Shown here piece after piece: positions 1 to 64,000 of a stretch of 64,000 nt of DNA. Made by a program: the position numbers and the translations under genes. Within the stretch, counting starts at the first letter, position 1. Each line of letters starts with the position of its first letter. Origin of the DNA: TPA_inf: Saccharomyces (Eukaryota); contig BK006946.2 in assembly GCA_000146045.2 (NCBI GenBank), positions 288,001-352,000 of the forward strand, read 5' to 3'. The notes under the pieces are model-generated. The model saw nothing but the letters and a program-made list of their open reading frames with translations, was not told where the DNA came from and ran no database searches.

Positions 1-78
1 TTCCTCTTTCTCAATTCCTCTTATATTAGATTATAAGAACAACAAATTAAATTACAAAAAGACTTATAAAGCAACATA

Positions 79-1704
79 ATGTCTGAATTCGCTACTAGCC
101 GCGTTGAAAGTGGCTCTCAACAAACTTCTATCCACTCTACTCCGATAGTGCAGAAATTAGAGACGGATGAATCTCCTATTCAAACCAAATCTGAATACAC
201 TAACGCTGAACTCCCAGCAAAGCCAATCGCCGCATATTGGACTGTTATCTGTTTATGTCTAATGATTGCATTTGGTGGGTTTGTCTTTGGTTGGGATACT
301 GGTACCATCTCTGGTTTTGTTAATCAAACCGATTTCAAAAGAAGATTTGGTCAAATGAAATCTGATGGTACCTATTATCTTTCGGACGTCCGGACTGGTT
401 TGATCGTTGGTATCTTCAATATTGGTTGTGCCTTTGGTGGGTTAACCTTAGGACGTCTGGGTGATATGTATGGACGTAGAATTGGTTTGATGTGCGTCGT
501 TCTGGTATACATCGTTGGTATTGTGATTCAAATTGCTTCTAGTGACAAATGGTACCAATATTTCATTGGTAGAATTATCTCTGGTATGGGTGTCGGTGGT
601 ATTGCTGTCCTATCTCCAACTTTGATTTCCGAAACAGCACCAAAACACATTAGAGGTACCTGTGTTTCTTTCTATCAGTTAATGATCACTCTAGGTATTT
701 TCTTAGGTTACTGTACCAACTATGGTACTAAAGACTACTCCAATTCAGTTCAATGGAGAGTGCCTTTGGGTTTGAACTTTGCCTTCGCTATTTTCATGAT
801 CGCTGGTATGCTAATGGTTCCAGAATCTCCAAGATTCTTAGTCGAAAAAGGCAGATACGAAGACGCTAAACGTTCTTTGGCAAAATCTAACAAAGTCACC
901 ATTGAAGATCCAAGTATTGTTGCTGAAATGGATACAATTATGGCCAACGTTGAAACTGAAAGATTAGCCGGTAACGCTTCTTGGGGTGAGTTATTCTCCA
1001 ACAAAGGTGCTATTTTACCTCGTGTGATTATGGGTATTATGATTCAATCCTTACAACAATTAACTGGTAACAATTACTTCTTCTATTATGGTACTACTAT
1101 TTTCAACGCCGTCGGTATGAAAGATTCTTTCCAAACTTCCATCGTTTTAGGTATAGTCAACTTCGCATCCACTTTCGTGGCCTTATACACTGTTGATAAA
1201 TTTGGTCGTCGTAAGTGTCTATTGGGTGGTTCTGCTTCCATGGCCATTTGTTTTGTTATCTTCTCTACTGTCGGTGTCACAAGCTTATATCCAAATGGTA
1301 AAGATCAACCATCTTCCAAGGCTGCCGGTAACGTCATGATTGTCTTTACCTGTTTATTCATTTTCTTCTTCGCTATTAGTTGGGCCCCAATTGCCTACGT
1401 TATTGTTGCCGAATCCTATCCTTTGCGTGTCAAAAATCGTGCTATGGCTATTGCTGTTGGTGCCAACTGGATTTGGGGTTTCTTGATTGGTTTCTTCACT
1501 CCCTTCATTACAAGTGCAATTGGATTTTCATACGGGTATGTCTTCATGGGCTGTTTGGTATTTTCATTCTTCTACGTGTTTTTCTTTGTCTGTGAAACCA
1601 AGGGCTTAACATTAGAGGAAGTTAATGAAATGTATGTTGAAGGTGTCAAACCATGGAAATCTGGTAGCTGGATCTCAAAAGAAAAAAGAGTTTCCGAGGA
1701 ATAA
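79..1704 (+). CDS. HXT2: Hexose transporter, MFS sugar porter family, 541 aa
   Basis: ATG at 79. Twelve-TM sugar porter signatures (GRR, PESPRF/L, PETKG). N-terminus [15 protein letters not shown] as I recall for Hxt2. Sits next to CLU1 as on chr XIII. Confidence 0.9.
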
Positions 1705-2800
1705 GAGATTATACTTAAACTAGCACTGATTTTTTTAAGGCTAATGGCTACTAATACTTTAATAGATGATCTTCATACTTTTTTATTTAACGATTTTTAA
1801 TGATGTTTTTATTTGTACCACTCATTTATCTAGATTTTTTTAATACTGATCAAATCTTACGGACTCGACGTTAAAAAGTTCCTACATACGTCTGGTACTT
1901 GAAACGCTGCTTCGAGGTATTGACACTATAAGAATACGATCCAAATACTTACACCGCATGTAAAAATATGCCGACAATATGAATACTTGTTGATGAATGA
2001 TATTTGATTTTAATCCGGCAATTTACCTCCTTTATATAATCCAATAATTGTTGATAATTAGTGGTTAGGTTGCAGTACTAATAAGAATTAAGACAAATAT
2101 TCTTCTACTATATAAAAGGTGCAAACAAAACACACGCCGATCGGCCATACTAAACAAGACCAACATAATAATGGTGGAACCATTTACTGTATTTTCAATG
2201 TAACGACTCATATCCTTATACATGAGACGTCAAGTTTCTCGTTGAAGTAATAATGAATCTTTAACTTTACTGTGCCACATATCACGTAATCATATATTGT
2301 TTTTCGCCTTCAAGCATCAATGGCGTATTGTGGCTGATTACTTCATATGATCACTAATTAACTAATTATGAAAAATAATAAATAAGTCACCAACCAAGCA
2401 AGGAAATTAGCTTCAAGTAAACAGTTGGTTCTTTCTGGCGAGTTAGAACAAAATTAAACAATAATCTATCGACTAGCATTCATATCACCAATATATCGTC
2501 ATATACAGCGAAATGATTGCATTTACTGGATTGAATGGATACACTTTGAAGATGAACCTTTATCATAGTTGAAATGGGATAGCTGAGAAACTTGTGCATG
2601 ATTTGATGATTGTTTGGGTTCAACCGTTGGGGATAAGGACTATAATATTAGGTACACAGAAATTCCAAATATATAAGTAGCAGTGCTTTATGAAACTATA
2701 ATGTCAGAGTAGTTATGTAAAAATAGAACAATTGATATGATCGTTTCTTTAATAACTCGATAAGGAGTTCTCTACGAAAAATATCAACAGTGAAATATAA

Positions 2801-2872
2801 TCCGATATAGTGTAACGGCTATCACATCACGCTTTCACCGTGGAGACCGGGGTTCGACTCCCCGTAGCGGAG
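2801..2872 (+). tRNA. tE(UUC): tRNA-Glu (anticodon UUC), 72 nt
   Basis: Sequence TCCGATATAGTGTAACGGCTATCACATCACGCTTTCACCGTGGAGACCGGGGTTCGACTCCCCGTAGCGGAG. Cloverleaf with anticodon loop CTTTCAC, T-loop GGTTCGACTCC, followed by a T-tract. See the finding on the acceptor-stem mismatch. Confidence 0.88.
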
Positions 2873-2882
2873 TTTTCTTTTT
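2873..2882 (+). terminator. Pol III terminator T-tract (TTTTCTTTTT) after tRNA-Glu
   Basis: T-run immediately 3' of the tRNA. Confidence 0.7.
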
Positions 2883-3133
2883 GAAGAAATTTGAAAATTT
2901 TTTTCTTCACGTCGACCAAGGTTTTTTCCGGTCAAACATGGCCAATAAAACGGATACCATTTCTTGGAAATTATACGCTTCGAAGTATTCTCAAAAAAGG
3001 AAATTGTCTGCAGTGAAGATTGGATATAAGGTTCACTAAACACAGAGTAGTAATTGAGCTGTAATTTGTTTACAGAACGAATCAAATCAGCGTAGTGTTA
3101 CAGTTTATCTGAGACTGCATATCTTTAATCTCT

Positions 3134-6100
3134 ATGAGCGAGAAAAAAGAAGAAGTTAAAAACGCCACCGTTAAGGTGACTGTCAAACTTCCAAAAGAAG
3201 ATAACCATTCGCATAATACGAAACATCTCAAAAAGACCCAAAGTTCAAAAAATAATGATATATCTTTTGAAATCGGCAAGGAATCCAAAATTCAAACTGT
3301 TCTAGATGTGTTGGCTATGATTCCAAGTTCCAAGTACCTGACAAACGTTGGGCTGAAAACAATTGAAGGTGACTCCCAGCTATCTGATGAAATGTCTATA
3401 AAGGAAATTGTTGGTGAGAAAAGCGAGTTAAAACTTCAATTGATACTGAAGCCATATAGCGCAAGAGAGGCTTTGAAACATGTGATTACTGTTCGCGATT
3501 TCATCGGATTTGCCCAAGAAACCTCAGATGGATTATCTGAATTTGCTATTTCTACTGGTTCAAGCTTTTCCTCGTTACCGTTGGGTCCTATCAAGGAACG
3601 CTCAAAACAAGAAGAAAAAGACGAGAAGAGCGATCCAGAAGAAAAGAAAAATACTTTCAAAGATGTGACTGACGAGGAAAAACTAAAATTTAACGAGATG
3701 GTTCACGAAGTGTTTTCTAGCTTTAAGAATTCTTCAATTAACAAACTTCTCACCTCTGAATCCAACATCATCACGCCGTGCGTCAGGTCTTTGAGTTTCG
3801 CACCTTACAATCCTGTACCTCCATTTTATAGAAGTAAAGGTCATCTATTTTACCTACAAATTGTCACTTTGGAAGGTGAGAGTTTCTATATCACTGCAAT
3901 TCCATCTGGATTCTATGTCAATAAATCAAACTCAACTAAGTTCGATCCTTCTCCAAAAGAAAACACTGACGAGAACGCGCACTCATCCCTGATCTATTAC
4001 AGTCTATTTGACTTGATTGCTTCTCGCTCTAAAAAATTCATTTCTCATGTCCAAGCATTCGAGAAAAAACTATCTGCTTTAGATTCTACAAGCTATGTAA
4101 GACCAAGCAATACTTTCTTGCATAAACCATGGTTTGTTTCTTCATTGCCACCAAATAACCCAGATTATCTGAGGTTACAAACTGCCGCCTTGGATACCAC
4201 GCCAGAAAGAAACTTTAATGATGAATTTCAAGCCATTAAAGATTTGACTACGTCAACATTACAAGATCGTATTGAAATGGAAAGGTTGTTTTCTAAAGTT
4301 GTACATGAATTTTCTGTTACTGCAGCATCAGGCGCTATGTCAATTTTTTACAGTGATTTCGTTGCAATGAACCCAGAATCTCCAACTCGGGATCAAATTT
4401 TCTTAAAAGACAATATCTTTTATTCCTATGTTTCCGACGTTAGTGGCAATTATGAAGGGAAAGGTGGGGATGAAGCTGCAATCGCTGCTTCCAACCAAGA
4501 CTTGAAGACAATCAATATTTTGAATCGCTTGCATATGCACGAAGTTCGTTATCTTTTAACAACTGTAGTCGAATTTGCAGGCAGAAGAATTTTGGCTCAA
4601 ACTCCAGTACCTGGACTCTTAGCTACCATGGGTAACAAAATTGTAAAAGATGCTAATACCGGCGAAGAGGTTACCGAAGATTTTGTCAATGATATTAATG
4701 TAAAGTACGGCCTTGATGAAGGTTTGGGAAAGATTGTTTATGATGCTGACTTTGATTCTGTTTTAGAAAAAAAGTTTGTCAAGGCATTCCATTTGAAAAA
4801 GCACAAAGTCAACGGTACTGAATTAGCATTTTCATCGCAATCCAAGGGAATAGTTGGATTCGATAAGAGGCGCTATATTTTGGATTTAGCCAACACGTAT
4901 CCCTTGGACATCAACTTTGCTAGACAAAACTTTGACAACATCGAAGAGACTGGAAACCGTTACCCACACAGGCAAACTTTGTTACGTCCGGAGTTAGTAG
5001 AAAAGTGGTGGAATAATAAAGTTGAGAAGGAAGGTGTTGAATTTGAAAAGGCCTATGAAGAAAATTTGTTTAGTTATAACCCTGATGCTTACCAGGTCGA
5101 AGGTATTGAGGACGCTAATGTTGACGAAATGTCGAACTACTTACAAAAAGAAGTTATTCCCAGCGTTATTCAAGATTATTTATCTGGAAATTTGAGCACT
5201 CCTTATAATGGTGAACATTTAGCCGATACTTTACATAAGAATGGTATCAACATGCGTTACTTGGGTAAAATTATCGAGCTTTCTCAAAAGGAATTGGACT
5301 CCCAAATTGTCCACTACGAACAAAATTTGAAAGCTGTTGAACAAGACAACAAAGAATATGAGGATTGGGAAAAATCTTATCTGCAAAAAATTGAGAACAT
5401 GATTAAAGAGAGACAAGCCAAGATTAATAAGCTGGTACAAGAAGGCAAAGAGGTTCCAAAAGAACTAACTGAAGATTTGAAATTAAACGATGAAGAAATC
5501 AAAAAGCCCACCGATGGAAAACCTGTGGTCGTTGCCTATGATGAGCTAGTGCCATTAATTAAAATTTCCGAATTAGAAATTGTTTCGCGTTCTTTGAAAC
5601 ATGTTTTAAAAGATTTGAGTAAAGATGTTCCGGTCTTCTTGGTTCCATCACTGGTAGCATACGTTTTCAATATGTTAGTTGGTATCAACTACAATGCTGA
5701 TCCGAAGCCAGAACCAGTCGACGAATTTTATCCAGTCAATAAGTGCTCATTTGCTAAATTAACACGCTCCGAATTGCTGGAAGCTGTCTCTAAACAAGCC
5801 TTCTTGCGTTTCCGTCATCAATTACCATCCAATTGGATCGAAGCTTACATGGAAAATCCTTTCACCCTCATTAGAAGTGTTTCTTACAAATTTGGTATTC
5901 AATTGCTCAATAAAGAATACTTCTTTACTAGAGAACAATTGGAAAGTTATAAGCAAAGTCTTGACAAGAAAATTAGGAACAAGTTTGTCGAACCACCAAC
6001 TACCTTCAGTTTAAGCGATTTGACCATTATTCCACGTGTTAAGTTCTCAGAATATACTTCTTCAGTTAGTGAGGAATTTTGGGCTCAAGGTGCTTCTATG

Positions 6101-6967
6101 ATCAACGAAGACAAACAAAGTGCTTTGACTTTACTCGCTCAATCAATTACAGTCTTAGAAGATGTTAACAATATTTTACATCCCGCCGTTGCTGAAAAGT
6201 ACTTGTCATTATCTGCCATTTATAATAAGTTAGCATTATACCCTGAAGCTATCGCGTTCTGTCGTAAAGCATGTACTATTTATGAAAGAGTTAGCGGTAT
6301 TGATTCTTTTGAAATGATGAGGGCTTTAACTAATTTAGCAATTCTAGAATTCTCTAATGAAAGTCCTTATAACGCTACTGTGGTTTATAATAGGCTCGCA
6401 GAAATCCTAAAAGTTTATGAGTTACCAAAAATCCATCACCCAGCCCCCACAAGCATTTTCAACCATTTGGAACAATTAGCCCTAGGTGTTCAAGATACCA
6501 AATTGGCTATTGAAGTCTTGGGACAACTAAGCTCCTATGTTGTGGAATTAGAAGGCAAAGATTCATTAGCATATGGCTATACCGAGTCACGTTTAGGTAA
6601 TTTGTTTGCAGCATTGAAGGATTTCCACCGTGCATTAGAGCACATCACTGTAACCCAAGGGATTTTCACCAAGCAATTGGGTATGAATCACACGCACTCA
6701 GCCCAATCAAGACAGTGGGTTAATGGTTTAAGCTCATTAATAATGGATTTAAAACAAAAGAAGCAACTTGCACAAGATCAAATGTCGACAACGGGATCAA
6801 ATTCAGCTGGCCATAAAAAAACCAATCACCGTCAAAAGAAGGATGACGTTAAACCTGAATTGGCTAACAAAAGTGTGGATGAGTTGTTAACATTTATAGA
6901 AGGCGATTCTTCCAACTCTAAGAGCAAAAACAAAACCAACAATAAAAAGAAGCATGGTAAGAAATAG
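3134..6967 (+). CDS. CLU1: Clustered mitochondria protein, eIF3-associated, 1277 aa
   Basis: ATG at 3134. 1277-aa ORF starting MSEKKEEVKNATVKV, C-terminal TPR-like region and K-rich tail. Position between HXT2 and SEC59. Confidence 0.9.
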   Translation: MSEKKEEVKNATVKVTVKLPKEDNHSHNTKHLKKTQSSKNNDISFEIGKESKIQTVLDVLAMIPSSKYLTNVGLKTIEGDSQLSDEMSIKEIVGEKSELKLQLILKPYSAREALKHVITVRDFIGFAQETSDGLSEFAISTGSSFSSLPLGPIKERSKQEEKDEKSDPEEKKNTFKDVTDEEKLKFNEMVHEVFSSFKNSSINKLLTSESNIITPCVRSLSFAPYNPVPPFYRSKGHLFYLQIVTLEGESFYITAIPSGFYVNKSNSTKFDPSPKENTDENAHSSLIYYSLFDLIASRSKKFISHVQAFEKKLSALDSTSYVRPSNTFLHKPWFVSSLPPNNPDYLRLQTAALDTTPERNFNDEFQAIKDLTTSTLQDRIEMERLFSKVVHEFSVTAASGAMSIFYSDFVAMNPESPTRDQIFLKDNIFYSYVSDVSGNYEGKGGDEAAIAASNQDLKTINILNRLHMHEVRYLLTTVVEFAGRRILAQTPVPGLLATMGNKIVKDANTGEEVTEDFVNDINVKYGLDEGLGKIVYDADFDSVLEKKFVKAFHLKKHKVNGTELAFSSQSKGIVGFDKRRYILDLANTYPLDINFARQNFDNIEETGNRYPHRQTLLRPELVEKWWNNKVEKEGVEFEKAYEENLFSYNPDAYQVEGIEDANVDEMSNYLQKEVIPSVIQDYLSGNLSTPYNGEHLADTLHKNGINMRYLGKIIELSQKELDSQIVHYEQNLKAVEQDNKEYEDWEKSYLQKIENMIKERQAKINKLVQEGKEVPKELTEDLKLNDEEIKKPTDGKPVVVAYDELVPLIKISELEIVSRSLKHVLKDLSKDVPVFLVPSLVAYVFNMLVGINYNADPKPEPVDEFYPVNKCSFAKLTRSELLEAVSKQAFLRFRHQLPSNWIEAYMENPFTLIRSVSYKFGIQLLNKEYFFTREQLESYKQSLDKKIRNKFVEPPTTFSLSDLTIIPRVKFSEYTSSVSEEFWAQGASMINEDKQSALTLLAQSITVLEDVNNILHPAVAEKYLSLSAIYNKLALYPEAIAFCRKACTIYERVSGIDSFEMMRALTNLAILEFSNESPYNATVVYNRLAEILKVYELPKIHHPAPTSIFNHLEQLALGVQDTKLAIEVLGQLSSYVVELEGKDSLAYGYTESRLGNLFAALKDFHRALEHITVTQGIFTKQLGMNHTHSAQSRQWVNGLSSLIMDLKQKKQLAQDQMSTTGSNSAGHKKTNHRQKKDDVKPELANKSVDELLTFIEGDSSNSKSKNKTNNKKKHGKK

Positions 6968-7178
6968 AGAGCTAACTTAACAATCTCGTTTATTTATTAT
7001 TTTTCTTTATATCTATAGCCCATACTTGTATATACTACGTGTAAGTACTAGATATAAAACGAAAAAAAAATACTTACAATTATTTTTTTTTCTTTACTGC
7101 TCTATTCTTTTCTTTATTCTATTCATAAATGCAAACAATTAGTTATGTAATTTTAAAAGTTGAAAATAATTGACTTTG

Positions 7179-8738
7179 TCAAAGAGTAATTAATTTTTCA
7201 CAAATCATCATAAATGCAGGTATCAAAATATTGTCATTAAGCACACTATTACCTTCTAGCACTCCACTCAGTGTACAAAGGGTAAGCAATTGTAAAGTAG
7301 TTAGGTGGTTAAAAATTGCAGCTTTATCAAAACGTAACAATACCAAACAAACGATAAAACTCGTTACTATAAACGCAAGAGTTCCCTCTAAAGTTTTTTG
7401 TGTACCTTTCCAACGAATGCGGCCATACCTTTTACCAATAATAGATGCTAAGGAATCACCAATTCCCAATCCTATTAGACCCATTGGAGAGTTATTCATT
7501 AATAAAGGTGTTGATATTCCGAAGAGTAAATAAAGGTATGATATGATCAATGGCCCGCTGTGGTCCCTATCATCAGCAAACCTTCTTAGTTGTAATTCAA
7601 TAGCAGATCCTAACGGCGGTAGGTTTTGAAATCTTATGTACTCAATTGATAAGAAGACTGGTATTGTTCCGGACAATGCAATTTTCACAAAGTTTGAATC
7701 CATTTGGAATGACGGTATTATGAGTAAGAAAATGATGAAATGCCACAATTTTCGGGAGGTGTTCAACGATAGACTGTCCTTCTCGATCAATATACTTGGT
7801 ATGGACAGTATAAGAATTGAAGACCAAGCAAACAAAATCTTTTGACGAATAGTAGACTCTAAGATATATTTTACCAGCCAAAGTAGCGGATTTTCACCGT
7901 CTTCTAAATGAATGAAGGTATTGGCAAAAAGTGGAAGCCCGATGGCAAAGGATATTGACAGCATAAACGGTTTAAAGTGCATTACCTTTTTGAGCACATA
8001 GTTAATTGAAATTATTGTTGTGAGAGCAAGGATAATGCCCTTCAAAATTCTAAAATGTACTGTGCCAGCCTCTGAAACGTACAGAATATTGGTTAATAGG
8101 ATACTAAAAAGATTAGAGTCGATATTATCTAAACTTTTCAATTGCCCAATATACTTCAAAATTAACGACAGTAAAGAATTTATTACTATGCTAATAATAT
8201 TCTTTAACCTGTCACCAGCCTCAAAATTAAAAAATATGAGGCAGAGCTGTAAAATGATCACTACCAACTGAGTTCGCCATCTATATGAATTTAATACCGA
8301 AAGGATCAAAATAGTATTTATCACCGTAGATGATGTATCGAACAACAACGAAACCATAAACGGTAAATATAAACTGTAAATGGTATCGAACTTGGGTAGG
8401 CTTTTGTAACCATGTTGCCAATATTTTGTGAATATCAGACCAACCATTATCAAACACACCACAAAGACATTTACAAAGATTTGTTTATAAGATATATCAG
8501 CGGTAACAATGGACCACGGCTGAAGCCTTTCAACACAGTAAAAAAAAGTGCCCAACAATATAACAGTTTGAACAAAATTCGAATAAAAGCACTCAAAATC
8601 TCGAGAATTCCCGCCCACATCAAATTTACGAGTCCTCATATTGATTTTGCAGATCTCCTCAGTTGGCATTTGGCTTCCCTCAGTTTTCTGGGTTAGTTTA
8701 ATTGTGGTAAAGGAAGCATGAGGTATTATAGCGACCAT
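7179..8738 (-). CDS. SEC59: Dolichol kinase, polytopic ER membrane protein, 519 aa
   Basis: Multi-TM protein, 519 aa, with a dolichol kinase-like C-terminus (...LEGNSVLNDNILIP). Correct neighbour order. Confidence 0.88.
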   Translation of the reverse strand: MVAIIPHASFTTIKLTQKTEGSQMPTEEICKINMRTRKFDVGGNSRDFECFYSNFVQTVILLGTFFYCVERLQPWSIVTADISYKQIFVNVFVVCLIMVGLIFTKYWQHGYKSLPKFDTIYSLYLPFMVSLLFDTSSTVINTILILSVLNSYRWRTQLVVIILQLCLIFFNFEAGDRLKNIISIVINSLLSLILKYIGQLKSLDNIDSNLFSILLTNILYVSEAGTVHFRILKGIILALTTIISINYVLKKVMHFKPFMLSISFAIGLPLFANTFIHLEDGENPLLWLVKYILESTIRQKILFAWSSILILSIPSILIEKDSLSLNTSRKLWHFIIFLLIIPSFQMDSNFVKIALSGTIPVFLSIEYIRFQNLPPLGSAIELQLRRFADDRDHSGPLIISYLYLLFGISTPLLMNNSPMGLIGLGIGDSLASIIGKRYGRIRWKGTQKTLEGTLAFIVTSFIVCLVLLRFDKAAIFNHLTTLQLLTLCTLSGVLEGNSVLNDNILIPAFMMICEKLITL

Positions 8739-8965
8739 ATAGGCAATGAACAGAATAACGACAGTTTATTGCCTCGAAAGGAGTCTGATTTACTAGCTAA
8801 ATTCTAATATTTGGCTTACTACAAACTCTATCTTTCATAGAATACGTCCTTCGATACCATTTTCACCATCTTGACTAACAACGTGTACAACTCTTTTGAA
8901 AATTACGTGCCTGAAAACCCAACCATTGCGGACAGCCCTCAATAACGTATCTTAGCATTACCCGC

Positions 8966-8978
8966 ACACCCATACATC
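8966..8978 (+). promoter_or_regulatory. Rap1-binding site ACACCCATACATC upstream of the snoRNA array
   Basis: Exact match to the ACACCCRYACAYM consensus, followed by a T-rich tract. Typical yeast snoRNA/RP promoter architecture. Confidence 0.6.
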
Positions 8979-9030
8979 TAGAACTTTTTTCATTTCTGAA
9001 AATTTTTTTTTCTTCTAGGATTACTTCGGG

Positions 9031-9038
9031 TATAAATA
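9031..9038 (+). promoter_or_regulatory. TATA box (TATAAATA) for the polycistronic snoRNA precursor
   Basis: Canonical TATA about 55 bp downstream of the Rap1 site and about 240 bp upstream of the first C/D unit. Confidence 0.5.
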
Positions 9039-9275
9039 AGAGACGCAGAAATGGTTATTGGCAATTAATGCTTCCTCTCTTTAATAAGTTACAATATTAG
9101 AATCCTATGATTTCCATCACAAAGATCAATACAAAAGAAATATTCAGATGAGTGGGAGCTATGAAAGGCTGAGAGAGAAATTGAATCCATAAAACGTTTT
9201 TTTCCGTGTTCTTTTTTTCTTCTTTATCAAAGTTAGTTTTTCAGATATGTCTTTTGTCATTATCACAGGCTAATT

Positions 9276-9362
9276 ATTCCCTTGATGACCAAAATAAATT
9301 TTTACAAACTAGAGTTTCTGAATCTTTTGTGATTAGAACGTTTATTCTTATTTCTGAGGTTT
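9276..9362 (+). ncRNA. SNR78: Box C/D snoRNA unit 1 (probably snR78)
   Basis: C-like box TGATGA at 9283-9288, D' CTGA at 9318-9321, D CTGA at 9354-9357. First of seven units spaced about 200 bp apart. Confidence 0.5.
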
Positions 9363-9504
9363 TTAATTAGCAATAAAGAAGAAAAAACTGAAAGGAAAAG
9401 TCTAAATAGAAATACAGTAGTATTTCTTCAATTTCTCTGCTCTCCTTTCATTTACCACACCCATTTCAATTTTCTTTTTATTCCATATTTATTCAAAGGT
9501 GTTT

Positions 9505-9594
9505 GTTCATATGATGATTATAACAAAAACAAAAGCTGGAATTACTGGCTGAACGAGTATATGTTGATACGTTTTTGCACTATCCTGACCTAGC
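9505..9594 (+). ncRNA. SNR77: Box C/D snoRNA unit 2 (probably snR77, guide for 18S Um578)
   Basis: C box ATGATGA at 9511-9517, D' CTGA at 9549-9552, D CTGA at 9585-9588. The 11-nt guide GCTGGAATTAC (9535-9545), 3 nt upstream of D', is complementary to the conserved 18S sequence GUAAUUCCAGC and obeys the D'+5 rule. Confidence 0.72.
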
Positions 9595-9726
9595 AAACAC
9601 CTTTAAAATAAATACTAGAAAGTTGACACATTTCCATAAATTGGAAGAATACATTTAAGCTTAGAAAACAGTAGTTTTTTAGTGCTATTCTTCCGTAGAT
9701 TGATGTTTTCGATCTATTTGATACAA

Positions 9727-9830
9727 TGGAAATGAGGATCCACAGCACTGGGCACTGAGGGGGAAACAAATATCCTTTCAAATGAGTGACAATGCTTTAG
9801 CGGGCCTAGAAAACCCGCGCAACTGATCCA
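9727..9830 (+). ncRNA. SNR76: Box C/D snoRNA unit 3 (probably snR76)
   Basis: C-like ATGAGGA at 9732-9738, CTGA at 9755-9758, C'-like ATGAGTGA, D CTGA at 9823-9826. GGA/UCC terminal pairing and an internal GCGGG/CCCGC hairpin. Boundaries approximate. Confidence 0.42.
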
Positions 9831-9912
9831 TTGTAAGTTTTTCTGAGGGCTAACAGAATTTTCTATAGGGAAGAATGGATTTTTTTCTCATTTTCGTATA
9901 ATTATGTGAATT

Positions 9913-9994
9913 GGTTTTTATGATGAGATATTTATAGATGACGAGTCTGATCATTCGTGAAGACACAACTATTAAAATTACCATTCATGCCTTT
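9913..9994 (+). ncRNA. SNR75: Box C/D snoRNA unit 4 (probably snR75)
   Basis: Perfect C box ATGATGA at 9920-9926, D' CTGA at 9945-9948, D CTGA at 9985-9988. Confidence 0.55.
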
Positions 9995-10135
9995 CTGAAG
10001 CTGTTTACATTATTCTTTTCGATTAGCAAAGAATTTGGAAATAGAAAAAAATCGACAGATAACTAGTTCATCAGTTGATGTGTCTGTATTGCTTCCATGT
10101 TTTTTAAAGAAAATTTCTACCTTAGAGACGTCAAT

Positions 10136-10222
10136 GCTGCAGAAGATGAAACAAATTACTCAAATAGACAAGCATATGTCTGATCTTCATGATTGAAAAG
10201 AGCAATTAGTGTCTGATGCAAT
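10136..10222 (+). ncRNA. SNR74: Box C/D snoRNA unit 5 (probably snR74, guide for 18S Am28)
   Basis: C-like AGATGA at 10144-10149, D' CTGA at 10180-10183, C'-like ATGATTGA, D CTGA at 10213-10216. Terminal stem TGCA/TGCA. The 13-nt guide AGACAAGCATATG (10166-10178) is complementary to 18S rRNA nt 25-37 (CAUAUGCUUGUCU) and places A28 at D'+5. Confidence 0.75.
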
Positions 10223-10304
10223 TTAAACTAGAAAATTTATCTGAGAGAGATGAGAGATCGTACAAACTGTTTCAAGGTTTTTAACTTTTCTCCAATTTCA
10301 AAAA

Positions 10305-10413
10305 TTGTTTATGATGATTTCCACATTTCACGACGGTCAACTGCGTTTTTCGAATGTTTATCGATTAACTTTGATGATATTTCGCCTGTGACAGGGCGTG
10401 GTACTGAGCTTTA
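10305..10413 (+). ncRNA. SNR73: Box C/D snoRNA unit 6 (probably snR73)
   Basis: C box ATGATGA at 10311-10317, C' TGATGA at about 10373-10378, D CTGA at 10404-10407. Confidence 0.55.
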
Positions 10414-10551
10414 ATATTTTTAGCAAATTTAGAAATTGGGTCAAGCGAACCATTGTAATGCTGACTATTTGGACGACTCTAATCTCTTCAATATATTTGA
10501 GTTCAAATATATTAACTTGAGTAAATTTTCTCTTGCGTTAATTATAACTAA

Positions 10552-10650
10552 TTGTGATGTGATGACAACTTCTTGAGCTATATATTTTCTTGAGAACATC
10601 AATGAAGAAAACGTCTCATCAAATGATTTGCACGTCAGTCTGATCACAAG
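10552..10650 (+). ncRNA. SNR72: Box C/D snoRNA unit 7 (probably snR72)
   Basis: C box GTGATGA at 10559-10565, C'-like ATGAAGA, D CTGA at 10640-10643. Last unit before the BUD22 promoter. Confidence 0.5.
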
Positions 10651-10867
10651 CCATATAAAATTCTTTAAGTATTTTATCCATTCTACCTTTTTCATCTGTT
10701 AGTGATCGATTAAAGCAACACCCAGACATTACATGGCCCATATGGCAAAAATTTTCATCTCATCTACCTCATCACTGTGTGCATTTAGTGTATGAATGAC
10801 TACTTTAAGCAATTTAACCAGTATATACGTATAAAGAGGTCAAGTGTACGGATAACCCAAAGGAAAC

Positions 10868-12427
10868 ATGCCTTCCGAATCATCCGTCTCTATCTACAAG
10901 CTTGATCAGTTGGAGTATCAGTACCATTATTTGACAAAATCATTACAGAAGTTTGAACCAAGATATCCAAAAACTGCCAAATTATACAATTGTATAGGTA
11001 AAAAGAACAAAAAGAAAATTGAAAAACTGTTAAACTCTTTAGAGTTGAAAACTTTGGACAAAGAACTAGATGAAAGTTACTCAAAGTTACTCAATAATAA
11101 GATTCACTATTACGAGACGCATTTATCAAAATGTATAAAAGAACAAATTCAGAAAATATCCAAAAAAAATTCTAGTAAAGTGAAGGATGCTCAAAAAAAT
11201 AAATCACCCTCTATAGATATTGAAAAGATGCTTGCTACGCAGTTGTCATTAGATGATTTAGCACTCTTCATGACAAGATTTAGGCTGATCAAAATCTTAC
11301 ACCAGAGGATCAAACAAAAAAGCAAAAAGATTGAAGGTGATACGAATAATAAAACTTGGTTGAATAACAATGATTATAGTGGTTATATCAATGATAAGAC
11401 AAGTAAGTGGAACCCAAGCAATATATGGAATGAAGTTATTACGAAGCTGCCAAGTTGTGAAAAGTTAAACGCACTAATTGGTCAAAGTAAAATCGTTCAA
11501 AATCTAACCGAATCATTCGATTTGAGTATTTGTCTCATATTTGGATTTGATGTAAGCGCTATGAAAGCAAAGAAGTATGGAGCAAGGGAGAAGACGGCCA
11601 ATGCTAATCAGACGCACTCCAACATTGACTATGACACCGATGACGGCAATGAAAAGAATGCCATCGATAGCAAATCTAATGCGATCGGCGCACAAACTCA
11701 AAGCAATAAAGAAACAACGTCCGACAATGAGGATCTATTGATAAAGGAATACGAGGGAATGCTAGGCAGTTCAGGAGATGAAGGGGAAGGCGGCGGATAC
11801 TTGAACCCTAATATCAATTACAATGAAGTAACAGATGAAGAACCTAGCGAAGCGTCATCCGATGAGGATGACAGTGACGAACGCTTCAGCGACTCTGAAG
11901 AGAATGAACCAAGGAGAAAAAAACCAAAATTGCATAATTTACCTGAACTAATGGCTGGTTATTACAGTGGAAATGACACTGAAGAGGAAAGCGATGAAGA
12001 CAACAAAAATGTTAAGGGAAAGAAGAAAAAGAGAGACACAGCAGAAGACCGTACGGCCAGAGAGCAGATGTCAAACGAGCCAAAGAGGAAAAACAGACGT
12101 GGGCAAAGGGCAAGAAGAAAGATTTGGGAAAAAAAATACGGCTCACAAGCCAAGCACGTTCAAAGGGAATTGGAAAAGGAAATGGAAGATAGAAAGCAGA
12201 GGCAAATCGAGTACGAAGCAAGAGTAGCTAAGCGTGAAGCTAAAGCAGCATCATTAGAGGCCTCTAGGAGTAGGGAACGCGAAGACAGACGTACTGAAAC
12301 GAACAATAAGAAAGAAAAAGAAAGTGCATCCACTGGAGAAGAACATCCTTCTTGGATTGCAAAAAGATTAGCTGAAGAAAAATTACAAAAAGCTAAATTT
12401 GAAGGTAAGAAGATCAAATTTGATTGA
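10868..12427 (+). CDS. BUD22: Nucleolar 40S biogenesis / bud-site selection protein, 519 aa
   Basis: 519-aa ORF with an acidic Ser/Asp/Glu tract and a Lys/Arg-rich C-terminal coiled region, typical of a nucleolar factor. Correct position. Confidence 0.85.
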   Translation: MPSESSVSIYKLDQLEYQYHYLTKSLQKFEPRYPKTAKLYNCIGKKNKKKIEKLLNSLELKTLDKELDESYSKLLNNKIHYYETHLSKCIKEQIQKISKKNSSKVKDAQKNKSPSIDIEKMLATQLSLDDLALFMTRFRLIKILHQRIKQKSKKIEGDTNNKTWLNNNDYSGYINDKTSKWNPSNIWNEVITKLPSCEKLNALIGQSKIVQNLTESFDLSICLIFGFDVSAMKAKKYGAREKTANANQTHSNIDYDTDDGNEKNAIDSKSNAIGAQTQSNKETTSDNEDLLIKEYEGMLGSSGDEGEGGGYLNPNINYNEVTDEEPSEASSDEDDSDERFSDSEENEPRRKKPKLHNLPELMAGYYSGNDTEEESDEDNKNVKGKKKKRDTAEDRTAREQMSNEPKRKNRRGQRARRKIWEKKYGSQAKHVQRELEKEMEDRKQRQIEYEARVAKREAKAASLEASRSREREDRRTETNNKKEKESASTGEEHPSWIAKRLAEEKLQKAKFEGKKIKFD

Positions 12428-12868
12428 ACATAACGTCTTCATCTCCTAACTTCATGTATAATAAAAACTATTAGCACATCTATTTTATATATGTACGCGT
12501 ATATCTTACATCGTACCGTTATAGCATTTGAATTATTGAGCTTTTGTATCATCTACCGCTGTCATGCTCGCCTTCACGGAACTTAGTTATGCGAAAAAGA
12601 ATTCAGGAAACCAAAGCTGGCAGGGTGAGTATTTGTTTGTAAAGTCGCACCTTTAGCAGATCATTAGCTGTAGCGTATGGAAGAAAACTAAATGAAATTG
12701 TTTATAAAACCTGAATATGATAAAAGAAATCTAAATAATAAATATGATTGCTATATAATAGTTATATTTGAAATGAAGAGAAAGGGAAGAAAATAAAAGT
12801 ATTCAAAACGCCAACCCTTAATGAAGTAAATATGATTTATTGTCTGGACAAAGTTCTGTTTTTCCCCA

Positions 12869-14485
12869 TTATTCGAAGACTTCTCCAGTAATTGGGTCTC
12901 TCTTTTTGAAAGTCAGTAACAAATCATCTTTTGGGAAAATTGTAGCGAAAACCTTGATTTTTTCACTTAATGGAGTCACTGTATGATGGAAATCAGTATA
13001 TAGTGCAAATTTACCCAACAAAGCGGCGAAGGTAATCATGACATATGTTTGACCTAAGCAAACGTGTGGACCACAACCAAAAACCAACCAATTCTTCTTT
13101 GCTTCACTAGCCTTAGAGCCTTCTACCCATCTTTCAGGGATGAACTCATCAGGATTTTCGTAAACTTCAGGATCATGTAAAGCTGGGTATAAGGTTGGAA
13201 TTAACATAGCGCCCTTTGGTGCGGTATAGTTAGGGGAAACTGGGAAATTCTTCTTAACAACATATGGAACCATCAAGACAGGAGGTCTGTAACGCAAAGT
13301 TTCTTTTATGACCATATTGGTGTACTTCATTTTCTCAATCAAATCCAAGTTCAATTCGGTAGACATGTCATTGTTACGAACAGCCAATTGTTCTTCTCTG
13401 ATCTTAGCTAAGACATCTGGACGGTCAGCAACAATTTGGAACAACCAACAAGCTAAAGAAGAAGAGGCATCTTGAGAAGCAAATAAGAAAGTGAAAACAG
13501 CTTCGGAGATTTCCTTGTTAGTAAACTCTCTGTGGTAGATTCTAGAATCATCATCGTTACTATTCTTTGCATCGTGCATCAACTTACACCAAGCATCCAT
13601 AACACAAACTGGCTTACCACCTGCAGCAATATGATCCTTAGCCATTTGAGCACAGTTTTCGAAAATCTTCATGGCCATGTCTGCAGTTTTCTTACCATAC
13701 CATGTTTTAGTGTAAGGGATAATAATTGGGAAGTTGACTAATTCCAATGCTGCTGTAACCAAATAGTAATCATCAGCAATCTTTCTGACTTGATCTTCGG
13801 TAATATAGTTACCACAGAAAGAGTTCAATGATAAGGCGCAAAGAATTTCTCTCATTTCATGGAAAAAGACCTGGGGCTCGTAGTTATTCTCCTTAGATAA
13901 ACGAACAAACTTATCCATGTACTTATCCATGATTTGTTCCAATGAAGGTAAGTATTGAGCCAAAGCTTGTTTAGTGAAAAGACCGTTTAATGATTTTCTG
14001 TAATCAGTATGAGCTTTACCGTCCAAAAAAACCCAATTGCAAGGTCTTAAGATCTTCACAGCAACATCGACAACGCAAGGTTTGACGAATTTGGAAGATT
14101 GCAAGATCTTTCTTGCCAAGTCTCTAGTAGATGCGATAACAACAAATTTATGGAAAATAGAAACACATGAAAGTGGACCGGATGCCCACTTAGCCTTATA
14201 TTCTTCAAACTTTGGATCTAAGGATTCCAAAAATGGACCGATGATGGGCCAGAACTTAAACTTTGGACCTGCGATGGAACCTTTCTTGATTTGATATGCA
14301 ACTTGGTCCCAAACCAAAAGAATACAGATTAAAGTAGCAAATATTTTCAAATATGACATAGACTTAAGTGTATCCAGGATACTGAAGGCAGTAGTGACGC
14401 CTACAGAGGGCTGGTCTTTAGCCAATTGGTGTAGCGTAGAATTATGAGTGGCATGTTGTATTATATTTTCTGCGACAGAACTCAT
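12869..14485 (-). CDS. ERG5: Cytochrome P450 sterol C-22 desaturase, 538 aa
   Basis: P450 heme-binding loop FGCGPHVCLG near the C-terminus and an N-terminal membrane anchor. 538 aa. Confidence 0.92.
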   Translation of the reverse strand: MSSVAENIIQHATHNSTLHQLAKDQPSVGVTTAFSILDTLKSMSYLKIFATLICILLVWDQVAYQIKKGSIAGPKFKFWPIIGPFLESLDPKFEEYKAKWASGPLSCVSIFHKFVVIASTRDLARKILQSSKFVKPCVVDVAVKILRPCNWVFLDGKAHTDYRKSLNGLFTKQALAQYLPSLEQIMDKYMDKFVRLSKENNYEPQVFFHEMREILCALSLNSFCGNYITEDQVRKIADDYYLVTAALELVNFPIIIPYTKTWYGKKTADMAMKIFENCAQMAKDHIAAGGKPVCVMDAWCKLMHDAKNSNDDDSRIYHREFTNKEISEAVFTFLFASQDASSSLACWLFQIVADRPDVLAKIREEQLAVRNNDMSTELNLDLIEKMKYTNMVIKETLRYRPPVLMVPYVVKKNFPVSPNYTAPKGAMLIPTLYPALHDPEVYENPDEFIPERWVEGSKASEAKKNWLVFGCGPHVCLGQTYVMITFAALLGKFALYTDFHHTVTPLSEKIKVFATIFPKDDLLLTFKKRDPITGEVFE

Positions 14486-14941
14486 TTTGTTAAAAGGTAT
14501 TTATTGTCTATTGGAATAGCAAAATGTGATGTTTTGTTTATTGTGATAAAAATTAAGGAAACAATATAACAAGAAAGAAATGAGTAAGAATAAGATATTT
14601 GGAACAATAGACAATTAGCTTATATATAATTTTTTTCTTCCAACAAGATTCCCTGCTTGCGTATATAAACCAATCAGTCCCTTTGCCTGAAGACAATAAG
14701 GACGATCTTTTACAACCGATTCGATAAAAAATCTTTTCAAAACCGAAACATGAGCTCTCTTCAATAGCGATATAAACACCGGCAGCATATAGACGCAGGT
14801 TTGGGCTATGTTTTGTCAGCAGCGATAAAAGGTACGAGACTTCGCAGACTTAAACGAGGGAAACCTTCTCGAGAACTATGGTAACAAATATTACCCGCCC
14901 CGGAAATTGCGGAACAAATACACTGTCTCTTTACGAGTTTC

Positions 14942-14948
14942 TCGTTTA
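14942..14948. promoter_or_regulatory. Sterol-response-element-like motif (TCGTTTA) in the ERG5 upstream region
   Basis: Resembles the Upc2/Ecm22 SRE and AR1 core (TCGTATA / TCGTTYAG). About 460 bp upstream of the ERG5 ATG. Confidence 0.3.
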
Positions 14949-15235
14949 AAAAATCCAGGGGTGTGGGGTGTGGGCGCCCATATGCGCGAACGAGCAGCTG
15001 CTTGTGATGTTTTCCGGGGAACCTCCCACGTTCACAACCGCGCCGCGGAAATAACGAAGTTTTTACGTGTAAAGAGATTACGTCAAAGGAAAGAAGTGTT
15101 CAATGTGTCTATCTTATAGGCGTGATAGATGTCATTTATAACATGAGTCCACCTCATGCATAACGTATGTACATATATGTGGGCGGTAGGGTTTTGATTA
15201 AAGTAACATAATTATCCAAGGAATTCATAGTTGTT

Positions 15236-17593
15236 CTATTTTTCTTGTTTTTTTGTATCATCAGCAGCAATTTCTTCGTTGGAGACATCGCCAGCTCCAT
15301 CAACTTGTGATTTGGATGACTCTGACTCCTTGACAGGTTCTGCTTCACTAGGTTCGTTCGGTTGTGTTGCTTCATCGCTTGTACTTGTTTTTATTTTGTC
15401 AGTATCCGTCGAAGTCAATGCGGAGATTGGTAATTGACTAGATCGTGGCTCCTTTAATGTTTGATTATCTGGTACAGTATTCCCACTGTCTGCTTCCTTA
15501 GACCATTTGGAATGTGATGCCGATTCAGATTCCACTCTTGGAAGGGTGATTCCTGTATGGATACTTCCCACATTTGATTCAGATGATTGATTTGTGTTTG
15601 TTGTAGTTGGAGAAGGTGTCAAAGGCTTTGAATCTGCAGGTGTAATGCCTAATGTACTTGCCGAATTCATTGTGGCGTTGCGTGGATACGATAAGGGTGA
15701 AGCTATGTTGCCCATCAGTTGTTGTTTCATCGGCATTGTTGCCGAAAGGGTCTGTAGGTTAGTTATAGTATGTCCTTCTAGTTGGTTAGAGTTAGGCATT
15801 GTGCATTTTTTCAAGGGCTTTTCACCCGCAGCGATTGTACTTACAGCTGGTATAGAATTATTGGGTATAATTTTGTTGTTCAAATTCATTGAGGAGTATG
15901 TCAGCTGAGCAGCAGATATATTTGAAGGACCATTAGGATTTTGATAGTTGTTAATAGGTTGATAATAGGTACGCGGACTGATGGATTTAATACCAGTGCT
16001 ACTGCTACTACTACTGCTATCATTGCTTGGATTATTTTGTTTCAATACGCTCTGAATATCCCTGATGAACAAGGGATAAAGATAGTCAGCAATTTTTTCT
16101 CTTTGTGCTATTGCTAGGGCACGCTCAAACGGTATCCAGACACCCTTCAAATGCATGGAACCAATCTTCACCACATGCCTGATTTTTTCCGCTTTTAGAA
16201 TACCATCTCTTCTACCTCTTGTCATCTTAGTTACATTCAGAAGTTTGGTACCATTAACCATATCATTATCTGCTCTTCTTACCACTGAAATACCGTTAGC
16301 TTCTACCTGATAACATAGCGTTTTTTCATCCTCCCACATTGTTGTTGTTACTCTTGGCCTTATTATACTTGCCGAAGTGCCGCTGGTGTTACTGCCTGTG
16401 GCATTGGTAGTGGCGATTAAGGGCATCGGGTGCCTTATGGTAGTTGTTTGGAAAGAATTCATGGTTTTAGCCATTGAGTCATACTGTTGATCTGACACTC
16501 CGTGCCTATTTGCAGTTAAATAAGTTTCTTGATCAGTAGAGGGTTTAACTGGTGGAGTTATAGAATTTCCATCATACAACGGGCTCACCTGTTGTTGTTG
16601 CTGAGGCGGTAGCAAACCCACTTGCGGAAGATTGTAGCTTAAAGGTCCATTTTGGCTGGTTGGACCTTGAGTTGGCGTTGTTAATGATCTTGGAGGAATT
16701 GGAGAATGCGAGTTTGGAATTGACGAAGTCTTGTGAAAACCGGGGTATTGGTAGGTGGAAGGTTGTGGATAGTTTGACATTGGAGGCTGCTGAGCTAAGG
16801 ACGAGATACTATTACTATTGCGACTAGTGCGATTAGAATTGGGAGACATAGAGCCACTGGACGAATCAGAAGGTGGTCCAGATTTACTGAACTTTGAAAA
16901 TGCATTACCTATCTTTGGTGGTTGGGCCGGATACGTTTGAGCTTGTAATTGTTGTTGCTGCTGGTGTTGTTGCTGTTGTTCAAAGGTTGAGTAGGTTTTT
17001 TCCAAATTGGGGTTTTGGACTTGATTACTGGTTACAGATGGTGTTGCACCGTTAGTGGTTCCATCGCCGTTTGCAGGATAATAATAATACGCTTGTGGAT
17101 ACGAATATGCCATTGATTGTTGGGCTTGCATTTGGGGAAAATAATAGTAGTATGGTACATTGTTACTGATATTAGTACTGTTATTGCTTTTTTTGGTGGT
17201 GATTGCAGAACCATTCGGTAACGCAGTTGCAGTAGCGTTGGAAGGAACACCTACAGACGTGGAAGGTGGATTGGAAGCATTTGAGTCAGAACCGCTACTC
17301 TGAAAGGATTCTTGAACTTGATACATCTGAGGCTGGGATTGCAGTTGCTGTTGAGACTGGGATTGCGGCTGCTGATAATATTGCGGGTACGGCCACTGTT
17401 CAGGAACTACGTATTGGTAGGATACGGGCATCAGAGGTTGAACGCTCTGGCCGAGATATTGTTGTTGTTGCTGCTGCTGTTGGGTGGACTGGCCAATAGT
17501 ACTTTCGCTATTGCTCACGGCACTCATATTTGATTCCTGGCGCATGCGGTTGGACTTGATATCATTCGTATTGATTGGGTTACCGATGGGCAT
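15236..17593 (-). CDS. SOK2: APSES-family transcription factor, PKA-pathway regulator, 785 aa
   Basis: APSES/KilA-N DNA-binding domain ([36 protein letters not shown]...[14 protein letters not shown]). Long Gln-rich tracts. 785 aa. Confidence 0.92.
16951..16980. repeat. CAA/CAG trinucleotide repeat (poly-Gln) within the SOK2 coding sequence
   Basis: gttgttgctgctggtgttgttgctgttgtt on the + strand encodes a [10 protein letters not shown] tract on the - strand. A second tract lies at 17461-17484. Confidence 0.85.
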
Positions 17594-19150
17594 GACAAAA
17601 GGACCTTACCAGGGTTATATAAGGATGATTTTGTACTGTGCTTAACAAATCCACTTTCAATTTCTGAAAACAAAGATCAAAAAGGTTTTTTTTTTTTATA
17701 CAATTGTGAAGTATGTTTAATGAAAACAGCACAAAATGATATCTCTCTGCTTGCAATATAAAAAGCTATGGAAAAGGATTATCAACTATACTAGAAGGCT
17801 TACACACGCACAGGCACACACAACTAATGCAAAAGATAGTGGGGAAAAACTTCAAAAACTAACAAAAAGAAGTGTTAAAGATGAACTTTTTTCTTTTGTA
17901 TCGTCGGCTTGCCACATTCGATAAGTTAATAAAACACAAACGGGCAACACATCTACGTACTTTTTATGTGAAGACAAGAGAAAGAATACATCACTGATAC
18001 GTGCGTCTATTGCGCAGCACTGTACTATTGCGAAGAACTGAGTGAAGGCAAAGAATGAGATGATCGATGCTTAGCCGACTGTTAAACTTACTGAGCGGTA
18101 GCCTCTACTAGTTCCTTAGTCAGATCGCACTCAACTTGGAATGTTCCGTCAGGCCCACGGAAGAAAAAGCAACAAAAGAAAGAAAAACCGGACAACATGC
18201 GGGAAAAATGCAAACTGTGTGAGGGAAAAATTAACTTTAAAGATTACATCAACGGCGGGAAAAGATCCTTCCGCAGTCCTTCTACTGCGGTTTCCCTGCA
18301 GGCACAGCTAACCGGAGGGAAGACAAGTCAAGCGGACATGCAGTTCCCGCTCAGGCTTCTTTGCAGAGAAATCGGAATATGAATTTTTTGTGTTTTTTGT
18401 TAACTTCTTTACCATTCGCATCACGGGAAGAGTGTGTTGGCATAAGAGGCGCAAGAAAAAGGTGACCCACGGTGGTGGGAAAGAGAAGAAAAAGCCGTTT
18501 GCGGAAAGCAATGTTTTGCCCATTCAGAAACAATATCTTTGCTGTATCCCTACATGTATTATGCCGCGTTGCTTGTGCAGGTACGGAGTCCCTGCACGAT
18601 TTTTCAACAAGGTCTAGATTTGCTAAGACGATGAGGCGGAGCCCGAAACAAACAAGCCAAAAACCGGAATTTCGCGCTTGGTGTGCTTTCGCATCTTTTC
18701 GTGTGGTGAATGCACCTGGTGCACGCTGCGAAGGTGACGTAGCAATCCAAAAAAGGGAAGTCTAGGCGCTTTCAACCGCCCCCCACCGTGCATGCGGATT
18801 GGTTGTCACAATTCGCAGACATATTGGCAATGTTTCCTCCCCTCCTGTTGATGCGGGTAAGGGGTGTCTGTTATGCAGGAACAGGAAGGTAAAAATTAAA
18901 TGGGCCTTAATTCTGTAGACACTCTCTTGGGGTAATAAGGTTAAAAGCCATTGTTGAAGTACGGAATCATCTCTTCATTTTTTCAGCGCTTGTAAGGAAT
19001 TAATCCCCAGGAAGGTGCCGATGTAATGAGAGAAGTATTCTTGTTGTATCTCTTTGGTTCGGAGTATTTCCTTCTTTCTTTTCTTTGTAGTTTTTATGCA
19101 AATGCAGGGAACAGAGTACCCGGTTAAGGCTGTTAGTCAGCCGCACTCTA

Positions 19151-19157
19151 CACAAAA
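19151..19157 (+). promoter_or_regulatory. Middle sporulation element core (CACAAAA) upstream of SPO20
   Basis: tACACAAAAt approximates the Ndt80 MSE consensus gNCRCAAAW. It lies about 335 bp upstream of the SPO20 ATG, a middle-sporulation gene. Confidence 0.4.
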
Positions 19158-19488
19158 TTACTTGGCAAACACGTTGGTTGGGAAAAGCTTTATACTTGGC
19201 GGTGTAGTAATTGTAAAGGATCAAGATTGTGTCATGCTAATGTGCCGCTGTGTAACAACCTTTTTGAAGCGCGTATTTACCACCGGCAAAAGGCCATTGT
19301 GTCACATAAAAAAAAACTCCCGCCAAAGCCAGGTTCATTTTGCATAAGATTCACCACAGTACGGAAAATACGATAAGTTAACCAGTAATTTGCTCGCTTT
19401 AGCTACTGATAAACCTTCTCTGTTAACACTATTATTTTTTTATTACTTTAGATTTTTCCGTTTGTGAATAGCCATTTTTAGATATATA

Positions 19489-20682
19489 ATGGGGTTCAGA
19501 AAAATACTTGCTAGCAAATCGCATCACAGTCGCCACCATAATCAGCACCATAAGAACCTGAAGTTGCAAAATCATCGCTATGTACTTATTTCCAATATTA
19601 CAGGATCCCATGAAACAAAATATTTATCACCCTTCAGGATGGACAATTGTTCAGGAAGCAGAAGACGTGATAGGCTACATGTGAAGCTTAAATCCTTGAG
19701 GAATAAAATCCACAAACAACTTCACCCAAACTGTCGGTTCGATGACGCCACTAAGACTAGTGATGATAAATGCGTCTCTTATGAGGTGCCCGAAAGGGAT
19801 GGCCTTGCTACTATTTCGTTAGAAGAGGTTTTTCCAAAGTCCAACAGGTGCCAAATACCTGAAGAAAACTTGGGAGAAACAGATAGCGTTATTCACAGAG
19901 ATTTGGGAAATTTTGCAAATGAGAATGACTATCCACAGTGGAGAAAAGTTGAAAGTCAATATAACTTAGAGAATGTCCAGCCTGAGGAGGATGAAATAGT
20001 TGATAGACTCAGGTCCGAGATTAGAAGCACTAAATTAAAATCTGTAAAAACGACAAGCAGAACACTTGAAAAAGCTATAGAGGCTCGATGTACTGGAAAG
20101 AGAGTTCTTCAACAACTAAGTTGTCAGAGCAACCAACTCACCAAGATCGAGAGCAATTGTGACATGCTTAAAATTCAATCTAACGTAGCCGACCGAAAGA
20201 TTGACGAACTTGCCCATGAAAATAGAAGCCTGCTTGCATTAAAATCACCCAACCCCTTCAGGAAGAAAAGGGAGAGAGAAAAGCGAGACCAGATCTACAA
20301 TTTGAAGTTAAAGCATCGTCACTTACAGCAAGAAACTATGAAAAGAGCCCAAGATTCTGACAAAAATTTAGCCATAAATCTAAGTTCTGAATATGGACGG
20401 TATGGCCAAGGGGTGGAAAGACAGCGTATTCTTAGAGATGCCCAGAAGTATCAGTTTGAAGCCGATGAAGAAGATAACCAAATGGAAATCGACTTGTACG
20501 GAAACCTAGAACAAATAAAAGCGGTGAGTGGTGACTTGAAAATTATGGCTCACGCTTTTGGCAGAGAGTTTGAAGCACAAAACACTAGAATGTTTGACAT
20601 CGAGAACAATGTACAGCAGGCAGATAATGCTTTACAGGCCAAGCGATATAGATTGGAGAAAGTGATCGGGAAAAGATGGTGA
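19489..20682 (+). CDS. SPO20: Sporulation-specific SNAP-25-like t-SNARE, 397 aa
   Basis: 397-aa ORF with a basic N-terminus and C-terminal SNARE helices (Qb/Qc-like heptads, ...MEIDLYGNLEQIKAVSGDLKIMAHAFGREFEAQNTRMFDIENNVQQADNALQA). Confidence 0.88.
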   Translation: MGFRKILASKSHHSRHHNQHHKNLKLQNHRYVLISNITGSHETKYLSPFRMDNCSGSRRRDRLHVKLKSLRNKIHKQLHPNCRFDDATKTSDDKCVSYEVPERDGLATISLEEVFPKSNRCQIPEENLGETDSVIHRDLGNFANENDYPQWRKVESQYNLENVQPEEDEIVDRLRSEIRSTKLKSVKTTSRTLEKAIEARCTGKRVLQQLSCQSNQLTKIESNCDMLKIQSNVADRKIDELAHENRSLLALKSPNPFRKKREREKRDQIYNLKLKHRHLQQETMKRAQDSDKNLAINLSSEYGRYGQGVERQRILRDAQKYQFEADEEDNQMEIDLYGNLEQIKAVSGDLKIMAHAFGREFEAQNTRMFDIENNVQQADNALQAKRYRLEKVIGKRW

Positions 20683-22207
20683 TCTGTTATACACACAAAA
20701 TATCGTGTATAAATATATTGAATAAATAGTTTCTAAAAAGGCATACGCAGATATTCTTGCGAAAGAGAAAAAAAAAAGAGCGAGGGGGACATTAGTACTG
20801 AAGGTCTCAATTCTTCTTTGTATTTTCTTTCGGAGTTGTCAGACAAAGCTTTCTCTTTCCCATAAATAAAGTGCATTCAAACATCGGCAGGTTTGTTTTT
20901 CCCAGTTGTTACGTATTTGTTTCCCGTTCCATTCATGATCTTAAACTGGGTTAACTGAAAAATCAACATGATTTTGTGAAAAGTAAAAGAGGGTAAGAAA
21001 GATAGATACCGCTGTCGTGGGACTATATTTTTTACAGTACCAAGTCTACTTGCTTCTCATAAAGTTGATAAGTTATAATTCATATAATTTCATTTGTCAA
21101 AAAAGATTTTAGTTACAAAACGATATCAAAGTTCAATCTTGTTGGGAAAAAGGAAAACATTATGAAGGGTTTCCGGTAATCACTGCGTATGCCACACTAT
21201 TCCTATAGAATTGTCTTGATTGGGTGCTTATGCTGCGGAAAAATTATATTCTGCGCTTGCCTTTTATATTAAGCGTCACAACGCCCTTACCAAGATCGAG
21301 CGGATTAAGACAAGAGTGTATCTCAAGCGTCCGTATATGTTTAAGTTGAAAAGGATATTTAGTAAGAATAATTCTACCCTACAAACGATATTAGTAAAAA
21401 AAAAAATCAATAATAGAGTTATTGTACAAACATGTTCTGAAAATTGGAAGCATCACATCGTATGCTACTAGAGAAAATTTTTACTATCCTTTTTTCCACA
21501 AGCCCAGCCCTAGCCCGATCATCCTATTAATTGTCAGACCACCGAATGCTATCCCGCCACGGTTGATATAACGAAACTCTTTACTGCTTTGGGTCAAATA
21601 TGCCTCTTTTCCGCATTTTTTCGGAGTAGTTCATTGCCGCATACATACCGCAACTTGGACGAGGATGTCCTCCTTCTCTTACTTTTTTATTCGTTTCCAA
21701 TTTGTTTCTCGTACCGTTCAAGTTTCAAGCCTACAAGAAATGTACACGACATGGATGCGTCAGCCTGATTCAGATATGACAAGATTGTTCCTGCGCATAT
21801 GTGAATATGAGCGCACGCAATACATTGAGATCTTATTTGGGTTTGTAAGTGCAAACTTAATTTACTTTGCTTCCTGCCGGTTTTGATGTGCACCTGGGAA
21901 CTTAAATAGCCGCCAAAAGAAAAGCAATCAGAGCGGCGCGGCGCAGACAAAACCCGAAGAGTTTCCTGGGAACGGTAGAGGCCTTGGTAGTACCTTACTA
22001 ACGCCGGAGAGGATGATTGATACGCATTGAAATCGTACAGAAAACTTGGGGCAAAGCGCTCTTACCCCAATATTCTCACCCAAACAGTGGCAATAAATAA
22101 AGAAAAGGTCATCACTTTTTTTCGTACTCTTATCCGTTTTATTTTATTTTATTCTTTTTTTTTGAGTGGAGAATCATTAAGAATAAAGGGTACCTTTTGT
22201 AAGCACG

Positions 22208-23752
22208 ATGAACGAAGTTACTTGTTCCATAACTGGTGACAACCCAATTCATAAGATCAACAATGGATTAGGCTTGAAATGGAATAATCTGGGTAAATTC
22301 TCTGATTTTCAGACTAACGATAGCGCCGCGCGAGATGCTAGAACAATAGATTACATCTTTACCAATTGTCAAACCGGCAGCAGTATTGGTAAGATAGATT
22401 TTCGGGCCGCACTACCGGCAGATAAATCTCAACATAGTGGTGTCAGCGAAAAAGAATTTTCAAGACTTGAGAACCAGTGGTCAAAGGAATTCTCTTGTTT
22501 CCCCAAGAATAAAAATGCTGATGTGACCAAGCCCAGTAGAAACAAACATGAGAAACGCTCCGCTAATTTGCACAATAGGTACTTTGCACAATATTATAGT
22601 ACGGCATATCAGCAAAATCGTATATATCCTTGTCGAATATCTTACAATGAACACTCATCTGTTTCTAATGGCTGGGAATTTCAGTTCAAATCAATCGAAA
22701 ATCAGTTACTAAATGAGCTAAAGATAGAAAACAATGTAGAAGAAAAAACTGTTGGTTATGAATATGTGGCAGAATACGAAGAAACAATTGATTTCATGCA
22801 TATGCTGTCATCCGTACCACAAACATATCAATTCCTAAAATCAAACATCTACATAACGGAACGGGACCCATATAAAATAGGATGTGTACTAATGGACAAC
22901 GGTTCCAATTTGAACGAAGTAGTAATGGCCTTTGAAGCAGCCATTTCACAAGATCCAAGCCATATAAATGCATGGTTGAAGTTAGGTATAGTTAATTTTG
23001 AAAATGAAAGCGAAAGCAATGGAGAGCTTGCTTTGCGAAATTGCTTAAATTTGGATCCAAATAATACAATTGCATTGGAAAACTTAGCAATTCACCATAT
23101 AAATCAACAAAATGAATCAGAGTCATTGAAACTTTTTCACAAATGGATTCTTTCAAAATTTTCGAAGGTTTTCCAACCTTCTGCGGGGGAAAACAAAGAT
23201 AGCATTAATAAAATTCCGAAAAAGGCCCATTTGGCGCATATTCTAGAATCCCTGTTGAATATGGGTATAGAAAAAAAAGATCAGTATGATATATATTCAG
23301 TATTATCAATCTTATATTATTCGGATCAGAAAATAAAGCAATCTCAGAAATGCTTAGAGTTTTTACTACTGGAAAAGCCCAATAATGGAACAATATGGAA
23401 TAGATATGGTGCTATTTTGGCCAATACTAAGTCGTATCACTCTGCGATAAATGCGTACAATAAATGCAAACAACTAAGACCGAATTTTACAAGGGTTCGT
23501 TATAATTTAGCGATCGCCTACATGAATAAGGGTGACTATGTAAAAGCAAGCAAAATGCTAATCGAAGTTATACTGTTACGAAGTAAAGGATATGAACACA
23601 ACAAAGCAAAAATGCAAAACAAATTTATGCAAAATTTAAAAAATGCTCTCATCGCTTCAAAAAATTTTGATTCACTTGATCTAATAAATGGTTCTCATAA
23701 TACAGAATCGTTAATATCAACCTTAAAAGCTATTTATAACAAAATGGATTAG
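22208..23752 (+). CDS. PEX9: TPR-repeat Pex5-like peroxisomal import receptor paralogue, 514 aa
   Basis: 514 aa with C-terminal TPR repeats resembling the Pex5 PTS1-binding domain (YMR018W). Confidence 0.8.
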
Positions 23753-24155
23753 GTTTTAGTTAATTTTTTTGCTATATAGTGCATTCAAAATAAAAAAAAT
23801 TAAAGCTGAAACAAACCAAATATGCTATTGGACGTTCGAAAAGCTAATTGCGTAAAGGAACACTAAACACAGCAAGCTTATGCTAGTTCTTCTCAAAAAT
23901 ATAAGTTCCTCTTGCAAGAATATGAAGGTAATTTCACTTTATCGCGCAAGTGCATATTTCTGAGTTTACTATGTGCTTCGTCTGAAACCTCTCATTATCT
24001 ACTTAATATCGGCTATTCATCTCACGTATTCACGTAATATTTGATTTTTGTACTACTATTTCTCTCTGTCATACGTGCATGATACATTTCCTTGTTCAAA
24101 TTAAAAGAGTCACCGTCAGCCTCTCAAAACAAAGAAAAAAGATACCCGGCTGAAC

Positions 24156-27005
24156 ATGAGTATCAATCATGAAATATATTATATACTTGTATTTGAGCAT
24201 CGTTCAGTAGCAATCAAGCTCATCATCGTAGTGATTGTTCTCCTTCAGTTTTTTTTAGCACGAAGTCGGCAAATTGATAGGACATGGGCCCATACTAATA
24301 GAAAGGAACGGTTCAGAGAAATGACAGCTATCGGGAATACTGATGATGCACTTGATACTAGTACAGCCGCAAGTAAAGAAAATGGAAAAGGTAGACTCAG
24401 GGTTCAAAAAGCTTGTGAACTTTGCAAGAAGAGAAAGGTTAAATGCGACGGTAACAATCCTTGTCTGAACTGCTCTAAACATCAAAAAGAATGCCGTTAT
24501 GATTTCAAAGCTACAAACCGTAAAAGAAGAAGACGACAGGTCGCATCAGCTGTTCGGGACGTTAGTAAGACATATGCAGAAACCAGTGAGTCTTTTCCTA
24601 GGGACTTGTTAAGTAAATCAAATATTATCATAAATGCCCCCTCAGATGGTGTATCTTCGTCTGCTAGCAACTCTCCCAATCCAAATTCACATTATCATCA
24701 TATATCATCCACTTTACCCTTCATGAGCGGTAGGCCAAACCATACATTCCATTCCGGAAGCAACTTAAATGGAGAAAATAACAATAACAGTTTTCCGGAG
24801 GATCACATGGCTAAATTACTTCTGCAATTGAGTTCAAAATTGGGGAATACGACCAAGGAATCGTCAATTAGAACAACTAGAACCAATGCTAGTGATGTGA
24901 ATGCAAACCCGACAGTGGTCAACATGAAAAATAGTCAGGAAGACTGTGACACGAATCACAGGTCTGCAATATGTGACTCTGCAGAGGCTCTTCATAATAA
25001 CAACATCAATTCTAAAGAGAATAAGATAATCAACTCTCAAATAACTAACACTGTTAATGATCACTTTGAATCACCCTGGCAGACATTTTCTTTAGATAAG
25101 TATAGGTTTCACCGACGCTACCAAAATATTCTGCCCTATTACCTTGGTGTATCTATTTTAAAGGATCTATCTCCGCAGACAATAGAGTACGCGAAGTTGA
25201 AAAGGCCAAGAGTTCAAAACTATGGTTGGAACTTGTCAGGAGGCCATTACTTAAAGTATAAGGGTGACTTTAGAAGCCAAGAAAAAAATATAAGGCATGA
25301 GTCTAAATTTTTCGACTTTGATGACCCTGTTCACTTATCCTTAATCAATAAGTTACTAAGGTATTATTTTGATGAGATCAATCCTGTTTTCAGTATCATT
25401 CACGAAGCGACATTTTGGCAGCAATATAACAATAAATTTCTACGGCAAGGTAAACAAAATAATTCATCTGCGAATCTATTCACTTCCATGCTTTATCTAA
25501 TTTTGTCTACTACACTAAGATTCAGAGAAGGGCATCTAGATGGTCAGAAAGGGCAAGGAACCTACAGTAACACATCCTTAAATATCACATTCGAGGAAAA
25601 ATCTATTTTGATCAAAAAACCCTCCATAGAGGAAAATTTATTCAAATACGCTTATTTAATAATCAACACGCTGACCTTTGAGTGGGAATCATTCGAACTA
25701 ATACAATCGTGGCTTTTGATAACCTTCTATTTCAGAACCTGTTACAGACAGACGGCGTGCTGGAACGCGTTAAGTCAAGCGGTGAACATGTGTAATGGGA
25801 TGAGTCTATATTTAAACAAATTTCCTGAGATCCATTCCACTTATGATGAATCAAAAGCATGGCATTGTTTCTGGTGTTGTTTTATAATGGATAAGTTGAT
25901 AAGTTTTCAAATGGGTCGATTCTACCAACTATCATTACCCGCGAGCGAGATGTGCGAACAGATGAATCTAGTGAAGTCAAAGAAATTTTTACAAGAAGAA
26001 GATGATTGGTTTCACGAAGAGACTTTTCAAATGCTTGATTTGTCCATAATAGTGACACAGTTTTTAAAAAGAGACGCACAGGATTTAAATTTGAACGAGA
26101 CCGTGCAATTGCGCAGCCAACTTGGTCAATGGTATGACACCTTTATAGTTGGAAGTCAAACCAATGCGTACGACGACAATTATCGTTACTTCTATCAAGT
26201 TCAACCATTCATGACATACCTGGATATAAGGCTGACTTTCGAAGTAAGACAATTATTTTGTCTAATCGCCCCCTCATCTACCGCAAATAATAAATCCCTA
26301 GAATATGTCGTCGATACTGAATTGTTAATTTCTCATTGTCAAATGGCTATTGAAAATTTGGCTGAAATTACGAGAAGTAATCTTTTCTTTGTTCCGTGGT
26401 GGTTAAACCTTTCTCAACTATTCACGGTAAATTTAATATGTATTATCTACCTGCACGCAGGGATTGCCGTAACTCAAAATAAAGCTATCATGCAAAGCTG
26501 CCAAGAAATATGGCGAACCTTAGAGTGCTCTAAGCCAAAAAATCGGCCTTCAATGCTTCCTGAGTGCTTGTGGTGTTTGAAAATGCTGAATCATATGTTC
26601 TGCATACGACTGAGAGATTCTGCTTTGCAATTGGAAGCTACTCTCGGAACTGATCATGGTGATGACACCCCTAATAGAAATAAGTTTGAGCAGTTCAAGA
26701 AAGTTGGCGATAATGATGCGGATGTTGAAGTTGATGCTGGTGAAAGAGAAGAAAATGCTGATGAAAGACAAGAAAATCCACATAACAATAGCAAAAGAGT
26801 ACCATTAGCTACTAGGTCTCATAATACCACTAACTTCGACGGTTCAATCGCAATTTCTCCGGAAAGTGCAGTAGCAAATCTAGGTACTGATACTGGATTG
26901 CCCTCAGATGTTCTTGATACTGTCAGTAAAATAGGGAACTCTCCTAATGTGTTTGATGATGATTTATTTTCCAATTTATTATGGTTTGACCAAAATTTTG
27001 CATAA
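24156..27005 (+). CDS. STB4: Zn2Cys6 binuclear-cluster transcription factor, 949 aa
   Basis: CELCKKRKVKCDGNNPCLNCSKHQKEC zinc cluster near the N-terminus, fungal transcription-factor middle homology region. 949 aa. Confidence 0.88.
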   Translation: MSINHEIYYILVFEHRSVAIKLIIVVIVLLQFFLARSRQIDRTWAHTNRKERFREMTAIGNTDDALDTSTAASKENGKGRLRVQKACELCKKRKVKCDGNNPCLNCSKHQKECRYDFKATNRKRRRRQVASAVRDVSKTYAETSESFPRDLLSKSNIIINAPSDGVSSSASNSPNPNSHYHHISSTLPFMSGRPNHTFHSGSNLNGENNNNSFPEDHMAKLLLQLSSKLGNTTKESSIRTTRTNASDVNANPTVVNMKNSQEDCDTNHRSAICDSAEALHNNNINSKENKIINSQITNTVNDHFESPWQTFSLDKYRFHRRYQNILPYYLGVSILKDLSPQTIEYAKLKRPRVQNYGWNLSGGHYLKYKGDFRSQEKNIRHESKFFDFDDPVHLSLINKLLRYYFDEINPVFSIIHEATFWQQYNNKFLRQGKQNNSSANLFTSMLYLILSTTLRFREGHLDGQKGQGTYSNTSLNITFEEKSILIKKPSIEENLFKYAYLIINTLTFEWESFELIQSWLLITFYFRTCYRQTACWNALSQAVNMCNGMSLYLNKFPEIHSTYDESKAWHCFWCCFIMDKLISFQMGRFYQLSLPASEMCEQMNLVKSKKFLQEEDDWFHEETFQMLDLSIIVTQFLKRDAQDLNLNETVQLRSQLGQWYDTFIVGSQTNAYDDNYRYFYQVQPFMTYLDIRLTFEVRQLFCLIAPSSTANNKSLEYVVDTELLISHCQMAIENLAEITRSNLFFVPWWLNLSQLFTVNLICIIYLHAGIAVTQNKAIMQSCQEIWRTLECSKPKNRPSMLPECLWCLKMLNHMFCIRLRDSALQLEATLGTDHGDDTPNRNKFEQFKKVGDNDADVEVDAGEREENADERQENPHNNSKRVPLATRSHNTTNFDGSIAISPESAVANLGTDTGLPSDVLDTVSKIGNSPNVFDDDLFSNLLWFDQNFA

Positions 27006-27343
27006 GGATTCTTTTTCTATTCCATAAAACCATTTTATGGACACGTTTACCTACATATTATTATATTGTATATAAGATGTTGAAAAAATTGAGTCAACCT
27101 CACCTTACCACATGTTGGTCCGTTGCTATGACAAACTCTCGTTTTACAAGAAGGAGGCTCAAATTTCGGGTCACCCACCCATATACGGATGTCACGCTAT
27201 GAGATCTTTTAAACAATAGACAATTTTTGGTATCCTAAAGATATAAAAGAGGAGTTTTTTTAAACCATGGTAACTATTTTCAAATTTGCTCTGCTGCAGT
27301 TTTTTATTTCTGTTTTTCTTTTTTTGTTCCCAACAAGAAGTGA

Positions 27344-28903
<1,560 letters not shown>

Positions 28904-29164
28904 AATCTATTTTTTCGAAATTACTTACACTTTTGACGGCTAGAAAAGGATATACATACATATTAAAATTTTTAGTAACACTCTGTGCTTTTTCAAAAAT
29001 TTGAGGTACACCTAATTCTCCCACTTGTTGCTTATACCAAGTTTGAACAATTTTAATGTTAAGCACAATAGATTGGAATATTATCATATGGTGGTTCAGA
29101 GAGTAGTAGGGTGCATTTTCATTCCTGTTGCCTCAATGTGTTTTCTATCTGTATTTACGTGATT

Positions 29165-30418
29165 TTATGAAGTGGTGGCATCGCTTAGATGTGGTGCATA
29201 ATTAGAGACTAATTTTTGAAACCACGCATGAATGTCAAGTAATTCTAACTGAGCATCTGTCATCAATGGCACTTGCAACTTCAAAAAATCCCACCAATAT
29301 TTTGACGGCACCAATTTACCTTTGAATTTTATTTGAGTTTTCCTTGTTAATCTTGCATTCAGAATTCCATAGAAAAAGAATTTTTCAAATGGAATTATAT
29401 TTGTAGAGTGAGAAAAACATCCATCACAAGTGCAGTTATCCGGAGGACATATGCATTCCTTGTCAGTGCATTTACAATCATCCAAATAATCCATCATCTT
29501 ATCAGTAATTTGAGCTTCACCAATATTGGTTAAAGGAACACCACTTTGTTGAATATAAGAATTCAGTTCCTCTTCGCTTCTATGGATTAGACAATTAACA
29601 CATGGGCAGCTTTCATCTTCACAAGAGCACTGCGTGCTTAAAAAAATGCCCTTATGAGTCAGGACTTCAACTTTCGAAGCAACGTCGCTTGAATGAGGAG
29701 CAGCAATCGTTGTTGTACTTTGTGGGGTGAGTGTTTCTGAACTGTCATGCGCACCAGGAACAGAACTATTGTAGTTTTCTTGTAAAATATCGTTAAAAGC
29801 GGACGTAGATTCCAAGGAGCCGTATGGCGTAAATATGTCATCAGACGGTGCCTTGTTCGTCTTGCCATTAGAAGCTGGGTTCTGTGATTTATCTTTCTTA
29901 CAGCAGTTTGAAAAATGTCGTATAGGCTCCTGTTGAAGCCGGCTTCGCTCTTTCTTCTCACTTGAAGAAGATGACTTGGTAGAGTCCGGAGATATTGTTC
30001 CTGTTGCCGGAGCTTTGGGAGAGTGTTTCCTAAGAAACTCCGTTTCGGTGATATATTTGTTACCATCATCGGTAAATGTGCTAATATCTTTAGGCTCATG
30101 AGCAGTGAAACCTTCCTCCATTAATATATGCAATTTTCCGTTTATCATTCTTGCCTTTCTAACAGCAGAGGCACGTACAAACAGTATTGGCTGTTGATTC
30201 ATTGCGCTGCAGCAGTCACCTTCAATTTGTGCACCATTTTCGTATTCTGTACTTTGCGATGTAGAGTCTACTAAAATAGCGTCTCTGATAGCCATGGGTG
30301 AAGGTCTTCCTCTAGTTCTCACCTTAATTAGCATTCGGTGAGAATGCCTGCATGTTGAAGAGCGATGCCCTCTGATGCACGATGCACACGCATATTTGTT
30401 CCCATTAAATATTATCAT
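29165..30418 (-). CDS. MAC1: Copper-sensing transcription factor, 417 aa
   Basis: N-terminal copper-fist (CASCIRGHRSSTCRH) and two C-terminal Cys-rich REP motifs (CxCxxxxCxCxxCxxH). Confidence 0.92.
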   Translation of the reverse strand: MIIFNGNKYACASCIRGHRSSTCRHSHRMLIKVRTRGRPSPMAIRDAILVDSTSQSTEYENGAQIEGDCCSAMNQQPILFVRASAVRKARMINGKLHILMEEGFTAHEPKDISTFTDDGNKYITETEFLRKHSPKAPATGTISPDSTKSSSSSEKKERSRLQQEPIRHFSNCCKKDKSQNPASNGKTNKAPSDDIFTPYGSLESTSAFNDILQENYNSSVPGAHDSSETLTPQSTTTIAAPHSSDVASKVEVLTHKGIFLSTQCSCEDESCPCVNCLIHRSEEELNSYIQQSGVPLTNIGEAQITDKMMDYLDDCKCTDKECICPPDNCTCDGCFSHSTNIIPFEKFFFYGILNARLTRKTQIKFKGKLVPSKYWWDFLKLQVPLMTDAQLELLDIHAWFQKLVSNYAPHLSDATTS

Positions 30419-30679
30419 CTCTGATAGAGCTTGAAGAACTTACCAGACTGTTTCAAGTTTAAAACAAGGCGCCTCATCGCATCTACCTCACGAAGATGCA
30501 GCAGCTTATTGTCTCGAGATCCTTCTTATAACTCCTTTTCGCCATTACCCGAAAACGAGATTACAGCCTCTAAACCAAGAGCTCGAAAAGCGCCAAAGTA
30601 AACTCTGGCGTTTAGCGTACGAAGGAGATTATCCTAAAAGGAACTTCCCTAGTAATAGTGTAATTTGGAAGGGCATAGC

Positions 30680-31177
30680 ATGTCGAAAACCGCTCAGAAA
30701 CGTCTCCTCAAGGAGCTTCAACAGTTAATTAAAGATTCTCCACCTGGTATAGTGGCTGGTCCCAAATCGGAGAATAACATATTCATTTGGGACTGCCTAA
30801 TTCAAGGGCCTCCAGATACGCCATACGCTGATGGTGTTTTTAATGCTAAGCTAGAGTTTCCTAAAGACTATCCGTTATCTCCACCTAAACTTACTTTCAC
30901 ACCCAGCATACTACATCCAAATATTTATCCAAATGGGGAAGTGTGCATATCCATTCTACACTCCCCTGGTGATGATCCTAACATGTACGAATTAGCGGAA
31001 GAAAGATGGTCGCCAGTGCAAAGTGTAGAAAAAATTCTATTAAGTGTTATGAGCATGTTGAGTGAGCCCAATATCGAAAGTGGTGCCAACATTGATGCTT
31101 GCATCTTGTGGAGAGATAATAGACCTGAATTTGAGAGACAGGTAAAGTTATCCATTTTGAAATCATTAGGATTCTGA
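30680..31177 (+). CDS. UBC7: ER-associated ubiquitin-conjugating enzyme (E2), 165 aa
   Basis: UBC fold with active site [15 protein letters not shown]. The track ORF begins at a TTG at 30665; the true ATG is at 30680. Confidence 0.92.
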
Positions 31178-31436
31178 AAGCAGGTAGCAGGTTAATGATC
31201 ATTTGGTCTTCCTTTTAACTGTTCTCTATATACATAAATAAGCATATCTACCATCTAAAAGAAAGCAAATGTCACATAATAAATATGTTAAAATCTCAAT
31301 GTCTTCCTGGCTTTTCAGGAATTCAAACCATTTCCATTTCGTTGGTGTATAATCAGGGGCCCCTCTACTCTCACCTCTCTGTACCGAAGCGTTAATCAAT
31401 TTTCTTTTATTTATATACACGATGATTGTAACTAGG

Positions 31437-33017
31437 TTATTTTCCTATACAAAATTTGCTGAACACTGAATCTAAGATTTCCTCAATACCAATAGCTTGT
31501 CCTGTTATCTTAGCTATTCCATCGGATGCATACCTCAAATTTTCTGTGGCCAATACTATATCATTATGGAAATCTTTGGATTTGAAAAACTCTTCCAAGC
31601 CGTACAGTACGTCGTTTTTGAGAATCTCTGACACTCTTTTGGAAACAATGACAGGACTTGCATCGGCACTTGATTGAGACAAGCTTTCAAAATTACTTGT
31701 CAAAGTGCTAATTAACGATTCTATTCCCTCCTTGGTCTTACAGGACACGCTTAATATGGGGTACTTTGATCCGAGTCTAGTTTGTAATTTGTTCAAAACT
31801 TTCGTCATCTCATCATCGGAAACTAAGTCGCTCTTATTGACTACAATAATTATTCTCTTATTTCCAAACGTCTTCGATGATAGATGTGCTAATATGTCCT
31901 CAGGCAAAAGTTTTGATAAATCAGTAGGATCTACAATGAATAAACATAAGTCGCTCTGTACACTTTTCTTCTTTGCTCTATCTATACCCAGCATTTCTAT
32001 CTTGTCAGAACTCTTTTCTCTTATACCTGCCGTATCACAGATAATAACCTTATAGCCATTCACGTTTATCATTGCATCAATAGAATCCCTAGTAGTGCCA
32101 GGTATATCACTGACAATTGATATATCATCGTTAGTCAAGCTGTTAACTAATGATGACTTACCGACATTGGGAGCACCAAGTAATACCAGCTTTATTCCAT
32201 TTTGCAGTATGGTAGACTTTTCGACTTTTTGCATGAAAGTAACGATTTGGTCTCGCAGACATATGATGTTCTTTTCTACATTATGGAAAATCTCATCCGT
32301 ATTCTGAATTTCTTGGCTATTATCGTCGGCAAAATCTATTATAGCAGTCAACTGTGCCATATTCTCGATAATGGTTTCCCTCCAGTTCTCAAATAGGATT
32401 TTGTTATCCCCATTGAAACTTGACAAGGCAGATCTCCTTTGAGATTCTGTTTCCGAATCAATAAGATCTTTGATACCTTCAAGTTGGGTAAGGTCAAACT
32501 TTCCATTTTGAAACGCCCTCCTGGAGAAGTCGCCAGGCAAGGCAAATCTTATATCTTTACCACTGCTTCTATCGTGTAACGAGCCGATAGCTTTCAGTAT
32601 ACTATTAACTACGGCTTTCCCGCCGTGAACGTGCAGCTCTAACACATCCTCACCAGTAAATGAATAAGGAGCTTGGAAATATAGCAACAACGATGTGTCT
32701 AATAATATTTTACTTTCCTTTTGATCATGAGGTTTCACACTACAAGAGGACGGCGAATAAATGTTCCTCAAAATAGCCTTCCTGATCGGCGGAACTGTAC
32801 TTGAATCAACTAGTCGATTGTAAATGTACTTAGCATGGGTACCAGATATTCTTATGATTGCTATCGCAGAGGTTTGATTTGCTGGTGTAGATAATGCATA
32901 TATGGTTGGTTGCTGGAAGGTATAAGGCTTTGCAAGTCCGGAGTACCTCTTTAACGACCTTCTTACGAGAAAGGATCTCGAAATAAGCCGTGATTGTAAG
33001 AAAGATGCACTATTCAT
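31437..33017 (-). CDS. MSS1: Mitochondrial tRNA-modification GTPase (TrmE/MnmE family), 526 aa
   Basis: G1 motif GAPNVGKSSL, G-domain motifs DTAGIR and NKSD, C-terminal CIGK tetrapeptide characteristic of MnmE. Confidence 0.92.
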   Translation of the reverse strand: MNSASFLQSRLISRSFLVRRSLKRYSGLAKPYTFQQPTIYALSTPANQTSAIAIIRISGTHAKYIYNRLVDSSTVPPIRKAILRNIYSPSSCSVKPHDQKESKILLDTSLLLYFQAPYSFTGEDVLELHVHGGKAVVNSILKAIGSLHDRSSGKDIRFALPGDFSRRAFQNGKFDLTQLEGIKDLIDSETESQRRSALSSFNGDNKILFENWRETIIENMAQLTAIIDFADDNSQEIQNTDEIFHNVEKNIICLRDQIVTFMQKVEKSTILQNGIKLVLLGAPNVGKSSLVNSLTNDDISIVSDIPGTTRDSIDAMINVNGYKVIICDTAGIREKSSDKIEMLGIDRAKKKSVQSDLCLFIVDPTDLSKLLPEDILAHLSSKTFGNKRIIIVVNKSDLVSDDEMTKVLNKLQTRLGSKYPILSVSCKTKEGIESLISTLTSNFESLSQSSADASPVIVSKRVSEILKNDVLYGLEEFFKSKDFHNDIVLATENLRYASDGIAKITGQAIGIEEILDSVFSKFCIGK

Positions 33018-33132
33018 AAATAGAATACTTATTAACCATATATAACATTCTCTAAGTAGATAGCAGTCGTATGGAATATTGCTGTATCTTCATGTAACCT
33101 CGTAAAAGACGTTATATATGGGTTAGTTAGCC

Positions 33133-33146
33133 AAAAAAATAAAAAA
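33133..33146 (-). terminator. Pol III terminator T-tract downstream of tRNA-Ala (A-run on the + strand)
   Basis: aaaaaaataaaaaa lies immediately 3' of the tRNA on the - strand. Confidence 0.7.
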
Positions 33147-33219
33147 TGGACGAGTCCGGAATCGAACCGGAGACCTCTCCCATGCTAAGGGAGCGCGCTA
33201 CCGACTACGCCACACGCCC
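33147..33219 (-). tRNA. tA(AGC): tRNA-Ala (anticodon AGC), 73 nt
   Basis: The reverse complement reads GGGCGTGTGGCGTAGTCGGTAGCGCGCTCCCTTAGCATGGGAGAGGTCTCCGGTTCGATTCCGGACTCGTCCA. This is the canonical yeast tRNA-Ala, with the G3:U70 identity pair. Confidence 0.93.
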
Positions 33220-33328
33220 GATTTGTATTGAAGACTTTGAAGAAGTATAGAAAACATAAATGTAGGATACATTTTTAAACTTTTATTAATGAAACCAATT
33301 TGAAGACATGTGGCAACCCGTGTTACTC

Positions 33329-33351
33329 ATATATATATATATATATATATA
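33329..33351. repeat. (AT)n dinucleotide microsatellite, about 11 units
   Basis: Perfect atatat... run seen directly, about 110 bp upstream of tRNA-Ala. Confidence 0.9.
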
Positions 33352-33847
33352 CAACTATCAGAAGATTATCAATCTAATAGATCTTTAACGCCGCCTCAGT
33401 ACTTTCTGAACTGCAAGTAGAATATTTTTTTCTGGAATCGGCACATTCACATTCAGACGTATACGATGTCAGCACTTAGATTGCTACTATAGCAACTCAT
33501 TTATTATTAATCCCCATTCGTTCCGATATGGATGGCATATTATTACCTTTAAGAAAGGTGGAGTTCCAAAGATTCATCAATTTTACTGTTTATAGAAAAC
33601 GTTACGGAAAGATGAAAAGTAAACACCAAGGTCTCTTATGCCTTGACATAAAGAATACGGAATAGAATGATTGTAGACGCAACAAGATGAATAATTAATG
33701 GCAAATTATTATCCTATTAGATATAAATTACAGTCGCTTTAATGCGTGATTATAGAAAAGGTCCTTACAATATGCAGCCGGGTAAAGAGTGAAGTTTCCC
33801 GCCTCTGAAAAAGAGCAATACTAAAATAATCTGAAAAGAATTGGTGA

Positions 33848-35047
<1,200 letters not shown>

Positions 35048-35299
35048 TTCTGTGTTTGCCATTTTGTAGATAGAGAACTCCTTAACCAGAATACATTCTT
35101 GTACATATATATATACACGTTGGTACGATATGCGTTTACTTTATGTGTACTAAAATATATAAAAGTGAACAGAAGCATGTTCCTTGTTTACTACTATATC
35201 TTACCAGGAAACAGACAAAAAAAAAAAAGACTTGCTATATTTAAAGAGAACGCACATTTGTGAGGGGATAATAACACAAAGCAAAGTAATATAGGGTAA

Positions 35300-36187
35300 A
35301 TGGACCTCCTAAAATTCAGTTCTCTAGCTATATCAGAAATTAACTTCCTGCACGAGTCATCGTTTGACTCGATAGACCACTCTTGGTTTTTATTGATAGG
35401 TTGCAAATTGGATCAAGATGATGAAATTTACATCCCAATAAATGGTAATGAAGCAGAGTCTCAATGGTATATTGAAAAAGTTATACGAATCCCGATGCAG
35501 GAAAATGATAAAATAAATCAAGAACGCCTAGAAAGGAGAATTAACCTAACAAAAGTGACTCAAAAGGACATTTGTATACTGGGTATTCTTGATTTATGTC
35601 AGTTAGAAGAGGACGAAAATATCACTAATAAAGTGACGGAGAAAGTGCTCACCCAATTGACCGCCTTGGCATTGAAATATCTGATAAAATATAACGTGTT
35701 TCGCCAACATACCTCCTTCCAAGAAGCTGTCAATAGTTTAAAGGGTTATAAAATTGAAAATAGTGTACAGATAGGCGCGGAAATTATCCTTGATTTTCTA
35801 CAAGATAAAGTGCAAATTAAGGATGTAAATGACAGATACCAAATTCCCACACCTAATAATACCGTAGACCCAGGTTTTGATGAGTTTCAATTAATTGACA
35901 TGAAGGATAAAGAAATCAATATTCAAAAATATAATAATAATACCATAAGAAAATTACTCGAGAAGATTAATCGAATGATAATATTCTTGAAAAATTATGA
36001 TGCCACTGACAAGCCTTTCTCTTCCACGCAAGATGTAATACTTCGAAAAATATCAATGCTTGTAACACAACTGCAAAGAGGTGGAACAAGTGACATGAAT
36101 TACCTGCTGGATAACAAAATTAATGAAATAAAATTATTAGAAATTTCGTGTAAACAATGGGAAATTTCAAATATGTTAAAAAAATAA
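35300..36187 (+). CDS. CSI1: COP9 signalosome-associated subunit, 295 aa
   Basis: Size, position and sequence consistent with YMR025W. No strong motif. Confidence 0.7.
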   Translation: MDLLKFSSLAISEINFLHESSFDSIDHSWFLLIGCKLDQDDEIYIPINGNEAESQWYIEKVIRIPMQENDKINQERLERRINLTKVTQKDICILGILDLCQLEEDENITNKVTEKVLTQLTALALKYLIKYNVFRQHTSFQEAVNSLKGYKIENSVQIGAEIILDFLQDKVQIKDVNDRYQIPTPNNTVDPGFDEFQLIDMKDKEINIQKYNNNTIRKLLEKINRMIIFLKNYDATDKPFSSTQDVILRKISMLVTQLQRGGTSDMNYLLDNKINEIKLLEISCKQWEISNMLKK

Positions 36188-36235
36188 CTAGAATATATAT
36201 ATTACACAGAATTATTTTCTTCACTTCCTCCGTCA

Positions 36236-47297: not shown

Positions 47298-49307
47298 ATG
47301 AGCTACAGTTATGAAGCTTGTTTTTGGGACCCAAACGACAATGGTGTGAACATCCTTCTGGGTCACATTTCTCAGGGAATAAGATCTTGCGACTCAATGA
47401 TACTTTTCTTTAAGCAGCGTAGTGAGCTTGAGAAGGACTATGCCAGGCGGCTTGGAGCCATCACGGGAAAACTAGACAAAGACATTGGAACAAACATGGA
47501 TTATGGAAAGTTGAATGAAACATTTAATGTGGTGCTCAGTGTTGAGAAAGCTCGAGCACAATCGCATTCCAAGCAAAGTGAGATTCTTTTCAGACAGATT
47601 TACACGGATACTAAGGCATTTGCCGCTAACTTGCAAGCAAGATATACTACATTGAGTGGAAAGATTGAAAGGTTGCGGATGGACAAGTTCAACAAGAAAA
47701 AGGGGTGTGAGGTGTTGCAAAAGAAATTACAGGATGCCCAGATTAGATTCAGAGACTTGCAATTGAACGAGAATAATATGATTGGGGCCAAGAGAGTAGA
47801 ACACAACAAGAGAGAACTATTGAAATGGGAATCGAACTCTCAGGAATATAAGGTTCAACTAGACGTTCTTAAGCAAGAATATAAGGCATCGCAGAAATTC
47901 TGGATACACGAGTGGGCGCAATTATCCTGCGAACTGCAAGAAATGGAGAACGCTAGAATATCCTTTTTACAATCGAAATTACAACAGTTCGCAACCTCAT
48001 CGATGGAAACATATATTTTAGAGCAAACAAAAATGGACATGTTAACAAATCATCTGAACTCATTCACGGCAGCGGATGAAATATCGACGTTTTCAAAAGA
48101 AAATGGAACTGGTAGACTGAAACATAAGACTTCCAAAGGTGACATGAATTCTAGCGCCAACTGGGCTCAAATGAGCAGTATCTCCACGACAAGTAAAAAA
48201 ACCGAATCGTATATGGACAATATAAGGAAACTATCTTCTCAGCTGAAGGAAACCGAAAATAAAAGGAAACTAGCTTCAATAGACAAATATGAGAAACCAT
48301 TGCCATCTCCAGAAGTCACCATGGCTACACAATTTAGAAATTCCACACCCGTCATACGTAATGAGACAAAAGTGGTTGCTAACCCAACATTATCTTTGAG
48401 GTCTTCACCCGTCCAGTTACAGAGCAATGTGGATGACTCCGTGTTAAGGCAGAAACCTGATAAACCAAGGCCGATTGTTGGGGAAGAACAACTTAAACCT
48501 GATGAAGATTCGAAAAATCCTGATGAAAAAGGTCTAATGGTGCATAAAAGAAATCAATCTCTCAGCTCACCATCAGAATCAAGTTCTTCTAATCCAACGG
48601 ATTTTAGCCACATCAAAAAGAGACAAAGTATGGAATCTATGACTACATCCGTAAGTTCAATGGCCAATAGTATAGACGACTCACAGAGATTTGCCAAATC
48701 ATGGAACTCGTCAAATAGGAAAAGAAAATCTATGAGCCATTTGCAAGTACCCTCATCCGCTTCTTCGAGGTCGGATGATGGGGGAAGAACGCCTAACTCT
48801 GCGCACAACCTCAATGAAGATGATTATAACACGAGGAGAGATACCAGTACAAGCACAATTTTGTTCAAACCTCCTGTGGCAGTAAGAGGAACGTCTAGGG
48901 GGCACACGCATAGACAATCCATGATAATGCAAGATTCAAGTAATCCAATTGAAGATGCCTTGTACGAAATGGAAAGAATCCAAAGTAGTTCTAAACCAGG
49001 TACAAAAACAGGAAACATCATGGATGAGAGAGGTGTGGTCAGGGATAGAGGTATTACTGTTACCTTGCCTATTGTCACCAGTGAAGGTTTTCCAGTCATT
49101 GAATATGCCAAGGCCATGTATCCATTGATTGGAAATGAGGCACCTGGATTAGCGAATTTCCATAAGGGCGACTATCTGCTAATTACTGAGATTGTTAATA
49201 AAGATTGGTATAAAGGTGAAGTTTATGATAATGACCGTATAGATAGAAATCATAGGATAGGATTAATTCCCTATAATTTCATTCAGCTACTGCATCAAGG
49301 TCTTTGA
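47298..49307 (+). CDS. HOF1: F-BAR and SH3 cytokinesis protein, 669 aa
   Basis: N-terminal FCH/F-BAR domain, Ser/Pro-rich PEST middle, C-terminal SH3 domain (ALYPLIGNEAPGLANFHKGDYLLITEIVNKDWYKGEV...IGLIPYNFIQ). Confidence 0.92.
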   Translation: MSYSYEACFWDPNDNGVNILLGHISQGIRSCDSMILFFKQRSELEKDYARRLGAITGKLDKDIGTNMDYGKLNETFNVVLSVEKARAQSHSKQSEILFRQIYTDTKAFAANLQARYTTLSGKIERLRMDKFNKKKGCEVLQKKLQDAQIRFRDLQLNENNMIGAKRVEHNKRELLKWESNSQEYKVQLDVLKQEYKASQKFWIHEWAQLSCELQEMENARISFLQSKLQQFATSSMETYILEQTKMDMLTNHLNSFTAADEISTFSKENGTGRLKHKTSKGDMNSSANWAQMSSISTTSKKTESYMDNIRKLSSQLKETENKRKLASIDKYEKPLPSPEVTMATQFRNSTPVIRNETKVVANPTLSLRSSPVQLQSNVDDSVLRQKPDKPRPIVGEEQLKPDEDSKNPDEKGLMVHKRNQSLSSPSESSSSNPTDFSHIKKRQSMESMTTSVSSMANSIDDSQRFAKSWNSSNRKRKSMSHLQVPSSASSRSDDGGRTPNSAHNLNEDDYNTRRDTSTSTILFKPPVAVRGTSRGHTHRQSMIMQDSSNPIEDALYEMERIQSSSKPGTKTGNIMDERGVVRDRGITVTLPIVTSEGFPVIEYAKAMYPLIGNEAPGLANFHKGDYLLITEIVNKDWYKGEVYDNDRIDRNHRIGLIPYNFIQLLHQGL

Positions 49308-49787
49308 TCTCGATGTATATCAATTTTACTAGTTTTCTGATAAAAGAAAAAAAGTATAATGTCAGATTTTTGTTAAGTAGAAATAGAAAGATATACGCTG
49401 CCGTGGGAGAAGGACACCTCTCCGGATTTGTAACTAAAAATCATAAAATATCACGTCTTTCCTTCATATTTTCAAAAAAAAAAAAAGTTTTCTTTACCAT
49501 TTTTGACACAATAATCACGATAATTGTTAGGTCAGGCATTCCCTTTCCACTTTTATGTTCATTTGGACGCAATAAGATATACATATTATTTAATGTGCTC
49601 TAATGACAGTTCTACTGTGTTTATATCATTAGAGTCACTTGTTACGAATACTACATATTTCCGCGCAGTGGCTAAAAGCAAATTTCAACATTATAAATCT
49701 CTAATAGTAAACTGACAATATTGCGGAATTAGAAAAAATGTACCACGCGAAGTTAAGTGTCTTGAACAACTACTATATGCATTGAAT

Positions 49788-49817
49788 ATGGCTCCATTTA
49801 GGCAGGACAGTATTTTG
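49788..49817 (+). CDS. ARP9: ARP9 exon 1 (MAPFRQDSIL)
   Basis: ATG at 49788. The exon ends with phase 0 immediately before GTACGT. Confidence 0.8.
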
Positions 49818-49903
49818 GTACGTATTTAGTTCATCAATGGATTTTTTAAGTCTTCACGAACAGTTTTTGGTTAATCTTTTATACTAACAACAATTCATAA
49901 CAG
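49818..49903 (+). other. ARP9: ARP9 spliceosomal intron (86 nt)
   Basis: 5' splice site GTACGT at 49818-49823, branchpoint TACTAAC at 49882-49888, 3' splice site CAG ending at 49903. Splicing joins exon 1 in frame to the long ORF. Confidence 0.8.
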
Positions 49904-51277
49904 ATAATATACCCCAGATCTCAAACTACTCTCGTTCAATTTGGTTTGAATGAAGAAACATTCACTGTACCTGAGCTGGAAATACCAACACAGATTTATC
50001 GGACCACGAGACAAGATGGTTCCTACACATATCATTCAACGAACAAGGATAATAAAGCCGAATTAATCAAACCAATCCAAAATGGTGAAATAATAGACAT
50101 AAGCGCCTTTACACAATTTCTTAGACTAATATTTGTATCTATTTTGTCTGATAGAGCTAATAAAAATCAAGATGCTTTTGAAGCTGAATTATCTAATATT
50201 CCTCTTCTACTGATTACGCACCACTCTTGGTCGCAATCGGATCTAGAGATTATTACTCAATATGTCTTCGAAAGTCTTGAGATAAACAATCTAATCCAAT
50301 TGCCGGCTTCCTTAGCGGCCACTTATTCTATGATTTCGTTGCAGAATTGTTGTATTATTGATGTTGGAACACATCATACAGATATTATTCCTATTGTTGA
50401 CTATGCACAATTAGACCATCTTGTCTCTTCAATACCAATGGGCGGACAGTCTATTAATGATTCTCTAAAAAAACTACTACCTCAATGGGACGATGATCAG
50501 ATAGAATCATTGAAAAAATCACCAATTTTTGAGGTGCTCAGTGACGACGCCAAAAAACTATCAAGTTTCGATTTTGGAAACGAAAATGAGGACGAGGATG
50601 AAGGAACTTTAAACGTTGCCGAGATTATTACAAGTGGTCGTGATACACGTGAAGTTTTAGAGGAAAGAGAACGTGGTCAAAAAGTCAAAAATGTTAAAAA
50701 TAGCGACTTGGAATTCAATACTTTTTGGGATGAAAAAGGTAACGAAATTAAAGTTGGTAAGCAAAGATTCCAAGGATGTAATAACCTGATTAAGAATATT
50801 TCTAATCGTGTAGGATTGACGTTAGATAACATAGATGATATTAACAAAGCTAAAGCCGTTTGGGAAAATATTATCATCGTCGGTGGCACTACTTCAATTT
50901 CAGGTTTTAAAGAAGCTTTACTGGGTCAACTACTGAAAGACCATTTAATTATAGAGCCAGAGGAAGAGAAGTCAAAAAGAGAAGAGGAAGCGAAATCCGT
51001 ATTACCAGCTGCAACAAAAAAGAAAAGCAAGTTTATGACAAATAGCACCGCATTTGTTCCAACTATAGAATACGTACAGTGTCCTACAGTAATCAAACTG
51101 GCTAAATATCCAGATTACTTTCCTGAGTGGAAGAAAAGTGGATATTCAGAGATTATATTCTTGGGTGCCCAAATTGTTTCTAAGCAAATTTTCACTCATC
51201 CTAAAGATACATTTTATATCACAAGAGAAAAGTATAATATGAAAGGACCGGCTGCTCTTTGGGACGTGCAATTTTAA
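49904..51277 (+). CDS. ARP9: ARP9 exon 2; actin-related protein of SWI/SNF and RSC, 467 aa in total
   Basis: Actin-fold protein. The track ORF 49946..51277 begins at an internal TTG. The spliced product MAPFRQDSIL|[20 protein letters not shown]... is 467 aa. Confidence 0.85.
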
Positions 51278-51417
51278 GAATACGTGATAGATGCTTCGTG
51301 TATCCAAAATCCGTGTGAATATGTGCTGTTTAGTTTTTTCCATCCAATGAGGATGGGAAATATATACATAAACGTTATGTAATATATAGAATTCATGCAA
51401 AATTAACAAGGGAAATA

Positions 51418-52722
51418 TCACCTTGGTTGTGTATATGGGACGTTGTTCGACAGAACGGATTGATTTTCACCAGTTCCAATTGATATGATCTTTTCCAAAT
51501 CAACTTCCTCATTCTCATTTGCACAAGATGACTCGCTTCCGTCTGCTTGAGCGTCCTTTTGTATCCATCTTTTGAACAAGCTTACAAAGAAATTTGCCGT
51601 CATGACTTGCTCAACTTGATATAAAACCAAGGGAACCAACAACTTACCCAGGTGTTCTTTTTTATCGCCGTATTGTGAAGTAATTAGTGATACACCCAGT
51701 GCTGCAGTTTTAGCCGGGCCACAAAACATAATGCAAATCGCATCTTCCTTTGAATAATAAAAAGGCCTAAAGATATTATACGAATAGCGGTACAATCTTG
51801 TAGATTTGCCCTCTATTGGTTCATGAGGGAAAAGCTTGAGGATGAACCATGGCCTTGCACATAAGTATGACAGACCCGTGAAGAATATATAAATTCCCAA
51901 ATTAAAAAAGCAGAGAAATATGATGCAAACATGAGAAACGCTAGTAAACGCATCCTGATAAAAGGCAGTTGAGAATGAACTAAACATAATCAATAAAAGC
52001 ATGTAAGATCCAATTTTAATATGGTATTTTTTCAAAAAGCCCAGGTAATAAGCAGTACCCTTCGGAAAGCAATTTTGAATAACCTGACCCACAAACAAGG
52101 GTACGAATACAGAGAGACCAACCTGTTTCATAACACGGCCATAAAGCGCACCAATGCCATTTCCAGTGGCAGGGTTGCCGTATGCAAATGGTGCGCGGTT
52201 AGTAAACATTTGAACCAATGCAGGTGTAATAAACGCACCCAACAAATTTCCAATGAATACTTCACAAACGCACAAAAGGCTATTTCCACCTGCATTCGTA
52301 GTCATGATAACGTTTGAAGCCACGGTTGTTGGACAAGTGGCAGTCAAAATTAGACCGATAAGTACCCAGTCATCTATTTTCGGATCATTAGCAGCCTTTA
52401 CCGCGCAACAAAATCCATATACTATGGACGAGGTAATAAGGAAACTCAGAACCAGAATAGTGGCATGAGCTCTCCAATTTAACATATTTGCCATTAGTGA
52501 CCTTGATTTCATTCCCAGGCCACTTTGGAGAAAAATCCAGGCGACGCAGCCGTACCCAATACTATATTGGCCTTTAATTAACCCTCCGTCTCTTGCAAAA
52601 TTCGGAGCAAATCTTGCAATAACGATTAAAATAGCCAAACAGATGAAAAACCACTGGGATTTCAGAAATTCTGTTACTGAATGTGCCCAAATTTTTCGTA
52701 TTAGAGAGTACTGAGTCTTCAT
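51418..52722 (-). CDS. RCH1: SLC10 (bile acid:sodium symporter)-family plasma-membrane transporter homologue, 434 aa
   Basis: Polytopic membrane protein of 434 aa starting MKTQYSLIRKIWAHSVTEFLKSQW, with an SLC10-like fold. Confidence 0.8.
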   Translation of the reverse strand: MKTQYSLIRKIWAHSVTEFLKSQWFFICLAILIVIARFAPNFARDGGLIKGQYSIGYGCVAWIFLQSGLGMKSRSLMANMLNWRAHATILVLSFLITSSIVYGFCCAVKAANDPKIDDWVLIGLILTATCPTTVASNVIMTTNAGGNSLLCVCEVFIGNLLGAFITPALVQMFTNRAPFAYGNPATGNGIGALYGRVMKQVGLSVFVPLFVGQVIQNCFPKGTAYYLGFLKKYHIKIGSYMLLLIMFSSFSTAFYQDAFTSVSHVCIIFLCFFNLGIYIFFTGLSYLCARPWFILKLFPHEPIEGKSTRLYRYSYNIFRPFYYSKEDAICIMFCGPAKTAALGVSLITSQYGDKKEHLGKLLVPLVLYQVEQVMTANFFVSLFKRWIQKDAQADGSESSCANENEEVDLEKIISIGTGENQSVLSNNVPYTQPR

Positions 52723-53141
52723 TTGGCACTAAGTAGGTGTATTAAATGTGTGTCTTCCTTCTTTTTGCAAGTTATGTCAGAGTTGGGATATATCGTAGAA
52801 AAGGGTGCGAAGGTGATTCAGGTAGCATAGACGGTTTCAGGCAATAAAAAGCTATAAATCTCTCTTTATATAATTGAAGGTTAAAATTTGCTAGATTTTA
52901 AAGTGGTTCGGTTCTTTTTTATGCTTTCTTAGCTTCTGGCTGTTCGTTGGAGCTCAGACTTACGGGTAGACCAATGTCATCGAAATACTGTGGAAGATCA
53001 AGCTCGGAAGGAGAGCGAGGCTAAGTTCCGAGCTACTGAAAAAAATGGAAAAAACAAGTGCCTTAATTGAATGACTAGATGGGTGCTTGTTAACGAAGGC
53101 GTGCTGCTATTCATGAAGCTGTTGCATTGTACTGTACAGTA

Positions 53142-53675
53142 ATGTTTCGAGCCGGATCATCAAAAAGATTCTTACGAAACACACTAATAGCAATTTCATG
53201 GGTTCCGGTACTTCTAACAATCAATAATAATGTGGTCCATATTGCGCAAGTTAAAGGTACCTCTATGCAGCCTACGCTGAACCCGCAAACGGAAACGCTG
53301 GCAACAGATTGGGTGCTGCTTTGGAAGTTTGGAGTCAAGAACCCAAGTAATTTATCTAGAGATGACATTATCCTTTTCAAAGCTCCTACAAACCCTCGGA
53401 AAGTTTACTGCAAAAGGGTTAAAGGTTTACCGTTTGATACCATTGACACGAAGTTTCCATACCCTAAACCTCAAGTGAACCTGCCCAGGGGACACATATG
53501 GGTCGAAGGGGACAATTATTTTCATTCGATTGATAGCAATACTTTTGGCCCCATTTCCAGTGGGTTGGTCATAGGGAAAGCTATAACAATTGTTTGGCCA
53601 CCCTCCAGGTGGGGAACGGATCTCAAACTGAGTACCGGTAGAGACTGCATTAGCAAAAGAGCCATTTTAGAATGA
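53142..53675 (+). CDS. IMP2: Mitochondrial inner-membrane peptidase catalytic subunit (signal peptidase S26), 177 aa
   Basis: S26 Ser/Lys dyad motifs (GTSMQPT ... KRV ... GDN). The track start is a TTG at 53127; the ATG is at 53142. Confidence 0.88.
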   Translation: MFRAGSSKRFLRNTLIAISWVPVLLTINNNVVHIAQVKGTSMQPTLNPQTETLATDWVLLWKFGVKNPSNLSRDDIILFKAPTNPRKVYCKRVKGLPFDTIDTKFPYPKPQVNLPRGHIWVEGDNYFHSIDSNTFGPISSGLVIGKAITIVWPPSRWGTDLKLSTGRDCISKRAILE

Positions 53676-53855
53676 AAATCAGCTTATTTTTATGAATTTA
53701 GAAGTGACCCCGGTATTCAAATGCAAATTTTTTATATTATGTGATTAATCTAATGCAATAAATATAGATGATTGTGATTTATGTATTGATGTTGTTGCCG
53801 TTCGGTTCCTGAATATATACTTCTTTTTTTCATAATACTTCATGCACATGTAGTA

Positions 53856-55520
53856 TCATTTTTTATCTTCAGTCTCTAGAGAAGGGAATAACGATCTTCT
53901 TGCGGGCCTGGGTAAATCTTCTCGGTCGGAACCAACGAAAGTAAAATCTCCGTCTTGCTCTTCATCTCCACTTACTTGCTGATGATTGCCTCTCTCATCT
54001 TCGAAACTAAAATATGATGGGGTATCCAGTCCGTCCATTAGTAGCATATGTGAAGTGCTTAGGTTACTGTTACTACTCATAGACGACTTACTTAAGATGG
54101 GGAAGAAATTTTCGTCGCCTGTACTCTCACTTGAATTTAATGATGAACCACTAGAGACTCTTCTGTGGTTTAATGACAGCTTCGGAGGCGGCTCAAACCT
54201 GAACGATAGTGCAGAAGATGCCATTGTTGTTGAAGATTGATGGCTATCTCTATAAAAGAAGTTAGGATTTGAAGGGGAAGCTAGTTTTCTAAAAGAATTA
54301 TTTTTAGTAGCAAATCTTTTAGATTCTCTCCTAAACTTATCCATTTCTTGTTCACAATTCAGCAAATTTTCTTGTGAGTTCATTCCCACGTACTGACGTG
54401 GATAACATAGTTCAGGAAAATTGTCAAAAACAGCTTTGTATCCGCCATCCAATATCAATATGTCGGGATAGAATAATTTGGGATAATGATCCTGATTTAT
54501 TATACGATCACAATTTCTCAAATGAGAGGCCAATGAAGGTCCCCGGTGGGAACTAAATTCGCAATGGATAATTAAAAGAGTTGGTAGAGTGTTGTTGTTG
54601 CTAGTATCGCTATGCAAAACTTTATGGATAAATTCGTACTCTAACTCATCTCTCGAGTGTATGTTAACGGAGTTTATTATGTGGCCGCCAGTATATTCGT
54701 ATTCAAACCGACAATCTATAATACGACATGAATTATAAAATGACTCGCACATATTATTCTGCAGAATATTTTTCAACGTTTCTGGAGAAATTCGAGGGAA
54801 AAAGTCATTTGAGTTACGATCGTCATAATAATATGGTATCTGTGTTTTGGCTAGGCATGATTCAAAACATTTCACCCCTACCGAATTAGGAGCTAGTGGA
54901 CTGGATGACGCAGACGTGAAGTTCAAAGTATTCTGAGTAATGTTAGAAAATTTCTGTGAACTTTTTCTCGATGACCTCGGAATTTTCCCATCTTGCCGTT
55001 GCACCCTCCTGCTTGAATTGCTACTGCTATTCATGCTTGGCTTTCTCGACAAGGACCTTGACCTTGAAAAAGAGCTCGACCTCTGGGGACTGCCAGGATA
55101 CTTGATTCTACTTAAAAGATCATTATCCCTATTATTGGTCAAAGATCTTCTTGATGAGTTTCTTGTTGGACTTTGTAAGGTTTGAGAAGCAAAATGCATG
55201 CTTAAGACTATATCATCATTTTCATTTTCATTTTCATCTAACTCATCGCGATGGCCAAGCTGCTTTATATTCGGTGAAGGACCATCAATTTCCTTACTCC
55301 TGTGATTTGTTAACAATGGAGATTTATCAAAGGCAAGATTCTCTTTATTGATTAAATCATCGTCGACATTCGAATGTTTGCTTTTTGACTTAAAGAAGGT
55401 CTGAACATTTCTAAATATGTTCTTCTTCTTACCAAAGGGACTTTTCAAGGAAATTTTTTGGAAACTAAGAACGTCTTCATTGGCACATTCATCTTCAGTT
55501 CCATGAAATATATTGTTCAT
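53856..55520 (-). CDS. MIH1: Cdc25-family dual-specificity phosphatase (Cdc28 Tyr19), 554 aa
   Basis: Rhodanese/Cdc25 catalytic domain with the CX5R active site HCEFSSHRG. Ser-rich N-terminal regulatory region. Confidence 0.92.
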
Positions 55521-56402
55521 GGTTTCTTCACCCTCGCTGACTTCAATCCTGGTTTGTCCACTGCTCTGTTTATCTTTTGTCTCCTTTCAAGTTAACTCTC
55601 TTTTCTTTGTTTTCGCTTGTAACTTTAAGTTTTCTGATATACGGCATCGAAACAGGGAAAAAACAGATAAAGCATAAAAAAGAAGGAAATAACAGAGTGT
55701 AACTGTTGGGGAAATATCATAATGAGAATATTTAAACGCCGGAACAATGTATCAAAAAGGGCTTTACCGCTAATAAGTGGAGTATCTATGCTTTTTTGAC
55801 GTATACAATGGACAGAAAAAGCGCCATATAAAACATTGAAGCCCCTCTTCATCCTTAGTCCTGAAAATGAGGCCTAGGAAATTAAGTATTCGGCAAAGAT
55901 ACATAATACAGTTCTAAAAGTAGCAAACTGGTAGATACTATTTGTGGCGCAGTTAGCTACCCCAAAATAAAAACGGTAATCTTCTCCCATTAGGGGCACC
56001 CCTCTTGCTTTTGTACGATGTGGTATCTTCGATTTTCAAACTGACAGGCATATTGCACAGCATAATGCGCACGGAATTCATTAAACTGTACGGATATATA
56101 TATGATATTACGGTGCCATATGATATTATACAATATTATACTGTACTGTACTATATTATATTATATTGTATTAATTATATTATACTATACCCTATCATAC
56201 CAAATATTTTGGCTATATTAATTTTTATCTACGTGTATCTAAGTTGTTACAGGCGGGGGAACTGAATTCCTTCAAAATGTGAAGGTACCGGAAAAATGGC
56301 AAAGAATCATGATAATAATAACAATAAGCCGTAAGCTTCATAAGTCATTGAACAGAATTATCTTATGAAGAAAGATCTATCGAATTAAAAAAATGGGGTC
56401 TA

Positions 56403-58517
56403 TTAAATGTCTCCATGTTTTTTATGAGTCTTGATGTGTTGCGACAAATTATCGCTTCTACTAAATTTCTTATCGCATATGTGACAAGCAAATGGTCGTT
56501 CGTTAGAGTGAACAGATCTCACATGCCTTTTCAAATGTTCGCTGCGCTTAAAGCTCTTGGGACAAATGTGACAGTGGAACGGTTTCTCCTCGAGTTCCTT
56601 TGTTGATTCTATTACGACACTTGATCTTCTGGACGGTGTCATTGATTTTCTCCTGTAACTTGGCCTTCTTTCCTTCGTAACCCCAGCACCATTGCCAGTT
56701 GAGTTGACACTACTACTGCTTATATTATTTTGTTGATTTGTAAGCGGCACCGTACCCATCAAAGGCACAGCAGACTTCCGCCTCCGAAGGGAAGAACCGA
56801 TTTTAGAGTTCATGGTATGGTGACCCTGCTGTGGGAAATGGTGATAGAAATGATTTGTTGCAAGAGACGTGGAGGATGATGATGCAGGCGATAATGGAGC
56901 CATATTCATTTGAGTGATGGAAAGATCGAAATTTGGAGTAGAATTAGCATTTTGTTCACCTTCCTCTGTCAAAAATGGCATATCATTACTCAAGCCTGTA
57001 GTCGCCACTTTCGCAATAACGGACGCATTGTCTGAAAGAATCATAGACGGTTTGATAAATTGTTGAGATGAACTCAAATTTGAATTCGGCAGCATATCGT
57101 TCTTGGGGTCTTCATCCTGCTTATTAACCAGGTCGTAGCTTAGTGAATCATCGATTATGGGTAAAGAAGCTCTTTGCCTTCTTGAATAAAGATCGCTGTT
57201 GAAGGATTTCATGTTAGTGCTACTGTTATTATGTGACGAGGTGAGCTGCTTGTGTTGAACTCGGTTTAGCTGTTGCTGTAATTGCTGACTTGGATTTATC
57301 TTTGTCATAGCATTGGCATCAAAAGAACTTGGGCAAGCAGATTTGTTCTTGCCAGAAGTGGATGTGCCCAAATTATCGTTGAAGTTCATATTATATTCGT
57401 TAAGAATCTGTGTCAACTCATTGTCTATGGTAGCGTCATTGTTTTTCGGGTTGCCAGCAATATTTGAGTCTGCATTTGCGTTCATAGTAGTGGTATTCGG
57501 ACTTGCATTGGAACTTGAGGTAGAATTAGTAGTGATATTGAGATTTGTATTTCTATTGCTTGGATTAATTTTCGGATGGTTCCAAAGGTCCAAAGAGTGA
57601 GAAATAGAATTCCTCGAATTTGTCATTGACGGAAATTGGTTTGTTATAACGTCGCTAAATCTTCGGCGTGATAAATTAGTGTCATCATCATCATCATTCA
57701 ATAAGAGATCACTAGAAACGTAATCATCTAGCATGGAGTCTATGTTCAGTGAATTAAAATAACTGGAATTTAAATTACCCGTAGAATTGGAGTTTGAATT
57801 AGAAATGGAGTTAGAATATGAATTTGTATCTGAGTTCAATTGATTTCTTAGTTTTTCGTTCAAATTGTTTGGGTTAGTGTCAATGAAAAGATTCGAATTA
57901 GCACCATTAGGTAAGGACAGACGATTATCTTTAATGGACGTATGTTGTTGGGCTCGAGGAGATATAAGAGTTTCATTACCATTTGAAGTTTGAGGCGATA
58001 AATTAGTTTCGTTACTTGCTGTATTTATGGGAGGATTTATAGTCGGATTTTGAGGTACCGATGAAGGTGACGGTGATTGTAACGGATTGTTCATGTTGTA
58101 CAAAATGTCGTTCATAGGATAAGGTGAAGTAAGAGTTGTGTATTGATTTGCCCCAGAGCCACTAGCATTATTAGTACTCTTAATTTCACTATCATTTTCA
58201 ATAGTTCTTGCATCGCGATTTTTGTTGCTATCAGCTTTCAAATGCAAGCTGTTATCGGTAGTGGATGGTATCGTTTCCGTTACGGGCAGTGGAGAGTCGA
58301 AAGATAGTGGAGGAAGCCCCAAATTCAGTGAAGTTTCTTGATTTTGAATGTCATTGAGATCCGCACTATCTAAGACAGTGTTTTTGATATCTAGAGAATA
58401 CGGGATAACATCGTTGTTAATATTATTTGGGTTATTATTCTCCACGTATTGTATACTACTCATGCTTTCTATGGGGAATAAAATATCTTCGCTATTGAAA
58501 TCATGGTCGACCGTCAT
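56403..58517 (-). CDS. MSN2: Stress-responsive C2H2 zinc-finger transcription activator, 704 aa
   Basis: Two C-terminal C2H2 fingers ([24 protein letters not shown] / [23 protein letters not shown]). N/S-rich activation region. The true ATG is at 58517 ([15 protein letters not shown]). Confidence 0.93.
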
Positions 58518-59437
58518 TTTAGATCTAGTTCTTCTATGAGCAATAAAAGTTGAAAAAAGAAAGAAAAAATAAAGCAAATAAAACCAAAGAAAAAAAGGTA
58601 GCCTCTTGGCGTATGAAATACCTTGCTACTACTGTTGTGATCTTCCCGAAAAATATGAGGAAGATACCGATAAAGTAAGGAAGAAAAAAGCAATATCTTT
58701 TTTTTTTTGAACTTTTCGTATTACAGACTAGTTTCTGTTATCTCCAAGGTTTCCGTCTGTTTTATTTTCGTGTAACACAGTTTCTAACTGGGAAGTCTTG
58801 TTGAGCTCGTGCTGCTTTCTTACTATTACCAAACAGGAAGGCAAAAAAAGGGAACACGGTTTACGCGATAAAAGTAAAAGGGCCAAGTCTGACTGGTGCT
58901 GATATCAGGCAACAAACACCACTTTGTTCTGCTATTTGTCTTTATTACCTGTCTCTTTCGCTGGAAACAACAAATATAAATAAGTAAGTGTCAATACTAT
59001 ATGTTGTCTGTAGAGGGGAAATTGTATATATTTTCGGTGTCTTGTTTTTCTTTTCCGCAGTTTGTTTTTCCCATTCTGATTTTCTGAAATTCGTAAAAAG
59101 GTGTTTTTTTCGTATAAATGGCTCTCTTTAATTTATTAGAGACAAAAAGAGCCGATATGTATGACGTAGACAGATGGTGTCAAGAACCGGCTTGGCTGCT
59201 ACGGAATGCGTAGCTGAACGCCGTGGTTTCCGGAGAAAGACGAAAGATCAACTCCGGCCGTCTGGCCAGGAACGATAGGTGCTGGAGATAAGTGAGGTAC
59301 GGATACCAAGAGCGAAATACCTCTTTAGGTACGTTCCGGGCCGTTGTTGCCGGCGAAACCGGAGGGACAAGGCAATATGAAGTAGGATTGGAAACCGGCT
59401 TTGGCATATTGCCACATGCGTATGTACATGTCCGGCA

Positions 59438-59444
59438 TCACGTG
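59438..59444. promoter_or_regulatory. Cbf1/Pho4-type E-box TCACGTG
   Basis: Perfect RTCACGTG core at the edge of a GC-rich, CCGG-dense block between CCS1 and MSN2. Confidence 0.4.
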
Positions 59445-59510
59445 GTTATGATGTAGTATACTATATTATGTTATATCTGTATTACGCTACGTTGTGCTAT
59501 CTTGGATGTT

Positions 59511-60260
59511 CTATTTGATGTTGTTGGCCAAGGCATCTTTTCTCTCTTCCCAAACAGTCTTTCCGGTACACGCACACACTTGTTTATTATTTTCCCACAC
59601 ACCAGCGCTTCTCGCAATGACTCCCAGAAATGAGTAGTCCTTAACGGAGGAAGGCTCGTTTTCTGGGTGGTTCAGAGACTTGGAAATGACAAAGCTGCGG
59701 CCGATAAGTTGCCATGTTGGCAAGGGAGCGCTCAGAAAGGTCTTCCCACTGTACAAGTTCTTGCCCAAATCACTCTCGTTGAAGCATTCAATGGGTTCGT
59801 CGAACTTGTGCCAAACTTTACCAGTAGATTCCACGCCCTTGGAGACGTCGCCTTTCTCGTGAATGCTGGCGTGGTAATTTCCCGCCTCTGGGACGCCATT
59901 TACAGTGATGTCAAAAAGAGTCTTATTCTCTCCAACCTGAACGATTCTTGCTAGGCCCCTCACGGCGGTGTCCTTTTTCTGGTCTATAGTATATTTTTGA
60001 AAGGTCTCTAAGATAGCGACCGCGGAAGAATTCGGCTTCCCGGCGCCTCTTATGATGGCGTCTTTACCACAGTTTCGCAAGGTGTTGATGATGGTTGAAG
60101 GGGCTACTGAGCTTTCCACGCTCATTATTTGTTGCTCTATATCGAAATTCAATGAATTGATTCCTGGGACATTTTTTAGGCATGCCTTTATATCATTCAC
60201 GCAATTTTCACAGTGCATGGGAATGGCATAAGTAGCCTCGTATGTATCGTTCGTGGTCAT
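59511..60260 (-). CDS. CCS1: Copper chaperone for Cu,Zn-superoxide dismutase, 249 aa
   Basis: Atx1-like domain with MHCENC (MxCxxC), SOD1-like central domain, C-terminal CxC (CAC) motif. Confidence 0.93.
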   Translation of the reverse strand: MTTNDTYEATYAIPMHCENCVNDIKACLKNVPGINSLNFDIEQQIMSVESSVAPSTIINTLRNCGKDAIIRGAGKPNSSAVAILETFQKYTIDQKKDTAVRGLARIVQVGENKTLFDITVNGVPEAGNYHASIHEKGDVSKGVESTGKVWHKFDEPIECFNESDLGKNLYSGKTFLSAPLPTWQLIGRSFVISKSLNHPENEPSSVKDYSFLGVIARSAGVWENNKQVCACTGKTVWEERKDALANNIK

Positions 60261-60643
60261 TTTTGTGCTGATCGAATGGGTTTCTGCCTTGCAAAGATAT
60301 CTTTATTCTTTTCTTAGTCTAAATTTTTTTTTTTTGGCTTGCCTTTAATATATTATTTTTCCGAACAATGAATTTTTACCCTCTTCCATTCTCACTGTGT
60401 ACTAGTTGTACGGGGAAAATGCTTAGTAAGCGCAAATTTTTTTTTGATAGTATATTATACTGAAATGTACAAGATTAACTTTTGTCTGGTTATTATAAAT
60501 CACATATTTGATTATATGAATTGTTAAAATGAATTTGACAAACAGAAAAGTATATATTTTTATTTCTTTTTTTTTTTTTTTATTCTCTAATAAGCTCGTT
60601 GGATGGAAGACGTTGACATAAGCAAGCTCAACTTCCAGGACTA

Positions 60644-61522
60644 TTATTCTTCTTCACTTATGTCGTCTTCAGCCTTGTTCATTTCAGCTTCCAAGCTTTG
60701 AGCAAATTCTTCGTCACTAGAATTTGCATCTTTTGACTCGTTTATGTTGGAGACAATATCTTCTTTTTTAGCTTGAAGTGTGGGTACAGGTTCAGGTTCA
60801 GGTTCAGCTATCTTTTCTTTTGCCTTTGCCTCTTTCTCTTGTTCTGCAACTGCTTTTGCCTTTGCCTCCTCTGCCTCTTCTTTTTCCTTTTGCTTGCGTT
60901 CCTCTTGTTGTTTCCTACCTGCCTGGCCTGGGATGATCAAAGTAGCATTGGCTTCTCTTTCAGCGTTTTGAATGTTTTCCTCGTGTGGAAGTAGAGTAGG
61001 TGGAGCAGGTTTCTTCTTCTTTGAACGTGGCTCCAAGTCATGACTCTCATTAGATGCTTTGGACTTATCTTCTCTCCTCTTCTTTGGGCTGTTCTTGTCC
61101 TTCCCGTTTTTATCCTTGTCGTTATTAGTACTGTCATTATTGTTATCATCTTCATATTCGTCGTCGGACAATAGTCTAACCATTTTGGTTTTTGGTCTCT
61201 TGGATCCTAGCCTTCTCAAGGCTTCATCAATATTCAATCTGTGCTTAAGCAATTCGTCGTATAGATCTTCTGTCAACGAAATACCTTTCTTCCCAGGTTT
61301 CATTTCGCCTGTAGATGAGTCCAGATAGTACTCACGGATATCAATTAAATTTATGTTTCTAAATTGTCTTACCGTGACCCTCTTATTTTTACCCAGATCA
61401 AAAATTGCATCTGATGCGGATAGTCCAGATGGCATACCACCATTGTTATTGTTACTGTTACTTAAGTTTCCTCCACCATTATCGCTTCTTCTTTTGTTCC
61501 TATACCTGTTGTAATATGACAT
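60644..61522 (-). CDS. SUB1: PC4-family transcriptional coactivator, 292 aa
   Basis: PC4 ssDNA-binding domain (RVTVRQFRNINLIDIREYY...GKKGISL) and a charged Lys/Glu C-terminal tail. The true ATG is at 61522 (MSYYNRYRNKRRS). Confidence 0.9.
   Translation of the reverse strand: MSYYNRYRNKRRSDNGGGNLSNSNNNNGGMPSGLSASDAIFDLGKNKRVTVRQFRNINLIDIREYYLDSSTGEMKPGKKGISLTEDLYDELLKHRLNIDEALRRLGSKRPKTKMVRLLSDDEYEDDNNNDSTNNDKDKNGKDKNSPKKRREDKSKASNESHDLEPRSKKKKPAPPTLLPHEENIQNAEREANATLIIPGQAGRKQQEERKQKEKEEAEEAKAKAVAEQEKEAKAKEKIAEPEPEPVPTLQAKKEDIVSNINESKDANSSDEEFAQSLEAEMNKAEDDISEEE
60786..60806. repeat. (GGTTCA)3 hexanucleotide tandem repeat inside SUB1 coding sequence (encodes EPEPEP)
   Basis: caggttcaggttcaggttcag seen directly. 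Confidence 0.85.
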
Positions 61523-61704
61523 AGCGCTTGTGTTTGTATATATGTCGAAAAATTGATGTGTACGGAAAGATTTAATATTAAATAGCTTTCTTAAGTGGGC
61601 AACCAAAAGTGTTTCTTTGATTGGGGACTTTTACAAAATTCACGTTTACAACCTCTTCTCTTGTCTTCCTATCGTTCCCTGGATCAAATTAAGAATTTTC
61701 ATCA

Positions 61705-61795
61705 AGAATAGAGAGCAGAAGGCAAGCCAAGAGAGAAAAAGAAAGAGAGAAAGAAAGAAAGGAGAGGAAGAGGAGATGAAAAGAGAGGAAAACTT
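61705..61795. repeat. Polypurine (GA-rich) tract, about 90 bp, in the SUB1 upstream region
   Basis: aagagagaaaaagaaagagagaaagaaagaaaggagaggaagaggag... It reads as pyrimidine-rich on the SUB1 coding strand. Confidence 0.85.
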
Positions 61796-62380
61796 GAGTT
61801 TTGATAAAGAAATTTGAGGAAGGTAAAAGTAAAATTCCCATTCAAATGAATGTATTAATAAATTCTCATCATTAAAAGGAGGGAAAAATTACGTATAACG
61901 TAAAGATAAAACGTGTGTGTGTGCAGTGCTATACTCATTGTCCTTGTTAGTGATGATAATTCGTCCCAGCTGAAAAAACTCAAAATAAGTATTACCCGGA
62001 TCGAGGCTGTGGCATTTAGCGCCGCTGTCTTGACCATCCACCAATGGTTGATAATAACATCGGATGATCAGCCCATTTTTGGTGTATTACTATCCCATCT
62101 CATTCTTCCAAAAAACACGTATATATCATTGACGAGATCGAGATACGTCTGCTGTGTTTAACGGCTAACTTGGTTGTGTAGGCTTGTGTCAATTAGGCAA
62201 AATGGTTTTCTTGGAAAAAAGACAAGGGAAAAAAAAGGGTTGATAGAGCAATATATGTACAGCTGGCCTTCTCTGAGAAAAGCTAGCCGCCTGGAAGTAA
62301 ATAAATACGCTGAGTGTTCGTTGGAGCATGAATTATGTGAATAGAAAAATACTAAGCAAAATTTCAAAGTCGAGTTAGTG

Positions 62381-62863
62381 ATGGGTGTTTATTTGGCAGT
62401 ACTCTTTTCGTTACTGGTCATCGAAATGGCCATTCTGTTTATTTTGGTACTTCCGCTTCCACAGCGTATGAGAAGGTGGCTGTATATACGCTACAGTATC
62501 ATAAGTACTAATAAGAAATTCAGAACTTATATGGTTGGAATCATGATCTTCGTTGGTCTTTTGTTCATCGATTCATGGAAAAGGTCACAGATCAGAGTGT
62601 CTACGTACCGCAACCAGAAAAATCCCTATATAATAAATAGTGTAACCCCAGTGGATGCACTGGCTTCAAGGGCATATAACCAAAGGAATGTTTACATTTC
62701 AGGCTTCATCATCTACTTTTATATATGTATACTCACCGTGATGAGTATATTGCGAAGAATAGTGGAATGGAATGACAAAATGAAGGCTGGAGATGACATT
62801 CTGAAGGAAAAGTTAAGACGAAAGCAAAAATATTTAGAGGAATTGCAGAAGAAGAAATTTTAA
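62381..62863 (+). CDS. YET2: BAP31-like ER membrane protein, 160 aa
   Basis: Three N-terminal TM helices and a C-terminal coiled coil (KEKLRRKQKYLEELQKKK). The track start is a GTG at 62378; the ATG is at 62381. Confidence 0.82.
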   Translation: MGVYLAVLFSLLVIEMAILFILVLPLPQRMRRWLYIRYSIISTNKKFRTYMVGIMIFVGLLFIDSWKRSQIRVSTYRNQKNPYIINSVTPVDALASRAYNQRNVYISGFIIYFYICILTVMSILRRIVEWNDKMKAGDDILKEKLRRKQKYLEELQKKKF

Positions 62864-62965
62864 AAGGAAAAAACTAAAAAAGAAGAAAAGGAAAAACTTA
62901 CATATGTAAATAGAACAAATGAATATAAACTAAAATTTGACAAATTTTTTTTCTTTTTGGGGTGA

Positions 62966-63973
62966 TTATATCATTTCTGGATGAGGAATACCTGAAGACC
63001 ACTCTTCATTAAAATGTTCTTTAAAAATATTCTTTTGGATATATTCTACTAGTTGTCCGTCCTTAGAAGATAATCTGTTGCCATTCGATTTCACAATTTC
63101 GTAATTATCCAGAGCAAGTTTCAATTCTTCCATGCTACTGACTCCAAGAACAACGGGTCCCTTTCCTACCCATTCCGAAATCGCGTATCTTGTGGCCAAA
63201 TCGGCTAAGTCGACATTTTGTTCTTGACAGTATTTGGCAGCCTGAGATGCGCATTCTCTCAATTCATGAGAACACGGGTGAAACTGTCTTGTCTCCTGTG
63301 ACCTTAGTAGCGACATGCTCAAGATTGATGCGTTGCAAACCATTTTCAGTTTAGCATTGCGTAGCAGTCTTTCTCGAAAGTTCAATAGCTTATTGTTTTG
63401 TAAGTTCAAGTTACAATAGGACAATACTGCATCCAATGACCCAATATCACTTTCCTCGGTAGAGCAGTACTCAGCAAGCCAGGTGATAAAGTCGATTGGG
63501 TAGCCTGATATGCCAAAATTTTTGATAACTCCTTTGTTCTTCAAGGTCCTCAATTCCTTTAATGCCTCTAAGATGTCTGGAAATTTGACAAACTCGACAT
63601 CGTGCAAGTACACCAAATCGAGATATGTAGTGTGTAATCTTTCGCACGATCTGTGAACACTAAATCTCACGAAATCTCTAGAATAGTTAAACTCTTCCGC
63701 ACCAATACGCCCAACCTTTGTGCATATAAAATAAGTGTCTCTGGGAAATTCATTCCTTAAATTGGACAGTGCCCTACCATAAAGAACCTCACTAGGGCCA
63801 TAGTAGGGAGAAGTGTCAATTGCATTGATACCATGCGAAAATGCGTATTTGATTATGTCTTCCAGTGGAATGGATTCTGGCTCATCTGTATATTGCTGGT
63901 TCAGTATTGCACCTCCTAAGACTAAAGGAGAAACCGAAGCTAAGTCGAATGGATTCACTTTTTCATTAACCAT
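62966..63973 (-). CDS. ARA2: NAD-dependent D-arabinose dehydrogenase, aldo-keto reductase family, 335 aa
   Basis: AKR fold with conserved D, Y, K and H catalytic positions (DTSPYYG ... K). 335 aa. The window ends about 27 bp upstream of the ATG. Confidence 0.85.
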   Translation of the reverse strand: MVNEKVNPFDLASVSPLVLGGAILNQQYTDEPESIPLEDIIKYAFSHGINAIDTSPYYGPSEVLYGRALSNLRNEFPRDTYFICTKVGRIGAEEFNYSRDFVRFSVHRSCERLHTTYLDLVYLHDVEFVKFPDILEALKELRTLKNKGVIKNFGISGYPIDFITWLAEYCSTEESDIGSLDAVLSYCNLNLQNNKLLNFRERLLRNAKLKMVCNASILSMSLLRSQETRQFHPCSHELRECASQAAKYCQEQNVDLADLATRYAISEWVGKGPVVLGVSSMEELKLALDNYEIVKSNGNRLSSKDGQLVEYIQKNIFKEHFNEEWSSGIPHPEMI

Positions 63974-64000
63974 CTTATAGTCTCCGTTGTTACTCTTTTA

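Follow-up and report, generated by a model that had tools for sequence, protein, structure and literature searches.

The SEC59-BUD22 gap and its identity

The window, which is the whole stretch of 64,000 nucleotides analysed here, corresponds to Saccharomyces cerevisiae chrXIII:288,001-352,000, with a chromosome coordinate offset of 288,000. SEC59 (7179-8738, - strand) and BUD22 (10868-12427, + strand) bound a gap of 2,129 bp, and the ORF list of the window contains no ORF of at least 150 aa between positions 8738 and 10868. The gap carries seven box C/D snoRNAs, all on the + strand, in the 5'-to-3' order snR78-77-76-75-74-73-72. A sequence-only reading of the window had proposed an ORF-free 2.1-kb gap between SEC59 and BUD22, to which the ORF track was blind, and seven C/D modules on the + strand within it. 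The non-coding cluster was confirmed in all these respects, and the proposed module starts deviate by 0-5 nt. The periodicity of about 200 bp proposed in the same reading fits the start-to-start spacing of 169-244 bp (229, 220, 191, 220, 169, and 244 bp in order), but the spacers themselves really fall into two classes, one of 147, 136, 137, and 141 nt and the other of 87 and 86 nt.

Three features identify the locus. An exact-sequence look-up showed that the flanking proteins are S288C Sec59p and Bud22p, residue for residue; the 519-aa protein encoded at 7179-8738 gave no Pfam match, and it was the look-up that returned Sec59p. The published primers with which "the snR72-snR78 gene cluster" was cloned (PMC3116282) match the window exactly at 8714-8735 (+) and 10836-10856 (-). 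Among approximately 64,000 chrXIII offsets tried, 287,997-288,002 alone set all five published groups of cut sites 12-24 nt from an AGNN loop. Because the proteins and primer sites are exact and the coordinate offset is unique, we identify the gap as the SNR78-SNR77-SNR76-SNR75-SNR74-SNR73-SNR72 locus, almost certainly the polycistronic, Rnt1-processed cluster that guides seven rRNA methylations. The assignment to the snR78-snR72 cluster of chrXIII made in the sequence-only reading thus agrees with proteins, primers, order, and all seven targets. The identity of the locus, its box anatomy, the register of guides and targets, the hairpins with their conservation, and their coincidence with published cuts are observations of the present analysis.

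The seven snoRNA units and their rRNA targets

Six of the seven units (snR78, snR77, snR76, snR75, snR73, and snoZ122, which equals snR72) pass the Rfam gathering score with 66-119 bits, whereas snR74 matched no Rfam family at that score in the window scan. The absence of Rfam hits, named in the sequence-only reading as grounds for rejection, would wrongly discard snR74, because this unit has no above-threshold match; the proposed Rfam check therefore succeeds for six units and falls short for one. The L. thermotolerans snR74 likewise remains below the threshold (36.8 bits). snR74 is otherwise supported by its boxes, a perfect 13-nt guide, and its conservation at the equivalent position in seven other yeasts.

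All units end in a CUGA D box. The C box is canonical in four (snR77, snR75, snR73, and snR72), and the other three have one-position variants that keep the GA dinucleotides, namely UUGAUGA in snR78, AUGAGGA in snR76, and AAGAUGA in snR74. A terminal stem is clear in snR76 (UGGA/UCCA, 8 bp with flanks), snR72 (UUGUGAU/AUCACAA), and snR74 (UGCA/UGCA); in snR78 it comprises 2 bp in the Rfam model, and none is evident in snR77, snR75, and snR73. In yeast, CRAC has detected cross-links between the core proteins and C/D snoRNAs, snR72 among them (PMC3116282).

Guides were tested against full-length 18S (1800 nt) and 25S (3396 nt) rRNA taken from public contigs. Against these actual sequences, every unit forms a guide duplex of 11-15 bp, and in each the rRNA nucleotide paired five positions upstream of a D or D' box is one documented to be 2'-O-methylated. 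The first unit, snR78 (9278-9359, +; RF01176, 88.5 bits, threshold 48), has C box UGAUGA at 9283-9288, D' box CUGA at 9318-9321, C' box UGAUUA at 9330-9335, and D box CUGA at 9354-9357; its guide (9305-9316) forms a 12-bp duplex with 25S 2418-2429 and places U2421 at D'+5. snR77 (9507-9590, +; RF01181, 100.8 bits, threshold 50) comprises C box AUGAUGA (9511-9517), guide (9534-9547), D' box CUGA (9549-9552), and D box CUGA (9585-9588), and its 14-bp duplex with 18S 575-588 places U578 at D'+5. For this unit, the earlier proposal that AGCTGGAATTAC (9534-9545) pairs with 18S 577-588 with U578 at D'+5 proved exact. In snR76 (9727-9830, +; RF01209, 100.6 bits, threshold 55), C box AUGAGGA (9732-9738) is followed by the guide (9744-9754), D' box CUGA (9755-9758), a split C' box AUGAGUGA (9782-9789), and D box CUGA (9823-9826), with 11 Watson-Crick pairs to 25S 2193-2203 and C2197 at D'+5. 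The guide of snR75 (9918-10000, +; RF01185, 78.1 bits, threshold 40) lies at 9935-9945, between C box AUGAUGA (9920-9926) and D' box CUGA (9947-9950), with C' box UGAAGA at 9958-9963 and D box CUGA at 9995-9998; it forms 11 Watson-Crick pairs with 25S 2285-2295, and G2288 is at D'+5.

The best Rfam match of snR74 (10138-10220, +) is SNORD27, with 35.9 bits (below the threshold of 52) and E = 5e-4. Its C box AAGAUGA (10143-10149), D' box CUGA (10180-10183), C' box AUGAUUG (10189-10195), and D box CUGA (10213-10216) accompany a guide, AGACAAGCATATG (10166-10178), whose 13 Watson-Crick pairs with 18S 25-37 put A28 at D'+5, precisely as the sequence-only reading had stated. snR73 (10307-10409, +; RF01207, 118.9 bits, threshold 37) has C box AUGAUGA (10311-10317), a degenerate D' box CUGC (10341-10344), C' box UGAUGA (10372-10377), and D box CUGA (10404-10407), and its guide (10326-10338) forms a 13-bp duplex with 25S 2957-2969, with C2959 at +5 from CUGC. 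Finally, snR72 (10551-10650, +; RF00343 snoZ122, 66.4 bits, threshold 38), with C box GUGAUGA (10559-10565), C' box UGAAGA (10603-10608), and D box CUGA (10640-10643), carries its guide at 10624-10638, and the 15-bp duplex with 25S 873-887 (14 Watson-Crick pairs) places A876 at D+5; its target has been reported as a D-box target (PMC5824354).

In all seven cases, the predicted targets equal the published assignments of snoRNAs to sites, which are Um2421 for snR78, Um578 for snR77, Cm2197 for snR76, Gm2288 for snR75, Am28 for snR74, Cm2959 for snR73, and Am876 for snR72 (PMC8307265). The comparison of guides with 18S and 25S rRNA that had been suggested for the cluster thus ends with seven of seven guides on known 2'-O-methylation sites. 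Two units contain a further complementary stretch: ACCCGCGC of snR76 (accessory pairing at 9813-9820) pairs with 25S 2234-2241, and positions 9981-9990 of snR75 form 10 Watson-Crick pairs with 25S 2307-2316. Extra base-pairing of snR76 has been demonstrated by mutation, and mutation of the extra pairing of snR75 decreased methylation 4-5 fold (PMC3116282).

The layout of SEC59, gap, and BUD22 and the order of the snoRNAs are kept in all seven other yeasts examined, which span Saccharomyces sensu stricto, Kazachstania, Lachancea, and Kluyveromyces. Among five Saccharomyces species, identity reaches 88-100% in the snoRNAs versus 66-88% in the spacers. In the slot of snR74 in the seven other yeasts, the guide, D' box, and D box are invariant; the K. 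lactis copy combines a canonical C box with the D' box CUUA. Throughout Ascomycota, conservation has been reported for the arrangement of the core (77-76-75-74-73) and for a size of approximately 1.5 kb (PMC5824354).

We considered whether C/D-like motifs and rRNA complementarity might arise by chance in A+T-rich intergenic DNA. An unanchored scan of the gap against rRNA recovered all seven guides, but shuffling the gap yielded 9.5 matches of 10 nt or longer per shuffle, and 180 of 200 shuffles contained matches of 11 nt or longer. Unanchored complementarity was consequently rejected as stand-alone evidence and replaced by a box-anchored test of 782 CTGA/CTGC boxes, in which about 50 boxes of the window had at least 10 Watson-Crick pairs to rRNA in register. 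One striking chance-like match lies elsewhere, at 17300; this candidate "eighth snoRNA" (17286-17303) lies antisense within a 785-aa ORF, lacks a canonical C box, and matched no Rfam family at E values up to 10, and it was rejected. Since stretches of 10-11 nt complementary to rRNA often arise by chance, what sets the cluster apart is that seven of seven guides fall on documented methylated nucleotides, each assigned to the snoRNA of the same name. Together with the six Rfam matches of 66-119 bits, the conservation of snoRNAs above that of spacers, and the identical order across eight species, this refutes a chance origin, to which we assign a practically negligible probability. The strict motif RTGATGA-N50-95-CTGA has four occurrences within the 1.4-kb cluster versus six in the remaining ~125 kb of strand.

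Promoter, spacer hairpins, and Rnt1 cleavage

In the alignment of the SEC59-snR78 interval, two promoter blocks on the + strand, AGCCCTCAATAA (8934-8945) and CATTACCCG (8956-8964), are invariant in five Saccharomyces species; the second includes what we take to be a candidate Reb1-type core, TTACCCG. The TATA box TATAAATA (9031-9038, +) lies within the invariant block GGTATAAATAAGAGA (9029-9043). The sequence-only reading had placed a Rap1 site and a TATA box at 8966-9038, and both matches are exact, but that to Rap1 is exact in S. cerevisiae only. The Rap1 consensus ACACCCRYACAYM is matched at 8966-8978 (+), reading ACACCCATACATC, and this is the sole match in the window even with one mismatch permitted. 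On its own it is weak evidence, because 0.45 such matches per window are expected by chance, with a match in 39% of shuffled windows. The site is only partly kept in the relatives (Spar ACATCCATACATT, Sarb ACGCCCACACATT, Skud ACGCCCAAACATT, and Suva CCGCCCAAACATT), beside the invariant CATTACCCG. Given this lack of conservation in sister species and the frequency of chance matches, Rap1 as the activator is not secured by the sequence. At the other end of the unit, the trailer holds one UCUU and no GUAA/G among the Nrd1/Nab3 motifs scanned, and the terminator was not located since such motifs are almost absent.

Hairpins capped by AGNN tetraloops occur in four of the six spacers (S1, S2, S4, and S6), all on the + strand. 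A greedy stem-walker found just one of them, being too strict on internal loops, and was replaced by local and constrained folds in ViennaRNA. The S1 hairpin (9389-9450; 23 bp, dG -15.4 kcal/mol) has an AGUA tetraloop at 9416-9419, which reads AGUA/AGUG/AGCA/AGUG/AGUU in the five Saccharomyces species, so that AG is invariant and NN free, and 105 of 115 pair cells are retained. In S2 (9643-9694; 20 bp, dG -15.9, AGUA at 9670-9673), 94 of 100 cells are paired and one compensatory change from A-U to G-C is present in S. arboricola; the entire spacer folds at z = -3.3. The S4 hairpin (10055-10087), ACAGAUA...CAUC-AGUU-GAUG-UGUCUGU with its AGUU loop at 10073-10076, was found via conservation. Its single-sequence minimum-energy fold is a competing structure, and the CAUC-AGUU-GAUG hairpin emerged only in the five-species alignment, in which the loop is constant and only 2 of 22 stem columns vary, versus 88 of 128 columns elsewhere in the spacer. 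The S6 hairpin, AAUAUAUUUG-AGUU-CAAAUAUAUU (10490-10513, extendable to about 10484-10521), has 10 perfect base pairs, with 50 of 50 pair cells retained and three substitutions, all from A-U to G-U. These four stems are far better conserved than the rest of their spacers (91-100% of pair cells retained).

Rnt1 cuts in the cluster have been tabulated both in vivo and with the recombinant enzyme (PMC13183374, supplementary table 1). When mapped onto our hairpins, the cut at chrXIII 297435-7 corresponds to window positions 9435-9437, 16-18 nt 3' of the S1 loop; S2 is cut on both arms (297649 and 297689-91, i.e., 9649 and 9689-9691); the S4 cut at 298051-2 corresponds to 10051-10052; and that of S6 at 298484-5 to 10484-10485, 15-16 nt 5' of the loop. 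For the four hairpins, the distance between loop and cut is 15-22 nt, or 14-16 nt after discounting unpaired nucleotides of the 5' arm. According to the literature, the seven snoRNAs derive from one precursor and are separated by Rnt1 with trimming by Rat1, two reports citing Qu et al. 1999 for this (PMC4330371, PMC13183374); 5' trimming is attributed to Rat1/Xrn1 and 3' trimming to the exosome/TRAMP (PMC13183374, PMC4330371). The Rat1/Rnt1-processed polycistron proposed in the sequence-only reading is therefore what the literature describes, and the published cuts fall on AGNN hairpins that were found independently. That there is a single transcript, that its processing depends on Rnt1 and Rat1, and that the methyl groups exist are statements of the literature, not results of the present analysis.

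Yeast snoRNAs are usually independent genes (PMC5934358), and A+T-rich spacers such as these hold TATA-like strings, so each of the seven might be transcribed separately from a promoter within the spacer before it, without any polycistron. We regard this as very improbable: promoter-like conservation, with one conserved TATA and upstream block, is found solely upstream of snR78, and the spacers have no conserved promoter-like block in the five-species alignment; conserved islands within the spacers correspond to hairpins rather than to promoter motifs; Rnt1 cuts lie inside four spacers; two spacers measure merely 86-87 nt; and one precursor is described (PMC4330371, PMC13183374).

In the polycistronic reading, a single Pol II promoter (blocks at 8934-8978, TATA at 9031-9038) would drive one precursor of approximately 1.5-1.6 kb containing the seven C/D snoRNAs. 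The RNase III Rnt1 would recognise the AGNN-capped stems in S1, S2, S4, and S6 and cut about 14-16 bp from the loop, after which Rat1/Xrn1 (5'-3') and the exosome/TRAMP (3'-5') would trim to the edges of the assembled snoRNPs, whose core is presumed to be the C/D kink-turn together with the proteins Snu13, Nop56, Nop58, and Nop1 that bind it. The mature snoRNAs would pair over 11-15 nt with rRNA, and Nop1 would methylate the 2'-OH of the rRNA nucleotide paired five guide positions upstream of the box, which would be D' for snR78, snR77, snR76, snR75, snR74, and snR73 and D for snR72. The expected sites are, in this order of units, 25S U2421, 18S U578, 25S C2197, 25S G2288, 18S A28, 25S C2959, and 25S A876, and the accessory stretches of snR75 and snR76 may pair near the target and raise methylation.

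The leader, the short spacers, and related clusters

In the short spacers S3 (snR76-snR75; 9831-9917, 87 nt) and S5 (snR74-snR73; 10221-10306, 86 nt), relaxed enumeration and folding revealed no AGNN hairpin with even two closing pairs, and the consensus folds from the five-species alignment are weak (-3.4 and -5.7 kcal/mol). In the leader, relaxed enumeration found only a 5-bp AGNN hairpin and consensus folding none; a conserved long-range duplex between ~9163-9186 and ~9228-9258 is present there, lacking an AGNN cap. No cut in the leader, S3, or S5 is listed in the in vivo/in vitro table (PMC13183374). Rnt1 acting at AGNN stems alone therefore does not explain the release of all seven snoRNAs.

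There is about an even chance that Rnt1 also cuts the leader, S3, and S5, either at stems whose cap is not recognisable as AGNN or after recruitment via snoRNP proteins, and that the published mapping missed these cuts. SNR78 is listed as uncapped, its 5' extension contains a predicted Rnt1 site covered by NET-seq signal, and every snoRNA cluster is said to be excised from its transcription unit by Rnt1 (PMC5934358). The long-range duplex in the leader and AGNN candidates in both S3 and S5 of K. africana point in the same direction; the lack of AGNN hairpins in S3 and S5, the mere 5 bp of that in the leader, the weak consensus folds, and the table devoid of such sites argue against it.

We consider it rather unlikely that Rnt1 frees snR76/75 and snR74/73 as dicistronic intermediates, which would then be split by another nuclease or route that needs no Rnt1 cleavage of S3 or S5. 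The bimodal spacer lengths (86-87 versus 136-147 nt) recur in all five Saccharomyces species, and it is exactly the short class that is devoid of AGNN hairpins and mapped cuts, but no candidate nuclease signal was identified in S3 or S5, exonucleases alone are unable to split two snoRNPs across an uncut spacer, and the reports PMC4330371, PMC13183374, and PMC5934358 describe separation by Rnt1 only. The lack of an AGNN hairpin or listed cut in S3, S5, and the leader, and the presence of the short class in five of five Saccharomyces species, make an alternative release of both pairs and of the snR78 5' end possible; that these pairs and the 5' end (with its capped leader) are released by a signal or nuclease as yet undescribed for the cluster appears improbable, and applies only if Qu 1999, Ghazal 2005, and Lee 2003 do not already explain it.

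Compared with SNR78-SNR72 (YNCM0011W-YNCM0017W) on chrXIII, the locus has the same flanking genes, primer sites, coordinates, snoRNAs, order, targets, and Rnt1 cuts, and no difference was found in flanks, primers, coordinates, order, targets, or cuts. This cluster was reportedly described by Qu et al. in 1999 (Mol Cell Biol 19:1144). What the cluster is, which sites it targets, and how it is processed have been known since 1999 and are annotated in SGD, and the present analysis contains nothing new to biology. Its value is that of a quality check, in which a reading of raw sequence recognised a non-coding multigene locus invisible to the ORF track. Three lessons follow: Rfam thresholds alone would miss one of seven genes (snR74); rRNA complementarity counts only if it keeps register with a box and its target is a nucleotide known to be modified; and comparative alignment revealed the S4 processing hairpin missed by single-sequence folding.

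Further Rnt1-processed yeast C/D clusters include SNR190-U14, SNR41/70/51, and SNR67/53. The present cluster resembles other yeast Rnt1 clusters in having what is probably its own Pol II promoter, a single strand, AGNN spacer stems, and Rnt1 cuts with reported exonuclease trimming thereafter; unlike them, it comprises seven genes instead of two or three, and two of its six spacers have no recognisable Rnt1 signal. SNR57/SNR55/SNR61 on chrXII is another Rnt1-processed C/D cluster (PMC13183374). The clusters of Kazachstania, Lachancea, and Kluyveromyces differ in their diverged spacers, with AGNN hairpins in partly different spacers. Outside yeasts, human SNORD27 (U27, RF00086) and plant snoZ122 (RF00343) are functional homologues of snR74 and snR72, respectively, with the same guide-target relationship. 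The vertebrate homologues mature one by one out of host-gene introns rather than from a polycistron transcribed independently. Am28, the site of snR74, is marked as conserved in human (PMC8307265).

The SNR78-SNR72 locus and its seven units

A 2,129-bp interval lies between two ORFs, 7179-8738 on the minus strand and 10868-12427 on the plus strand. It contains no ORF of at least 150 aa, in agreement with the ORF-free gap of about 2.1 kb proposed by the sequence-only reading, and exact-sequence look-up showed the flanking ORFs to encode Sec59p, the dolichol kinase, and Bud22p (NP_013727) of S. cerevisiae S288C. Eight matches were found when the whole window was scanned with Rfam at gathering thresholds, comprising two tRNAs elsewhere and six box C/D families on the plus strand of the gap: snR78 (9278-9359, 88.5 bits), snR77 (9507-9590, 100.8 bits), snR76 (9727-9830, 100.6 bits), snR75 (9918-10000, 78.1 bits), snR73 (10307-10409, 118.9 bits), and snoZ122, which is snR72 (10551-10650, 66.4 bits). 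The unit boundaries given by Rfam are approximations of the mature RNA ends. The feature is confirmed to be the SNR78-SNR72 cluster of polycistronic box C/D snoRNAs, which has been described before, and its interpretation as such from sequence alone is supported. The seven starts proposed in that reading lie within 0-5 nt of the Rfam-derived ones, with start-to-start spacings of 229, 220, 191, 220, 169, and 244 bp; six of the units exceeded the gathering threshold, but the seventh, at about 10136, did not. The primers with which van Nues et al. (PMC3116282) amplified the snR72-snR78 gene cluster each have one perfect match, at 8714-8735 (plus strand) and 10836-10856 (minus strand), on either side of the gap. 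When the published SNR78-SNR72 cut coordinates were compared with the window at all offsets, requiring every Rnt1 site group to lie 12-24 nt from an AGNN tetraloop, only offsets 287,997-288,002 fitted all five site groups, and the window therefore corresponds to chrXIII:288,001-352,000.

Orthologous loci were fetched via BUD22 orthologues from seven yeasts besides S. cerevisiae, namely S. arboricola, S. kudriavzevii, S. uvarum, Kazachstania africana, Lachancea thermotolerans, Kluyveromyces lactis, and one more Saccharomyces species, which, with 86% BUD22 protein identity, is probably S. paradoxus. All seven share the layout of a minus-strand dolichol kinase gene, a gap of 2.0-2.5 kb, and plus-strand BUD22, and carry identical Rfam families in the same order; the snR72 homolog of L. 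thermotolerans (contig L016:4535-4620) scored 32 bits, just under the snoZ122 threshold of 38. Within Saccharomyces (five species), identity is 88-100% in the snoRNAs and 66-88% in the spacers.

The sub-threshold unit occupies the snR74 slot (10138-10220), where the best match under permissive thresholds was SNORD27 (human U27), whose gathering threshold is 52 bits, at 35.9 bits (E = 5e-4). The low score stems from the absence of a yeast-specific model and not from a defect of the gene. The anatomy of snR74 is complete, with a terminal UGCA/UGCA stem, the C box (AAGAUGA), the guide, D' box CUGA, C' box AUGAUUG, and D box CUGA. In each of the seven orthologous loci, a unit lies between snR75 and snR73 that carries the identical 12-nt guide GACAAGCAUAUG, a D' box adjoining this guide, a terminal CUGA, and a C box. 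In K. lactis (L017:4068-4156) the C box is the canonical GUGAUGA but the D' box reads CUUA. As in S. cerevisiae, the L. thermotolerans slot gave a SNORD27 score below threshold.

Guides and rRNA targets

As rRNA references we used public metagenome rDNA contigs retrieved with a 25S D2 pattern: the 3,396-nt 25S from L010:3900-7295 (Rfam LSU, 3,401.6 bits) and the 1,800-nt 18S from L001:3001-4800. The ten metagenome contigs with S. cerevisiae-type 25S D2 sequence (L001-L010), several of them labelled human gut, include several with a full rDNA unit (18S of 1,800 nt and 25S of 3,396 nt).

For every D and D' box, the preceding 22 nt were compared with 18S and 25S, and the duplex had to include the fifth nucleotide before the box. 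Each of the seven units gave one clear solution. From the D' box, snR78 points to 25S U2421 (12-bp duplex), snR77 to 18S U578 (14 bp), snR76 to 25S C2197 and snR75 to 25S G2288 (11 Watson-Crick pairs each), and snR74 to 18S A28 (13 Watson-Crick pairs); snR73 uses a degenerate D' box, CUGC at 10341-10344, to reach 25S C2959 (13 bp), and snR72 its D box to reach 25S A876 (15 bp). The same seven positions are listed as 2'-O-methylated and attributed to the same seven snoRNAs (PMC8307265), and the use of the D box by snR72 and of the D' box by snR78 agrees with published data (PMC5824354). The guides of snR74 (18S A28) and snR77 (18S U578), which had been paired by eye, proved correct to the base against real 18S. 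Two units contain a second rRNA-complementary stretch just upstream of the D box, 9981-9990 in snR75 (10 Watson-Crick pairs with 25S 2307-2316) and 9813-9820 in snR76 (8 Watson-Crick pairs with 25S 2234-2241), corresponding to the accessory base-pairing that stimulates methylation (PMC3116282).

Complementarity without box anchoring is not informative, as unanchored matches to rRNA of at least 10 nt numbered 9.5 in shuffles of the gap and 11 on its minus strand. At least 10 Watson-Crick pairs in register were found at about 50 of the 782 CTGA/CTGC boxes of the window, and what sets the cluster apart is that seven boxes point to documented methylated sites. Outside the cluster, one box-anchored match to a documented site was found on the plus strand at 17286-17303, where TCAGAACCGCTACT (17286-17299), followed by CTGA, is perfectly complementary to 25S 863-876 (14 Watson-Crick pairs); the fifth nucleotide before the box then pairs with G867, which is documented as Gm and attributed to snR50. 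We regard this extra snoRNA candidate as a coincidence: it lies antisense within a 785-aa ORF (15236-17593), Rfam matched nothing there even at E up to 10, and in place of a canonical C box there is only a GUGAUUG of weak resemblance about 100 nt upstream.

Rnt1 hairpins and separation of the units

According to the literature, the seven snoRNAs are contained in one precursor separated by Rnt1, with 5' ends matured by Rat1 and 3' ends by TRAMP/exosome. Local folding of the six spacers (S1-S6, 5' to 3') revealed long AGNN-capped stems in two of them, S1 (9389-9450, 23 bp, -15.4 kcal/mol, loop AGUA) and S2 (9643-9694, 20 bp, -15.9 kcal/mol, loop AGUA), and a stem of 10 perfect bp in S6 (10490-10513, loop AGUU), against a background of about 0.11 long AGNN hairpins per kb of strand in the window. 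A fourth hairpin, masked in the single-sequence fold, was exposed by the five-species alignment in S4 (10055-10087), where CAUC-AGUU-GAUG is invariant and sits atop a stem of ACAGAUA and UGUCUGU.

Conservation in the stems far exceeds that in the remainder of the respective spacers, with variable columns amounting to 13/46 in the stem versus 53/94 in the rest of S1, 8/40 versus 54/87 in S2, 2/22 versus 88/128 in S4, and 3/20 versus 82/134 in S6. Pair cells were kept paired across species in 91%-100% of cases, the changes being mostly A-U to G-U, with two double (compensatory) changes in the spacer stems; the S1 loop reads AGUA, AGUG, AGCA, AGUG, and AGUU in the five species, so that AG is invariant and NN free. 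Published Rnt1-dependent ends, seen both in vivo and with the recombinant enzyme, map to the 3' arm of S1 (9435-9437), both arms of S2 (5', 9649; 3', 9689-9691), and the 5' arms of S4 (10051-10052) and S6 (10484-10485). These cuts lie 15-22 nt from the loops, which, after discounting unpaired 5'-arm nucleotides, is consistent with the distance of 12-18 nt published for Rnt1 sites (PMC5934358).

The length distribution of the spacers is bimodal, the longer ones (147, 136, 137, and 141 nt) carrying Rnt1 hairpins and the shorter ones (87 and 86 nt) lacking them, and both classes are maintained in all five Saccharomyces species. In the two short spacers, S3 (9831-9917) and S5 (10221-10306), consensus folds were weak and no AGNN hairpin was found even with only two closing pairs required; the same relaxed search of the leader, upstream of snR78, returned none except one of 5 bp. 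The published Rnt1 site table contains no cuts in the leader, S3, or S5. The four mapped hairpin cuts alone would leave snR76-snR75 and snR74-snR73 joined, and exonucleases would be unable to part them; S3 and S5 are cut either by Rnt1 at unconventional sites or by a different activity. SNR78 is reported as uncapped, and its 5' extension includes a predicted Rnt1 site covered by NET-seq signal (PMC5934358). In the leader, about 9163-9186 and about 9228-9258 make up a conserved long-range duplex that has no AGNN cap, and the final ~60 nt upstream of snR78 (9215-9277) are nearly invariant in five species.

Promoter, trailer, and other intergenic stretches

The Rap1 site placed upstream of the array by the sequence-only reading exists as an exact consensus match at 8966-8978, unique in the window, but 39% of shuffles are expected to contain a match with at most one mismatch, and the exact match is not conserved in the sister species of the five-species Saccharomyces alignment, among which the motif has drifted. 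Invariant blocks in this alignment comprise AGCCCTCAATAA (8934-8945), CATTACCCG (8956-8964), which we take to be a Reb1-type core, and a TATA block (9029-9043). Since the Rap1 match is not conserved while CATTACCCG and AGCCCTCAATAA are invariant, the cluster promoter may have an activator other than Rap1.

The BUD22 ATG follows the 3' end of snR72 after only 217 bp (10651-10867). A scan of this trailer for Nrd1/Nab3 motifs found one UCUU and no GUAA/G, and with almost no such motifs the terminator was not located. The interval contains an RRPE-like AAAAATTTT (10747), two PAC-core CTCATC motifs (10759 and 10768), and the invariant AACACCCAGACAT (10718-10730); it resembles a BUD22 promoter of the ribosome-biogenesis type directly adjoining a presumed snoRNA terminator.

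Further stretches of the window without an ORF of at least 150 aa are 17594-19488 (1,895 bp), 20683-22207 (1,525 bp), and 1705-3133 (1,429 bp), in which Rfam at gathering threshold matched nothing but a tRNA-Glu in the last. This tRNA-Glu(UUC) gene lies at 2801-2872 on the plus strand, and a tRNA-Ala(AGC) gene at 33147-33219 on the minus strand.
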